A stretch of 64,000 nt of DNA from Podarcis liolepis (lineage: Eukaryota). The number at the start of each line of letters is the position of its first letter. Positions within the stretch are counted from its first letter, which is position 1. Under the pieces are notes generated by a model that saw only the letters and a program-made list of their open reading frames with translations, was not told where the DNA came from and searched no databases. A program made the position numbers and the translations under genes. This document shows, piece after piece, positions 1 through 64,000 of the stretch. The stretch lies in assembly GCA_965112155.1 (NCBI GenBank), contig OZ218101.1. One strand, written 5' to 3'.

Positions 1-250
1 CTAGCTGAATATTAGTCCACCACTGTGATGGATAACCTCAAGCCCAGGGGTCAAATATGACCCTTCATTACTCTCTGTCTGCTCCTTGGATCTCTTTCAA
101 GGCCATAGTTCCCTCCTTAGCCACACCTACTCTCTCCAGGCCACACTGGTCCTGGTTTATACCCTTCTTGGGTGTTTTTGTCTGGTTTCTGTTCTTGAAG
201 TCTGATAATGTTTTTTGCATGTATGGATAGAAAACAGAGGTTGTATGTGC

Positions 251-284
<34 letters not shown>
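251..284. repeat. (GATA)n microsatellite
   Basis: About 8 AGAT units, seen directly. Confidence 0.95.
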
Positions 285-285
<1 letters not shown>

Positions 286-3200
286 GGGTGATGGGGGTGG
301 GGGTGAGGGGAACCAGACTAATGTACAAAGGTAAATTTCATATTCATTGCTCTGTCCACCTTTGGCTCTCAACCGATCCATCACTGGCATGTCACACACC
401 CCCTTGGAAGGTTGCTCATAAGAGAATGAGCCAGAGAATGAAACCCCTACTGCTGTTCTGATTCAATGACTAACACTGCAATCCCATACATGTCTATTAA
501 CAAGCAAGTTCCATTGAGTTCAACAGGGCTTAGTCCTTGGTGATGCATAAAGGTAGGGCTTACTTGTGGACATTTAATCCAAAATGCAAAAATCTGTGTG
601 GATGGGGGTGCTGGCCCCCCAAAGAGGGCATGGCAGGAAATCCTGGATGTATGGCAACCCTAATCACAGTTGAATGCACCCACCCACCCACATTACAATT
701 AGAACAGGCTCCATCGGTATAAGATTGTGTTTTTTCCTGGATAATCTTTTGTATGTTGCTGGTGTCTAGCCCTCATGACCAGCATGGCCAATGATAATGG
801 ATGCTGAGAGTTGTATTTACACCATCCTTGAAGGGCCTAACCTTGTTGTAAAGTTTCCAAACAACTGAACAAAATATACCAATTAAAAAAAAAATTGTAA
901 GGCATTTAAATTTTTAGATAAGGACAAAACAGGTAACTTTTGAATAATGTTTCTCCAAGTAAGCAAGAGTCAAACACAATATGCATCTTATTGAGGCACC
1001 AGTATGAAGAAGACAAAACATGGGATTTGATTAGCTCATGCAGCTATTAATATAAGGAAAACATAGTGCTAGTGAAAAGAAAAAAATCCAAATCACCAGT
1101 GACTAACCTATAAATATATTTTCTGATCTAATATTCTTAGTCCCCTAAACAACAAAACCAGTTACAACAAATAAGTTCAATAATTAGCATATGACACTCC
1201 TATTCCTTCATCTTAAACTATTATATGCCTAGCATGGCATATAACTGCTACTATTTAATATTCATAAAGCACTGAAAATAAGGAAAGCTGGGTGTGTGGC
1301 AGTCCAACAAATTATATCCTGCACCAAGTCTTTTAGAAAGAAAGGGGGAAAGTCTGTCACAGATGAATTAGTGGAAGCAAGCACTAACATTGCAATTAGA
1401 AACAAATTCTCAGATTTGTATCTGCATAAATGATTTGGGCAAGATTGCTATCTGACTGCATATCAATGAATCTTTTCCTGTTTACTATCCGATTTTTCTG
1501 CTTCCAGGCTTTCTCCGTTTTTGGCATGGTTAAGAAGGGCCTGGAAATCAGCCACATGGCTTAGCCTCAATCCAGTTAAGATTACTGTGATGTCTGTTGG
1601 CAAGGAGAAGCCTTTTGGGGAATTGGCATAGGTTATGGCTGGTGCATCAGTTAAGAGCACCAGCCCACCAACTCTCAAAGAATCTCATGATGCTGTTTCG
1701 TATAGTAGTTGTTCCTGGACCACAAGCACTTAGAAATAGCAAAGAAAGCTTATTCACATCAAGCCAAATGATTCCATATCTTTCTCTGACATTATGATTA
1801 ATAAAATAATAATGTAATGAGGGAGTGCCTTCAGCAACTCACACGAAGATTTAGTCATTGAAGTAACTTGTGTAAAAGCAATGGCCAACAGAACAGATAC
1901 AAGATGGTGACACCTGGAAGGGGAGAGCTAATTTATGTTTTACAAGGAAACAGATAATCAAAGTAGGTTTGAGATCAGGGTGCAACTCTAAGGAATGAAG
2001 GACAATGGAGATGAGCCAACCCCTTTAATGATTAGTGTTGGGATTGGTGATTTTGAACACAAGGATAGTGTCTGTAGAATGCACAGGTGGGTCTCTCCTG
2101 CCATGCATTCCCCTCCAGCTGCAGAACAAATACATGGAAGTAGAACTTAACCCGATAGTCCCATCTTCAAGTTACTGGTCCCACTTCCTATGTAATACCT
2201 TTTTTCTTCCCTGTCCCTCTTGGAAAAATATTTAACTCCTAAGGCAGCAGGAGCCCATGCATTTTCAAAGGCACCAACACATGGGTTGCTGCTGTAGTAG
2301 TGATCCATATGCACCCAGGGAGGGGGAAAGAGAAGCCTACTTCCTGCAGTAGCTGCACCTACAATAGCCAGGTATGGAGAGGCACTGGAAATGAGTGAGT
2401 TATTATGAGGTAGAATACAGCTGAAAATTCTTTTCCATCTAGATTACAAAACGAAGCAGAGAAGTATTAGCAATATAGGCTTCTAATTCTTGCATCAGAT
2501 TGGAAATTTGTACTAAAGGTTGTATTCCAAACAAGGGAATAATGAATTTTGTTGACAATTCTAATTGTTAATCACATTTTGCTGCTATTTGACCACAAAA
2601 TATAAGATAAGTATTTCCCTTTGGTGAATTATGGTGCCCACTCTGACCTCATTACGCCAGCCTTGCTGTGCACTGAAAATGCAATAATCTGTAGCATAAA
2701 ACCAACAGTATTCTTTAGATTGCATTTGTTTTATTTAACAAAATGATGGTTTGTCAAATAACCTGTTTATTTTGGTAGAATCGGATGGTGGCAATTGCCA
2801 GAAACAAACTAATTGGCCTACATGTTGAAAACATTGTTTACTCGCATAATTTATGAAATAATAGTCAGACCATTACAGAGAAACAGCAATGCTTTTTTGA
2901 CAGGAAAAGCAGAAGCAAATAAAAGGGTCTCACTCACTCATTGACATTTTGATGTTATTGTATTTGCTCACTAGAATGGAATCACCTATATGCTTAATAA
3001 TTCCTTACTCCTTTGAAAAACATTTTAACACAAGATATTGTACTGAAATTCAAAAATATATATGTACACTAAAGTGACTAACACAAAAATTGAATCTGAA
3101 AGCACAGGGGAGGAGAGCGCCACCGTTTCTAAAACCAATCCTGAAGTTTAAGCATCAAAAATGCATGTTGGCAAGGTTCTTGATCCATGTCTCAAGGGCA

Positions 3201-4033
3201 GAATTGTAATGATACTTCCACTTCTTATAACTAGAAGCGAAGTGCTAGAGGCCATATTGTCTGCCTTAATCTCCGTTTTCCCAAGCATTTCTGTGCAGCT
3301 CAGATGATTCTCAGAAAAACACAGATGGCTTCAGGGACCCAGCCACGTTCCAGAACAGCCCAGTAAAACAGTGACAGCAAAAGTGACACTATGGCGAGAA
3401 AAGGATTAAACCAGAAAACAAAATGAAAGTTCATGCAATTTAACATTTTATGCTTCAGTGTCTTCTGGTACTTACTTTGTTAACAGTCAGCTAAGAAATA
3501 AACTGCATTTTTGCTTTGCATCTTGGTAAGACCCTTTCAAGTGCTGATGGCAAGAGCCCATACATACATTAATATTCTTGTGCTCCATTATGAAGAATCT
3601 TTACGTGGAACATTGCCACATAATTTAATGCATTTTCAATTTTAAAAAATGAGCACAGAATCTCTGCCTCATACCCAGGGGTGGCATGTCTTGTTTCACT
3701 ACCTGAGTGCTGCCCTGCCGCTGCTGCTGCCACCTGCACTGCCTACTCTGCCACCGCCACCTCCTGCCCTGTGCAATCTGCTGCATCCACTGCTGGCAGA
3801 GAAGAACCACTGCCATCAACACCAACTTGGGATGAGATCAAAATAGTGCAAGATCTTATGCAATTTGAGGTGAGATCTTACCCCAAATTGGCACTGATGC
3901 TGGCTCCACTTCTCCACTAGTGACAGAGGTGGCGAGCTAGACTGGGAGCCCACAGAGGTGCCACCTTGAGGACTTCTGCAACCTGACACAGTGGCCTCTC
4001 TGTGCCTAGTGGCAAGACTGGCTCTGCTCATAC

Positions 4034-4193
4034 CAGAGGCGGAGCTAGCTGCTCTGGCACCCAGAGCAGCGCACATGCTATGCACCCGGGGGCAGGGCAA
4101 GCATCCCAGGGGACGGGACGGCAATGTCACCCCCCCCTCAGGGATGACACCTGGTGCGAACCGCATCCACCACATCCCCTTCCTCCGCGAGTG
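4034..4193. mobile_element. hAT-type MITE
   Basis: Perfect 8-bp TSD GCTCATAC (4026-4033, 4194-4201); imperfect TIRs CAGAGGCGGAG / CTCCGCGAGTG. Confidence 0.75.
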
Positions 4194-6671
4194 GCTCATA
4201 CCTCATACCATCTCTGGTCCCCACCCTGCACTAAACTCTTATCTGTGGCTGCTAGAAGCTGTCAGCATATGACAGCGGCAACACATCCATATGATATGCT
4301 AGATCACCATATGATATGCTAGAGTAATTACTAGATCAACAAAATCAGTCCTGGAGGTATTTTGGGGAGGGTATTTTTGGGAAGGGGTAAATCAGGGTTT
4401 ACAGTTTTTGTGTTATCTGGGCAAGAGTGCTTAAATAATATATATTCAATAAATAAGGCTGAGCCAAAAGCCCTACTTCCTAGATTTGCTCCCCCCCCCT
4501 TGCAGACTGCCAGAGGAATCTAGCAAGAGGGATGATGATGGTGGTGGTGGTGATGATGGTGATGATAATAATATAAATCACAGAATTCCTTTTTGTTTAG
4601 CAGAGAGCAAAAATGTGTCTGAGGCTAAGCTTTGAGAAAACATTGTTATTCTCTTGGTGAGCACCTCACCATGTGAGGCAAATATAACTCATTTTCACTG
4701 CCACAGATGGCACAGAGACAAACAGAAGAATCCTGCATAATGCAGACAATGCCAAGTTGTCTAATTTAAAAAGGGGGAAACACACACAAAGAGAGAACCT
4801 GGAAACCTTCCCAGATCATACATCTGTCTCTAAGTTGCGCTTTAGAAGAGATGGCCAAACAGCAATGACATATAGGGGATTAATGGCATATTTTTCCCAG
4901 TTCCAAATTATCTTCTCAGCTCAGTCCTGCAGTCATTTCATGCATTCCTATGCATGTCTAGTCAGAAGAAAACTCAATGAGACTTACTTTCAGGCAAGTT
5001 TTTATAGGATTACAGCCTAAACGAGCTAAAGGAAGCCAATACAAGGTTAGCTGTTTAATGTATCACACTGGGAGAAAGCAGGGGGAAAGAAATATCAAAG
5101 AATGAACCACAACAAGAGCTAGATACAGATTGCATTTTAATAAAATACACTTCTATGCACATCTAAAGTGTGGAATATAATTTGCAGTTCATTTTAACAC
5201 ATCTGATATAAAGTTCTTAGATGTGTTAAGTATTTGTTGTTCAATGGTGAAACAATATACTCTTATTATTATATTCTACACTGATTACTACCCTTGCTTG
5301 CCAAAAGCACATCAAAGTTTCATACAACAAAATGCAAACACTAAACTTCTGAAAAACCACTCCTATATTGAAACAATATAGCCCCTGCTGCTGCTATAGA
5401 ATTTTGCCTTTGAATAATGGCAATTGAATTTAAGTGTCCCTTTTTATTGTGTTTACTATCAGTATAACAATAATTAGAAGACAATAATTAAATCCACCAC
5501 CCACATTTTAATTAATAGTATTCACATTATAGGGCTACTTTAGATTCTCATCAATGCATTATCTTGTCTGCTATAGAAAATACTGTGTCACATGACATGA
5601 GTACCATGATATCATGGACCACATTTAGTACAAAGAAGCCAACATTAATAGCTCCATTCACACATCATATATACGGACAGAGCAGTTACTAGGCCAGGGC
5701 AGCAGTTCTTAATTGACCTCATGTCACCAGTGTTGCTGTAGCTTACCAGGAGGGAGAAGGGAAAGGGCAAGGTGGTTGCAAGGTCCGCATGGTGCAAGCA
5801 CACTAGCAGGATATTTGTATTCAGGCATCTGTACTTCTCATGTTTCAACTGATGCCTTTACAGCAGCCAGGTACTCCAGTCTTACTTAGACTTAGACTGG
5901 GAAGAGACTTCTATAATCCACTAAACTAGGCAGGGCTTCATGAAGAAACCTTGAGGTTTGGTGCACTTCCCAGTCTTATAATTAGAAAGCAATGGTGGCT
6001 TAAAGGCAACAATGGCCAAACTGCACTGGCCTCTGCTTTCTTCTGCCTCAATGTTTTACCTTGCAGTTGGCCCTGGGTTATCACTGGACTTCCTCAATAC
6101 CGTTCTCAAGTTCCTCATGATACATCGCCAAACTATTTGCAGTCATGATTAATCTCAATAAAGATACAGCCTTCTTTTCACCCAACTCCTTCCACCAAAA
6201 TTCACTATGATTGCAACAATCTGTGCATATTTTATAGAGTGCTTCCAAAAGAACCATTTATAATTAAATAATTACAGGTACACAGTGGCTTCTATCACAA
6301 AAGAAACTGCTATGTCTTAAGAGTGACAGCTAGACCCGAACTACTTTTCCAAACCCACTCCTTTTTTTCTTATTATTCTATCATCCCAAAAAGTAAGAAA
6401 AACAATAGCCTCTTTATTAAGGAAGATAGCTATATTAGCTTGGTTGCAATAATACAAACAGTGAGGTGCATTAATCTAGTTTTAGTCAAATGATTGTATG
6501 AATACATTATCCATAGAGAAATACCAAGACCATCCACGTATTAAGACAGATTCAATCTGAAATCAGCAAAATATTTTCCACAGAGAATATTCAAAGGTGC
6601 CACTACACAATGTAAGCCAAATACTAATGAGGCTTGTTAAGATAATGAACTACTGTAAATAAGTTACTTAC

Positions 6672-6844
6672 GTTTGTCGGTCCTGATACATCTTGTTAAC
6701 TTTTTCCCACTGGTAAGTAAGCTGTGTCAGCTTTTCCTGTATCCTTCCAGCTTCTCCAGGTGTGGCACTTTTTAAAACTGCAGTCTTCTTATTGCGAATA
6801 ACTTCAATCTGTCCTGAGTATCTCCCTAGGCTGTCTTTAATTTT
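6672..6844 (-). CDS. DMD: Dystrophin exon 43 (173 nt, ends in phase 2): KIKDSLGRYSGQIEVIRNKKTAVL...QWEKVNKMYQDRQ
   Basis: Acceptor gcattgcag|AAA, donor AAC|gtaagt; phase 0/2, as recalled for human exon 43. Confidence 0.95.
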
Positions 6845-8559
6845 CTGCAATGCCATGTTACGCAACACAAAAGATGAAAAGAGAATATCAGATACAATTG
6901 AAAAGAAGCAGCAAGCTTTTGTCTAAAATATGTAGCAGACATATAATAGTCCTAGCTTTTGATTGAACAATGAATATAGGCCTGAGATTGTATGAGAGGT
7001 GAAGCTGTGAGTAGTAATTCAAAGAAGATACTAGGGATGTAGTGTGAGGGAGTTATAGCCCTGGAGTGTGTGTGAGGGAATTAATGGACTTGGGGAGTAA
7101 AAGAAAAGCGAGGGGAGTTTTGGTGGAGAGGTTTAGTGGAAAGGTCCAATATAAGAGGCAAAGGAGAAATGGCTTGTTTAACGTTCTGTGTGAGAGTGTG
7201 TGTCAGAGAGAGAGAGAATGCATGTGTGAGGAAAGGCACCCCTTATGCATCCCGTACTCGTGTGCAACCATATTTACTCAGGTCACCGCAAAATAAATAG
7301 ATAGATTGGCCTTTTCTTGCTCCGGGCTACTGCCGGAGCAAGGGAAGGCAGCCTTTGATTGACCAATGGGGCAGGAGGCACCTTCTCCCTGCCACTATCC
7401 GTGCCCCCATCCTGGCACCAGTTCTGCTGGGTGCCCTTCTCAGCTCCCACCATCAGTGGCCGGCCACTGGCACTGCGGGCACTGGCTCTCCTCAGGCAGG
7501 CATGTATTTGCAGAGCAGAAATATGTTTAAGCTGCTTTAGATGCCATCAGTGTGTTTGCAAACTGGCTAGGAAAAGTGCACTCTGATTTCATTTTAAGAA
7601 TGAAGAAAGAAAGGCTTAGAGAAGCCCATTAGCAGATGAAGTGGCAATAGCGCTTGGGAACTGTATCAATTTCATTGCTCTTGAAAGTGAAATCAAATCA
7701 AAGGAATTTTGATGGCCATTTATTTTTGTTTTCTAAAATCTGCCTCTCTCTGACAGTTAAGAACAATATTCTCTAGTAATTTGACTTTTCAGAAATTTGT
7801 GTGCCAAGCATCCAAATCAGGTTGGAAAGTGTATTCCTTCACATTGGTTCTATGGGTTGTGGTTAATTGGGTTTTGCTCAGCTACGGGGAAGGGCTATTT
7901 TAAACTTTACCATTTAGACTTCCTTTCTAAAATTGAGTTCCTCAGTTCTTTCCTAGGCTTATTTGATAGAATCCAGATGTGCATTTCTTTTACAAAAATG
8001 CAAATATATTTTTAGAAAACAAAATATCTACAGGATGAGGCATTGTTCTGGAATGAATACCAAATCTGTAATCATATTTCAGTTTTTATATTGATATCAT
8101 AAATGAGAGAAGCACAGCTTGTACCATTCATGAATGAGAGAAAAAGATCCACTACTTAATCGCAGTCTTAAAAATGTACTAGAACTATGAATCATAATAT
8201 TTGCTACAACTTTCATAAATCCAGCACATTTAAAGAGGATTATGTATGCATTCTTGCTGGGAGAATGAAAGGTTTAGAGTGATTAATGAATATCTAGCAT
8301 AAACAGAAATGGTGAGGATTCCTAAGGAGAACTGGTGGATTTACATATATAATCTTTGGGGATAAGGACAAAAATCACAGCCAAGGCAGAGACAAAGGGT
8401 TATAATTATCTGGAATTGACATTTTAGTGGAGATTTCTATTCACCTACAAATGCTATGTGCTGTCAGAAATAATCCTTATAGAAAACAACATTTATTAAC
8501 GTATTCCTGGCCTGATTTATCAATGATTGAGTAAACCACCAGCCTAGAAATGTTCTACT

Positions 8560-8710
8560 AGAATTGAGTAGCCTAGGTTCACTATTCACTGATGAAACTT
8601 ACTGAATGATCACTTAGGCCATTCACTGTCAGAGGAACGTACCTTTTGCATGCAACTCACTATTTTTCAGTCTAACATATGTCACAGTGTTGTTATGAGG
8701 ATATAATGCA
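8560..8710 (+). mobile_element. Degenerate CORE/MIR-like SINE remnant
   Basis: B-box-like GGTTCA followed by a CORE-like segment (...ctaacatatgtcacagtgttgttatgaggat). Similar fragments occur near 21590-21720, 40295-40360 and 43310-43440. Confidence 0.4.
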
Positions 8711-8813
8711 CAGGAAAACAATGAGCAAATCATAGGAAGAGCACAATGTTAACACTACACTACAGGGGAACATGAAGACTGATGGCTGGTTCTTTCAGGA
8801 AGAAGATTCTGGA

Positions 8814-8818
<5 letters not shown>

Positions 8819-8860
<42 letters not shown>
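8819..8860. repeat. Compound (CT)n(CA)n microsatellite
   Basis: Seen directly. Confidence 0.95.
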
Positions 8861-11073
8861 GAGTGGCAGACCAAGGGGTCTCAAATTTCATCAGCAGCCT
8901 GCACAAAGCCCAAATTCAACACCCCTGTCTCTCGCCTTCCATTCTTCATCACAGTTATCCAGTGTGACCAAACCAGTCACACTCCCCTAAAGCCACCTCT
9001 GATATATACCATAGCAATATACTGTGTATATTTATATGGATGGAAAGGCTACCCCCATTATTTTTGCCCACTTGGTTTATGTTCTTACTTAACAAGCAGA
9101 ACAATCCAAAAACCCCTTACACAGTGCAGGAGATATTAGGTGGAGACGTCCCTTTGCCCATCTCTTTAGACTCAGTAAGCCTTTTGCCGGCCACCAAATG
9201 TGTGGGAAGGCAGGTAGCTTACTGGCGGTATTCATTCCAGAGGAAAGTCCCAAGTCAGGGCATTCTGAGAGCAGAGAGAGGGTGGGACTCCAGAATTTTC
9301 AGGATCCCCAGTTGGCTACATGATGACATTGGGTCTGATCAGTCTGCCTCTGTCACCTTCCACTACTGTGAACAACAGAACTGCAGATTCAGTGGTTGAT
9401 CAGCAAAATCCCATTTGCAGACAACCTAAAACTTAGTCCTCATAGGGCCATGCATTGGGTTCTATGGAAACCAGGGTCTCTAAGCTGATTCCATAACCTT
9501 GGCTGCAACTGATGGCTATTGATGAGACTATTTAACTCAGGACCAGTTTCAGTTTCCAATAAAAGGGTATTGATTAAACATGCTATCAAAAAACAGTTAA
9601 CGAAAGACTTTAAAACATACTTCTACCTACTACTGTCTTGAAATTTGATTCATGTGAATCCACATGGGGTAAAAAATCAACCACAATTTAATTTTAAACC
9701 TTCTCCAACCAGCAGCTATACAATTTATGTGCCATGTTTCTATTTTTATTCCAGGATAATGACAATGATGAATAATTTTACCAGGAAATAAATATTCATT
9801 CATTATGAAGCTCAGATCAAAACTATATCCCTTACGAAAGCATATGAATCTGTAAGATCTATTTGGCTACTGTGATAGATTTATTTCAGAGGAAGATGGA
9901 ACTGTGCCCACAACTACCATCTCTTGACATTTTAATAGTTCAGTTAAATTAAACCTACAGCAATAGTTACTTGTAACCATGTTAATCAGTATCATTAAAG
10001 TTGGTGTCAGCTACAATAATATCAAATACATGTGGAATAACAAGTGATTAGTTATGGGAATAAATCATACTAAGATGCACAAATGTGTGACATTAAAGAC
10101 TACTAATGGGGATCCATTCATCTGCTACTAATCCTTTTGCTGGGCCTTTGATTCTCTGACCAATACAGTTGACAACATGGAAAACACATAACAGTAAAGA
10201 ACCAAATAACAGTAATTTATATAGTATCTAATTTTTGCATAATCTAACCACATCAGCAAGAGTAATTGTTTTTTTAGTGAAGAATAGCAACAACAATGTC
10301 ATGATACACTTTAAAAAGTAATCTGGGCGTAAGATTCAAGAAAATATAGAACAATATATTAGGAGCAACATAAACATAAAATGGTTATGGACTGATTTAA
10401 TTAATACCAAATAACTTTGTACTGTATTGCTTATCATTTCTTTATGGATATATACACTACTGTTACACTGACATTTATATATGTTCTTTTTTATTACTAA
10501 CAAAAAAACCCTTAAAAAGTGCCTAAAGATGTTTTGCTGTCACTGCTTTACGTAGTTGTTTCTGTACATTTGCCCTCTTTCTAGTTTTCGTTTATATTTC
10601 ATTTTTTAACTCAGTGTGTATCTCATGCTGAACTAGTGAGGTTTGCTGTCCTCTTCCCGTGTGCCCCAAAATCTCCTACGGTGGTCTGCCAACCCTCCAA
10701 AGCTGATGTTAAGGGCATAGGAAAATGATGGGGACAGGAGAGTAAGTTCTGTTGCTCATATGGGAGTCCCTTGCACTAGCAGACCTGTTGCGTTATATAC
10801 TGTATTTCCTAACCCCATTTACCTGGGACTAAGCCCTTTTAATGGGGTTAACTCTCAGGTAAGTGGAGTTAGGACAGCAACCTCGTTTAGGAAATTGGTT
10901 TTTGGTGTTTTTTTTAATGCCAAGAGAGAAAATTAAAGGAAAAAACTGACCAAAGGAGAAGCAACAGAGTCTTCTGGCACCTTATGGTATAAGCTTTTGT
11001 GAACTATATCACTGTGCAATGGCACATTACCTTCAAATTATTATTCAAATTATTCAAATTGTTTGAGTCTTAC

Positions 11074-11268
11074 CATGAGGCACTCTTCTTGCCTGACAAG
11101 ATCCTCACAGTCCTTCCCCTGCAGACTGGGAGAATTAAGGAGGTCTTCCACGTCAGACAAAGCTTGTAGAAGCCGAAGGATTTCTGCCAGGTATGCAGAA
11201 GGCACATAAGAGGTTTCCACAGTCATACCTTCAGTCATCACAACAGTTGTCTCCTCACGAACTGTTTG
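11074..11268 (-). CDS. DMD: Dystrophin exon 42 (195 nt): QTVREETTVVMTEGMTVETSYVPSAYLAEIL...EDLVRQEECLM
   Basis: Acceptor tctataccag|CAA, donor ATG|gtaaga. Confidence 0.93.
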
Positions 11269-14200
11269 CTGGTATAGATATACAACAGAATTTTTCCTTT
11301 AGTTTCAAAAAATGGTTACTGCACTTAAAAAATAGTAATATATAAACAGTGTATCATTTTGTAGCACCCCACCTCAAATTATACAACCATAATAAACATG
11401 TCCTGCTAATTCATTTGATTGTGATATTTAATGCTTCATATAGTAGGGCATTTTTATCTTACTTCTCCAAAAATGTAAATCTGGCTAACTATGATGGCTA
11501 ACTATGGGACATTAATGACTATGGTTCTGAGACCATGAAAGGTGAGAGGAGTAGGTGCGTATGGGGCTTCTGCAGACTTTTCCTAGCAGCATAGTCATAT
11601 AAATCTATAAATAAAGAACATACAAGCTAGATGGGAAATCCTAACATGGAAAGCTCTCCTGAAAGTGCTACGTAGATGTGCCAAGTTTTTCAGCACAATG
11701 ATTAGTTCTAGTTCCAAAATCTGAGTTTATATTTCAAGATTTTCATCTGGAATTCAAAAATTAACTTGTGTTAACTATTAAGATTCTTTTGAATTTTTGC
11801 TAAATTTTAATTACGGACTGAATTTTACACACGACCACACATTAAAGACTGGTTCACACATCTCTCTTTACCCCATTGTTGATGTTTCAATAATTTTTCT
11901 TCAGATTTTGATAACAATACAGTGCCAGCTACAAACATCATGTCAAAGTGCAAAAAGGGAAAGGGAAATAATAAGGTGGGGGACACACGAAAAACTACAA
12001 CAGTTGGCAAGGGTAAGGTCAGCTAAGCCATGAGCTTGTGCCACTATTTCGTATAATCTTACACCGTTTCTGTTTGGTCCTTTAGGTGTGTACAGTAGAC
12101 GACAGTATAAACCAGGAAAGTAGGGAGTGATGGGGAATCATGAGAGTGCATAGTTCCAACCAGGTCTGTTGCCATTTGTTAGGCAACATAATCTGTTTTA
12201 GTAACTAGTGCCAGGATGTAGAAATTGGATTGGGTCTCTTATCATGCATTAGATGGCAGTTTTCCTATGTACCTCTTGTTATAATGCTGTAACAGTCCAT
12301 TCCCCATGAACATCAGATGCATAGTTTCTCGTAGTGAATCCTAGCACTCTCATTTTACCATTTGAGAACTGGTTGATACTTGTGTCCCTACTGACTTTGG
12401 AAACACTGGGCTAGCAGATGTGTAAGGATGCTCTACTCCACTCCCAATTATCAGCTCATATACATGACTCTCACACACATCCCACCATCACAACACAGAG
12501 AACACCACTCCATTGTACACTCCTCTGAAGTCCTTCATCTCCTGAATGTAAATCAGAAACTTCAAAGTGATTTTAGGAGCATATACAATTTATTATTATT
12601 CAAGAATCTGGGTCATCGGTAACACTAAAACTGGGTAGGGATGCTGGTTCTGCCAATGAAGTCAAATTTAGGCTGTGCAATGAGTGCAGGAGTTAGAGAC
12701 AGAAATTATTGTCTGAATTGTAAAGTAAGGTACTGGATTTAGCCAAGACCAAATTTGAATTGAGTCAGGCAACAAAATGTCTTGAGCTGGTACTGTAAGG
12801 ATGCAATGGGAAAATAATGCATGTTAAAAAGGCTGGTGAACAAAGGGCAAAAATTGCCCTATAGATAAACCATTGTCTAAGAGAACAAGCTCGACTTTAA
12901 GTTGTTGAAATAAGTACAATAGCCTTAGGGCAACTATTCTACAAAATCCCAAGGTAGACCCCACATAACTCTTTCTAGGGAAGCAAGAAGATTCAGATAG
13001 CCAAATAAGCATATGCTCGTTCCAGAAGTTGCTTAAATCATGGCATCTTAAATTGGATGAATGTGCCATGCAAGGCAGATTCCCAGTATTTTAAGCTTTG
13101 CAAATCACAGTCTGCATCAAGATGCTAACATATTGGAATAGTATTTTCAGTATAAAAGCTATATAGGGGTGCATTGTGCAAGTTTAATTACATCTTTCTG
13201 ATCAACTAAACTCTCTTCTGAATTTATTATAAAACTCAGTAAATGTGAAAGGTCCTAAATAGCAGACTTTGCACAGTGCTGAGATAAATCTCAGGGATAT
13301 TAAGTACTAATCAATATAGCCCAAAATTCATAGTTGGGCAATACCTTTATTAGGATCAACCAAAAATGTCAAGCTTACCCTGATTTAAGGACATTTTGGT
13401 TAGTCCTAGTAAAGGTATTGCCCAAGTATGGATGGTGGGGATTTTTCTTATGCACCAACACAACTACTTTTGCTTTTTACATCCAGATGGAAATATTTTC
13501 AAAATGTTACATCTGAAACTACTATAACCGAGCCACTTCGAAAAGTGAAAATATCAGTTAATATTTATTGTTTAAAATTGTACAAAGCATACTGTATTCT
13601 CTCATCATAGATTAGGAGAGATAATATAATTTCGAATATGCATAATCTTTTTGACTGCCCTCATTTAACACTAATAGCACTTGGTTTTTTAACCACTGCT
13701 GTTTTGTACATTACTAACTGCAAGCTTACATCAACATATCTTGTAAGACACAGTTCTGTCTATATCTCCTTGTTTTCCCTGTATCAAAAACTACATAGCG
13801 CCAGCTCAAAAATGGCATATAACTGAAGAAAGAAGAAGCACAAATTACTTGGGTTACTTCCTACTTTTAGACTGTATTATATAAAGTACGACTGAACAGT
13901 CTTACCTGTGAGATCTAAGAGCACCAGGTAACCATCAGAGCTCACAGGTCTCACGAGAGGGGGTATCCACATGCCCAGCTACCTGCAGAAGTGCTTCTCT
14001 TTTCCATATATGTGTAACAAAGGAACTGGCTCTGAGAAAATGCAGGACGCTATAGCATAGTATTATTATGTATATGTGATTGTATCCAATGCTATATGAG
14101 CAGCATTCCACTCACACAACAGAACTTTCCTCTCCTCTCCTCTTTTCAATCATCCTCCAATGTTCTGGAGCAGATTTTCAGGGTGTGCAGGAGACTGAAG

Positions 14201-15530
14201 GGGATAAGGGCAGGTGTTTCCATTGTACAAGTGGAATTCTGTTGTACAAGTAGAATGGCAGCAATTGATACAATCCTGTTAACTTTTGGGATGCCCCGAG
14301 CTGCAGAATTTTTATACTTGTTTCACAGATGCTGATATTCAGTTTGCCTTTTAAAACTGATTTATTATCTCAAAGTAATATTGAGAGGCCTATGAAAAGA
14401 TTAAGGAAGGTCAAACTTAATTCTGAAAATGCAAAGATGGTTGTGGAGAAGTAATAGTTTACTTTCATCTCAGTATTGTGAGAAGCAAAATAAGAGTTGG
14501 CCTCAAAAGTATAAGAGAGCCAGACAACATCTGAGGAAGAGTTTCACAAATTTAGGAATATTTCCTTAAGGCTCTAAAACATGTCAACTATACATCCAGA
14601 ACTATAGTACCTGAAATTCTTAAAACAATAAGTGTTAATTCCAGGTAGTATGGAGCAGCATGAAAAACTAAATAAATACTGGATTTCTTAACACCAAAAG
14701 AGAAATTCTTCTCCAGGGAATTTACAATATTTACTTAGGCTTGATATAAATGCCTTTTTCACGCACTGCTTGCTATGCCAGAGTGAACTATGAGATTGTC
14801 CCACTTGAACGAAGACAAATTCTCAGTCTCCAGAACAGCTAAGGTTTGCTCCATATTGGATGTATATAAATTTTGCATTAATTTTATGAAAAACATAAAG
14901 GTGATTTGAGGTATATATAGGTCTCTCTGGATCTGCCTTCAAAATAGATTCCCCCCCCCCACTCAAACGAGGGCTTTGTAACTATATGAACATAGCGGTA
15001 AATCTAGAAGTTGCCCTGTATATGATACATTAGTTGATTTCCAATTACATAGAAAAACATATTTTATTTAGAAAACCAGTTTTATCCTTGCATTCATCTT
15101 ATTTCCTCAGTACTCACTCTGTATTAGATTGTACAAGAGGAGGACTTTCCAGGCATTATATGTAAATTAGCAAGATATTGCTTTCAAACAGTAACACACA
15201 ACATTATACAATTATGAAATAAATACAACAGAGTGACCTGGTTTGCATGACTTATAAGCCGAACTATGGCTTACCATGACTGTGTGGGAATTCAACCTCC
15301 TGAAGAGGAAATTGTAACTGCTTTGCTCCTTTGTTCTTTTTCTGGCGAGGCCACACCATGTTGCCCAAATAAGGACTTGTGTTTAAGCTGCCTCCACACT
15401 AACCACAGGCTGTAGCCAATATTTGCAAAGCTGTTTTGTCTGATACTTGTAATGCAGTTTTAAGCATCAGAACATTGAAATGTATCTGCATCATCCTAGA
15501 AAGGTGCATGTCAAGGATTCGTAAAGACTA

Positions 15531-15765
15531 CAGTGGTACCTCAGGTTACATACGCTTCAGGTTACAGACTCCGCTAACCCAGAAATAATGCTTCAGGTTA
15601 AAAACTTTGCTTCAGGATGAGAACAGAAATCGTGCTCTGGCGGCGCAGCAGCAGCAGCAGCAGCAGGAGGCCCCGTTAGCTAAAGTGGTGCTTCAGGTTA
15701 ATAACAGTTTCAGGTTAAGAACGGACCTCCGGAACGAATTAAGTACTTAATCCAAGGTACCACTG
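15531..15765. mobile_element. Tc1/mariner (Tigger-like) MITE
   Basis: TIRs CAGTGGTACCT / AGGTACCACTG, TA at the left flank (CA at the right), internal repeats of GCTTCAGGTTA. Confidence 0.85.
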
Positions 15766-17483
15766 CATTAGTGTTCCACAGTAAGAACTCTGCCCTTCCC
15801 CCATAGTCAATACACTCTCTCTTTCTCTCTCTCTCATATATTACTTTTTTAAATCTGCCTTTTTGCAGCAACATGTTATTTTGCTTATCTCCATTTACTT
15901 TTAATGAAACATAAGCATTTGTTTAAACATCAATTTTTTCAGAGGAGATTTTTCAGAGTTTATCCCCCCTCCCCATCTAAATCTTGGTGTGTTTTTTTTA
16001 AAGTAAAAGAATATTTGGAGGTGGAGAAAGCACCGTATTTAATGGTATTTAAATACTGGTCTGTTGCACCCAATATATAGGGTAGGAAGATGTAAACGTC
16101 AAGCTTTCCATGAAACATTCTATGACAAAAGTCAATTTTCATTTTATTTTCTTGTGCTTCGTAGCACAATATTTGCAATTGGAGTAAACAAAAAAACCCC
16201 ATGATATTCCCCCACTCCCCGACATGTCCCATGCTAGCTAAGTTGATATATAAATTACAAGTTTACTCCAGGCAGCCTGCTTGTGACCTTCAGTAGCTGA
16301 TTGAAATGCAGAATTCCTCTCCACAGGGTGTATTCCATGACCATTTGGACTGCAGTTCTAGCCCACCACACAGCAGATCCTGATAGTCATGCCATATTTT
16401 AATATCCTATATGAGGCAGGTTTGATAGGTAAGTGTATATAGCTTTCTGTGAAGCAGATATTTGAACGACATTTAGGTTGTATGCAATAAAATTATTTTC
16501 ACTCAGACTTACACTATTTCTCTTAGAAACATGTAACAATTATTGCTAGCATTTGCAAATGCATATGCAGCTGTTAAAGGTATTCTATCATTGTATTATT
16601 ATTTTTTACTATAAGAAGCAAAAGAAAATACTCATTTCTAATGCTTAGCTTTATTGTTTTAATTTAGTATTAGTAGAAGCAGTAGCATAGCAAATATTCA
16701 GAGTAGTCATTCTTAACTTATAACACTGAATCTGCTTTAAATGGCTTCAGCTAATTATAAATCACTGTGTGATAGATCTTATGTGGAATGCCCTTCAAAT
16801 CCTATTACTCTTTTTGATAAAAGGAAGCCATTTCCAGTAAGAATACTTGAAGAATTTGATCTCAGAGAATTACACTGTGAATTGATTTGATCTGTACCTC
16901 CAGAACTAATGTTCAGATTGAAATTCACTTATCCCCCATATTTCACACATCGTATTTGCTCATCCACCATATTTCCAAAATATTCCAGTGTAATTATTGG
17001 TTTTAAAAATGTATCAAAAGTACAATGAGAAATGTGCAGTTTGAGGGGGAAACATTCTTTTGAATGAATATCTGAATGTGATAGTTTGTATAGATTATTT
17101 ATTTTTAACATATTAATGTGGATGGGATGGGATAGACTTTTAAGTGAGAAAAGAGGTGAAAATGGCATGGACTTGAAATAGGCCCATCTCCAGTGCCCAG
17201 TATGTGTACAAAAGAACCTTTATTTATTTATTAAATCTATATCCTGACTTTCCTTCCAAAGAAGCCCAGGGTGACAAGCAACAAGTGATAAAACAATGAA
17301 AGCATCTTAAAAGCAATTCCAACACAGATGCAGACTGGGAAAGATTTCAACATAAAAGGCTTGCTGAAAGAAGAATATCTCATGAAGGCACAAAAAAGGC
17401 AACTGAGATGGCTCCTGTCTGATATTTAAGGGGAAGGCATTCCAAAGGGCTGGTGCCACAACACTAAAGGCCTGATTCCTATA

Positions 17484-17803
17484 CAGTGGTGCCTCGCAAG
17501 ACGAAAAGAATCCGTTCCGCGAGTCTCTTCGTCTTGCGGTTTTTTCCGTCTTGTGAAGCAAGCCCATTAGCGGCTTAGCGGATTAGCGCTATTAGCGGCT
17601 TAGCGGATCAGCTGATAAGCAGCTTAGTGGCTTGGGGAAAAGGGGGGGAGGGGGAAAAAACCCCGCAGGAACTCGCAAGACATTTTCGTCTTGCGAAGCA
17701 AGCCCATAGGAAATTCGTTTTGCGAAGCACCTCCAAAATGGAAAACCCTTTCGTCTAGCGGGTTTTCCGTCTTGCAAGGCATTCGTCTTGCAGGGCACCA
17801 CTG
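17484..17803. mobile_element. Tc1/mariner (Tigger-like) MITE, CpG-rich and probably young
   Basis: TA TSD on both sides; TIRs CAGTGGTGCCTCGCAAGACGAA / TTCGTCTTGCAGGGCACCACTG; internal TTAGCGG tandem repeats. Confidence 0.9.
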
Positions 17804-17810
17804 TAATGTG

Positions 17811-17936
17811 CAGAATCATATAATTGCAGATCTGGAAGAATGAGGATCATCTAGTCCAGGACTATACAGCTGTCCCACATGGGGGTTGAACCTGCAACCT
17901 TGGCATTATCAGCACCACGCTCTAGCCAGCTGAGCT
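17811..17936 (-). mobile_element. tRNA-derived SINE with a CR1-like tail
   Basis: The minus strand begins AGCTCAGCTGGCTAGAGCGTGGTGCTGATAATGCCAAGGTTGCAGGTTCAACCCC (A box, tRNA-Ile-like loop, B box) and ends in a ...TATGATTCT tail; AGAAT occurs at both flanks. Confidence 0.75.
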
Positions 17937-20900
17937 GGAGAATAGACCTCCTGATAAGATGATATCTGTCAGAAGCTCTCACCTCAGAGCACTGTGATTG
18001 ACTGGATAAAAATAAGGGGTGAGACGATCTTTGAGATATCTTCATCCCAAGCTGTATATAGCTTAATACACCAGAACCAGAACCTTGCATTTAGCCTGGT
18101 AGCTAACTGGCACCCAACATAAGCAAAAGTGCTTTCATTGTATTACATTAAAAGCCCTTTATGAAATGCAATGAAATCACACTTTCAGCAACAGAAGAGT
18201 GGAGACAAGATATTGTGTAACTCTGTTGCCATCAGTGAAACTAAAAGACGATGAAGAAACCAAACAACCTTCTATAAATACGTTATAGTTGCTCACCACT
18301 ACAGCTGCAATACTGCACTCAAGGAGATAATATAACAAGGTAGGTAGGCTATAGGGGCTCATTGTTGCTAAAAAATTACAGGAACCTTATTTGTCTTGTT
18401 ATTCAATTTATGCAAGGCGTGTGAGTCTCTTGTTAACTTTGAAAGAGTCACTAACTTTAATAGACATCTAAACAATAAGTGACAATCCTTTTTTTAAGCT
18501 CCCTGAGAAGCCCTTTCTGTTAATTGTTCATCCTTTCTATTCACCAGTGCATCTTTGTTAAGCCAACTGCACTGTATTCAGTTGCTAAAAGCAATTCTGA
18601 AAGCTGTATTATATTGAGAGGAAATGTGAAAATTGCATGGCACTTTGCCCAAATAACATACTCAATTGTAAAAAATTAAAACATTGGAGCAGGAAAATAA
18701 CCATTGTGATCTTGTGCTGAATTAATAGACAATATTGCATTTGGGAGTGGGGGGATACATAGCCTTAACAGCTTAGATATTCAGTCAGATGTAGAAAAGC
18801 TACACATTTAAATTCAGTGTGTTATCATAACCCTGACTGCCATATAACACCACTTTGCAAGTATGAACACACTGCAGACCTACCACCAAACAATTAAAAC
18901 CCTCCATTTGGCAGAGTGATGCAAAGTATTCAGATCTAAATGGAACGGCTGGGAGGGAACAGATTTCATCCAATTCTTTCTTGTGGCTTAATAACATATC
19001 AAATTTGAAAGAGGAGAGATAAATTGTATGGCACGGTTTCCAACAGAGGTGACTTGATTACTCAAATGTTCCTGCTTGACTGCTCATTTTCCTTATATTC
19101 TCTGCACACCTGTGTCTATAGAAACCGAGTGTGAAGATCTGGTTGCTTGTTATATAAGTATGTAAATACTGTGCACATATTTCATTTTTTTCTATCAAAA
19201 AAATGGCTAAATATGTGTCCTTGACATGCTTTTGCCAGCAATAATATCTTAGTGAACTTGTGCTGAAAGTGGATAGGTTGGTTAAATTATCCTTTCTGGT
19301 TTCTAACAGATAAGCAAGAGTACTATGGTGATACGTTTGCAGAACAATTCCCAGGAGGTGCTCTTATAAAAATAGTGTATTAGCCTTTTATTTTTAAAGG
19401 AATGATAAAACCAGAGCAGACTTAAAACTAATTCAGCTATGAACTACTTGCAGTTGAACATGATCAAAAAAAGTCTGTAGACTTACCTTAATGTGCAGTA
19501 TTTTTCAACATTCACTTTTATAATACCTTAGAACATGTTTAGATGATTAAATATAAGGCCACTTGCCTTATACCACCTCCAGCCCTAGAGCCTTTATAAG
19601 AGAGCGGTTTCCAGAGGAAGAACTGTGAGAAGAGAGGCTCTGTTTGTCATTATGGGGTGATTGGTTTCACCTGTCCTGCCCCACCTCCAACCTGAGGAAT
19701 CTTCAGAAGCACTATGTGTATGTGTATTTTAATGAGCTGAATAGAGAGAGATCATGAGTTGTGGGAGTGTGGAGTGTGTGTGTGTTAGAAACTAACAGTG
19801 CTTTGTTTACTTTTTGTTTACTATTTTGTTAATGCTGTTAATATTGTTTATTATGAACTGTTATAACTTTATGTAAATTATAAATGCTGTATTGATTTGT
19901 TAATCATATATGACTTTTGCTTTAATTGTGATGTTTAGCTTATTTTTTGTTGCTTTGTTAAAAGCTTTATAGATTGTAATTGTTTTACTGATTTGTTAAT
20001 TGTTCTATATGAGTTATGCCGTTTTTGTGACATTCTATTATGTTATTCTATCATATTCTATCATATTATCTATTTTATCATACTATTGTTATTTACTGTT
20101 TGTAAGCCAGTTTGGGATTCATTTGAATGTTGGTATGCTCTTTTAAAAGCACATCCTAGTACAAAACACTTCCAGTTTATGAGGTTGTTTGCTTTTGGAC
20201 TCGCCTTGATTGAGTAGAAGAATGATGGATTATGTGAAATAGAATGTGCTGAGGTTGAGCCCTTGATCTTTAAAAGTGTGTGAGGACAAGCCAAACACCA
20301 TGGCTGCAAACAAGAGCTTTATTTATGCTGCAAAGTAATGCAGTGTATTTCTAAATACCAGAGGCTATGGACAAACAGGCAATGCTATCACCATATTGCC
20401 CTTAAAAAAAAAAAAAGACTTCCCTAGAACAGCAGACTGGCAACTAGATGGAACTTCGATCTCACCACCAAGCATAGCTAGGGCAGTCTGTATAATTTGC
20501 ATAGGGAAAGGATTGGATTCAAAGGTATCTTTTCCTAATGGAAGAATCTTTGGGCACAATACAAAATCTTCCTCCTATACGCACTGCTTTGCCTGGAATG
20601 CAGCAAAATTGTTTCCCCAGTTGTAGAATTACTTGATTTCTACATTTTGTTCTAAGAACAATTCTCCTAAGCAGAACACCAAATACTGGAATGTGAATTT
20701 CTTTTCAGTTTTTCTGCACAATCCTTTCTATACATGGTTGACCACATTATACATACATCTCTAAACAGTAAAAAACTACTTCACTGAAGATTTGTTGGCT
20801 TCTTAGTCAGGTTAATGAATAAAAGTTTCACCAAGAAATGGAAAACCTGAGGAATATACTCCACAAACGTAAGGGCAGAAAACTGAGGCTGTAGTCTCTT

Positions 20901-21034
20901 TCCAAAATCCTGTACAGCAAACACTGAATTGATGTAACTGAAGCAGATTAACAGCAACTGTGTGTTGTTGTTTTTTAAGCCCCCCAATTTTACTGCAGCT
21001 GTAATTACTGTGCACTAAATACACTGTATTTAGT

Positions 21035-21385
21035 GGGGATGTGGGTGGCGCTGTGGGTTAAACCACAGAGCCTAGGACTTGCTGATCAGAAGGTTGGCGG
21101 TTCGAATCCCCGCGATGGGGTGAGCTCCCGTTGCTCAGTCCCTGCTCCTGCCAACCTAGCAGTTCGAAAGCACGTCAAAGTGCAAGTAGATAAATATGTA
21201 TCGCTCCAGCGGGAAGGTAAACGGTGTTTCCGTGCGCTGCTCTGGTTCACTAGAAGTGGCTTAGTCATGCTGGCCACATGACCCGGAAGCTGTACGCCAG
21301 CTCCCTCAGCTAATAAAGCGAGATGAGCGCCGCAACCCCAGAGTCGGTCACGACTGGACCTAATGGTCAGGGGTCCCTTTACCTT
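21035..21385 (+). mobile_element. Full-length Sauria SINE
   Basis: tRNA-like head (GTGGCGCTGTGG A box, GGTTCGAATCC B box), characteristic body, (ACCTTT)n tail, 13-bp TSD TAAATACACTGTA (21016-21028, 21386-21398). Confidence 0.92.
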
Positions 21386-22480
21386 TAAATACACTGTAAA
21401 AAAACACCCTCTGCTAAGCAAGTGGGGGCAATTTCCATGATAATGAAAGGCATCTATATTCAATATATGATTGTATTTATGAGATCACTTGTGTAAACTT
21501 TATGAAAATATTTTCTGTAACCAAAGTTAGCTTCTGATTTCACAAAAGCATAAGAAATTTCCATAGTGCCATATATACATTAATACGTCCTCACAACATC
21601 CCTGTGAGGTAGGTAATGTCTATTCACTAGTTTTACAAATGAAACATTGATCCAGAGATTAAGTGAAATGGTGCATGTAATACAATTCTCATGCACTGAA
21701 CATAACATGTTGCTCTCATCAGGGTTTTTTTTTAAAATAGGAAATGCTGTTCTTGTAATACATATATACAAACCAGAACTACAGTTCTTTCAATACCTAA
21801 AAGCTTAACTCAGCAAACCTGATTGCATCCTTTACTTGAAAGTACAATTTCAGATAAGACATATTTCCCAATGGCAGAGGTCTGCTGGATAGGTGAAAGA
21901 AGCATTCTCCCTCCTCCAGAAGTTATTAAAAAGAACATTTGAATTGTTCAGTGAAAAACTGAGAAAAATTATGTATTGTCCTATTAAGCTGAAAAGAGAC
22001 TATGTTATGTATAAGAAGTAGAAATAAAAATTCTCCAATCTGTTCTTAGGTGTGTAGATTGTACATCATGAGGAAATAAAAGCTAATTAGTTTTTGCATG
22101 GGATGATAGGTTGAAAATACATATTTCTGAGTCACGCATGTTTATTGAACAAAATAAATGTATGGCACGCCGACAGGTTTAAACCGGTAATGTTATGGAA
22201 AATATGAGGCAACAAAAATTAAGATATACTTCTGTTGAATACTAAGGAATCTCTGCTGTTTATACTTGCTTGCTTGTGGTTTTTTTAAAATTTTAGGGCA
22301 TTATCCAGGCAAATCGTGTACCACGAGGCTTATATTGTATGGCAAAATAAGGTGGCCCACATTTGCTGACCAGAGACTTTGTTTTAGGCAAGTTGGCATA
22401 GCAGTGGGTACTCTCATTGTTAGTAGGGTTCTGTTAGTAGCAGTATTTGCAAACATACATGTTTGCCAGGAACAACTCAC

Positions 22481-22663
22481 AATTTGTGCATAGTTGAGTC
22501 TTCGAAATTGAGCAAATTTGCTCTCAATATCTCGCCAGCGCTTGCTGAGCTGTATCAGGGTTGGTTCCACTGCTTTTGCAGCCCCATCCTTAGACAAGCG
22601 ATCAGCTTGTCTCTGTACCGCATTCAGCTCTTCCTTCTTCTTCTCCAATTCTCGATCAATTTC
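22481..22663 (-). CDS. DMD: Dystrophin exon 41 (183 nt): EIDRELEKKKEELNAVQRQADRL...KFAQFRRLNYAQI
   Basis: Acceptor ttttgctcaatag|GAA, donor ATT|gtgagt. Confidence 0.96.
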
Positions 22664-23566
22664 CTATTGAGCAAAATCAATACAGGGCCCAGGACAATTA
22701 GCTAACTAGATAATAAACTCCTAAGAATTAGCAAAATACTTCGGTAGAATCTTTCCCAACTTTATTGTTACAAACAAAAAAGTACACTTATTTTTATTTA
22801 TTTTTGTTTACAATTAGACAGAAAAAAACAAAGGTGAGTATTGGGTCATTGATTTTAAATATTTAAGTGACATGTGTATTCTGGATAGTAATGTGGGCCC
22901 ATATATTAACTGTCTAATACTCCCTAGCACAGTCTGACAGGTAATTGGAAAGATAGCTGTAATGTACAGAAACCACATATTAAATACCCATAGTGATTGT
23001 CAGTTGCATGGTTAGAGTTTTTAATTGTTTTTCTCAACGGAGAAGAAGCAAAGAACTCAACGGAGAATGAAGCAAAAGAAGACGATGCAAAATAAACGAG
23101 GCAATTCTTTGACAACAAATAAGTAAATCTTTAGAATTTTGACAATGAAATATGTTTATGTTCTGATGAAAATGAATGTGCTAACATGAAAAAAGAGTTC
23201 ATCCATATACCGATAAGTCATTTGCTCATCTGGAATAAAGATACAGAATCAATTATTTTTTTCTATAAAGCAATGGAAGTTTCTAAACAGAGTACACTTG
23301 ATATACACAAGTAAAGTATTATTTCCTATAAGTTTCTAAAATCTATTTAATGTAACATTTGCAAGGACACAAGGATAGGAATATGCAATTCAACAAGAAT
23401 TACTTAAATCATTTAAATAATAATATTAAGTATTGAACTACTATATCTCTACATCTTATTACATTTACATACAGAGTGACACATATATGAACATATATAT
23501 ATATATAAAATAATAATAATTATAATTATAAAATAATATGTAACACTGCTTCTAAAATGGCATTAC

Positions 23567-23719
23567 CTTTAGCTTCTGTTCATCTTGGGGGTCTGGTAAA
23601 CTTGCTATTTTTTTCTCAATGTCATCCAGCCAGCTCATTAGATCATCAGCCTGCCTCTTATACTGATACCATTGAGGAGAAATCTCCAAAGCTTTTTTCC
23701 TTCTTTGAGACCTCAGATC
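23567..23719 (-). CDS. DMD: Dystrophin exon 40 (153 nt): DLRSQRRKKALEISPQWYQYKRQADDLMSWLDDIEKKIASLPDPQDEQKLK
   Basis: Acceptor gtgaacag|GAT, donor AAG|gtaatg; translated by hand. Confidence 0.95.
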
Positions 23720-24324
23720 CTGTTCACAATGCAGACATTATTAGAACTGCAAAAACAAGCTCATACTTGGCCTAGTTTGCATGTTGAAATAAGCCACAGT
23801 TTGTCTTAAACTACGGTTTAATTGTGATTTTACCTTCAGCAGCCACACAGGTTCTGTCAGCTTCTCCCCCTGCCCATTCAAGCAAGCCATAATATTATTT
23901 CATGTTTTATCCAAGACACAGTTTGGGATGAAAACCTCTGCAGCACGCAAAGAGCAGTCTTCTGTCAGCCTGCTGCATCCATACCTCAGTGCTACCTGAC
24001 TGGCCATCTCATTAGACAAAGAAACTACCTTTACCTAACTATAACTCTGCAGAGCATGTATGAATGGGTTGTGTGACTGAGAGCTCTTGAATCAATGAAA
24101 CTGATAAATTAGGTTGGAAAACTGGTGTCAATGTCTTGGTCCTTATGCTTTGATCCTGGCTTGCGTTTGTGATCAGTAGCAGATGATGGAGTATGGTGAC
24201 AGCCCTTACACGACCTCCCAACGGTGGAGTTGTATCTGCTAATCAGGAGGGAGAGTGGGGGGAGCAAGACAGGAGTGAATGCAGGCCCGTGCAGAGCTTG
24301 TATGCAAAACTCTTCTTAGAATAA

Positions 24325-24545
24325 AGAGCCAGGCAGAGGGCCTTCTTGGTGGTGGTGCCCGCCCTGTGGAACGCCCTCCCATCAGATGTCAAGGAAATAA
24401 ACAACTATCTGGCTTTTAGAAGACACCCGAAGGCAGCCCTGTTTAGGGAAGTTTTTAATGTTTGATGTATTATTCTGTTTTGAATCTGTTGGGAGCTGCC
24501 CAGCCAGATGGGTGGGGTATAAATAATAAATTTATTGTTATTGTT
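24325..24545 (+). mobile_element. L2-like LINE 3' end
   Basis: Translation RAFLVVVPALWNALPSDVKEI, followed by a tail ending GGGGTATAAATAATAAA(TTA)n. A shorter copy of the same tail lies at about 50920-50997. Confidence 0.7.
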
Positions 24546-24716
24546 AACAATTGTCAAACAAAAGAGCAGCTGGTCCCTTGCAGGGGCCCCCAGCTGGCTT
24601 AGCCCTCCAAGGCCTAGGAACACACCAGGGCGGACGCCAACACTGAACAAACACACCAGGAGGAGCACCATATTGGCTCTGTGCTTGGAGGTAAGCACTG
24701 CCACCACGCCTTTCCG

Positions 24717-24885
24717 CAGTGGCGTAGCGTGGGGGGTGCAGGGGGGGGCCGGCCGCACCGGGCGCAACATCTGGGGGTAGGGTTAGGGGGCGCAAATCCA
24801 CGTGTTAGGGGGCGCAAATCCACGGGGTAGGGGGCGCAAATTACTTGCCTTGCCCCGGGTGCTGACAACCCACGCTACGCCACTG
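24717..24885. mobile_element. Young hAT-type MITE
   Basis: Perfect 17-bp TIR CAGTGGCGTAGCGTGGG, perfect 8-bp TSD CCTTTCCG, three internal TAGGGGGCGCAAAT repeats. Confidence 0.93.
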
Positions 24886-26028
24886 CCTTTCCGTCTGCTA
24901 CTGTTCATTAGATCTAGACTATAATTGGTTTGTTTCAAACCATGAGTGCTAAAATGGAAATAAACTGCCACTGTGGGGGGGGGGAGGGGAAGAAGCTATG
25001 TGTGGGGGTGGGGGGAATCCGGAGAGGAAGCGCATTCACAATTAAAACATGGTTTAAGACAAACAGTGATTTTTTGCAACTTGTGAACAAGGCATATAAA
25101 TGGTGGCCAATATGTACACGGGGTGGTGGTGGTATATAAATAGTTATGCAAATATATGAACCATGATTGTACTACAAGTAAAGGCTAAATATTTTCTTAT
25201 TTACTGATTTCTCTAAGTAGGCTATGTTAATTTCTGAACAATGTATATACATCTTTCAATAAGTTTTAAACTATTCTAATTGATTGTGTTTTATAAATAT
25301 TATAGTTAAATTAAATTATGCATTATTGGGGATCCGCCCTTCCCTCTTAATCTTTCCCTATAATTCAATTTTCAGTCTACAAGGTACAAATTTGCTTAAC
25401 TACTCAATAGTCTTAGTGTTATACGTCAAGGCTGAATGCGTTCAGTGAGTCACAAAAATGAAAAATAAGATAAATAACCATGCCCCTTGTAAAGATTGTC
25501 AGTAAGAATCTGATCAATCTAAATAAAATTTTACTATCATTAAAGGCTTTGCATAAAACAGCTTTGCATAATACCAAAGCACAAAATCTGAATTACATAT
25601 ACAGTTTTCTTAATCAAAGGCATTTTAATTTGTCAGAAGAATGCACTGAAAAAAACACTGAAAAGTTGTAGAAATTCTAACAGTCCTGCATGGGAACCTA
25701 TCAAAAAGGTATGTTTAAAATGAATTGAAGGTTTTTCTCTATTCCTAGGCATAAAATGAAAAATAGCTATCTGCAACCAGGAATGTCAAATAGCAATGGC
25801 TGCCGACAAATCCTCTTTCATAATCATAGAGCAGACTGCATTGATTTCTTAAACAACAACTAGAAAACCATTGTGGAAGACCATATCTATGTGGAGGGGG
25901 CAAGATGCTAGGGTAGATGCTAAAGAACATCAGCTGTTGAGAGACTGCTGAACTCTCCATCCCTGCCCAATACCAACATATATAAAAAAGATCAGAGAAT
26001 TTGTGCATTTATTAGTTATGTTCTCTAC

Positions 26029-26166
26029 CTTGAGAGCATTATGCTTAGTCTGCAACAGGTGCTGTTTACTTTTTATTTCCTCTCTTTTTCTTTCATCTGT
26101 GATTGTTTGGTGAAGCACATTTCCTCGTTGAAGCAGTTCTTTTACAGTACCCTCATTATCTTCACT
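26029..26166 (-). CDS. DMD: Dystrophin exon 39 (138 nt): SEDNEGTVKELLQRGNVLHQTITDERKREEIKSKQHLLQTKHNALK
   Basis: Acceptor aaaaatcag|AGT (pyrimidine tract displaced upstream by an A-run), donor AAG|gtagag. Confidence 0.95.
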
Positions 26167-26850
26167 CTGATTTTTTTTTAATGAAAAGAAAAAGAATTAA
26201 TGTAATCAAAATTCTCTCCAAATATATATATCTACACATAAAGCAAGACTGCTTAGCCTGTTGAATCTTGAAAAAATATATTGTGCTATTACTAATCATT
26301 ATTATCATCATCATCCTTTATACACCATGAATATACATGGTGTTTCACATATGAACAAGAAAAACCAACCGCCCTGCAAACAGAAGACCTTAAACTCAAA
26401 AAAGACAGCAGAGGGTAGAGGGATTTCAAATACTGAAATTAGAAAGGGATATAAAAAGTATAAAATGAATAGCTGACATCATCCACAAATGGTCTTTTCC
26501 TACCTCTGCTTTAGTCAGCATCAGGTTAAATGAAAGATTTGTAGATTGATCCAGCATATCTAAAACTTGGTGCTGGACATACACTTCTGTCCGTTTCAGA
26601 AAATTATTCCGAAGGAATAAACAAGTATTATTCTATGAAAGTTAACATTGTATATATTACTAGAACATTATGATGACAATGCTACAAACAGTAAACGCTG
26701 CAGTAAAATTTTATAGCAGCTAAACAGAACGACAGTGTGTTTAACCTGTCTAAAGAGTCAAATGCAAACGTAGAGGTTTCTAATTTTTACTCCAGCACTT
26801 ATTCCATTTCCATTTCCATTTTACTCATACTCCCATCACAACCAATTTAC

Positions 26851-26973
26851 CATATCTTTATTGAAGTCTTCCTCTTTCAGATTCACCCCCTGCTGAATTT
26901 CAGCCTCCAGTGGTTCAAGCAATTTTTGTATATCGTAGTTAAACTGTTCCAATTCCTTCAAAGGAATGAAGGG
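26851..26973 (-). CDS. DMD: Dystrophin exon 38 (123 nt): PFIPLKELEQFNYDIQKLLEPLEAEIQQGVNLKEEDFNKDM
   Basis: Acceptor ttctttaaag|CCC, donor ATG|gtaaat. Confidence 0.95.
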
Positions 26974-28751
26974 CTTTAAAGAACGGTTGGAAAGTTGGGA
27001 AGGGGGAGAGAGAAAGGAAGATTGTCAATTTTACATCACATACTGTTTTATTACAGACATAAACCAAAGCGACATATCTGTTTTGCCCCCAACTGTTAAA
27101 TTAATTACATACACATTTTGGGTATTTTACAAAATAGCTTTTATGTAACAAAACTAGTGGTAGTACCTTGCTTGATCAATCTTTATTTATGGCTCTTACC
27201 TAGCAGTTTTGTTTATGCTGCAAAAGGAACTTCATCAACCATATAAAAACATCATAAATCATCAAAATGAAAAAGCAATATTAAAACTATATAAAAGCCA
27301 TAAAATGATAAAAGCCACAATCAATATCAAGGTATTTGCTGGGTTTTTTCAACTTCTTCACCAACAAAGCAAATATGTTTAATGAATACATATTTGGCTT
27401 GGATTGGTAGATGCATGTAAATAAATATGTAGAATGTGCATTCAATGAATTTTAAACTTTATGAGAACTGGGGAGGAAACACACTTCTGACATTTTGTTT
27501 AAACCTGGCCTATCAGAAATTCATCACACATTCAGAAGCAATTTTTCCACAAATATGCATATATATCATATTCTATATTGTTTTAAACTTCAAAAGATAT
27601 TTTTATTAAAGGCAGAAATATAACCATATTAATAAAACAGAAAAGTATTCCACAAATTCTGAGTATTTCTAGCACAGTACATTAAAAATATACCACTTTA
27701 AAAAGTGGGAAATCACCTGTTTCCCCCCCCCCCTCCCCGCCCCAAACAAAAGCAATATTGGGATTTAGAAAGCTTTATGAGAAGGCTTAGTTACTGATTT
27801 ATGTAAATTATAATACTGTCTTTAATTTAGAATCTTATCATGACTAAGGACTACTTATGAACTTCAATAAGCTAGATTTCACTTGTTTTCATTAATGCAT
27901 CACATGGGGGAAATTAATATGTGTGTACTTACAATTTAATATAAAGTCTTAAGTGCATTCTAATACTAAGATGTAAAATGATCAAATTGTTACATAGTGA
28001 ACTTCCATTTTTGTAAACTTTGAACATCCTTGTTGATGCGGTGCAATTTTAATCATTCATAAACAAAGAAACAAAATAAAAGATCCCTTTCAGATTCCTG
28101 GCATTAGATCTACTTTTAAGACTTTCAGGTGTTAGACACAAAACTACTCAGCTAACACAGTGCCATAAACCAGCAATTTTAATCAAAATGAGCTGTTAAA
28201 ACATGTGACAAATGACACAGGTTTACAGACACATAAGTAAAAGAGTCATCGTTTGGGAACATACAGTTCTGTGTTCCAAGCTAAAATGGATCAAAAGATA
28301 ATTTAGCCCATGGCATTGCCCTAAGCACACATAATTCAGTTCTTCAAATATCAGTCTAAGCAATTTTGAATGTCAGCGATCCCAACGTTTATTTCCATTT
28401 CTCCTGCAGCTTCTTTATTCCTAAAAATCTGCTTCTTTCACACTTGGGGTCACTCTGGAATAGAGTGACATTGGGTTCGGGGCTGCAGTAGTAAGGGAAA
28501 TGGGCAAAAGCGCCTTCTGTTTATGAACCTCACCCATAGTTGGTCAAGGACTTTTTATCGCAACCATGTGAAATGTCAGCTAAAGGATATACGCTGGATG
28601 ACAATTTGCTGCTGGGCCAAGTTACTGCTACTACTGTATAAAGCAACTTATATTTAAATAATCGCCTCACCTTTTATACCCTTGCCTGACCTTTATGACC
28701 TGCAACTGCCTCACAATTTGCCATTCCTTGTTATTATCAACTAGAAATAGT

Positions 28752-29020
28752 GCATTCCGTGTTGTGGCACTGAGCTCATGGAACTCTTTGCCCAGTGAGA
28801 TTAGACTGACACATTCTGTAATGTGTTTTAGGCATCACCTTAAAAATTTGTTGTTATAGCAAGCCTCCTCTTGAAGGTGGCCTATATTGTATTTCTGTGA
28901 GTATGCTGCATTTTATTATGTCTTCTGTATGGATTTTATTCTGTATTGGTTTTAAATTTTATACACTGCATAGGTATATTGATTTGATTATAGGGTATAA
29001 AAATTGACACGATAAATATA
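28752..29020 (+). mobile_element. Old L2-like LINE 3' end
   Basis: Translation AFRVVALSSWNSLPSEIR followed by a T-rich 3'UTR. Confidence 0.55.
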
Positions 29021-29625
29021 TATAAGCCCTTGAGCAAATGTTATTAAATAATCATGGGATAAAACAATAGATAAGAGCAGTATTGCATTCTGTGTGAATT
29101 AAGACGGGTTTTCAGATGTTCCCATTTTTCTAAATTTCTGGTTATTTATATAAAAAATGATGCATATTATTCATATTTTGGCATGAAGGATGGTAGAACG
29201 TAAATTTACAAAATCGTATTTTGAAAATCTTAGCCACAAAAGGCAGAGCTAGCACAGAAGTTTGTCAGGAAGAGAACTCTGTTCAGCTGAAATAAATGGA
29301 GGGAGATTTTTATGACTATTTTGGACAAAAAACATTAGCATACCTTGGACTTAACTGTGTTTCCACTAGAACATATTTCCCACTATGGAGCAAGAAAGAA
29401 TATGAAGACCTCACATAACCAGGTCTACCGAGAAGCAAGTCCCATTGAATTCAATGGCATTTGCTCCCAGGTAAGTGGGGTTAGGATTGCTGCTTAATAC
29501 CACAGCTTTATTAAGGGATCTTAATAATAATAAAAAAATCCCTCACAGAACCCACCTACCAAATCCTCAGGAAGCTAGGAAGTTCCAATAGACACAAATC
29601 AGATTCTACTTTCTTTATGTGAGAG

Positions 29626-29813
29626 CAGACCCAGACAGAGGGGGGGCCATATGGGCCACTTGGCCTGGGCCTCCAATTCCAAAGGGGGCTTCGGTCAGCA
29701 TATTCACAATACTTACTTATTTATAAGACTTCAGTTATCCCCAGGGTAAAAAAAAAAGGGGGGGGGACATTATCTACCTGGCCTGGGCCTCTGCCTGTCT
29801 CCGCAAGGTCCTG
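29626..29813. mobile_element. hAT-type MITE (degenerate TIRs)
   Basis: CAG...CTG termini with a perfect 8-bp TSD TGTGAGAG (29618-29625, 29814-29821); internal TGGCCTGGGCCTC repeat. Confidence 0.7.
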
Positions 29814-31117
29814 TGTGAGAGGGATGAGAGGGAGGCAAGTAGAGACCCCACCTGTGTCAGTCAGACTGTTCCCTCTCGCAGCATTCCTGTATGGTGGAAG
29901 AAAAGGGGCTGCGGGAGGGGTCAGCTCCAGAAGCTCCTTGCTGATCTCTCCCTCTCTGCTCACAGCCTCCACAGTTTGATGGAGACTCTGCCAGCCTTTG
30001 GCTTAAACCAGTGATTTGGCCTTTTTGTGAGGCAAATTATACTTCCTGATTTTCCTTCGCCTCAACCTGCCTCACCACCAGCCTTCACACTTCAGCCTTC
30101 TCCTCCAGCTTCTTCCTCTTCTGGCCCATTCTCGGAGTGGCAGAACTGGCATTTTTATGTTCCAGCCAGCCTACCATTCATTCAACCAATCAGATTTTAA
30201 GTGGCACTGAATTCATTATCAGACCACTTTTCCTATTCAAGGAGTGACCAATGATTTCTATCCAAGAAGCCAGTGAGAAGCGAAATATTACAATCGTCTG
30301 AAACAAAAATAAAAAGAACCCAGATTTTCTCAGCTAACTGCCATCTGCCAGTCACAGAGGATACTTAGTATTCTAAAGTTAACCTTTCACATAGCACCAC
30401 ATACACAGTTAACTCTTATATCCTGTCTTGGTAAGCACATTGTAAAAGGTGATTTCTTCATGGGCCCACAGAGTTTTTAACAGAAACAGAAAACCACTAG
30501 CCATGCATTTCCATTTTCCTGTTCCCTGGTGTTTCTTAAAAAAAATATTCCTACTTGCCTTTCCATGACAATTTTTACCTGATTTTTAAAAAATATACAA
30601 ATATTTTAGCCAAGCCTGTTGCTTTCTAAAAATGCTATTAATTCCTCAACCTTTGGCTTCTATAATCTTAAAGATCCCTAAATAAGTGTGATTAAAAGAA
30701 AATGGTCTAAATTACAATAAGGTTAAAATCTTGGTCATATTTAAAAGACTAATGTATCGCAAATAAAAATCCTCTCAGCAGTAACCCATTTCTTGATAAA
30801 TACATTCTACCCAGTGTTTTATTTCAATTTCCACAAGAAAATGTGTCTGAGGGCAAACTAGTCAACATTAAATCAAGGCATGGCAAAGATTAACTGAAAG
30901 AAACAAATAGGAGTGTTGGATCTTCAAGACTGAACACAGACAATTGGTACCTGAGGCAGAAAGTTCAAGTAGCAACATTATACAAATAAACCACTCTTTA
31001 ATAGCACCCATAATTTGCTACCTAAGGCAGCCACTTCATCTTGCCTAATGGTAAGGTCATTTTTGATGATGTCATTACAGCTTTAGTACTTTATTTAAAC
31101 CCAGAGAACAATAACAT

Positions 31118-31576
31118 TGTTGCATGCCTCCCCAATGTCTGAGTGGTACAATATTTCATGGGTCTCAAGCACTTACCCAGGGTTCATGTTTCCTTTGGAA
31201 AGAGGCAAAGCAGAGACACTGCTGTCTTTTTGATATATGATTTATTTACACACACACACAAACACACATCCTGAGCCTACAGTGGAGGGATTCACAAAAT
31301 TAACACCTCAAGAGGGCTTTGCTTCTTCCCTGGCTGCAGCTTAGAATTCAAAGAGAAATCAAACATCATTCTGACTCTCTCTCCATCTTACTCCATTTGC
31401 TTCTAGCTCACATCACTGCAAACTCTCTGCCCTCAACTCTGGCACTGTCCTTCTAAATAACTGTGGGCACCTCATCAGGAAGCTAGCCTTGCCTATATTT
31501 TAACACTTGCTGGATCCAGGGGTTGGAAGGGTCTCAGCATACCCCCTACTCCCCCGCCCCCTGCAAACTCATAACA
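31118..31576 (-). mobile_element. Possible solo LTR
   Basis: TGT...ACA termini, flanks ACAT/CCAT, minus-strand AATAAA about 120 nt before the 3' end. Family not identified. Confidence 0.4.
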
Positions 31577-32654
31577 CCATGTTGACCATTTAGGAAGCTT
31601 AGTAGGCTGACCTATATTTTGTTAATCTTTGCACCGGACACAAACCAGAACAGGTAGTGTGGTGTGACGAACAGGTTGTTCATTAACAAAACAAATATTT
31701 TCAGCAAACTACAAATGGAGGGTTTCTTTATAAATATTTTCAGGGCATACATATTGAAATGTAAATGTAATGTTCTGTGTGAAATGTAACATTTGAATGC
31801 AACAAAGTTGTGTATTACACGGGTACAACTGATCAGGAAGGAAGAATATATTGTTTCTGTGCAAGGTGTGTTTGCGCTGCAAAATAAGCTTGTTTGCACA
31901 TAAGTCAAATTATGGCTTTCCACAGCACCCCTTAGTACAGTGCTTTGAATCCAAACCACTTTCTCGGGGGGGGGGGATGCTCTGCTTAAAAATACAGCAT
32001 GTTTATTTTTTCCAGAGTAAGCAGTTTGTATTCAAAGCACCAGACGAAGTGCTATCTGCTGATCAGTGGTCACAAGGAGCCTCTCTGAAGGCACGTACCC
32101 AGTGCCAATCAGCTAATTGGTGCTGAAAGCACACATTCAAAACAAGTTGCTGTTAACTGTAATGATTGTGATGTCAGATGATTTACAGATGGTTGAGCCA
32201 GACCAACTATCAAAGTTGGTCCGTAGTGGATGTGTGGAATAAGGATCTGGCCCACTAGCCAGATCAAGCTGCCTATCCCTGACTTACCTGGGCCATGCAG
32301 ACACCACCTTCCCAGTCACTTTTACTTCTGTGCCAAGCTAAGCTAAGCCACAACTAAATCTTGGCTATAGTTTGTGGTTAGTGAGGAGAGAGCATAGTTA
32401 TGACAGCTTAATATACTACGCAAAACTTTTGCTTTTGCCAAAATATATGAATTGTGTTCTGTGTTAATTCTGAAGCTTCCGATTTTCAGTGCTAAGCACT
32501 CATGCATGAAAAGCATAAAAACTGCTGGTTGCTGACTGAGTAGATTGAAACCAGCTCCAGATTCCCAATGCTTGTCTGTGATTACATGGAACTTATAATC
32601 AATAGGATAGTGTACTATTTGGGGCTATTCCCATAATTATGTGTTTCTTTAGAA

Positions 32655-32783
32655 CAGGGATGGGGAAATAGTCACCCTCCAGATTTCATTGCACTTCAAG
32701 TCCTAGCCAACATTACCAATGATTAGGAATAATAGAAATTGTATTCCAACAATATCTGGAGCATCACTACTTCTCAATCCCTG
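32655..32783. mobile_element. Old palindromic hAT-type MITE (related to 62046-62181)
   Basis: CAGGGAT / ATCCCTG termini, TSD CTTTAGAA/CTTTACAA, internal CTCCAGAT / ATCTGGAG symmetry. Confidence 0.7.
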
Positions 32784-34093
32784 CTTTACAATATGCTTGT
32801 ATGCAGTATGAACCTTCATTTCTTTCCCTATTATTTTTTTAAACAAAAATTTATATAAATGCCCTCTAATTTTATTAATGAACCCTGGACCATTTTTACC
32901 TCAACAGAATTTTGCATCAATTTGTGTATAGTACATTTTGTGCAATGGCTTTTAGATTCTATACAAGTTTCACAACTTCAAGTACCTTATCTCACCTAAG
33001 TGCACTTTTCACATTTATTAGGTGGCACTGGGATTGGAAGTTTCAAAAAACAGTTCACTGGTGCTCAGCTAGGCACAATTCATGTTGGGGAAAGTGTGTA
33101 TGTGGACAACTTTGATAAGGCAAAATTTCCCAACTTCTCCTGTAGCTGTATCACCAGCTTTTGGAGCTGTAGATGCTGTGGTTGCATGCAAGTGGCCCTT
33201 GACCTCCTGTTAAGAGCCTAGCTGGGTGGAAAAGGCTCTGAAAGAGAGCCACTACATGCCAGAATATATAATACTGGACTAGACAAAACAATAGTCTGAC
33301 TCAGTATGTAGCAGTTTCATAATTCCATATGTCAACTTTTGTTTTTGTGTTGGGGTATGGACTCAAAGGCAGACTTACTTCAGCTCTCTCAGGCTTCCTG
33401 AAGTTGTCACTTCTTTTCTAAATGTCAGTGGTTTAGCCCCTTCCTCTCACCCTTTTTCAAGTACAAATATTGGTGGGTTCAGGTCTAAGCAGCTTTGCCC
33501 ATTAACTTGCTCTCCTGGCTGCCTCCAAGCAAACTAGATCTCAAGGCTGCATTGCTATGCATATTTACATGGGAGTAAATCTGATTGAGCAAAATGGGAG
33601 TTACTTAAGGATAAGCATGCATAGGATTGTGCTATAAGTTGCCCTGTTGGGCTAAAAAAAACATTGTCATCCAGAACTGCCTAATGATTTAGCGAACTGG
33701 TCTTAGAAAAGCTGGCTTTAGGAAAGTTAAAAGTACCAAATATTTACCACACTTCTTTTAAGCTCTCTCCAACTCTTCCACTGATACAGCTCAGCAACCA
33801 TACAGACAAACAAAATTGGTGAAAATGATTTGCTTTTGACTCATTCTCACTGAGTTGATCTTATTGACTTGCAAACATATCAGCATGAAACTTGTGAACA
33901 GATTCTTGCACCGGAAGCACCAATGTGAATTTGCTTTAAGACAACATGCTAGACAGAAAAGCCGCATGCTAATTTTACATGTCCTCCATTTTGGTATGAC
34001 AGCATGCTTTTTAGTGATACAACAACAAGCATCATTTCTTTCTTTTTTTCCTCAGCAGGATTTTTTTTTATGCTGTGGCTAGTGAAAGCAGTA

Positions 34094-34094
<1 letters not shown>

Positions 34095-34138
<44 letters not shown>
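34095..34138. repeat. (TAA)n microsatellite
   Basis: About 14 units, seen directly. Confidence 0.95.
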
Positions 34139-34351
34139 GGAACTTTGCTTCTGGAAGGGACAGTTTATTTTACATACACACTCACACAAAGGCTCTTCCA
34201 ATGTTTCAGTTTCTAAATTCCGGATTTCACTCCTTTGTCCTTGCTAGCTTCTGCTTTGTAAAACTTGCCCTCAAAAAAACCCAACCATACCCACTTTGCG
34301 AAGCTCTCTTTAGCATATACAAGTAGCTCAGCAAGGAGCATGTCCTCCTAC

Positions 34352-34522
34352 CTTTTCACTTTTAATTCTTTCTGATAGGGCTGCAAATCGCTGGTTGAGC
34401 TCTGCCAGTTTAGGCTCTATTACTTTCCTGCAGTGATCTCCACGGTTTGTCATCAAGTCTACTGCCTGGTCACGCACAGAGTCCACCTTTGGACGCATAT
34501 CATTCAGCTCAGTCTTTAAGCG
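34352..34522 (-). CDS. DMD: Dystrophin exon 37 (171 nt): RLKTELNDMRPKVDSVRDQAVDLMTNRGDHCRKVIEPKLAELNQRFAALSERIKSEK
   Basis: Acceptor ggactgtag|CGC, donor AAG|gtagga; translated by hand. Confidence 0.95.
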
Positions 34523-35524
34523 CTACAGTCCATGAGTAAGAGACAGGGCTTGAAGTTAGTAATAAATGCAGGAAGGAAGGGAGGGAAAAGAGAAAGAGAG
34601 AGTGTGCAAAGGAATATGGAGCAAAACCATAAAGCAAACGTTAGATAAATGCTTGTGACTAAGCATACAGTTGTGTAGCTCTGAACAGTCCATGCCTAGC
34701 TTTTCATATATATTTTCAGGCTGACAGAAACAGTGAAACAGAAGATGAATACGCATTTAATCAAAGACATAGGAAAAACATCCTGAATAACTTATTTTTT
34801 CCTCAGCTGATTCCCTGAACAACACAAATATGTTTATTTTCAGAATAGCAAGAGCCTTTTTTGACCCCATTTAATAGCAGATACTCACACTGTAGTGCTC
34901 CTGTTCAGGGTGCTCCAATTTCATTCCCCCTCCCACAAAGCTTTCTATGCCCCCACCAACAGTCAAGTCAGCATGCTCACTGTTCATTGGACTGTTTCTT
35001 GCCTCCTCTAAAATGTTTAACACTTCCAGGTTTTTTGTACTTGTGCAAACTTTGAGGTTCCTCTAAGACTGTTGATACCTTCTTCTTGAATTGTGGATAA
35101 CTACAGTAATATAGCCATTTGGATCATTACGAACCAGCACTCAGATAACCAAGATCATCGTTAGAATACATATGCAGAAAGATTTCATGCTTTCTTCTTG
35201 CAAATTTCAGCTCAGTGACAGGCCACTATCTCCGACCAATATAATATGGTCTGTTATAGGATTACTGAGATGTTAGGTGTTTTGTTCATTAAGAAACAAA
35301 GCTATAGAAATCCTATGTATTAATGGTATGCATAGGAACCAGAAGGTATTCTACAGAAGAGATCTCTCACAGTTTCCTTAAGGTATTTAAAAAATATGTT
35401 AGTACATCCCTGTACTCCACTTCCAGCGCTCTTAAAACAGTTTTCCCTCACATCATATTCCATGCTATCATTATCCTACAGAAAAAAATATTTCAGTGTT
35501 GTTCTGGTGTATATATATATATGC

Positions 35525-35531
35525 ATCTATC

Positions 35532-35574
<43 letters not shown>

Positions 35575-35650
35575 GGACACAACTAAATGACTAAACAACA
35601 ACAATCTATCTATCTATCTATCTATCTATATATATCTATCTATCCATCTA
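35525..35650. repeat. Two adjacent (TCTA)n microsatellite blocks
   Basis: Blocks at about 35532-35574 and 35604-35650. Confidence 0.95.
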
Positions 35651-38152
35651 TATATTATATGCACACACACATTTAATTATTTAAAACCAATGTAGGTTCA
35701 ATGCAAAAGATATCTACATATGTTCAAGAGAAAATGACCATACATTTCTATCAAGAGTCTCAAATGGGGGACTCTTGAGAAAGCCCTGTAACACTCTGGT
35801 TACTGCAAGTAACAAGAACTGGTGGCTTCAGTTAAATCTATGCTATAAGCCTAGCACTGCAGATGGCTGGAGTGATACTATACTTTCAGCCCAATAATGA
35901 TCACAATAAGCCAAGAGAGCCTCACCTGGCTCTATAAAACTGATGAATCTGGCTTGGTTCCTTAGTTTCAGCAAACTGAGCTGTTTTACTTGCTTGGCCA
36001 ATTGCTTGGCCTACAAGCCGTCAGCCCTAACAAATTCTCAATTCAAACTTTTTTGAAATCGAACTTTTTTGTGAAAATGTGATTATACTTTGAACTGCTT
36101 AGGCTACTCCAACTGAGTTCATCCTGCTAAAAAAGGAGTGTATTTAATCCCTCTGAGATCCAGTTAGAAAGAGGCATAGAAACTTTCTGGTTCTGATAAT
36201 GATATAGTTGTCTGAAATTGTAGTTTTACCTCAATAAATGAGATCTTTGTTTATTATGAACATCTACCTCTATATTATATGTCTACAGCTTTAGCTAGCC
36301 CAAGAGTTGTTGGTGGACTATGCACAAGCTTACAATGATGATGGAATGATACAGAATTTCATACTGACATAGTGTAAGTTTTGAATCATTTAATTTCACC
36401 AGCTGGAGATATGCAATTTGTGTAACAGGTACTGTTTTGAGACAATGAACCTAATTGTTCATAACCTAATTGTTAGGGGCTTTTATTCCGGAAATGGAAC
36501 TATTTCCAACCTAAAAGTAAGCTTTTCGTATTTACAAGAATTTACATATTGAAAGCTTTACCTCTGTAAGACAAACCGGATAGAAACAAAAGGATTATTA
36601 TTGCTGAGAAACTTTCAGAGACCTGATTCCATGTCTGCACCTTAATTTTTCATCATTATACTTACTGACAGATACCCACTCTTCAGAGGATCTGCCACTG
36701 GAATTTTAGGAAGCATTTTTTTAAAAAAGGAAGACTAACCTGGGCCCTTAGTCCATACAAGCATATGTATAATTTAAACAATGTTAGGTCTAATTATTAC
36801 TTACTTTCTAAAATGCTTCTAATTTCTATGTCTTTTCCATACAAAATATCCTCTTTACAACACAAAACTGCTTGGAGAAATAAATGCATCCATAATTTCC
36901 TGTTTAGAGAGAATAACTGAATTTCTATTCTATTAATACTTGGTGCTGTTTGGTGCAACAGAAGATAGGAAAACATCTTGTGTTTACAAGGGAGTGAATG
37001 AAATTCCAGTTTCCAGAACACTTTACCAAGAGCAGTGGTTATCGTGATGGTAGTGTTGACATATTAGGAGTCTCTAGGCTGAGAATCAAGTCAAATTCTG
37101 ACATTACAGGAATGCAGGTTGCCATTTTCCCTGCTCCTCTTGTCCATTATTGGATCAGTATGGAAGCAGAAAGCATGAAACTATGATCAGTAAGATCTAA
37201 CCCATTTATTATAGCCAGCACTAGATATTGAAGACCAGGCTGTTCCCACTTCATAAAGGCAGGGGAGCATGAGACATTGAGATTTCTCTGTTGGATCTTT
37301 TCTTATTTCAGAATTCTGAAGGAGGCAGCAAATTGAGCTACACCAATCAGGGTAAAGAAAGCTAGAAGGGAAGGGGGTTAGGAATAATATTTCTTATACA
37401 AATAGTGGAGCACAATTCTTGACGAGCTATGAAGACTCAGGCCAGGAATCTTAGAAAGAAGAACCAGAAGTTGTGAAAGTAAGCAAGACTTTGAAGAGAT
37501 TGAAGTTTGGAAATATATATCCCCCCACACACACACATCATACTTCGATCAGGTGGTTATAAACCTGATTTATTACCAAGTATGATATTAATTTATATGA
37601 AGCACTGCATAATTTGTATGATTATATTTTTGCAACAGAAGTTACACATACATTTAAGCCATCCTATAACACGCTTTGAAATATCCCTCTTCAAATGATG
37701 AACCACTTCCACAAAGATAATATCAAACTGAAATACAATGTTGTCAAATGAAATCACTGCTCAGAGAGCTTTGAAGTGACATGAATATATAACAAACAAC
37801 AATCCTCAGAAGAATAGATATTTGATAAAAGGAGCAAACTGATAAAAGAAGGCTGGTATTTCATTTTTAAACAGATACAAATGATATTCAAGAGATACAG
37901 GCCTAACAATAAGTGTTCTACTCACCATGAAATCCTCAAGCCAATAACTTATTTGGCTTTTGTACTGAATACACTTACCTTCACTATGCTCTATTAAGCA
38001 ATTTAAAAGCTGTTAGACAGTGCCTTTGTTAAGAGAAAATGTGTTTTGCTTTTATCTAAAAATATTATTTGAAACCTGTAGGGCAAAAACCCTGGGGATG
38101 CACACTATTAGATTTTTATAATAATTTTTTTTCAGAAAATTGTATTTGTTAC

Positions 38153-38281
38153 CTTAAGAATTTCTTCCCTTTGCTGAGGTTTTTGTGTTTCAGATTCATC
38201 CAATAGTATTTCCGCCCGATACATCCAGGTGGTGATGTTAGCAACATTCTGATCAAAATTCTCCATGTGTCTCTGATATGC
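38153..38281 (-). CDS. DMD: Dystrophin exon 36 (129 nt): AYQRHMENFDQNVANITTWMYRAEILLDESETQKPQQREEILK
   Basis: Acceptor ttctatgcag|GCA, donor AAG|gtaaca. The ORF track lists a different frame here; the dystrophin frame was translated by hand. Confidence 0.94.
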
Positions 38282-39112
38282 CTGCATAGAAAGGGAATAG
38301 AACATATTATTAAGTAATTAGTAGCTGAGACAAAAAGAAAAGAGAATTGGCCAGGTCCATAGAACTGTAAACCAGCTTCCATGAGCGCAGGGGGACTTTA
38401 GATTCTCAACTTGTATGGCAAAGTGAAAGGTGTTCCAAAAGCAATATTTGATAATGTTTTAGGAAGCTTTAAAAATTATTTTGGTGTCCACAAAGTACCT
38501 AAAGTAATTCTCTGAATTACTTTAAAAACATATTAAAACATCAACCACTGGTTCTCATATAAGAAAGAATCATTCTATAGTGTGTGTGTGTACTGTATGC
38601 TCATATCAAAAACAGTAACAATATCAGAACAGACAACTGATGAATTGAATAAAATGATACCAAGAGATAGAAAATTTGTTTTTTCTGATAATTGCTATTG
38701 CCAAGACTGAAGAAAAAGAGAAAACACAGCATGGGTTTATCTTGTCCTGCTGTTTTCCCCTGGGGAAAGCCACTCTCAATCAGAACAAACAGCAATTGGG
38801 TTTCCCCCCCCCCTGGATTGACATTTGTCTGATTTAGCACTAAAGAGCAGGTTTTCTCTGGGAAAGGAACATGGCAAAGAGAAAACCACTTGGACTCATG
38901 CTTTCTAGGCACAGTACAAGTGGAAGTGTGAATGAGACAGACCTATGCTACAGCTCAGGAAGACTGTGTTGCTCAAATAAGGCTCATCTGGCAAAGGCTG
39001 CTACCTAAAGCACAGTGGTTCATCATATGAGGACAGCCACACAGCAGATCCTGGCATGCCAGTAGGAGTAGCCCATTTAGAAATCATTCCTACCCTTAAA
39101 GCATTCTCAGAG

Positions 39113-39647
39113 CAGGGCCGTCTTAAGCATATCCGGTGCCGTGGTGCATTTCGCAATGCTACTTAAAGGGAGAAATAAACGTGCACTTAGGCACAGCTAA
39201 GGACTGGTCGGGGGGGGGGGAGCCAAACGCCTTGGGCAGACCCCAAGAAATAATTCTTTCCGTCAGAATTCAGCTTGGTCTCCAGAAAAGAGCATGAGTC
39301 GCAGGGGCAGAAGCCAAAGCAGCTCTTTCTGCTCCTGGGTGAGGAGGAGGAGAATCTTTGCAAATGCTTTGGAGTTCCCTTCTGCCCTCTGGGAAGCCAC
39401 TGGTGGAGAGCTTTGACAGGGAGCTGCCTTTGACAGGGAGCTGCCTTTGACACCTGCCTTTTCGGGGCTTCCCTCCCACATTCCTGCCATGCACAGGAGG
39501 CTTGGGAGGCAAGCTGCACACCCGGGCATGCAGGGAAAGGGGAGGCTGCTGGCAAAGCCGCACAGCTCTCCCACTCACTGGGGCGCCCCTGAGAGGGCAG
39601 CGCTGTGGCGCAATGCGCCACTAAGCTCTATGGGAAAGACGGCTCCT
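39113..39647. mobile_element. Non-autonomous hAT-type element, GC-rich
   Basis: TIR CAGGGCCGTCTT / AAGACGGCTCCT; TSD TCTCAGAG/TTTCAGAG; internal tandem CTTTGACAGGGAGCTGC. Confidence 0.72.
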
Positions 39648-41148
39648 TTTCAGAGTATGACCACTGTTGTTACTCTTCTGGAACTGACGTTTCAGAACTG
39701 ATGTAAGAGAAAAATGCCTGTTGGTGGCTACAAGAAAATACAGATATTCTTATTTATCTACTTTATTCTAGTGGTGGAAATGAGACAAATATATAGCCGC
39801 ATTGATTTTTTTAAAATCAATATTTTACTTTCAGATTTTATTTTCAGATTGAGACAGCCAATGTGCATAATGTGTAGGTTTCATCATGTTTATAAATAAT
39901 GCATGGGAAACACACCTTTTGGAATCATAACAGAACATTATCAAAACCTTTTATCTTTGTCTGTAATATGATTGTTATTACAGTTGAAACAGAATGATGC
40001 AGCTATAAGGAGCAAACATCTGCTGTCAAGTAGACTGAACATATGCTAAATGAAGTTGGCCATATTATTGAACTGCTGTTATAGCGATAGCAGCAATTTC
40101 TAAACATTGCATTGCTGTATTATTTAACTGGCACAATTACCACCTTTCCCCCCAAATTGTTTACAGTCGCATTTACAAATTGTGATAAGACAGATATATG
40201 GGGACTCAGTCAGCAATAGGTCTATCAAAGCTGGTATTTCAAAGAGCTAACAAAATTGTGGCCATAATGGTAGTGATTTTAAAAAAATGAACAGGAAAGT
40301 TCAAATCCCAGCTCAGCCATGAATTTACGGGGTGGGCTTAGGCAAGTTGCTGTATCTTTAACCTTCTGGGCACTAATGGCTCATAGTAATAGTGTCAGCT
40401 GCTGCAATTACAAGTAAAAACTGTTATTCTGTGCATACTAAGTTTTAGCATGCCCCTGCAAACTCACAATTCCAGTTATTTTCAGCACGAGTGAAACTCA
40501 ATCTGCAGAGAATTCTTGCATGATATGATTCATCGTGTGGCCACCTCTGCTAATGGCAGCAACAGCTACATTTTATGAAGAGTGAAGTAACAGTGCCTAA
40601 AGCCTAACTTCTCTGTGTGTATACAAACATAGCATTTACAATAATAATAAAAAATGCTATATACTATACATGCATAGTTCAGTTGTAACAATGTTTATAG
40701 ACCACAGAAAAGAAATGCCTTTCTTATTTTGCATGGTTGTCTTGATTAGCATTAGCATTGTATGCTTTTTCCTGGTAAACTAATGGGTGGTGAGAAACTT
40801 AACAAAAAAAAGATAATGTCATTTAATTACTGGTAATCTCTTATCAACCATCAGATTTTTGAGGGGAAGGATAGATACCCAGCTAGAAGTAATTGCAATT
40901 TGAATTTGGATAGGAAGGTAGATTGTTGGGAATTTAGCTGGACTGTAAAAAAGCTGCTATGACGTGATGATTAGCCATTTTGCTGCCTGATAAAGGAATT
41001 TGTTTACTTCCATTATGCTCCACCTACATATTTGTAAATAAATTAGATATTCCAAAGACATCCTAAATCTCCATTATTCTTCTTGCTTCCCAAACCAGCT
41101 ATGTAGTGCTATTTCTGGGAACAGAAAGTAACAAGATGTAATTCTTAC

Positions 41149-41328
41149 CAGCAACAAGTTAAACCACTCTTCAGCTCGAGACGTTACTGCAATCCAGTTA
41201 CTACTCAGAAGGCTGAGTTTATCGTTCACTATGCTTTCCTTCCCTTTAAGGATGGTCTTCAACCCTTCTCCCAAATCAGTAATGTTCTTCAACTGAAGCT
41301 GGCGTTTTTCAATTTCTAGCTGGGTTGC
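41149..41328 (-). CDS. DMD: Dystrophin exon 35 (180 nt): ATQLEIEKRQLQLKNITDLGEGL...SRAEEWFNLLL
   Basis: Acceptor cttttcatag|GCA, donor CTG|gtaaga. Confidence 0.95.
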
Positions 41329-41823
41329 CTATGAAAAGCATGTTCATAATGATTAAATAAGGAAGAAGAGTTAGGAAGAACATATCATGAACCAACACTC
41401 ATATGTTGCATATTAACATTGTTAGAAGCAGAGAGGAAAAGGTCTAGTATATTTCAATATAGACGTGCATAATAATTTGAAAGTGAAATAAATATGTAAC
41501 TTCTTACTTCTGATCAATATTGTTATTATTTATTAAATTTCTATACCGGCCTTCATCCAAGAATCACAGGGGGATTTACAATTTAAAACTACAGAAAGAC
41601 ATAACATAGTAACAAACAAAAACAATAACTCACATAATACCTGTGTGCCATGCTTTATGCATTTTGGGTCACTTTAGGATGGGCAGGAACCTTCCCTTTA
41701 CCAATGATGTTTATCCAAGGAAAAAGAGCACTATGAGTTCTTTGCAAAAACATATTCATTCCTGTGACTTTAGGAGGAGGATGCGAGTGCGAGCTGCTGC
41801 TTGTTGGTCTTATCTCCTATTGC

Positions 41824-41968
41824 CATGGGCGTAGCCAGGATTTGGGGGGGGCAGGATCAATGTTGGGGGGGGGAATAACCAAGCTATCTGCGTTGTGATT
41901 GGTCAGTGATTGGTAAGTATTTTTATTTACTTGATTTAGGGGATGACCCCTCCCTGGCTATGTCCATG
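41824..41968. mobile_element. hAT-type MITE
   Basis: TIR CATGGGCGTAGCCAGG / CCTGGCTATGTCCATG; TSD CCTATTGC/CCTTTTGC. Confidence 0.8.
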
Positions 41969-43038
41969 CCTTTTGCTGCTGCATCAGCCAGCTACTGTTC
42001 TTTGCCTGACTTCATTCTCTTTTCTACCCTCTCCCTCTCTTCTACTCATTCATAGAATCCCCTGTTTTATCCCTTCGTGCAGAGGGAACAGCAACAACAG
42101 CTACAAGAGTCAGAGGCCTCAGCTGAAGCAAGAAAAGAGAAATGCTAGGCAGGCAGGAGGGAGGATGAAATAAAGCAAGAAACCCCAGGCCTCACTGGAA
42201 TAGTACCAGAAGACAAGCCAAAGAAGAAGCAATCTCCATCTAAATAATGTTCTGGCATACCATTGCTTTTTCTTCAAGTATTCACAGAATTGATATTTTG
42301 CCTTGCTAAGTTGCCCGGCTCCATTTGAAAGGTGTCAGTGACATATCTCTTAAACGTGTGTGTATATTAATGCTGAAAAGTACGTTGATAAGCTCTTCAC
42401 AATTTGAATTTGTTTTAAAAAATGAGTTATTTATTAGTGTTAAGTAGACATCAAATTGTCTCAGCTGATGTAATATGGGATTAAATCCTGCTTTAAAAAT
42501 AATAATCAAATAATTCAAGCCAGCAAGCCAGCCAACAAAAACAACCCCCCTAAACAACTCCCCAAACATAACCCAATTTATAGTTGGGGAAATCCATGGA
42601 TTAGGGAGAAAGCTAACAGCAATTGTAATAAATGCCTATCCCTGTTTGGGTTGGGAAGATCTGTTGAGCTTGGTCAGACAAGCTCAGGGTCTATACAACT
42701 TATTTTCCCCAAAGCTCTGAGGTGTCTGTGAATTTGCTCACTGGTCCCTGGCGTTTCAAAAAAATTAAGCTCTGGGTGTGTTTACTTGACTCTGTTTGAT
42801 ATAAAATTCATGTCCACGACTTGGAAGAAAAGCAAACTGAAACTAATAACATATTGTGTACATCTGTAGACTCTCTTTTTTTTAACTATAGAAGAACATA
42901 TCCAGGAAATAATTCAGTCTGGAATAATCCAAGCATTAGCAGCTAGGTACCGGTAAATCTGTATTCTGAAGCAGGAAGTTGCAGACTCTCACAACATGGC
43001 AGTTTGTGCACAGAACAAATGTAGCATAACAGTTAGAG

Positions 43039-43296
43039 CAGGGGTCAACAAACTTTTTCAGCAGTGGGCCAGTCCACTATCCCTCAGACCTTGTGGGGGG
43101 CCGGATTATATTTTTTGGGGGGCGGGGGAGAAATGAACAAATTCCTATGCCCCATAAATAACCCAGAGATGCATTTTAAATAAAAGGACACATTCTACTC
43201 ATGTAAAAACACACTGATTCCCAGACCGTCCATGGTCTGGATTTAGAAGGCGATTGGGCCGAATCCGGCCCCCGGGCCTTAGTTTGCCTACCCATG
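43039..43296. mobile_element. hAT/Charlie-like MITE
   Basis: Termini CAGGGGTCAACAAACT / AGTTTGCCTACCCATG, subterminal GGGCCG motifs, perfect TSD AGTTAGAG. Confidence 0.87.
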
Positions 43297-46200
43297 AGTT
43301 AGAGGGTAGGATTTGAACAGAGAGTTTCAGTTAGTCTCATGCAGCCGTAAAACTTATTGGGTTGTCTTTGGCAATTACCCTAGGCTACCTCATAGGAAAT
43401 AATGGGTTAATTATGTAACCCATGCTGAATTCATTGGAAGTAGACTAGAATATACATTTGATTAAAAAAAAAACCACTGCATTGCACTACCCAGAATTGC
43501 ATTATGTTTTATACTACTATCATATATCTACATATACACTGATCACAATCCAGCATGGGATCCATGAACAACTGCATGCATGCGTGCGCACACGTTTATT
43601 GGTATTTTTTTCCTGCAGCAATCCCTCATGTTGGGTTTCCATGTATTTTTTCCACATACACCCAAGTTTAAGTAGCAGTTAGATTTCTGTTTGGCAGAAG
43701 GAACTGTTACAGAAGTGAAAGAGAGAGCCTAGTAAGTCCTAACAAGTATGTGTTATTTCCTGTTCCACTTCTCAGTATAAATGTACTTAGTGTACTCTGC
43801 ACATTCTAGTCTAATTCTAGATTTCTTTATTACTTCTTTTCAAAGCACGGATGAAATATTCACACTCTTAAACAGGAGGACACTGTTGAACCATGGTAAA
43901 ACTTCAAAAGAAAAAACAATTTCCAACAACAGGGACTAGATGTCTCTATCAGTACTGGCAGCTGGTAAATTAAGCAGTGTTTGTGCTTTCAGCAAGCACA
44001 CTGGAAATCTGAATAAAATGATGCAAAAGATAAAATTGTATCAGTCATTGCAGTTACTTTCATCATTCAGAGTTGATGATGAACAGAGTACATAACTTTA
44101 CACTGCTTAATACTCACATAAGCCTTGTAAAAGATGGTGACTATATATCTTAATAATCACAGATAGGATCGTTTAGGATCATTATATAAATTGCTACTAT
44201 GTCCCTCTTGCCAAAGGATCATGCAGTTATTAACTTGAAGCATCTATACTCTTTTCCGTAACAGTAATGAAAGATGACAATTTCTAATTTATTTTATTCG
44301 TGTCATTGAAAGAAGACAACACTACCAATTGCGTTTCTAGCATAACTCAACACACAATTCAGTATTATGATTGCACATGATATTTGTTACTATTTTATGT
44401 GAGCTAGAATGTAACAGTAATGCACTTCCAGTTCAAATATGGTAACAGGACCAATGGCATAGAGGTTTTCTGGAGAGTACCATTCTAAATTTGAGAATGG
44501 GCCAATATTTCTTTAACTGAAATATGAGCCCCAAGAGCCTAGAACAAATTGTTTATGCTAGTCAAGTGTTCTCTAGCTCGTCAGCACAATATGAAACATA
44601 GTCTTTCAAAGTGACCCCGAGAGAAGAGCAGACATTTAACTGGGGAAAGAAGTGACAACATGAGCACTGGGAGAAATGTACCATGCCAAGTGGTTTAAAG
44701 AGTGACAACCTGTCCTGGGAGAGGGTTAAGATCCTTCCTGAAACTCTTCAGTCTAGAGGTTTGAGGGTTTTTTAGAGGTTAGGGCAGGATACTCTATGCT
44801 ACCTTCCTGATTCATATAATAAGGCAGCCCTCTGTCACTAACATTTTGGTTTAATGGGGTCTTTTCCTTATCACTCAAACCCAATTTCCTGAAGTTTCTC
44901 TCTCTTCAGTTAAAGGCAGGAGTATTCAGCTCAGTTTATCGGGCTTAGGAAGGCCCACTTTTCTGGCCTTAGCAAAGCCTACTCTGACAAAGTTAAGGGT
45001 GTCTGATTTAGCTGATTCAATTCCGCTGGCTTTGTTAACTTGGACTGTAAGGGAACATTCTCTTGCCATTAGCTTTCTGCTATAATCACTAAATTATCAG
45101 CTCCACTCATGAAAATGCAAAAGAGCGGACAGTACTTTGGTAGGCTAGCAGGTACTTTATAGCAAATTATCACATTTCTCCTGTGTGTGAAATTTTAATG
45201 AAGTTTTCCTTTCCTTCTTGATTTTCTTACTAATATAGGCACTACCTTTTGGTTGCGAGGGTGAGAAATAACAAAATCACTCTACTGCGTAACTGCTCTA
45301 ATCAGCAAACCTCGCACACTAATTATAGAACTTCTGGAGTACCAAAGTCAGTGTTTAATTATTAAAGGAATTCAATTAAAGGAAGGCATTCCTATGTTAA
45401 CTGCAGCTGTGGTAGACATATCTAATCAGTATACAAAGGTTAGCTTTTATATGTATACAAATGCGTATGGGATGGCATCTGCAGTGTGGTAGAAGTATCG
45501 TTCATGATTAACAAAGAATTACTTTGATTTCTTTTGGAAAAAACATGTTCAGTGACTGTCAAGCTTGTTCCCATTCCTTGAGAATCTGAAATTGTTCTCT
45601 GAAACAGTGAATGCAATCATAGTGATAATTTCTGGAAAACTGCAAAGGCTGTTGAAAGCAACAAATATTTACTGGACTGTACCTATATTATCAATGTCTC
45701 ATGCCACTATGCCAAATTTTTGGCTACAGCTTGCTGGGACATGGAAAAAGACAGGGGCAAGTCTGTCCAAATGTTACAGGGGCAGGGACAGAACTTCACT
45801 AAAAGCTCCGGTTTTGTGGCAGCAAAACCCTGACAAGTATTGCACAGCTTGGAGGTAGAAACAAATGACCAGGGAACCACAAAGTGGCTCTAAATGGACA
45901 GAGACTGAATTGTAGCCTCTATTGCGAAAAGCCTATATTACTTTCGTTGCTCTGTGTGATTATACTGAACTAACACTGTTCAGTTCTTTGTTGCAGGAAC
46001 TTATAATTACTTCTCAGAGTTGATACAGCTACAAGTTTATAAGAGGAATTAAAGTGAGGAAGGGGTAGGAATATAGACTACTACTCTTGCAGGCAGATCC
46101 AGGAAGAACAATGACTACATGAACAGTGACCATCCTCAAGGGGGAAAAGTGTCATATATTCCTTTTATTAAAAATTAGTAGCTAATTAAAAATAAAACAC

Positions 46201-46687
46201 ATCCTAATTATTTTTCTAGCATTAGTTCTTTACAATAAAACTGATCTTTGAAATTAAGGCAAAAATTAGATGGCCTGTTTAAAATGTTAATGAAGAAACT
46301 AGCATAAAATGACAACAGTGCTTTGCAGTCTTTTAATGTCTCAACACTTAGAAGGTGCTAATACACTAACACTGTACTAAGTTCTCCTTTTAAGCCTGGA
46401 AAAAATGGAATCTTTCAAAAAGTTATAGAAAAGGGTATGCAGGGTTATTTTTCTTTTGAATTATTCCTCTCCTCCTTTCTCTTATGAGTATGATGTGGTA
46501 CCTGATGCATCCTACTATAAGGTTAATATGTTAAATTTTGGACACCAACTTCTTTTGTCTCAGTGTATCACCAGTATATATCATATTGTTTACAACTTTT
46601 TTGGGGTGCAGAAGTATTGCTGTGACAGCGAGATAACTCCAGACAAACATATGTGAGTTTACAAGGAAAGAAAATATATATTATTAC

Positions 46688-46858
46688 CTTGCTCCAGGCG
46701 ACTTCAGCATCTAAATTGATAGGCATGCCTTCTACTGCTGATCTCTTTGTCAGTTCTGAATCTGTCACTGCCAGCCATTCTGTCAGAGCATTCATTTCCT
46801 TTCTCAGTTTCCGAGATAATTTCAAACATTTCTCTAGCTCTTGCTTTTTTTCAGTCAC
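46688..46858 (-). CDS. DMD: Dystrophin exon 34 (171 nt): VTEKKQELEKCLKLSRKLRKEMNALTEWL...AEVAWSK
   Basis: Acceptor ccttctgcag|GTG, donor AAG|gtaata. Confidence 0.96.
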
Positions 46859-47770
46859 CTGCAGAAGGGGGAGGGGGAATGAAGAGCCAAACCTCTAAAT
46901 GCTTCACCACCTTAAGTGCTACTGAGACGGATGCTCATATTTCTGGCAGTAGTTTTTTCTCCCAGTGAAAAGAATCCACCATCAAGTCCCCATGATTGTA
47001 GAGGTCATCTATCCTCTGTTTCACATCTACAGTTCTCAGAAATGCTAAATCTTTTTTATAGCAAACATATGACAAGAATACACCTCAGAATGTTAGCCTT
47101 TCTCATTACACTTTAGACTACATTCTTTTGTCAGTACTAGATCAGCATTCTACTTAATAGCAAACCAACTACTTCACACTGAAACAAAAACAGAATGGCT
47201 AGATTAATTATAATTTGCAAAGTTAGCTTCAATAAAAGAAACAAAATGAAGATTAAAAGTATGCTTTAACTTGGTGCTCTTTATGCATATTTAAGTACAC
47301 TGCAGTCATGTTTTATGTCCTTTTAATGCCAACCTTCAGAATTTATTGATTCAATAAAAGTTGTTTTCATCCAGCTCGACCTGCAACTCCTGTCTTATTC
47401 ATTTTATTTTTATTTTCTTTAAAGGAATTTTAAACCACAATATTTAACATCTCTAAGTGATGTGCAAAAATATAGACTTAAGAACAGTATAAAAAAATAG
47501 ATAGAGCATCAGAAACCTAGTAATAACCAGTTGTCTGAAGCAACTGATGGATGATGCTCCAGCTACAGCATAAGGAAGAGCTTATCTTGCAGCAGACACC
47601 AAGAATGATGAATCAATGCTGAAGAGAAGCAATCAAAGGAGCAACTCTTCAAACACAATTTGTTATCAGAAATTATAATGAAAATGACCATTTTTTTGCT
47701 ATGCAGTTACTACTTCAGTATTATCATACCCACCTGAATTCTCTTTTAGTTTAACTTCATACTTCATTGT

Positions 47771-47973
47771 CAGGAGCACCCAAACTTTTTTCAAAGAGGG
47801 CCAGATTTGATGAAGTGAACATGCATGAGGGCTGACCAAAGTTGTTGGGCTTTTTTTTAGGATTGAAGTTGTTGAGCTTTTAGGATTTTACCCCAGGACA
47901 TATACTGCCACGGGAGCCAGATTAAATTGACTGGCGGGCTGGATTAGGCCACCCGAAACGGACTTTGGACATG
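47771..47973. mobile_element. hAT/Charlie-like MITE fragment
   Basis: CAGG...CCAAACTTTTTTCAAAGAGGGCCAG start and GACTTTGGACATG end; no clear TSD. Confidence 0.6.
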
Positions 47974-49910
47974 AGACAATGGCTTAGTTCCATTTTCATT
48001 CCATTCAAAGAAGCTTCCACCCATATATACTGAATGACAGGTTCATATCACAGGCCCAACACCTGCTCTTTTGACCGTTACCCATCACACCTAATAAAAG
48101 CTATCCTGAAGGAAGTTACCATGTGGGTCCAGGGAGTCAGGTACTCCTGACCATTCAGAAGGTGGTTGTGGTTAGGCCCCTTCTCAAAAGTCCCTCCTTG
48201 CTCCTAGAAGTACTTAGTAACTACCACACAGTTGCAAATCTCCCTTTTTGGAGGCTAAGGTGATTGAGATAGGTTCAAAAGAGCCCTCTGCATTTAACAG
48301 ATTAAAGCAATGCAAAAAGACAAATAAATAATCGCCTCCCCTTTAGCCTCAGTAGCTTGTTGCTAGCACCCTTGGGAATTTCTGATCCATGGCTTACGCT
48401 TATGATATGGAGAAGTGCACTATGTAAATACTTTTGATGCAACTTTCAGTATGTGTTTAACTACTAGTGAGCTTATTCCCCCTTTCTTTTTCATATATGC
48501 ACAGTTAATGGAAAAAAGCTGTTGATAGTTGAAGTTTAACATTTCCACACTATTTATTCGAGGGGGAAATCTGGTGTCTTTTGCATAGTACTAGCAATGC
48601 AACCTCTTGCATATTTCACTCAGAAGTAAGTTTGCTGGATTCAATGGAGCTCAGTGCTTCATTCAGTATATAAGACTGCAGCCACAGTCCATCTTGGTTG
48701 TTTTGCTTTTGGGACAAAGGGACCTTTGAATTCTAATGGGACTGTTTATTTCTAGAAATGTAAATTTTGAAATAGTTAAGAGCATACAAAACTATATACG
48801 AGTGGTGCTTCGTTGAGTTTAGAGAAATAATGACAGGTGCAGCATATATATAGCTGCTCCCCACCCCTTATTTCAACTAGGAGAGTTTCAGAAAAATTGT
48901 ATGGTTGGATGTACACTATAATGGGTAATATCATTTTATTTCCCCATTTTCGATTTACATGTTATAAAAGAAATGTAGGAAATACTGCCATCTTAAGGTC
49001 TTTCTTTTTTACACAGTTAACTCCGTTTACCATTTCATCTCACAACAGTTGAATCAAAGTACACATTACATGATTGATTTATTTATTTAAAGCAGGATTA
49101 GTTTAGAATTTGGTTGGAGGAAGGGCTAATGGTAAAAGGCTGCTTTCTTCTGAAGTCATTTATCAGGTTGAAATGGCCCTGTCCAGGATGCTTTTTCACC
49201 TAAGGGAAAACACTCACAGGTTCTCCGTATCTTCCCTGCATCTTCCACAGGTGAAAAAGCATTTCAGGGTGATTGTTTTTAGACTAAAAACCTAACAGAG
49301 TGGGAAGGATTAAGCAGCTTTATAAATGAGGCAGCAGTGAAAATACACACCATTCCCTCTTCCTATGCTTCCTTACACTGTCTTCACCCCTCTAATAACT
49401 TTCTCCTTTGCAAACCAAAGGTTACACACATACTCTACTCATTTTCACTTGTTGTCCTATCCATAAAACTCTTTTCACTGGCACATTAAAATCCTCATTT
49501 AAAATGGCATATTTCACACTGGCATGTGCTAATTAATTTTGCATTTTCCTATTCTACTGTTTTCTTGACTGTAGGAGCAAAACCTGCATTTACTTATTTT
49601 TTAATAGAAAGTGTCAAGTATTTGCAAGTTCTCTTGAAAACCATCATCCTGAATATGAAGGCCAGTCCTCCATATATCTAATTCTACACTTAGAAATGAT
49701 ATTGTTTAGTTACATTATTTCAATATATAATTGGGCCACTCTGAATAGACAGTTAATAGAATCTTTTTCTCACTGAGAAAGGAAAGACAAATAAAATCAA
49801 TTTAAGAGAGGAAAATAAAATAAACAAAACAAAATACAACAAAATGGAAGAGATAGATTTCGCTTTACAACTGAGAAGCAGACTTTAGCACTGAAAAGCG
49901 TAGAACATAC

Positions 49911-50066
49911 CTTGGCACCCAAATCATTATATTGTAATTTCAAAGCTGTTAGCCTTTCATCCAGTTCTTTTGGGTTTTCCGTTTGCTGTTTTTGCACAAT
50001 CTGACGCCCAGTTTTTATGACTGTTTCCACTTCAGATTTTACTTCACTAAGAGTTTTATACAATTT
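49911..50066 (-). CDS. DMD: Dystrophin exon 33 (156 nt): [24 protein letters not shown]...LQYNDLGAK
   Basis: Acceptor ttggctag|AAA, donor AAG|gtatgt; the preceding intron is only 124 nt. Confidence 0.96.
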
Positions 50067-50190
50067 CTAGCCAACACAGAAAAGGAAATGTTTAATTTCA
50101 CTGAAATTACACTGATTTTTGCAAAATGTCATAGGTATAGTCCAATAAGTTGCCTTACATGTGAACTATTATTGTATTGGAAATACTCAC

Positions 50191-50364
50191 CATACAGTGA
50201 TCAAGCTGGGATTGCACTGCTTCCTGCTCGACACTCCTCAACTCCAACTTCGGCACTTGCGATTTCACTTCATCTAAAATTATTTTACATTCCTGTAAGC
50301 GCTGCTCAAAATTGGCTGGCTTTTGGAACAAGCGAAACTTCATGAAGACATCTTGTAGCTTTTT
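50191..50364 (-). CDS. DMD: Dystrophin exon 32 (174 nt): KKLQDVFMKFRLFQKPANFEQRLQE...QSQLDHCM
   Basis: Acceptor tattttcag|AAA, donor ATG|gtgagt. Confidence 0.96.
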
Positions 50365-51329
50365 CTGAAAATAATATATGAGATGAAAGGAAGAGGGGTG
50401 CAAAGTATGCAGATTAAGTCATTATGCTAATACAGTCACGGTCATGATTTTATGAAGACTTTTAAAATAAGGGACAGAGCAGTCCTGCTTCTACATACTG
50501 AGGAGAAACTTGGATATTCCCTTTATTTTTCTTTTGAAAGCATGTCTAGGCAGCTTAGCAAACAATTACACTGTGCCCTCCTGTGCAGCTTCCTTCGGAT
50601 TGGTAGCAAGTTCCCAAGAATTTAAAGAATGCTACTTGCTAGGTCATTTCACACAAATGATCAGATAGGTTGTAATATTGAGTTGCATTTCCTTTGAATA
50701 TTTAGTCTGCAAGTGTATTATTAGTTTCAGGTCATATTCAGGCAACCCTGTATTGGGAAATTTTAAATGTCTAATGTTTTATAATTTTTTATGTGCTATA
50801 TGTGGTGGGTGTGCGTCAGTAAACGAGGGGAATTAAGATTAAGAGAGCTGAGTGGGGGGTGCTGGTGTAATCTCACTGTATACAAGTTGTACAAGTGACA
50901 ATAAAGTATTTCAATTTCAATAAGCAGCCCAGTGTGGCTGGGGAAACCCAACCAGATGGGCAGGGTATAAATAAAATTATTATTATTATTATTATTAGGC
51001 AACATAAGTTATTTATACACAGTACATGCATTTTGGAAAGAAAGAATCCAATGGTAAGGTGCACTTGAATAGCATTTTTTTTCTTTTTAACAGGAATCGC
51101 CACCCACTGCACTACATGAGAGTAAGCTTGACAGAGCAGATAAGAACCAAAATAGTAAATATGAGTTATCACCTTTAACCACTGGCAAAAAATTTGAAAA
51201 AGCTAATGTGGCATTCCATTAAAGTATGGTTTTGTTAGTTTTCTTTTTCCCAAACCTGAAGGTTGGGGTAAATATAAAAATGCTCAAAATGGTGAATCAG
51301 CTGACTTGCACAAGGTCTGTGAAATGTTC

Positions 51330-51650
51330 CATGCTGTGCATAGTTAAACTTTGGAACTCCCTCCCACAGGATACACTGGTGACCACTAACTGGGTAGCTT
51401 TAAAAGTGAATTGGACTAATTCATGGAGGATAAGGCTACTAATGGCCACTAGACGTTATAGCTATGCTTTGCCTCCACAGTCAGAGGCAGTAATGCTTCT
51501 GAATACCATTTGCTGGGAAACGGGGGCGGGGGGGTTGCTGTTATGCTCAGGTCCTGCTTGCAGGTTTCCCACAGGCAACTCAATTGCCACAGAGAAAACA
51601 GGATGATGGACTAGATGAGTCTGATCCAGCAGGATCTTCTTATATTCTTA
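51330..51650 (+). mobile_element. CR1-like LINE 3' end
   Basis: Translation CIVKLWNSLPQD resembles the CR1 ORF2 C-terminus; 3'UTR with GGACTAGATG...TCTGATCCAGCAGG and a (TTCTTAT)-type tail. Confidence 0.75.
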
Positions 51651-52174
51651 TTTTTGGAACATCTGACTGCCATGCCTTTTTAGAACCTGCTCCTTAAAAT
51701 TACTGTCTACTTCAAAAAATGTTTGCCATCAGGCGTGCTCTTCAAGCAAACAGCAAGTTTAAAACTCTCTTGGGATTGCTGATCTGGCCTCACAGCTAAA
51801 AAAATTATGACCAAAGAATTTATTTTTGTGGCAGAAGGGTATTTGTGAAGATGAAAATAACAAGAAGAGGTTTTTTCAAAAATGTGTATTTTGCATTAAC
51901 AAAAGCATCCGTTCTGAATTTCCTGAATCAAGGCACTTCAACCCTACACATTTTTATTTAGATGCTGGTTTTTCCTTGGTCTCATTGTAAATCAAATAAT
52001 AATGTTATAAGCTAAGCAAGCAGGACTTTCTCCCCCCACCCAAAAAACCCACCACCACCCTGTGGATAGAAAGTATAGCTGTTTCACATGTAATCAATGA
52101 TTGCTTATTTAGTTTTGTGTATTTTAAAGAAGGGATCCGAACTCAGTATGTAAAAGAAAGCCAATTTTACAAAC

Positions 52175-52285
52175 CTGTGCAGTATCGATTTGGGAGAATA
52201 TCCTTTTGGTGGCATCCTTACCCCGGTTCCGTTTTTTCATTTCATCCAAACTAATCTCATGGCTTGTCAACTCTGATTGAATTTT
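52175..52285 (-). CDS. DMD: Dystrophin exon 31 (111 nt): KIQSELTSHEISLDEMKKRNRGKDATKRIFSQIDTAQ
   Basis: Acceptor ccaaacag|AAA, donor CAG|gtttgt; translated by hand. Confidence 0.94.
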
Positions 52286-55200
52286 CTGTTTGGTGGAAAA
52301 AAAGATGTGTTTAAAATCAAAATAGATTATTTTGACAGGGAAATATATAAGATCCAGGCTCTGGAATAAATCATATGAAATTACTAAGATTGTGACACTG
52401 TCTTGTGCTCTACTTGGTATATTCTTCTTATTGCTTTAAAATGATAGTATCTCTTATGCCCACTTGGACATAAAACAAAAAAGTATAACTTTGTTCTATA
52501 ACAATTAAATTGCATTGTAGGTACATACTAAAGGCTTCTTCATCAGGGTTACAATTCTCATCCCTATGAAAACTAAATATAACTATAGAAACAATTAAAT
52601 GTGAACAAAAAGGGGGGTTTATAGTAGAATAATTGTTTTTTTAAATAGTTTTTTTTATTTAAAAAAGCATGATAAATACACACCACTCTGAAGCAAGTAT
52701 ATGAAATGTAATAATCTTAGTGATTTTTACAACAAGTATTTTTGTCTGTTATTTCCAACAAGAACCAGCGATTGGTGAAATTCCTCCAATGCAAATTTCA
52801 ACCCTTTACACCTCATGATAGAGTAGGCTCATAAGATACCAAATGTCTTGCACAATACTGACCAATGCAATGTCACACAAAACAACTCATATCCTACACA
52901 CTGAGATGAGCTAATTTAGACCAATTCAAACCAATTTATGAGGAAATTGTTGGAAATGAATATCTGCTAGTGGATGAACTGCTAAACAATTACCAGAGAG
53001 AACAGCTATACCAGGAAATATCTGGCAGCTTTCTTTCTCATCAAGATGAATATTAGGGACCATTACTACAAAATGTGGGAGGAAAATCTGTCAGAAGATT
53101 TTATCTAGACCACATTTTAATCAAATCAGCAATTCACTCTCTCTCTATTCCCTAGAAGTACAAGGCTAAAGCTGGATATATCTTCTGTCCAAGAACATAA
53201 AGTCTGTAATTCCATTAATGTTACAAATAGTATTTTTGTTAACTGAAAATGAACAGATGTGGTAAAAGCAAGAAACTGTATGCAATTTGGCTTTTTCCTC
53301 ATACTCTCATTTACTGTGTAGGCGACTTTATCCACCAGCAGTTAACATGAATGCGGAGAGGAGTATGACAAGCACATGGGGACACTCCCAATCTTGCAGC
53401 ACGCTCTGCCCAACATTATTTATTGAGATATTTATGGAAGGAGAGGACAGATACACCAAGGAGTTCACATAGAAGACAACAGTCTCTTTTGCATGTCCCT
53501 TTCTTCTCCACCTTGATCTTGGGGTGATGGGGCAGGGTAGCGTCAAAGGTTTGATTTAAACATGAAGCTGGGCATGTAAGAAAAACCTACCCATGCAGTG
53601 CTCCATGTGCCTGGTGTCTCATTTAAAATGGGTTGCCTCGCCTGAAGGTGCAGCATTAACACTCTAGAGATCTATTGTCTAGGTGGACACATTCTGGCAT
53701 ATAGACACATAGATAAATTCTTGGTCTTCTACTCAACATGCTTAAAAAGGGGTGGAATATAGTGAAATAAAGCCTCTATGTGACTCTTCCTCTGCTTTCA
53801 CTCTTGTCCATTACCAAAATGGGAAATAGAAGATAAAAGGGGTGGGTATGGGGTTAGAAAAGTAGAAGGAAGAAAAGTCTCCTCCTTGCACCCTTTTCAG
53901 TCAACCCTAGGAGAAATTAACAGGGTTTGTAATGGAAAGAGGGGGGTGCACACTTCAGGAGGCAGATTTAGCCCATGTGATTGCCGGTTGACAATTCATA
54001 CTTGACATTGTATAATAAAGTATTATAAAGTTTACAATCAGTCAGTTAATCAGATGCATATTAATTATTAGTACACACACATACTTTCATGTATGTTCAA
54101 AATAAAATAAAATTTCTAGAAATTGGACAAGTCTAGCTACTGTGATTAAACACAAGCACAGTTGGTTTATCAGAGATGGACAAAGCAAGCCCACAAATGG
54201 TATGGAATAACCCACCCAGTAGAATATTTTATGTATGCATAATAAGGCTGCTGATAAGGAAAGATGCAAACTATCTAACATGCTATAGAGAAGAGGAGAC
54301 AGAGAGGCACTATTTTATTGCTATTATGGCTGTACTGCATTTACAAAATGTAAAGAGAATTAATAAAATTTGACATTATGCTTCTGGGGGGAAAGGACAC
54401 AAACATATTGAAAATGGTTCACCAATTAATGTATATAAAGTTAATTGATTTTTTTTAAATTTAGAGCACGGTCCAGGTAGAGCACATGCATTGCAGACAA
54501 AAAGGTGGTAAAGATGGTTGCATTGCCAGTCAGTGCAGACAATGTTGAGCTAAGCTGTCTTGGTACATGGCAGATTTGTATTTTCCCAATAGTTGACTAG
54601 TTATTAAATCAAACCTAAGGTTCTATCTTTATGCCTGTCATATCCATTGCCTTCCACGCCATCTTGATTTCAAGTTAGCAATATATTTTATTTCATTACC
54701 AAGTTGTGACTCCTTTTCTATAATTAGAAAAATCACTTTTGGTCACAGACTTCTGTTCTCTGCCATAAGATTGCTTAACCTTAAGAAATTAGCCCACATA
54801 AAATATTAAGACTGCTTCTATAATATCTGCAGTTTTCAAGGGATTTAAAGTGGTTTCATGTGGCTGGTTTTACTTCCCCTTACCCAATTTATTATTTTGT
54901 TTCTTCAGATAAACTGAAAGGTATTTTAAGTAATAAAGGAAGATAGAGATTTTATTTTATTTTATTTATTTTATTGTATTTTATTTATTTATTTCAAACC
55001 ATAGCCTCTAGGTGAATATGATGTCCAACAGGAAACAATAGAACCCACTGTCAACATAAATCTTTAGCAAAAAAAACTGAATTTATCCTAATCAATAGTA
55101 TAGTCGTTATGGAGCCCAGGAAATATTAGGGACTTATTCAAATGATCATTGATGCATCCTTAGGAGATTATTTTTAAAAAAGTAAAGAAAATAGTTGTTT

Positions 55201-55599
55201 GAGGAAAATAATGGGATTGAACTAGAACAGATTTATTAACTTGGTCACATCTGCTTATCAAAGTCTTTGTAAGACTTCCTTGAAAATCACAACAAATTAT
55301 GTTTTGCAGTACAATCATTATTGATGTCTGAAAGCCAGCATTTTCACATAAGGGAAGGGTTTTTAAAATTCAAAATATAAACTGTGCATTAATCTTAAAA
55401 TTCTTCTAATATATTCCACCCAATTCCAGAAATCTGTGTTTCATTTTGGCTAATGTATCCTTTCTTACAAATACAATTAATGAAAGTTACGTACTTCAGA
55501 AATGTTCTTAAAATGTGAAGCAAAAGTTGACAGACACAAAGCTAAGGAATGAAGGATGTGGCGATATTCTTTAATTTATTTCATTTTATATGAGATTAT

Positions 55600-55682
55600 G
55601 GCTCCAATCCTATACAGTTTCCTGGGAGTAAATCCCACTGAATTCAATGGGGATTACTTCTGAGTAGACTATATAGGATTGT
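55600..55682. repeat. Best-preserved copy of a dispersed ~85-90-bp palindromic repeat
   Basis: CAATCCTATA...AGTAAATCCCACTGAATTCAATGGGGATTACT...TATAGGATTG. Related copies at about 476-555, 4941-5018, 10806-10883, 29415-29495, 33545-33633 and 48598-48683. Confidence 0.7.
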
Positions 55683-56178
55683 ACAAGCATGTAACTATCC
55701 AGTATCAATGATTGCATAACTCAATAACTATTTATGGGATATCTAATCTGCTTTACTAAGAAGTTAACTAAAAGTAGTAAAGATGATGAGTCATTTATGG
55801 TATGATAAAAATAGCACTATAGGGGCTTACAGTATTCATGTTGTTCCTTCAAGGTTACAGCACAACCTTCACATACATTTAATGAGTTTATATTAGGGTC
55901 ATATAATAATTTTATGTCAGCATAAGGACAGATAAAATAAACCTAAAAACATGAATTTGCTGCAAAATAAATGTGACCTTTTAAAGATGATATTATTATG
56001 CACATCTGTATTCCAGTAAGTAGTTTTGCAAGAAATGGGTTGCAAATTATGCTTCCTAACCCCAGTGGCTGAAAATTCTAGAAATCATCATCTTTGAGGA
56101 AAAAGCCAACCAAATTAAAGGAATCATACTGACCACTTGAATGATAAAGGTATTTAAACTAAAGTCCACAAGACTCAC

Positions 56179-56340
56179 CTGTGCTTCTTGAGGTACTTGT
56201 GCTGCATCAATTCTGTCGGCAATATAACCAGTTAACTGTCGATCAATGAAAGCAAGAGACTCTTGAATTAACTGAAGGGTTTTGTCAATCTCTTGTGCAG
56301 AGTGGATACTTTGTTCAAGAACCTTTTGTCTCCTCACAGC
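56179..56340 (-). CDS. DMD: Dystrophin exon 30 (162 nt): AVRRQKVLEQSIHSAQEIDK...AAQVPQEAQ
   Basis: Acceptor atttttcag|GCT, donor CAG|gtgagt; phase 0/0. Confidence 0.96.
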
Positions 56341-56431
56341 CTGAAAAATAAAGGGAAAAGAGTATTAGCCATTCAATTTTTCTTTAATGCTGTTAAAAAC
56401 ACACAGAAATTTCATACTGATACACAACCAC

Positions 56432-56470
56432 CTTTTTGTAAGATAAATTTCGTCTTTTTTTGCCAGCCAT
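56432..56470 (-). CDS. DMD: Coding part of the alternative first exon of the retinal isoform Dp260: MAGKKRRNLSYKK
   Basis: AAAATGG start context, 13 codons, donor AAG|gtggtt, then a 91-nt intron and in-frame junction to exon 30. Matches the recalled human Dp260 N-terminus MSARKLRNLSYKK (RNLSYKK identical) and its location in intron 29. Confidence 0.87.
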
Positions 56471-56820
56471 TTTGTTTTTTAAATAAATAACCACAAAAAG
56501 TCAAAATTCCCTAAAATTCCCTAAATAACCAAACCAATTAGTGAGGAATTCTATAGTGAGTAGAAGACTGCAAAACTAAGTCCTGCCATTAGATAGTTTT
56601 GTTCATTCTGAAGCCTCGGGCAGCTCCTGATCCCATTATATATGTCAGGAGATTTCCTTTGGTCAGAACAAAGTTGCCGTCATCATAGTCCACTTACAGA
56701 TAATCCACTGCAACAAGTGAGAGGGATGAAAGTGCTGTTTATAAAACAAACTCTCACATAGGATATAAATAGTTTCTTAGAGCCTGGATTAAATGGTAGT
56801 AGGAATGATTAGAACTCTTA
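56471..56820 (-). promoter_or_regulatory. Putative Dp260 5'UTR/promoter with K50 homeodomain (CRX/OTX2-type) sites
   Basis: TAATCC at 56701-56706, GGATTA at 56786-56791, TGATTA at 56806-56811, and AT-rich TTTATAAA at 56738-56745, all directly upstream of the Dp260-like ATG. The TSS cannot be determined from sequence. Confidence 0.5.
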
Positions 56821-58842
56821 AATTTTGTCTTGACTCTTTATGGTTCACTCCTCCCCTTATTATAATATTTCTTAATGGTACAGCATTCAGCAAAAGGTTA
56901 CAAAAACTGGGGAAAGCAAGAGTCAGACTGTTCCTATTACTACTATAGCAAGTCACATTACTTTAAGCCTGCCCTATGACATTAGCGAAACCCCGCAATA
57001 TGGTTACTAAGACCTTCTTTGGTTTTACATTTTCCTTTGCCCCCCTTTTCATACTTAATAGTTTAAGATGATGACACATGCAATTTTCAGCTTAGTTTTT
57101 CACCTTCTTTCATATTCTGCCTTCTCATAATTTAGTTTTATCTGCATTGACTCTGCATTATTCATTCTTTTAATAGGCTATAAACCTAACATTTCTATTC
57201 ACTCAATAAACCTGGAGGTCAAGTCACACTACACATATTTCCAAGGCCATATGAAATGTAACCTTGAGGTCAAGGACTCGAAAGTAATGTTATGGAAAAA
57301 AAACTATTTTATAAAAGCATTCACCAACAGAAACAGAACAGCTGAATAGCCTTCATCATTTCTTTTCCTGTGACGGTTCAAAATGGAATGTAGTGAATAT
57401 GTCTTCACTCACATAGCAACAAATTGCTGTGTGCATTGTAAAACAAACATGGATTTCGGTGGTAATGGCGTTATGAGAGCTCACTTTTATATCTGTCTTA
57501 TATCCTGGGACACAGGACAGGATTACCTCAGCCACTTCAAATGTTCTGTCATACATCCACAGTGTATAAGGTACTAATAATGTGATTTAAAAAAACCATC
57601 TAGTTCCTTTGTAACCTTCCAATCAATAAACCACAGAAAAAGGATATATGACTCAATGAATATAGATCATTTTACATTTTAATGAGGGTGTTATAATAAT
57701 GCGGGTGTTTTTCAAAGGGAGAATATTTAATTACCAGTGTTTTTGATTCCTCCTGCCAGTTTTATCCACAATGAGGGAACACACTGGTCACAGAAGCATG
57801 CAGCAGTCGCACAAGTGTCAGGAGTTGGCCAACTCCTTTGTTAATGCTAATTAACCCAGAGAGTGATCATGTGGATTGTTGGCTGGCATCAGAGAGGAGA
57901 GCCTTTGGGGGGGTAAGAATTGTGAAGAGGGGTTATCAATGTCCTGTGTTATGCTAACTGATTATTAGGAGGGTTATGTGGAACTGAAGGGATTTGGATG
58001 TTCAAAAATAAGGGGGAAGATTAGTAAATTAAACTTGGTGCTTTGGCTCTTGGGAATTTGATGTTCTCATTTAAGTCTTCTGTGACCTGCCTGAAAATTA
58101 CAAATATTTATCTTTCCACATTCACTACCTTTGAGGTCAGCCTCCTTACATTCCAACCCCCACCCCCTGAACATAACAATTCACAGCTCAGGTTGTCAAA
58201 GAACTATTGCATGATTGCTTCCTGTGCAACCTGGTTGGTTGGGCAGAAAATGGGTATAAAACACTTTCTATCCCATGCTTTCTTTGCCCCCCCCCCTTTT
58301 CTGCTATCCCCTTGTTTGCTGATGCCTACCTTTACAGCAGTGCTGTGTGCAGACAATATTTCTTTGGGCGGGGGGAGGGGGCAGTCAAAGGCAGTAAGCA
58401 GGTATATGGAAATGCTAGCTAAGAAAGTATTATTTTTTCTTAGTCTGTGCTGATTCTGTACTCCAAGTGTTCTTAAACTGCTGATTTATTTTATTAGACA
58501 TCTTATAGTGCATTGGGTTTTAGGATACCTCTTTTGTTTTGTTTTCATTCCAAATAAATTTTGCTGCCTTCTAAAGTGAGGTTCACAAGGGAAAATAGTT
58601 TGTTTTTCCATTTGTTTTCATGTTAATATTCCATTTCTTTTGTTTTCTATTTATTGAATTTATTTCCATTTATTTAATTTAACGAACTTACAGACTTTTC
58701 AAGATATATTCATCCCAACATGGTTTACAAAGCAATGTACACCTATATATATACAGCACTATTTATACAACATAGATTGAGTCTTTAAGGCCCATTTAAA
58801 TTATATAAAGTCCTATGGGGCAGAGTTGGAATGCCCATAAGG

Positions 58843-59123
58843 CAGGGTGAAGCACCCACCTTAAGGAGGCAGAAGTGCAAGAGGCGGAGCTCCGTCCTCC
58901 CACTGGCTCCTGCTGCCAGCTGAAGGCCTTCCCTCTCACAGACAAGAGGGAGGCATTCTAGCATGTAGCACTGCCACTCGTCTTACCTGTCCCCAGACAG
59001 AGAAGCGAAGCACCTATGCATTGCGGAACGCCCCAGTGGCAGAAATGGTGGCAGGGGTGGGGGGAGGCAGGATGTGGCAACTCCCGTTTCAGCACAGGTG
59101 CCAAAATGGGACCAGCCACCCCT
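58843..59123. mobile_element. Degenerate GC-rich hAT-like element
   Basis: CAGGGTG / CACCCCTG termini and a GC-rich interior in AT-rich context; TSD not convincing. Confidence 0.45.
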
Positions 59124-59276
59124 GCCACTGGGGATAAATCAGGTTTACATCTAAGCTACGCTCTACTTCCATTCTGCCCCATCTTCATCGTGAAACGGGG
59201 CTGCCAAATTTAAAGGAACTGACCATTCACTTTTAATCCGGAAAGTGTCTTTCTTACCTACTCTGAGAGCTTTGGG

Positions 59277-59393
59277 TGTGGGTCCAGAATTGGCCTCCAC
59301 AGTCACTTACAGACTCATTGTTAAAACCGTGTTTATGGAAGACAATCTTACTCGGTTACGAGTGATCGCCAAAGAAGAAGAAGAAGAAGAAGA
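59277..59393 (+). mobile_element. 5'-truncated RTE-clade LINE 3' end
   Basis: Translation CGSRIGLHSHLQTHC* resembles the RTE C-terminal zinc-knuckle region; short 3'UTR and (GAA)n tail. Confidence 0.8.
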
Positions 59394-59669
59394 CATGTAT
59401 GTAGATTTCCTAGAAAAATTGATACCAGGTAGTCCCTCTTATACACATATAAAAAGACACAAAACACATATACAGAGAGCTGCTTCTGTTAATCGGTCCC
59501 TTCCAAAGCTGTCACAACTTTTGCTGGTTTCTTCTTGCGTCAACACTGTTGTCCGCATCTTTACAACACAGTATTTTATAAGACAGGTAACTTTACCTTT
59601 CAGCTCTCCTGTTAAACACAGTGTTTAAGAGAAAAGTATGGGGGAAGGAAATTATTTCTTAAAAAGTAC

Positions 59670-59819
59670 CTCTTGTTGTAGCTCTTCCCACCGAGTATTG
59701 AACTTCTCCAGTTTTTCATTGATCAGTTCATCCAGAACTCCACCATCAGTTAAGGTCTGTGCCAACTCACGAATCTGATTGCGGTTATCTTCTGGGTGTT
59801 GCATTAATGTTCCCAGAGA
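59670..59819 (-). CDS. DMD: Dystrophin exon 29 (150 nt): [50 protein letters not shown]
   Basis: Acceptor atgtttcag|TCT, donor GAG|gtactt; not in the ORF track, translated by hand. Confidence 0.95.
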
Positions 59820-60755
59820 CTGAAACATCCATAAACTGTATTACTTGTTTTTGCCATTCCCCTTACACCAAACAAAGGAGCCTTCAAAGCTCTTGTTAAA
59901 ATAAAAGAAGCAATAAACCTTACATTTCCATTAAAATAGAAGAATATTCATGAGAAAAATAAAGCTCATCACTGCAACATTTTCTGGCACAAATTATCTG
60001 AAATGTGACTAGGCAAACATTAACAAAGGCTTAGATACCACATCAACATAATAAACAGTGTGGCTATAATGTATGCTACCTTGCTGAATTGACCATCAGC
60101 ACAACCAACCAATTCAGGTAACTAGAAACTATTGAATTTGTGATGCTACTCCTTCATTTTTTAAAACAAGAATTGTCAATGTTTTTTAATAACTGGAGTG
60201 ATTCTGGGACCTTTGAAAAAGACTTTTTAAGGCTTTTATTAAAACCTTGGGTCTGTCAGACATCTCTGCAGCAAAACGAGGGAAATATGATAAATGTAAG
60301 GATCTAATTGTAGAGTACAAAAACCTGCAATCCTACCCAAGATTGCTTCGAAGTAATTGCCACTGGATTTGCTTATATAGAGATGTGGATGTCTGTATAA
60401 GTTATTTGGGAGGACATGTGAAGCTGGCTTCACAGGCACCAGACAAAGCATAAGTTTATAAAGCATTTGAATTAAACATCTTTGTTTTTGTTGAGAAGAC
60501 TACATTATTCTTTGTGACAGCTCCAATTCCATTCTAAGAACGCTGTGGCCTATCTGAACCCTGTGTGCTCATATCTTCCTTTAGTACATAGCAATGATAA
60601 TAATAATTGAAAATCTAATGGAACACAATTCATGGAAAATATACATATGGGTGCATAGATCACAGCACACATTGAAGAATATTATGCTTTGATTTAACAT
60701 AGAAACTTTTTATTGGAAAGGTCTGTGTGTTCCTAACCAGAACGTCAGTACTTAC

Positions 60756-60890
60756 ATCTAGTGCTTCTGAGATCTCTTCTGTGCCTTCTTGAATATTTTC
60801 TGTTGCCCTGAGTTTTGATTCTACCTCATTCAACCATTTGTTTTCAACATCCAAGTATAACAATAATTCACGCCAACATGCCCATACCTC
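60756..60890 (-). CDS. DMD: Dystrophin exon 28 (135 nt): EVWACWRELLLYLDVENKWLNEVESKL...EISEALD
   Basis: Acceptor attcatcag|GAG, donor GAT|gtaagt; phase 0/0. Confidence 0.95.
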
Positions 60891-61077
60891 CTGATGAATG
60901 AGTTTATAAAAATAAATGAATTTTAATACAGAAATGCTTGAATTTTTTTAAAACATTTTTTTTTTTTGCAAATAAAACGACCTATAACTTATGCTGTTTT
61001 ACCAGGACATGTGTTATTGTGTTACCTATATAAATGCCACAAAAAAGTAAATAAAATCAGGTCATTTCAAAATTCTA

Positions 61078-61306
61078 CAGTGGTACCTCTGGATGCGAAC
61101 GGGATCCGTACTGGAGCCCCATTCGCATCCAGAAGCGAACGCAACCTGTGTCTGCGCGGGTCATAATTCACTGCTTCTGCGTAAGCATGTGACGTCATTT
61201 TGACCGTCTGCGCATGCGCGAGCGACGACTCCATTACTTCCGGGTCGCTGCAGCACGCAACCCGAAAATACTTATCCCGAAACTACTTCAACCCAAGGTA
61301 TGACTG
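61078..61306. mobile_element. Tc1/mariner (Tigger-like) MITE
   Basis: TA TSD on both sides; TIR CAGTGGTACCT / AGGTATGACTG; CpG-rich interior. Confidence 0.85.
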
Positions 61307-61657
61307 TATATTAAAGTAGTAAGAAAGAACAAAATAATGGTTTTCTTTAAACTGTACCATGAAGTTACGGGAATATATTTAATAATCCTAGGAAAGTGGC
61401 ATAATTTTTAGGATATATTTTAATCCACTTAGTAATAAACAAAAAAAAAATTCAATTCTGATTAAGATAAACATGGAAACCATGCTGGCTGGGGTTGATG
61501 AGAATAGTACTCTAAAACAGCTGGAGGGCACCAGCTTGCAGTAGGCTATATTAAAGACTTATGAGGGTAAACATTGATTCACGACATCTGTCCATTAGCT
61601 GATATCTTTTCTGTTACACTTTGGAATGCTCTAATGTTACCAGGAGAAGGAACTGAC

Positions 61658-61840
61658 CTCCAACGTTTTGCACTTTCCATTTAGCCTACTGCAGAGTCGC
61701 TGGTAGTTCCTAGTAAGAACATCAAGTTCCTTTTTTAAGGCCTCATGAGCTGCAGGTGGAGCCCTTGCTATAAAATTGTTCACCGACTCTGTGAGAAGCC
61801 TCACTTTCACATCTTTCTGTGTTGCCTCTTCTTTTGCTCT
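61658..61840 (-). CDS. DMD: Dystrophin exon 27 (183 nt): RAKEEATQKDVKVRLLTESV...CSRLNGKCKTLE
   Basis: Acceptor tattttcag|AGA, donor GAG|gtcagt; phase 0/0. Confidence 0.95.
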
Positions 61841-62045
61841 CTGAAAATACATAAATGTATAATAATCCATTATGATACCTGAAAATAAAGCAGTGAATAC
61901 TGGGGTGAAAACACTGCATTGTTTGAAAAGAACATAATATAATTTGCCTGATTTTCCATGCCACAAAGCAGTAGTTAAAAAGATGAGCGATCAGCTCAGT
62001 AGCCCCTCGGCTCAAATTTCACTGCTCCATATTCATGTTGTAGAG

Positions 62046-62181
62046 CAGACATAGGCAAACTCGGCCCTCCGGATGTTTTGGGACTACAACTCCCATCATC
62101 TCTGACCACTGGTCCTGTTAGCTAGGGGTGATGGGAGCTGTAGTCCCAAAACATCTGGAGTGCCGAGTTTGCCTATGCCTG
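62046..62181. mobile_element. Near-palindromic hAT-type MITE
   Basis: Arms of about 50 bp are inverted copies (CATAGGCAAACTCGGC...GATGTTTTGGGACTACA); perfect TSD TTGTAGAG. Confidence 0.9.
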
Positions 62182-63460
62182 TTGTAGAGGCTCATATTTT
62201 CAAGGCAAGCATTAAGACCCCCTCCACTTCCTCTTCCTCCCCACCTATTCAAGATCTGGCATGCTCCTTTCCTCACTGTCCTCATTATTTGGTAATGGCT
62301 ACTGCTCTGGGGTTAATCAGCCAAGGCCTGGTTGAAGAGAAATGTTTCTGCCTGATGCCTAAAGGTGTATAATGAAGCTGCCAGCCAAGCCTTCCTGGGG
62401 AGAGCATCCTACAAACATGGAGCCACTGCAGAAATGGCACGTTCTTGCATTCTCAGGTGTACTTGATATGGGGTGTATAGCTTTGAGTTTTCATTTTGCT
62501 TTGCTGTCTTAAGTAATATAATCACATACCATGCACACTCTTTGTGCATCTTTCTGTGGCCTTACCTCAGCTACATAGCAGGCTTTCCTTGAAATGGGTG
62601 CCTGAATCTTTACAAGGCAACTTGTAGTGCTGCTGCAGTGACCCAGAGTAAAACTTGTAGGAAATATTGCAAAATACAGTGCTATTCCTCTTATTACAGC
62701 TATTGCTGTCCTTGCTTCTGGTTTAAAGAGCTGGACAAGGAAACAAGTCCCCACATTGCCAATATCTAAAATGGCACTAAATGAGGGTGCCAAACAGCTC
62801 TGGCTGTACTATTGCCAATATGCACTAATATCCATATCAGATAAAACTGAGAAAACCCACAATATAGTCAAGGAATGAAATGAATCTATATTCAATGGGA
62901 ACATTTTCCTAAGTAACATCTCTAATTTATAGGGATACGTTAGCAAAACAGGGACTTGTCACTTGTTCTATATGTTGTGGGAAAGCAAAATGAAAGCACA
63001 AATTGTTGCTGAATGCAGCCTTCTTATTCCCATTTATGAGTGCCTACAATTTCTGAATTCCATCTGGGAGAAGTTACATTCAGAGGAATAATAGCCCAAG
63101 AATTATATACCATCTGATGCAATTATCATAGAAAAGAGAATGGAAACATATGAGAACAGGTGCAGAATTTGATGTGGGTACCCAGAAACAATAAGGACAT
63201 ATACAAATGCAACACTAAATCCAATTAAGCATGGGGGAAGGGAACTTATAGAAATGCAATTCTTTGATGAGTCAAAAAACTTATAACAGATGCTAAATTG
63301 AAGTGAAATTACTTTAAACCACCTATTGCTTCGAATTTAATAGTTCTCAAGTGAAGCTCAAATAGCCAGCTCTTTCAAATGAACAAACAGATTGTGTGTA
63401 ACAATAACTTCAAGAAGAAGATCAGATACAAATTAAACAAGTCACTTTGTATTTTGTTAC

Positions 63461-63631
63461 CTTCAGTTCCTCAACAGCTTTCTGTAATTCATCTGGTGTT
63501 TTATATTCAAAATCTCTCTCAAGGTACTCTTCTTCTGCTTGTGTAATCCACTCATGCATCTCTGATAAATCCTTTCGAAGACTCACAGTCTTATCCAAAC
63601 CACTTTTCAGAGCTGCCTTCTTAGCATAGGC
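63461..63631 (-). CDS. DMD: Dystrophin exon 26 (171 nt): [57 protein letters not shown]
   Basis: Acceptor ttctttaag|GCC, donor AAG|gtaaca; phase 0/0; translation matches dystrophin. Confidence 0.95.
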
Positions 63632-64000
63632 CTTAAAGAAAACAACATGATTTCCTCTTGTAAACACTAGTTCAGACATTAATTGAATATTAAAGTAAAT
63701 GCCTAGCATAACAAGATTCAATTTTAAGGAAGACAGATTTTAAAGAAGGGTTGAATCTAGACTTTCCCACTTGTGAATGAAGGGGCACCTTTTGTTCACT
63801 GGGGGAATGTGGATCCAGAGAAGACTACTGCTGGAGAAAAGAGGGACGGAGAGGTAATTTTCACTAATTTTTCCTCCAGTTTCCACACCACCTCTCATTT
63901 TGTTTTTGAGGTTCCCCCGACCTCCAGTGCAGATTTGATTAATATCCCCTCTCCTCCTAACACTGGAAGCATCAAGTTAATGGGGTTTCTGCTCTTGGAA

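Follow-up and report, generated by a model that had tools for sequence, protein, structure and literature searches.

Introduction

Dp260 is the retinal isoform of dystrophin, and its first exon, R1, lies in intron 29 of the dystrophin gene. In mammals, Dp260 is located at photoreceptor terminals in the outer plexiform layer and keeps 15 of the 24 spectrin repeats (PMC2840664), and the rod-domain actin site is kept as well (PMC11967788). Loss of Dp260 has been tied to electroretinogram and colour-vision defects in Duchenne patients (PMC3000234, PMC2840664). The human exon R1 of Dp260-2 (NM_004012, cited in PMC3000234 and PMC9896479) is 236 bp long and contains 13 codons and a 5' UTR of 197 nt with a primate cryptic intron; an intron of 105 bp separates it from exon 30 (Kubokawa et al. 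2010, PMC3000234).

The Dp260 first exon has been reported across tetrapods, with conservation reaching the amphibians (Jin et al. 2007). The Xenopus Dp260 transcript (DQ831004) has its promoter at the same position and an N-terminus reported as highly conserved, and it was detected by RT-PCR in that study. The isoform-specific intron was 101 to 130 nt long in the few species compared, and conservation of the N-terminal tag was taken to imply function. The text of Jin et al. (2007) mentions neither "lizard" nor "Anolis." Our searches of the literature, with most subscription journals outside their coverage, found nothing relevant on Dp260 in reptiles, no paper on CRX in connection with a Dp260 promoter, and no paper testing the function of the 13-residue tag. 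The human tag peptide given in the original prediction did not occur in any of the papers covered.

Here, we analyzed a stretch of 64,000 nucleotides from Podarcis liolepis (contig OZ218101.1), called the window below, in which an earlier reading of the letters alone (the original prediction) had pointed to a lizard orthologue of the R1 exon. The window was indeed of lizard origin: of 17 species compared, Podarcis had the proteins most similar to it (973 to 974 identities over 1073 aligned positions). We conclude that the 13-codon exon in intron 29 of lacertid dystrophin is very probably the Dp260 first exon.

Results

Anatomy of the 13-codon exon

Using tblastn, we located 18 dystrophin exons on the minus strand of the window. 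The proteins matching exon 30 were dystrophins, and the short exon was found within dystrophin, directly upstream of exon 30 and with an ATG of its own. The exon numbers 29 and 30 were taken from the literature rule that the Dp260 first exon joins exon 30. Table 1 lists the features around the exon.

Table 1. Features of the exon 29 to exon 30 region of the window
Feature	Position	Strand	Basis or remark
Dp260-type (R1) first exon, coding part, 13 codons	56432..56470	-	Reading frame and identity to residues 1-13 of P0287, P0289 and P0448
Isoform-specific intron, 91 nt, GT..AG	56341..56431	-	GT donor at 56431; 3' end is a pyrimidine tract plus CAG
Dystrophin exon 30, 162 nt, phase 0, common to full-length and short form	56179..56340	-	Exactly covered by RNA reads and contigs
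Dystrophin exon 29, spliced to exon 30 in place of R1 in the full-length form	59670..59819	-	tblastn; joint 56339-59669 in 6 RNA reads
Putative 5' UTR, about 168 nt, 5' end inferred	56471..56638	-	Human 5' UTR is 197 nt for comparison
15-mer, 14/15 match to start of human R1 5' UTR primer	56624..56638	-	Primer from PMC3000234
Putative proximal promoter	56639..56800	-	TAATCC at 56786-56791 and 56701-56706; TATA-like stretch near 56642

The frame from 56470 to 56432 on the minus strand consists of the ATG and 12 further codons and encodes the peptide MAGKKRRNLSYKK. The start context is strong (ACAAA-ATG-G, with A at -3 and G at +4), whereas the human R1 start has T at -3 and A at +4, as given by a reverse primer (PMC3000234). 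Upstream, the frame is closed by a stop at 56503, 11 codons before the ATG. The exon joins exon 30 in frame across the 91-nt intron, and retention of that intron would stop the frame after 25 codons. The donor at 56431 scored 7.1, compared with 3.4 to 10.1 for the 18 true dystrophin donors. The exon stretch had a single match within its own genome. Thus, the ATG in good context, the 13 codons, the GT donor, the 91-nt intron and the in-frame join described in the original prediction were all present on the minus strand.

Its position at the 3' end of intron 29, its 13 residues and the short intron that follows are all shared with human R1. The lizard intron is shorter than the human one (91 versus 105 nt); it is short, yet 10 nt under the range of 101 to 130 nt published for a few species.

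Elsewhere in the window, read-through of the exon 41 donor into the start of intron 41 (22480-22300, minus strand) remains open over some 60 codons, of which roughly the first 25 resemble the alternative C-terminus of a bird model (P0013, Pipra). This read-through recalls the elongated exon E41e and the truncated N-Dp260 of mouse and human retina (PMC9896479).

The N-terminal tag in other dystrophins

Among 477 fetched proteins, 448 contained exon 30, and eight, from six species, began with the 13-residue tag joined to exon 30. All eight, which are predicted database models, start at the same Met as the ATG at 56470. The tag was identical at 13 of 13 positions in Crotalus tigris isoform X9 (P0287, 2341 aa) and in two models of Pogona vitticeps (P0289 and P0448, 2338 and 2368 aa; UniRef A0ABM5FYB1 and A0ABM5FY73), both species belonging to squamate families other than the lacertids. 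P0287 and P0289 are without PF00307 (CH) and keep the spectrin, WW, EF-hand and ZZ families.

Close variants of the tag, identical to the lizard tag at 9 to 11 of 13 positions, start the models of four birds: Apaloderma (P0008), Phaethon (XP_010291736.1), Merops (P0014) and Pithys (XP_071429807.1 and XP_071433910.1). The bird tags likewise have 13 residues, KK at positions 4-5, RNLSY at 7-11 and a basic pair at 12-13; they differ in having M for R at position 6, S or G as the second residue, G or A as the third and, in Pithys, R at 12. Across the lizard, snake and bird tags, the invariant core comprises positions 1, 4-5, 7-11 and 13.

None of the fetched lacertid dystrophin models begins with the tag. 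The original prediction had described the exon as easily missed by annotation, and this holds for the fetched lacertid models but not for those of Crotalus, Pogona and the four birds. The tag was also absent from all 149 additional proteins of a representatives search, and a search of long proteins with a bird tag plus exon 30 gave forms without the tag in the best 120 of 228. The short tag-bearing forms sit inside sequence clusters; the turtle, marsupial, shark and skate cluster members listed, at most 15 per cluster, did not carry the tag, which is uninformative on its absence in those groups.

A paralogue with the same exon layout as dystrophin was found on another contig (L008, G000:C3:65264000-65270600). 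It is most likely utrophin, is 51% identical to dystrophin at exon 30 and has an intron 29 of about 2.25 kb. Bird-tag probes found no tag-like exon within 6.6 kb surrounding the corresponding intron of utrophin (best scores, 18 to 25).

Sequence upstream of the ATG

By analogy with mammals, transcription would start near 56638, from an internal promoter some 170 nt before the ATG. At the far 5' end of this putative 5' UTR, the lizard and human R1 exons have a 15-nt stretch in common, which likely marks a conserved transcription start region. The expectation for the 15-mer in the window was 0.007 at one mismatch, whereas at two mismatches it was not significant window-wide (21 of 100 shuffles). 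The sole mismatch is at 56633, where a DNA contig of one relative has the human letter, giving 15 of 15 there. The other three human R1 primers had no meaningful match in the lizard, so one of the four primers matched.

The lizard 5' UTR would be shorter than that of human R1 (about 168 versus 197 nt). The lizard has no AG six bases before the ATG and therefore lacks the acceptor used by the cryptic 5' UTR intron of primates. The putative 5' UTR contains three upstream ATGs, whose short frames are all closed before the main ATG. Two short upstream open reading frames of 5 and 12 codons (56606-56551, minus strand), with their ATGs at 56606 and 56589, overlap by a TAATG stop-start, and the third upstream ATG, at 56636, lies at the inferred transcript start.

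The putative proximal promoter holds two TAATCC hexamers, which we take to be a CRX/OTX-type motif. An excess of TAATCC was considered as promoter evidence and rejected: two copies in 630 nt against 0.3 expected gave P=0.036, which fails over the seven motifs tested.

Loss of the ATG or GT in close relatives had been named in the original prediction as speaking against the exon. In the DNA contig of the one relative, exon 30, the 91-nt intron and the coding exon are all unchanged, and so is 56639-56799. Changes in this relative were fewer in the 500 nt upstream of exon 30 (5/500) than in the flanks (25/839; p=0.02).

What the tag might do

K[KR]x[KR] and bipartite basic stretches are nuclear localisation patterns, and basic residues at both -3 and -2 of a Ser make up the canonical PKA pattern. 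The tag together with the start of exon 30 has nine K/R in its first 19 residues. The monopartite and bipartite patterns, as well as [KR]xRxxS and Sx[KR], were found in all six tags scanned (lizard, snake and four birds). The canonical PKA pattern was found in none of the six, as the residues at -3 and -2 of Ser10 are R and N. The original prediction had called the lizard peptide more basic and NLS-like; the case for a gain specific to lizards is weak, with six K/R in 13 residues against five in birds (R rather than M at position 6) and the patterns themselves common to birds. The proposed basophilic kinase site in RRNLS likewise fits [KR]xRxxS and Sx[KR], in snake and birds as well, but it is not a canonical PKA site.

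Our tentative suggestion, which we hold at well below even odds, is that the tag may act as a cytosolic polybasic patch that helps to anchor the new N-terminus to acidic membrane or to the cytoskeleton, and that Ser10 could be a switch for a basophilic kinase. Such a patch would be shared by lizards, snakes and birds. Lacertid lizards are day-active and have a cone-dominated retina. A more elaborate and rather doubtful version is that the KxRNLSY[KR]K core, as a basic docking motif switched by phosphorylation, places Dp260 at photoreceptor ribbon synapses, that its perfect conservation in cone-dominated lizards points to a cone-synapse scaffold, and that translation is tuned by the overlapping upstream open reading frames in place of the primate cryptic intron. 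In mouse, Dp260 is higher in rods than in cones (PMC9896479). Mimicry of the spectrin helix that the tag replaces was also considered and rejected, as Leu9 and Tyr11 are, by eye, out of register with the Trp and Leu that end exon 29.

A different role would follow if the basic tag were a working nuclear localisation signal, sharpened in squamates, by which lizard Dp260 reached the nucleus. The monopartite pattern K[KR]x[KR] is matched by KKRR, and the bipartite one by the tag read together with the beginning of exon 30; however, both patterns are equally met by birds, and full-length lizard dystrophin already contains five monopartite matches in its 3653 residues. Mammalian Dp260 is reported at photoreceptor terminals (PMC2840664), and the literature retrieved on Dp260 and nuclear location consisted of reviews, one of which ties nuclear location to Dp71 (PMC11967788). 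We therefore regard a nuclear role as improbable.

RNA evidence

We then considered four raw RNA runs of a relative, from two studies, with 6 to 12% of each run covered and the tissue unknown. None of the six junction reads used the donor at 56431; all six joined exon 29 to exon 30. The depth was 0 over the 13-codon exon and only 0.5 to 3.3 over exon 30. Three of three probable-RNA contigs also ran from exon 30 into exon 29. A search of sequencing runs gave none labelled as RNA; 14 probable-RNA runs each contained 0.26 of the query words, roughly what exon 30 by itself would account for, and they carry no weight on expression. The missing R1 junction reads count against broad use of the exon, with little power. 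Since the mouse Dp260 transcript was detected in retina samples only (PMC9896479), a blank in the relative's RNA would be expected for an isoform biased to the retina.

A short interspersed-repeat fragment in intron 29 (59276-59360) attracts numerous RNA reads that originate elsewhere in the genome, and 63 to 74% of the placed reads continue into sequence that differs from the window.

The blank in the RNA would also fit a true orthologue that survives in this lineage only as a relic, silent or hardly used, as would the lack of a tag-initiated model among the fetched lacertid dystrophins and an intron shorter than the published range. On the other hand, the relative's RNA is of unknown tissue and shallow even on exon 30, and the mouse transcript comes from retina samples only. 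The full identity of the tag (13 of 13) to that of an agamid and of a pit viper, together with the unchanged exon in a close relative, points to ongoing selection. A relic is thus very unlikely.

Chance level of the anatomy

An in-frame ATG..GT with a purine at -3 was present within 400 nt upstream of 15 of the 18 dystrophin exons of the window, and three of the 18 had an upstream ATG..GT with a donor score at least that of 56431. The 15/18 scan placed the exon 41 acceptor at 22720 (true position, 22663); the donor figures were unaffected. Such in-frame arrangements are common upstream of the window's exons because these are all phase 0. Homology, not anatomy alone, decides the identity of the exon. 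When three bird 13-mers were used as probes against the six frames of the window, each matched best at 56470 (BLOSUM62 scores of 57, 50 and 53), and the next-best sites scored 31, 25 and 31.

The frequency of such arrangements among phase 0 exons might suggest an internal cassette exon, or an ATG..GT arisen by chance, rather than a first exon. This reading is largely refuted and most improbable, given the in-frame stop upstream of the ATG, the start of eight of eight database models at this Met and the bird probes that single out 56470.

Discussion

The proposed orthology to the Dp260 first exon was supported by the starts of the squamate and bird models, by the 15-mer of the human primer and by the report of Jin et al. 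(2007). A Dp260-type exon is already known across tetrapods, and the same peptide is already present in squamate database models. The original prediction had dated the promoter and peptide at least to the amniote ancestor; conservation was upheld, but the age was understated and already published, with amphibians reached (Jin et al. 2007). The departures of the lizard exon are limited to the shorter intron of 91 nt, the strong start context and the upstream open reading frames.

A transcript started at the putative internal promoter is predicted to splice over the 91-nt intron to exon 30. Its product would be a dystrophin of about 2340 residues that lacks the actin-binding domain at the N-terminus and, as in mammals, would retain 15 of the 24 spectrin repeats and the rod-domain actin site. 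If the mammalian pattern applies, the promoter would be active in photoreceptors, where Dp260 may act at ribbon synapses as the link between beta-dystroglycan and the actin site of the rod domain.

The invariant core of the lizard, snake and bird tags (positions 1, 4-5, 7-11 and 13) tells the experimenter what to mutate. The exon can also correct annotation where this short exon is missing, and it adds a lacertid data point to an isoform known tetrapod-wide.
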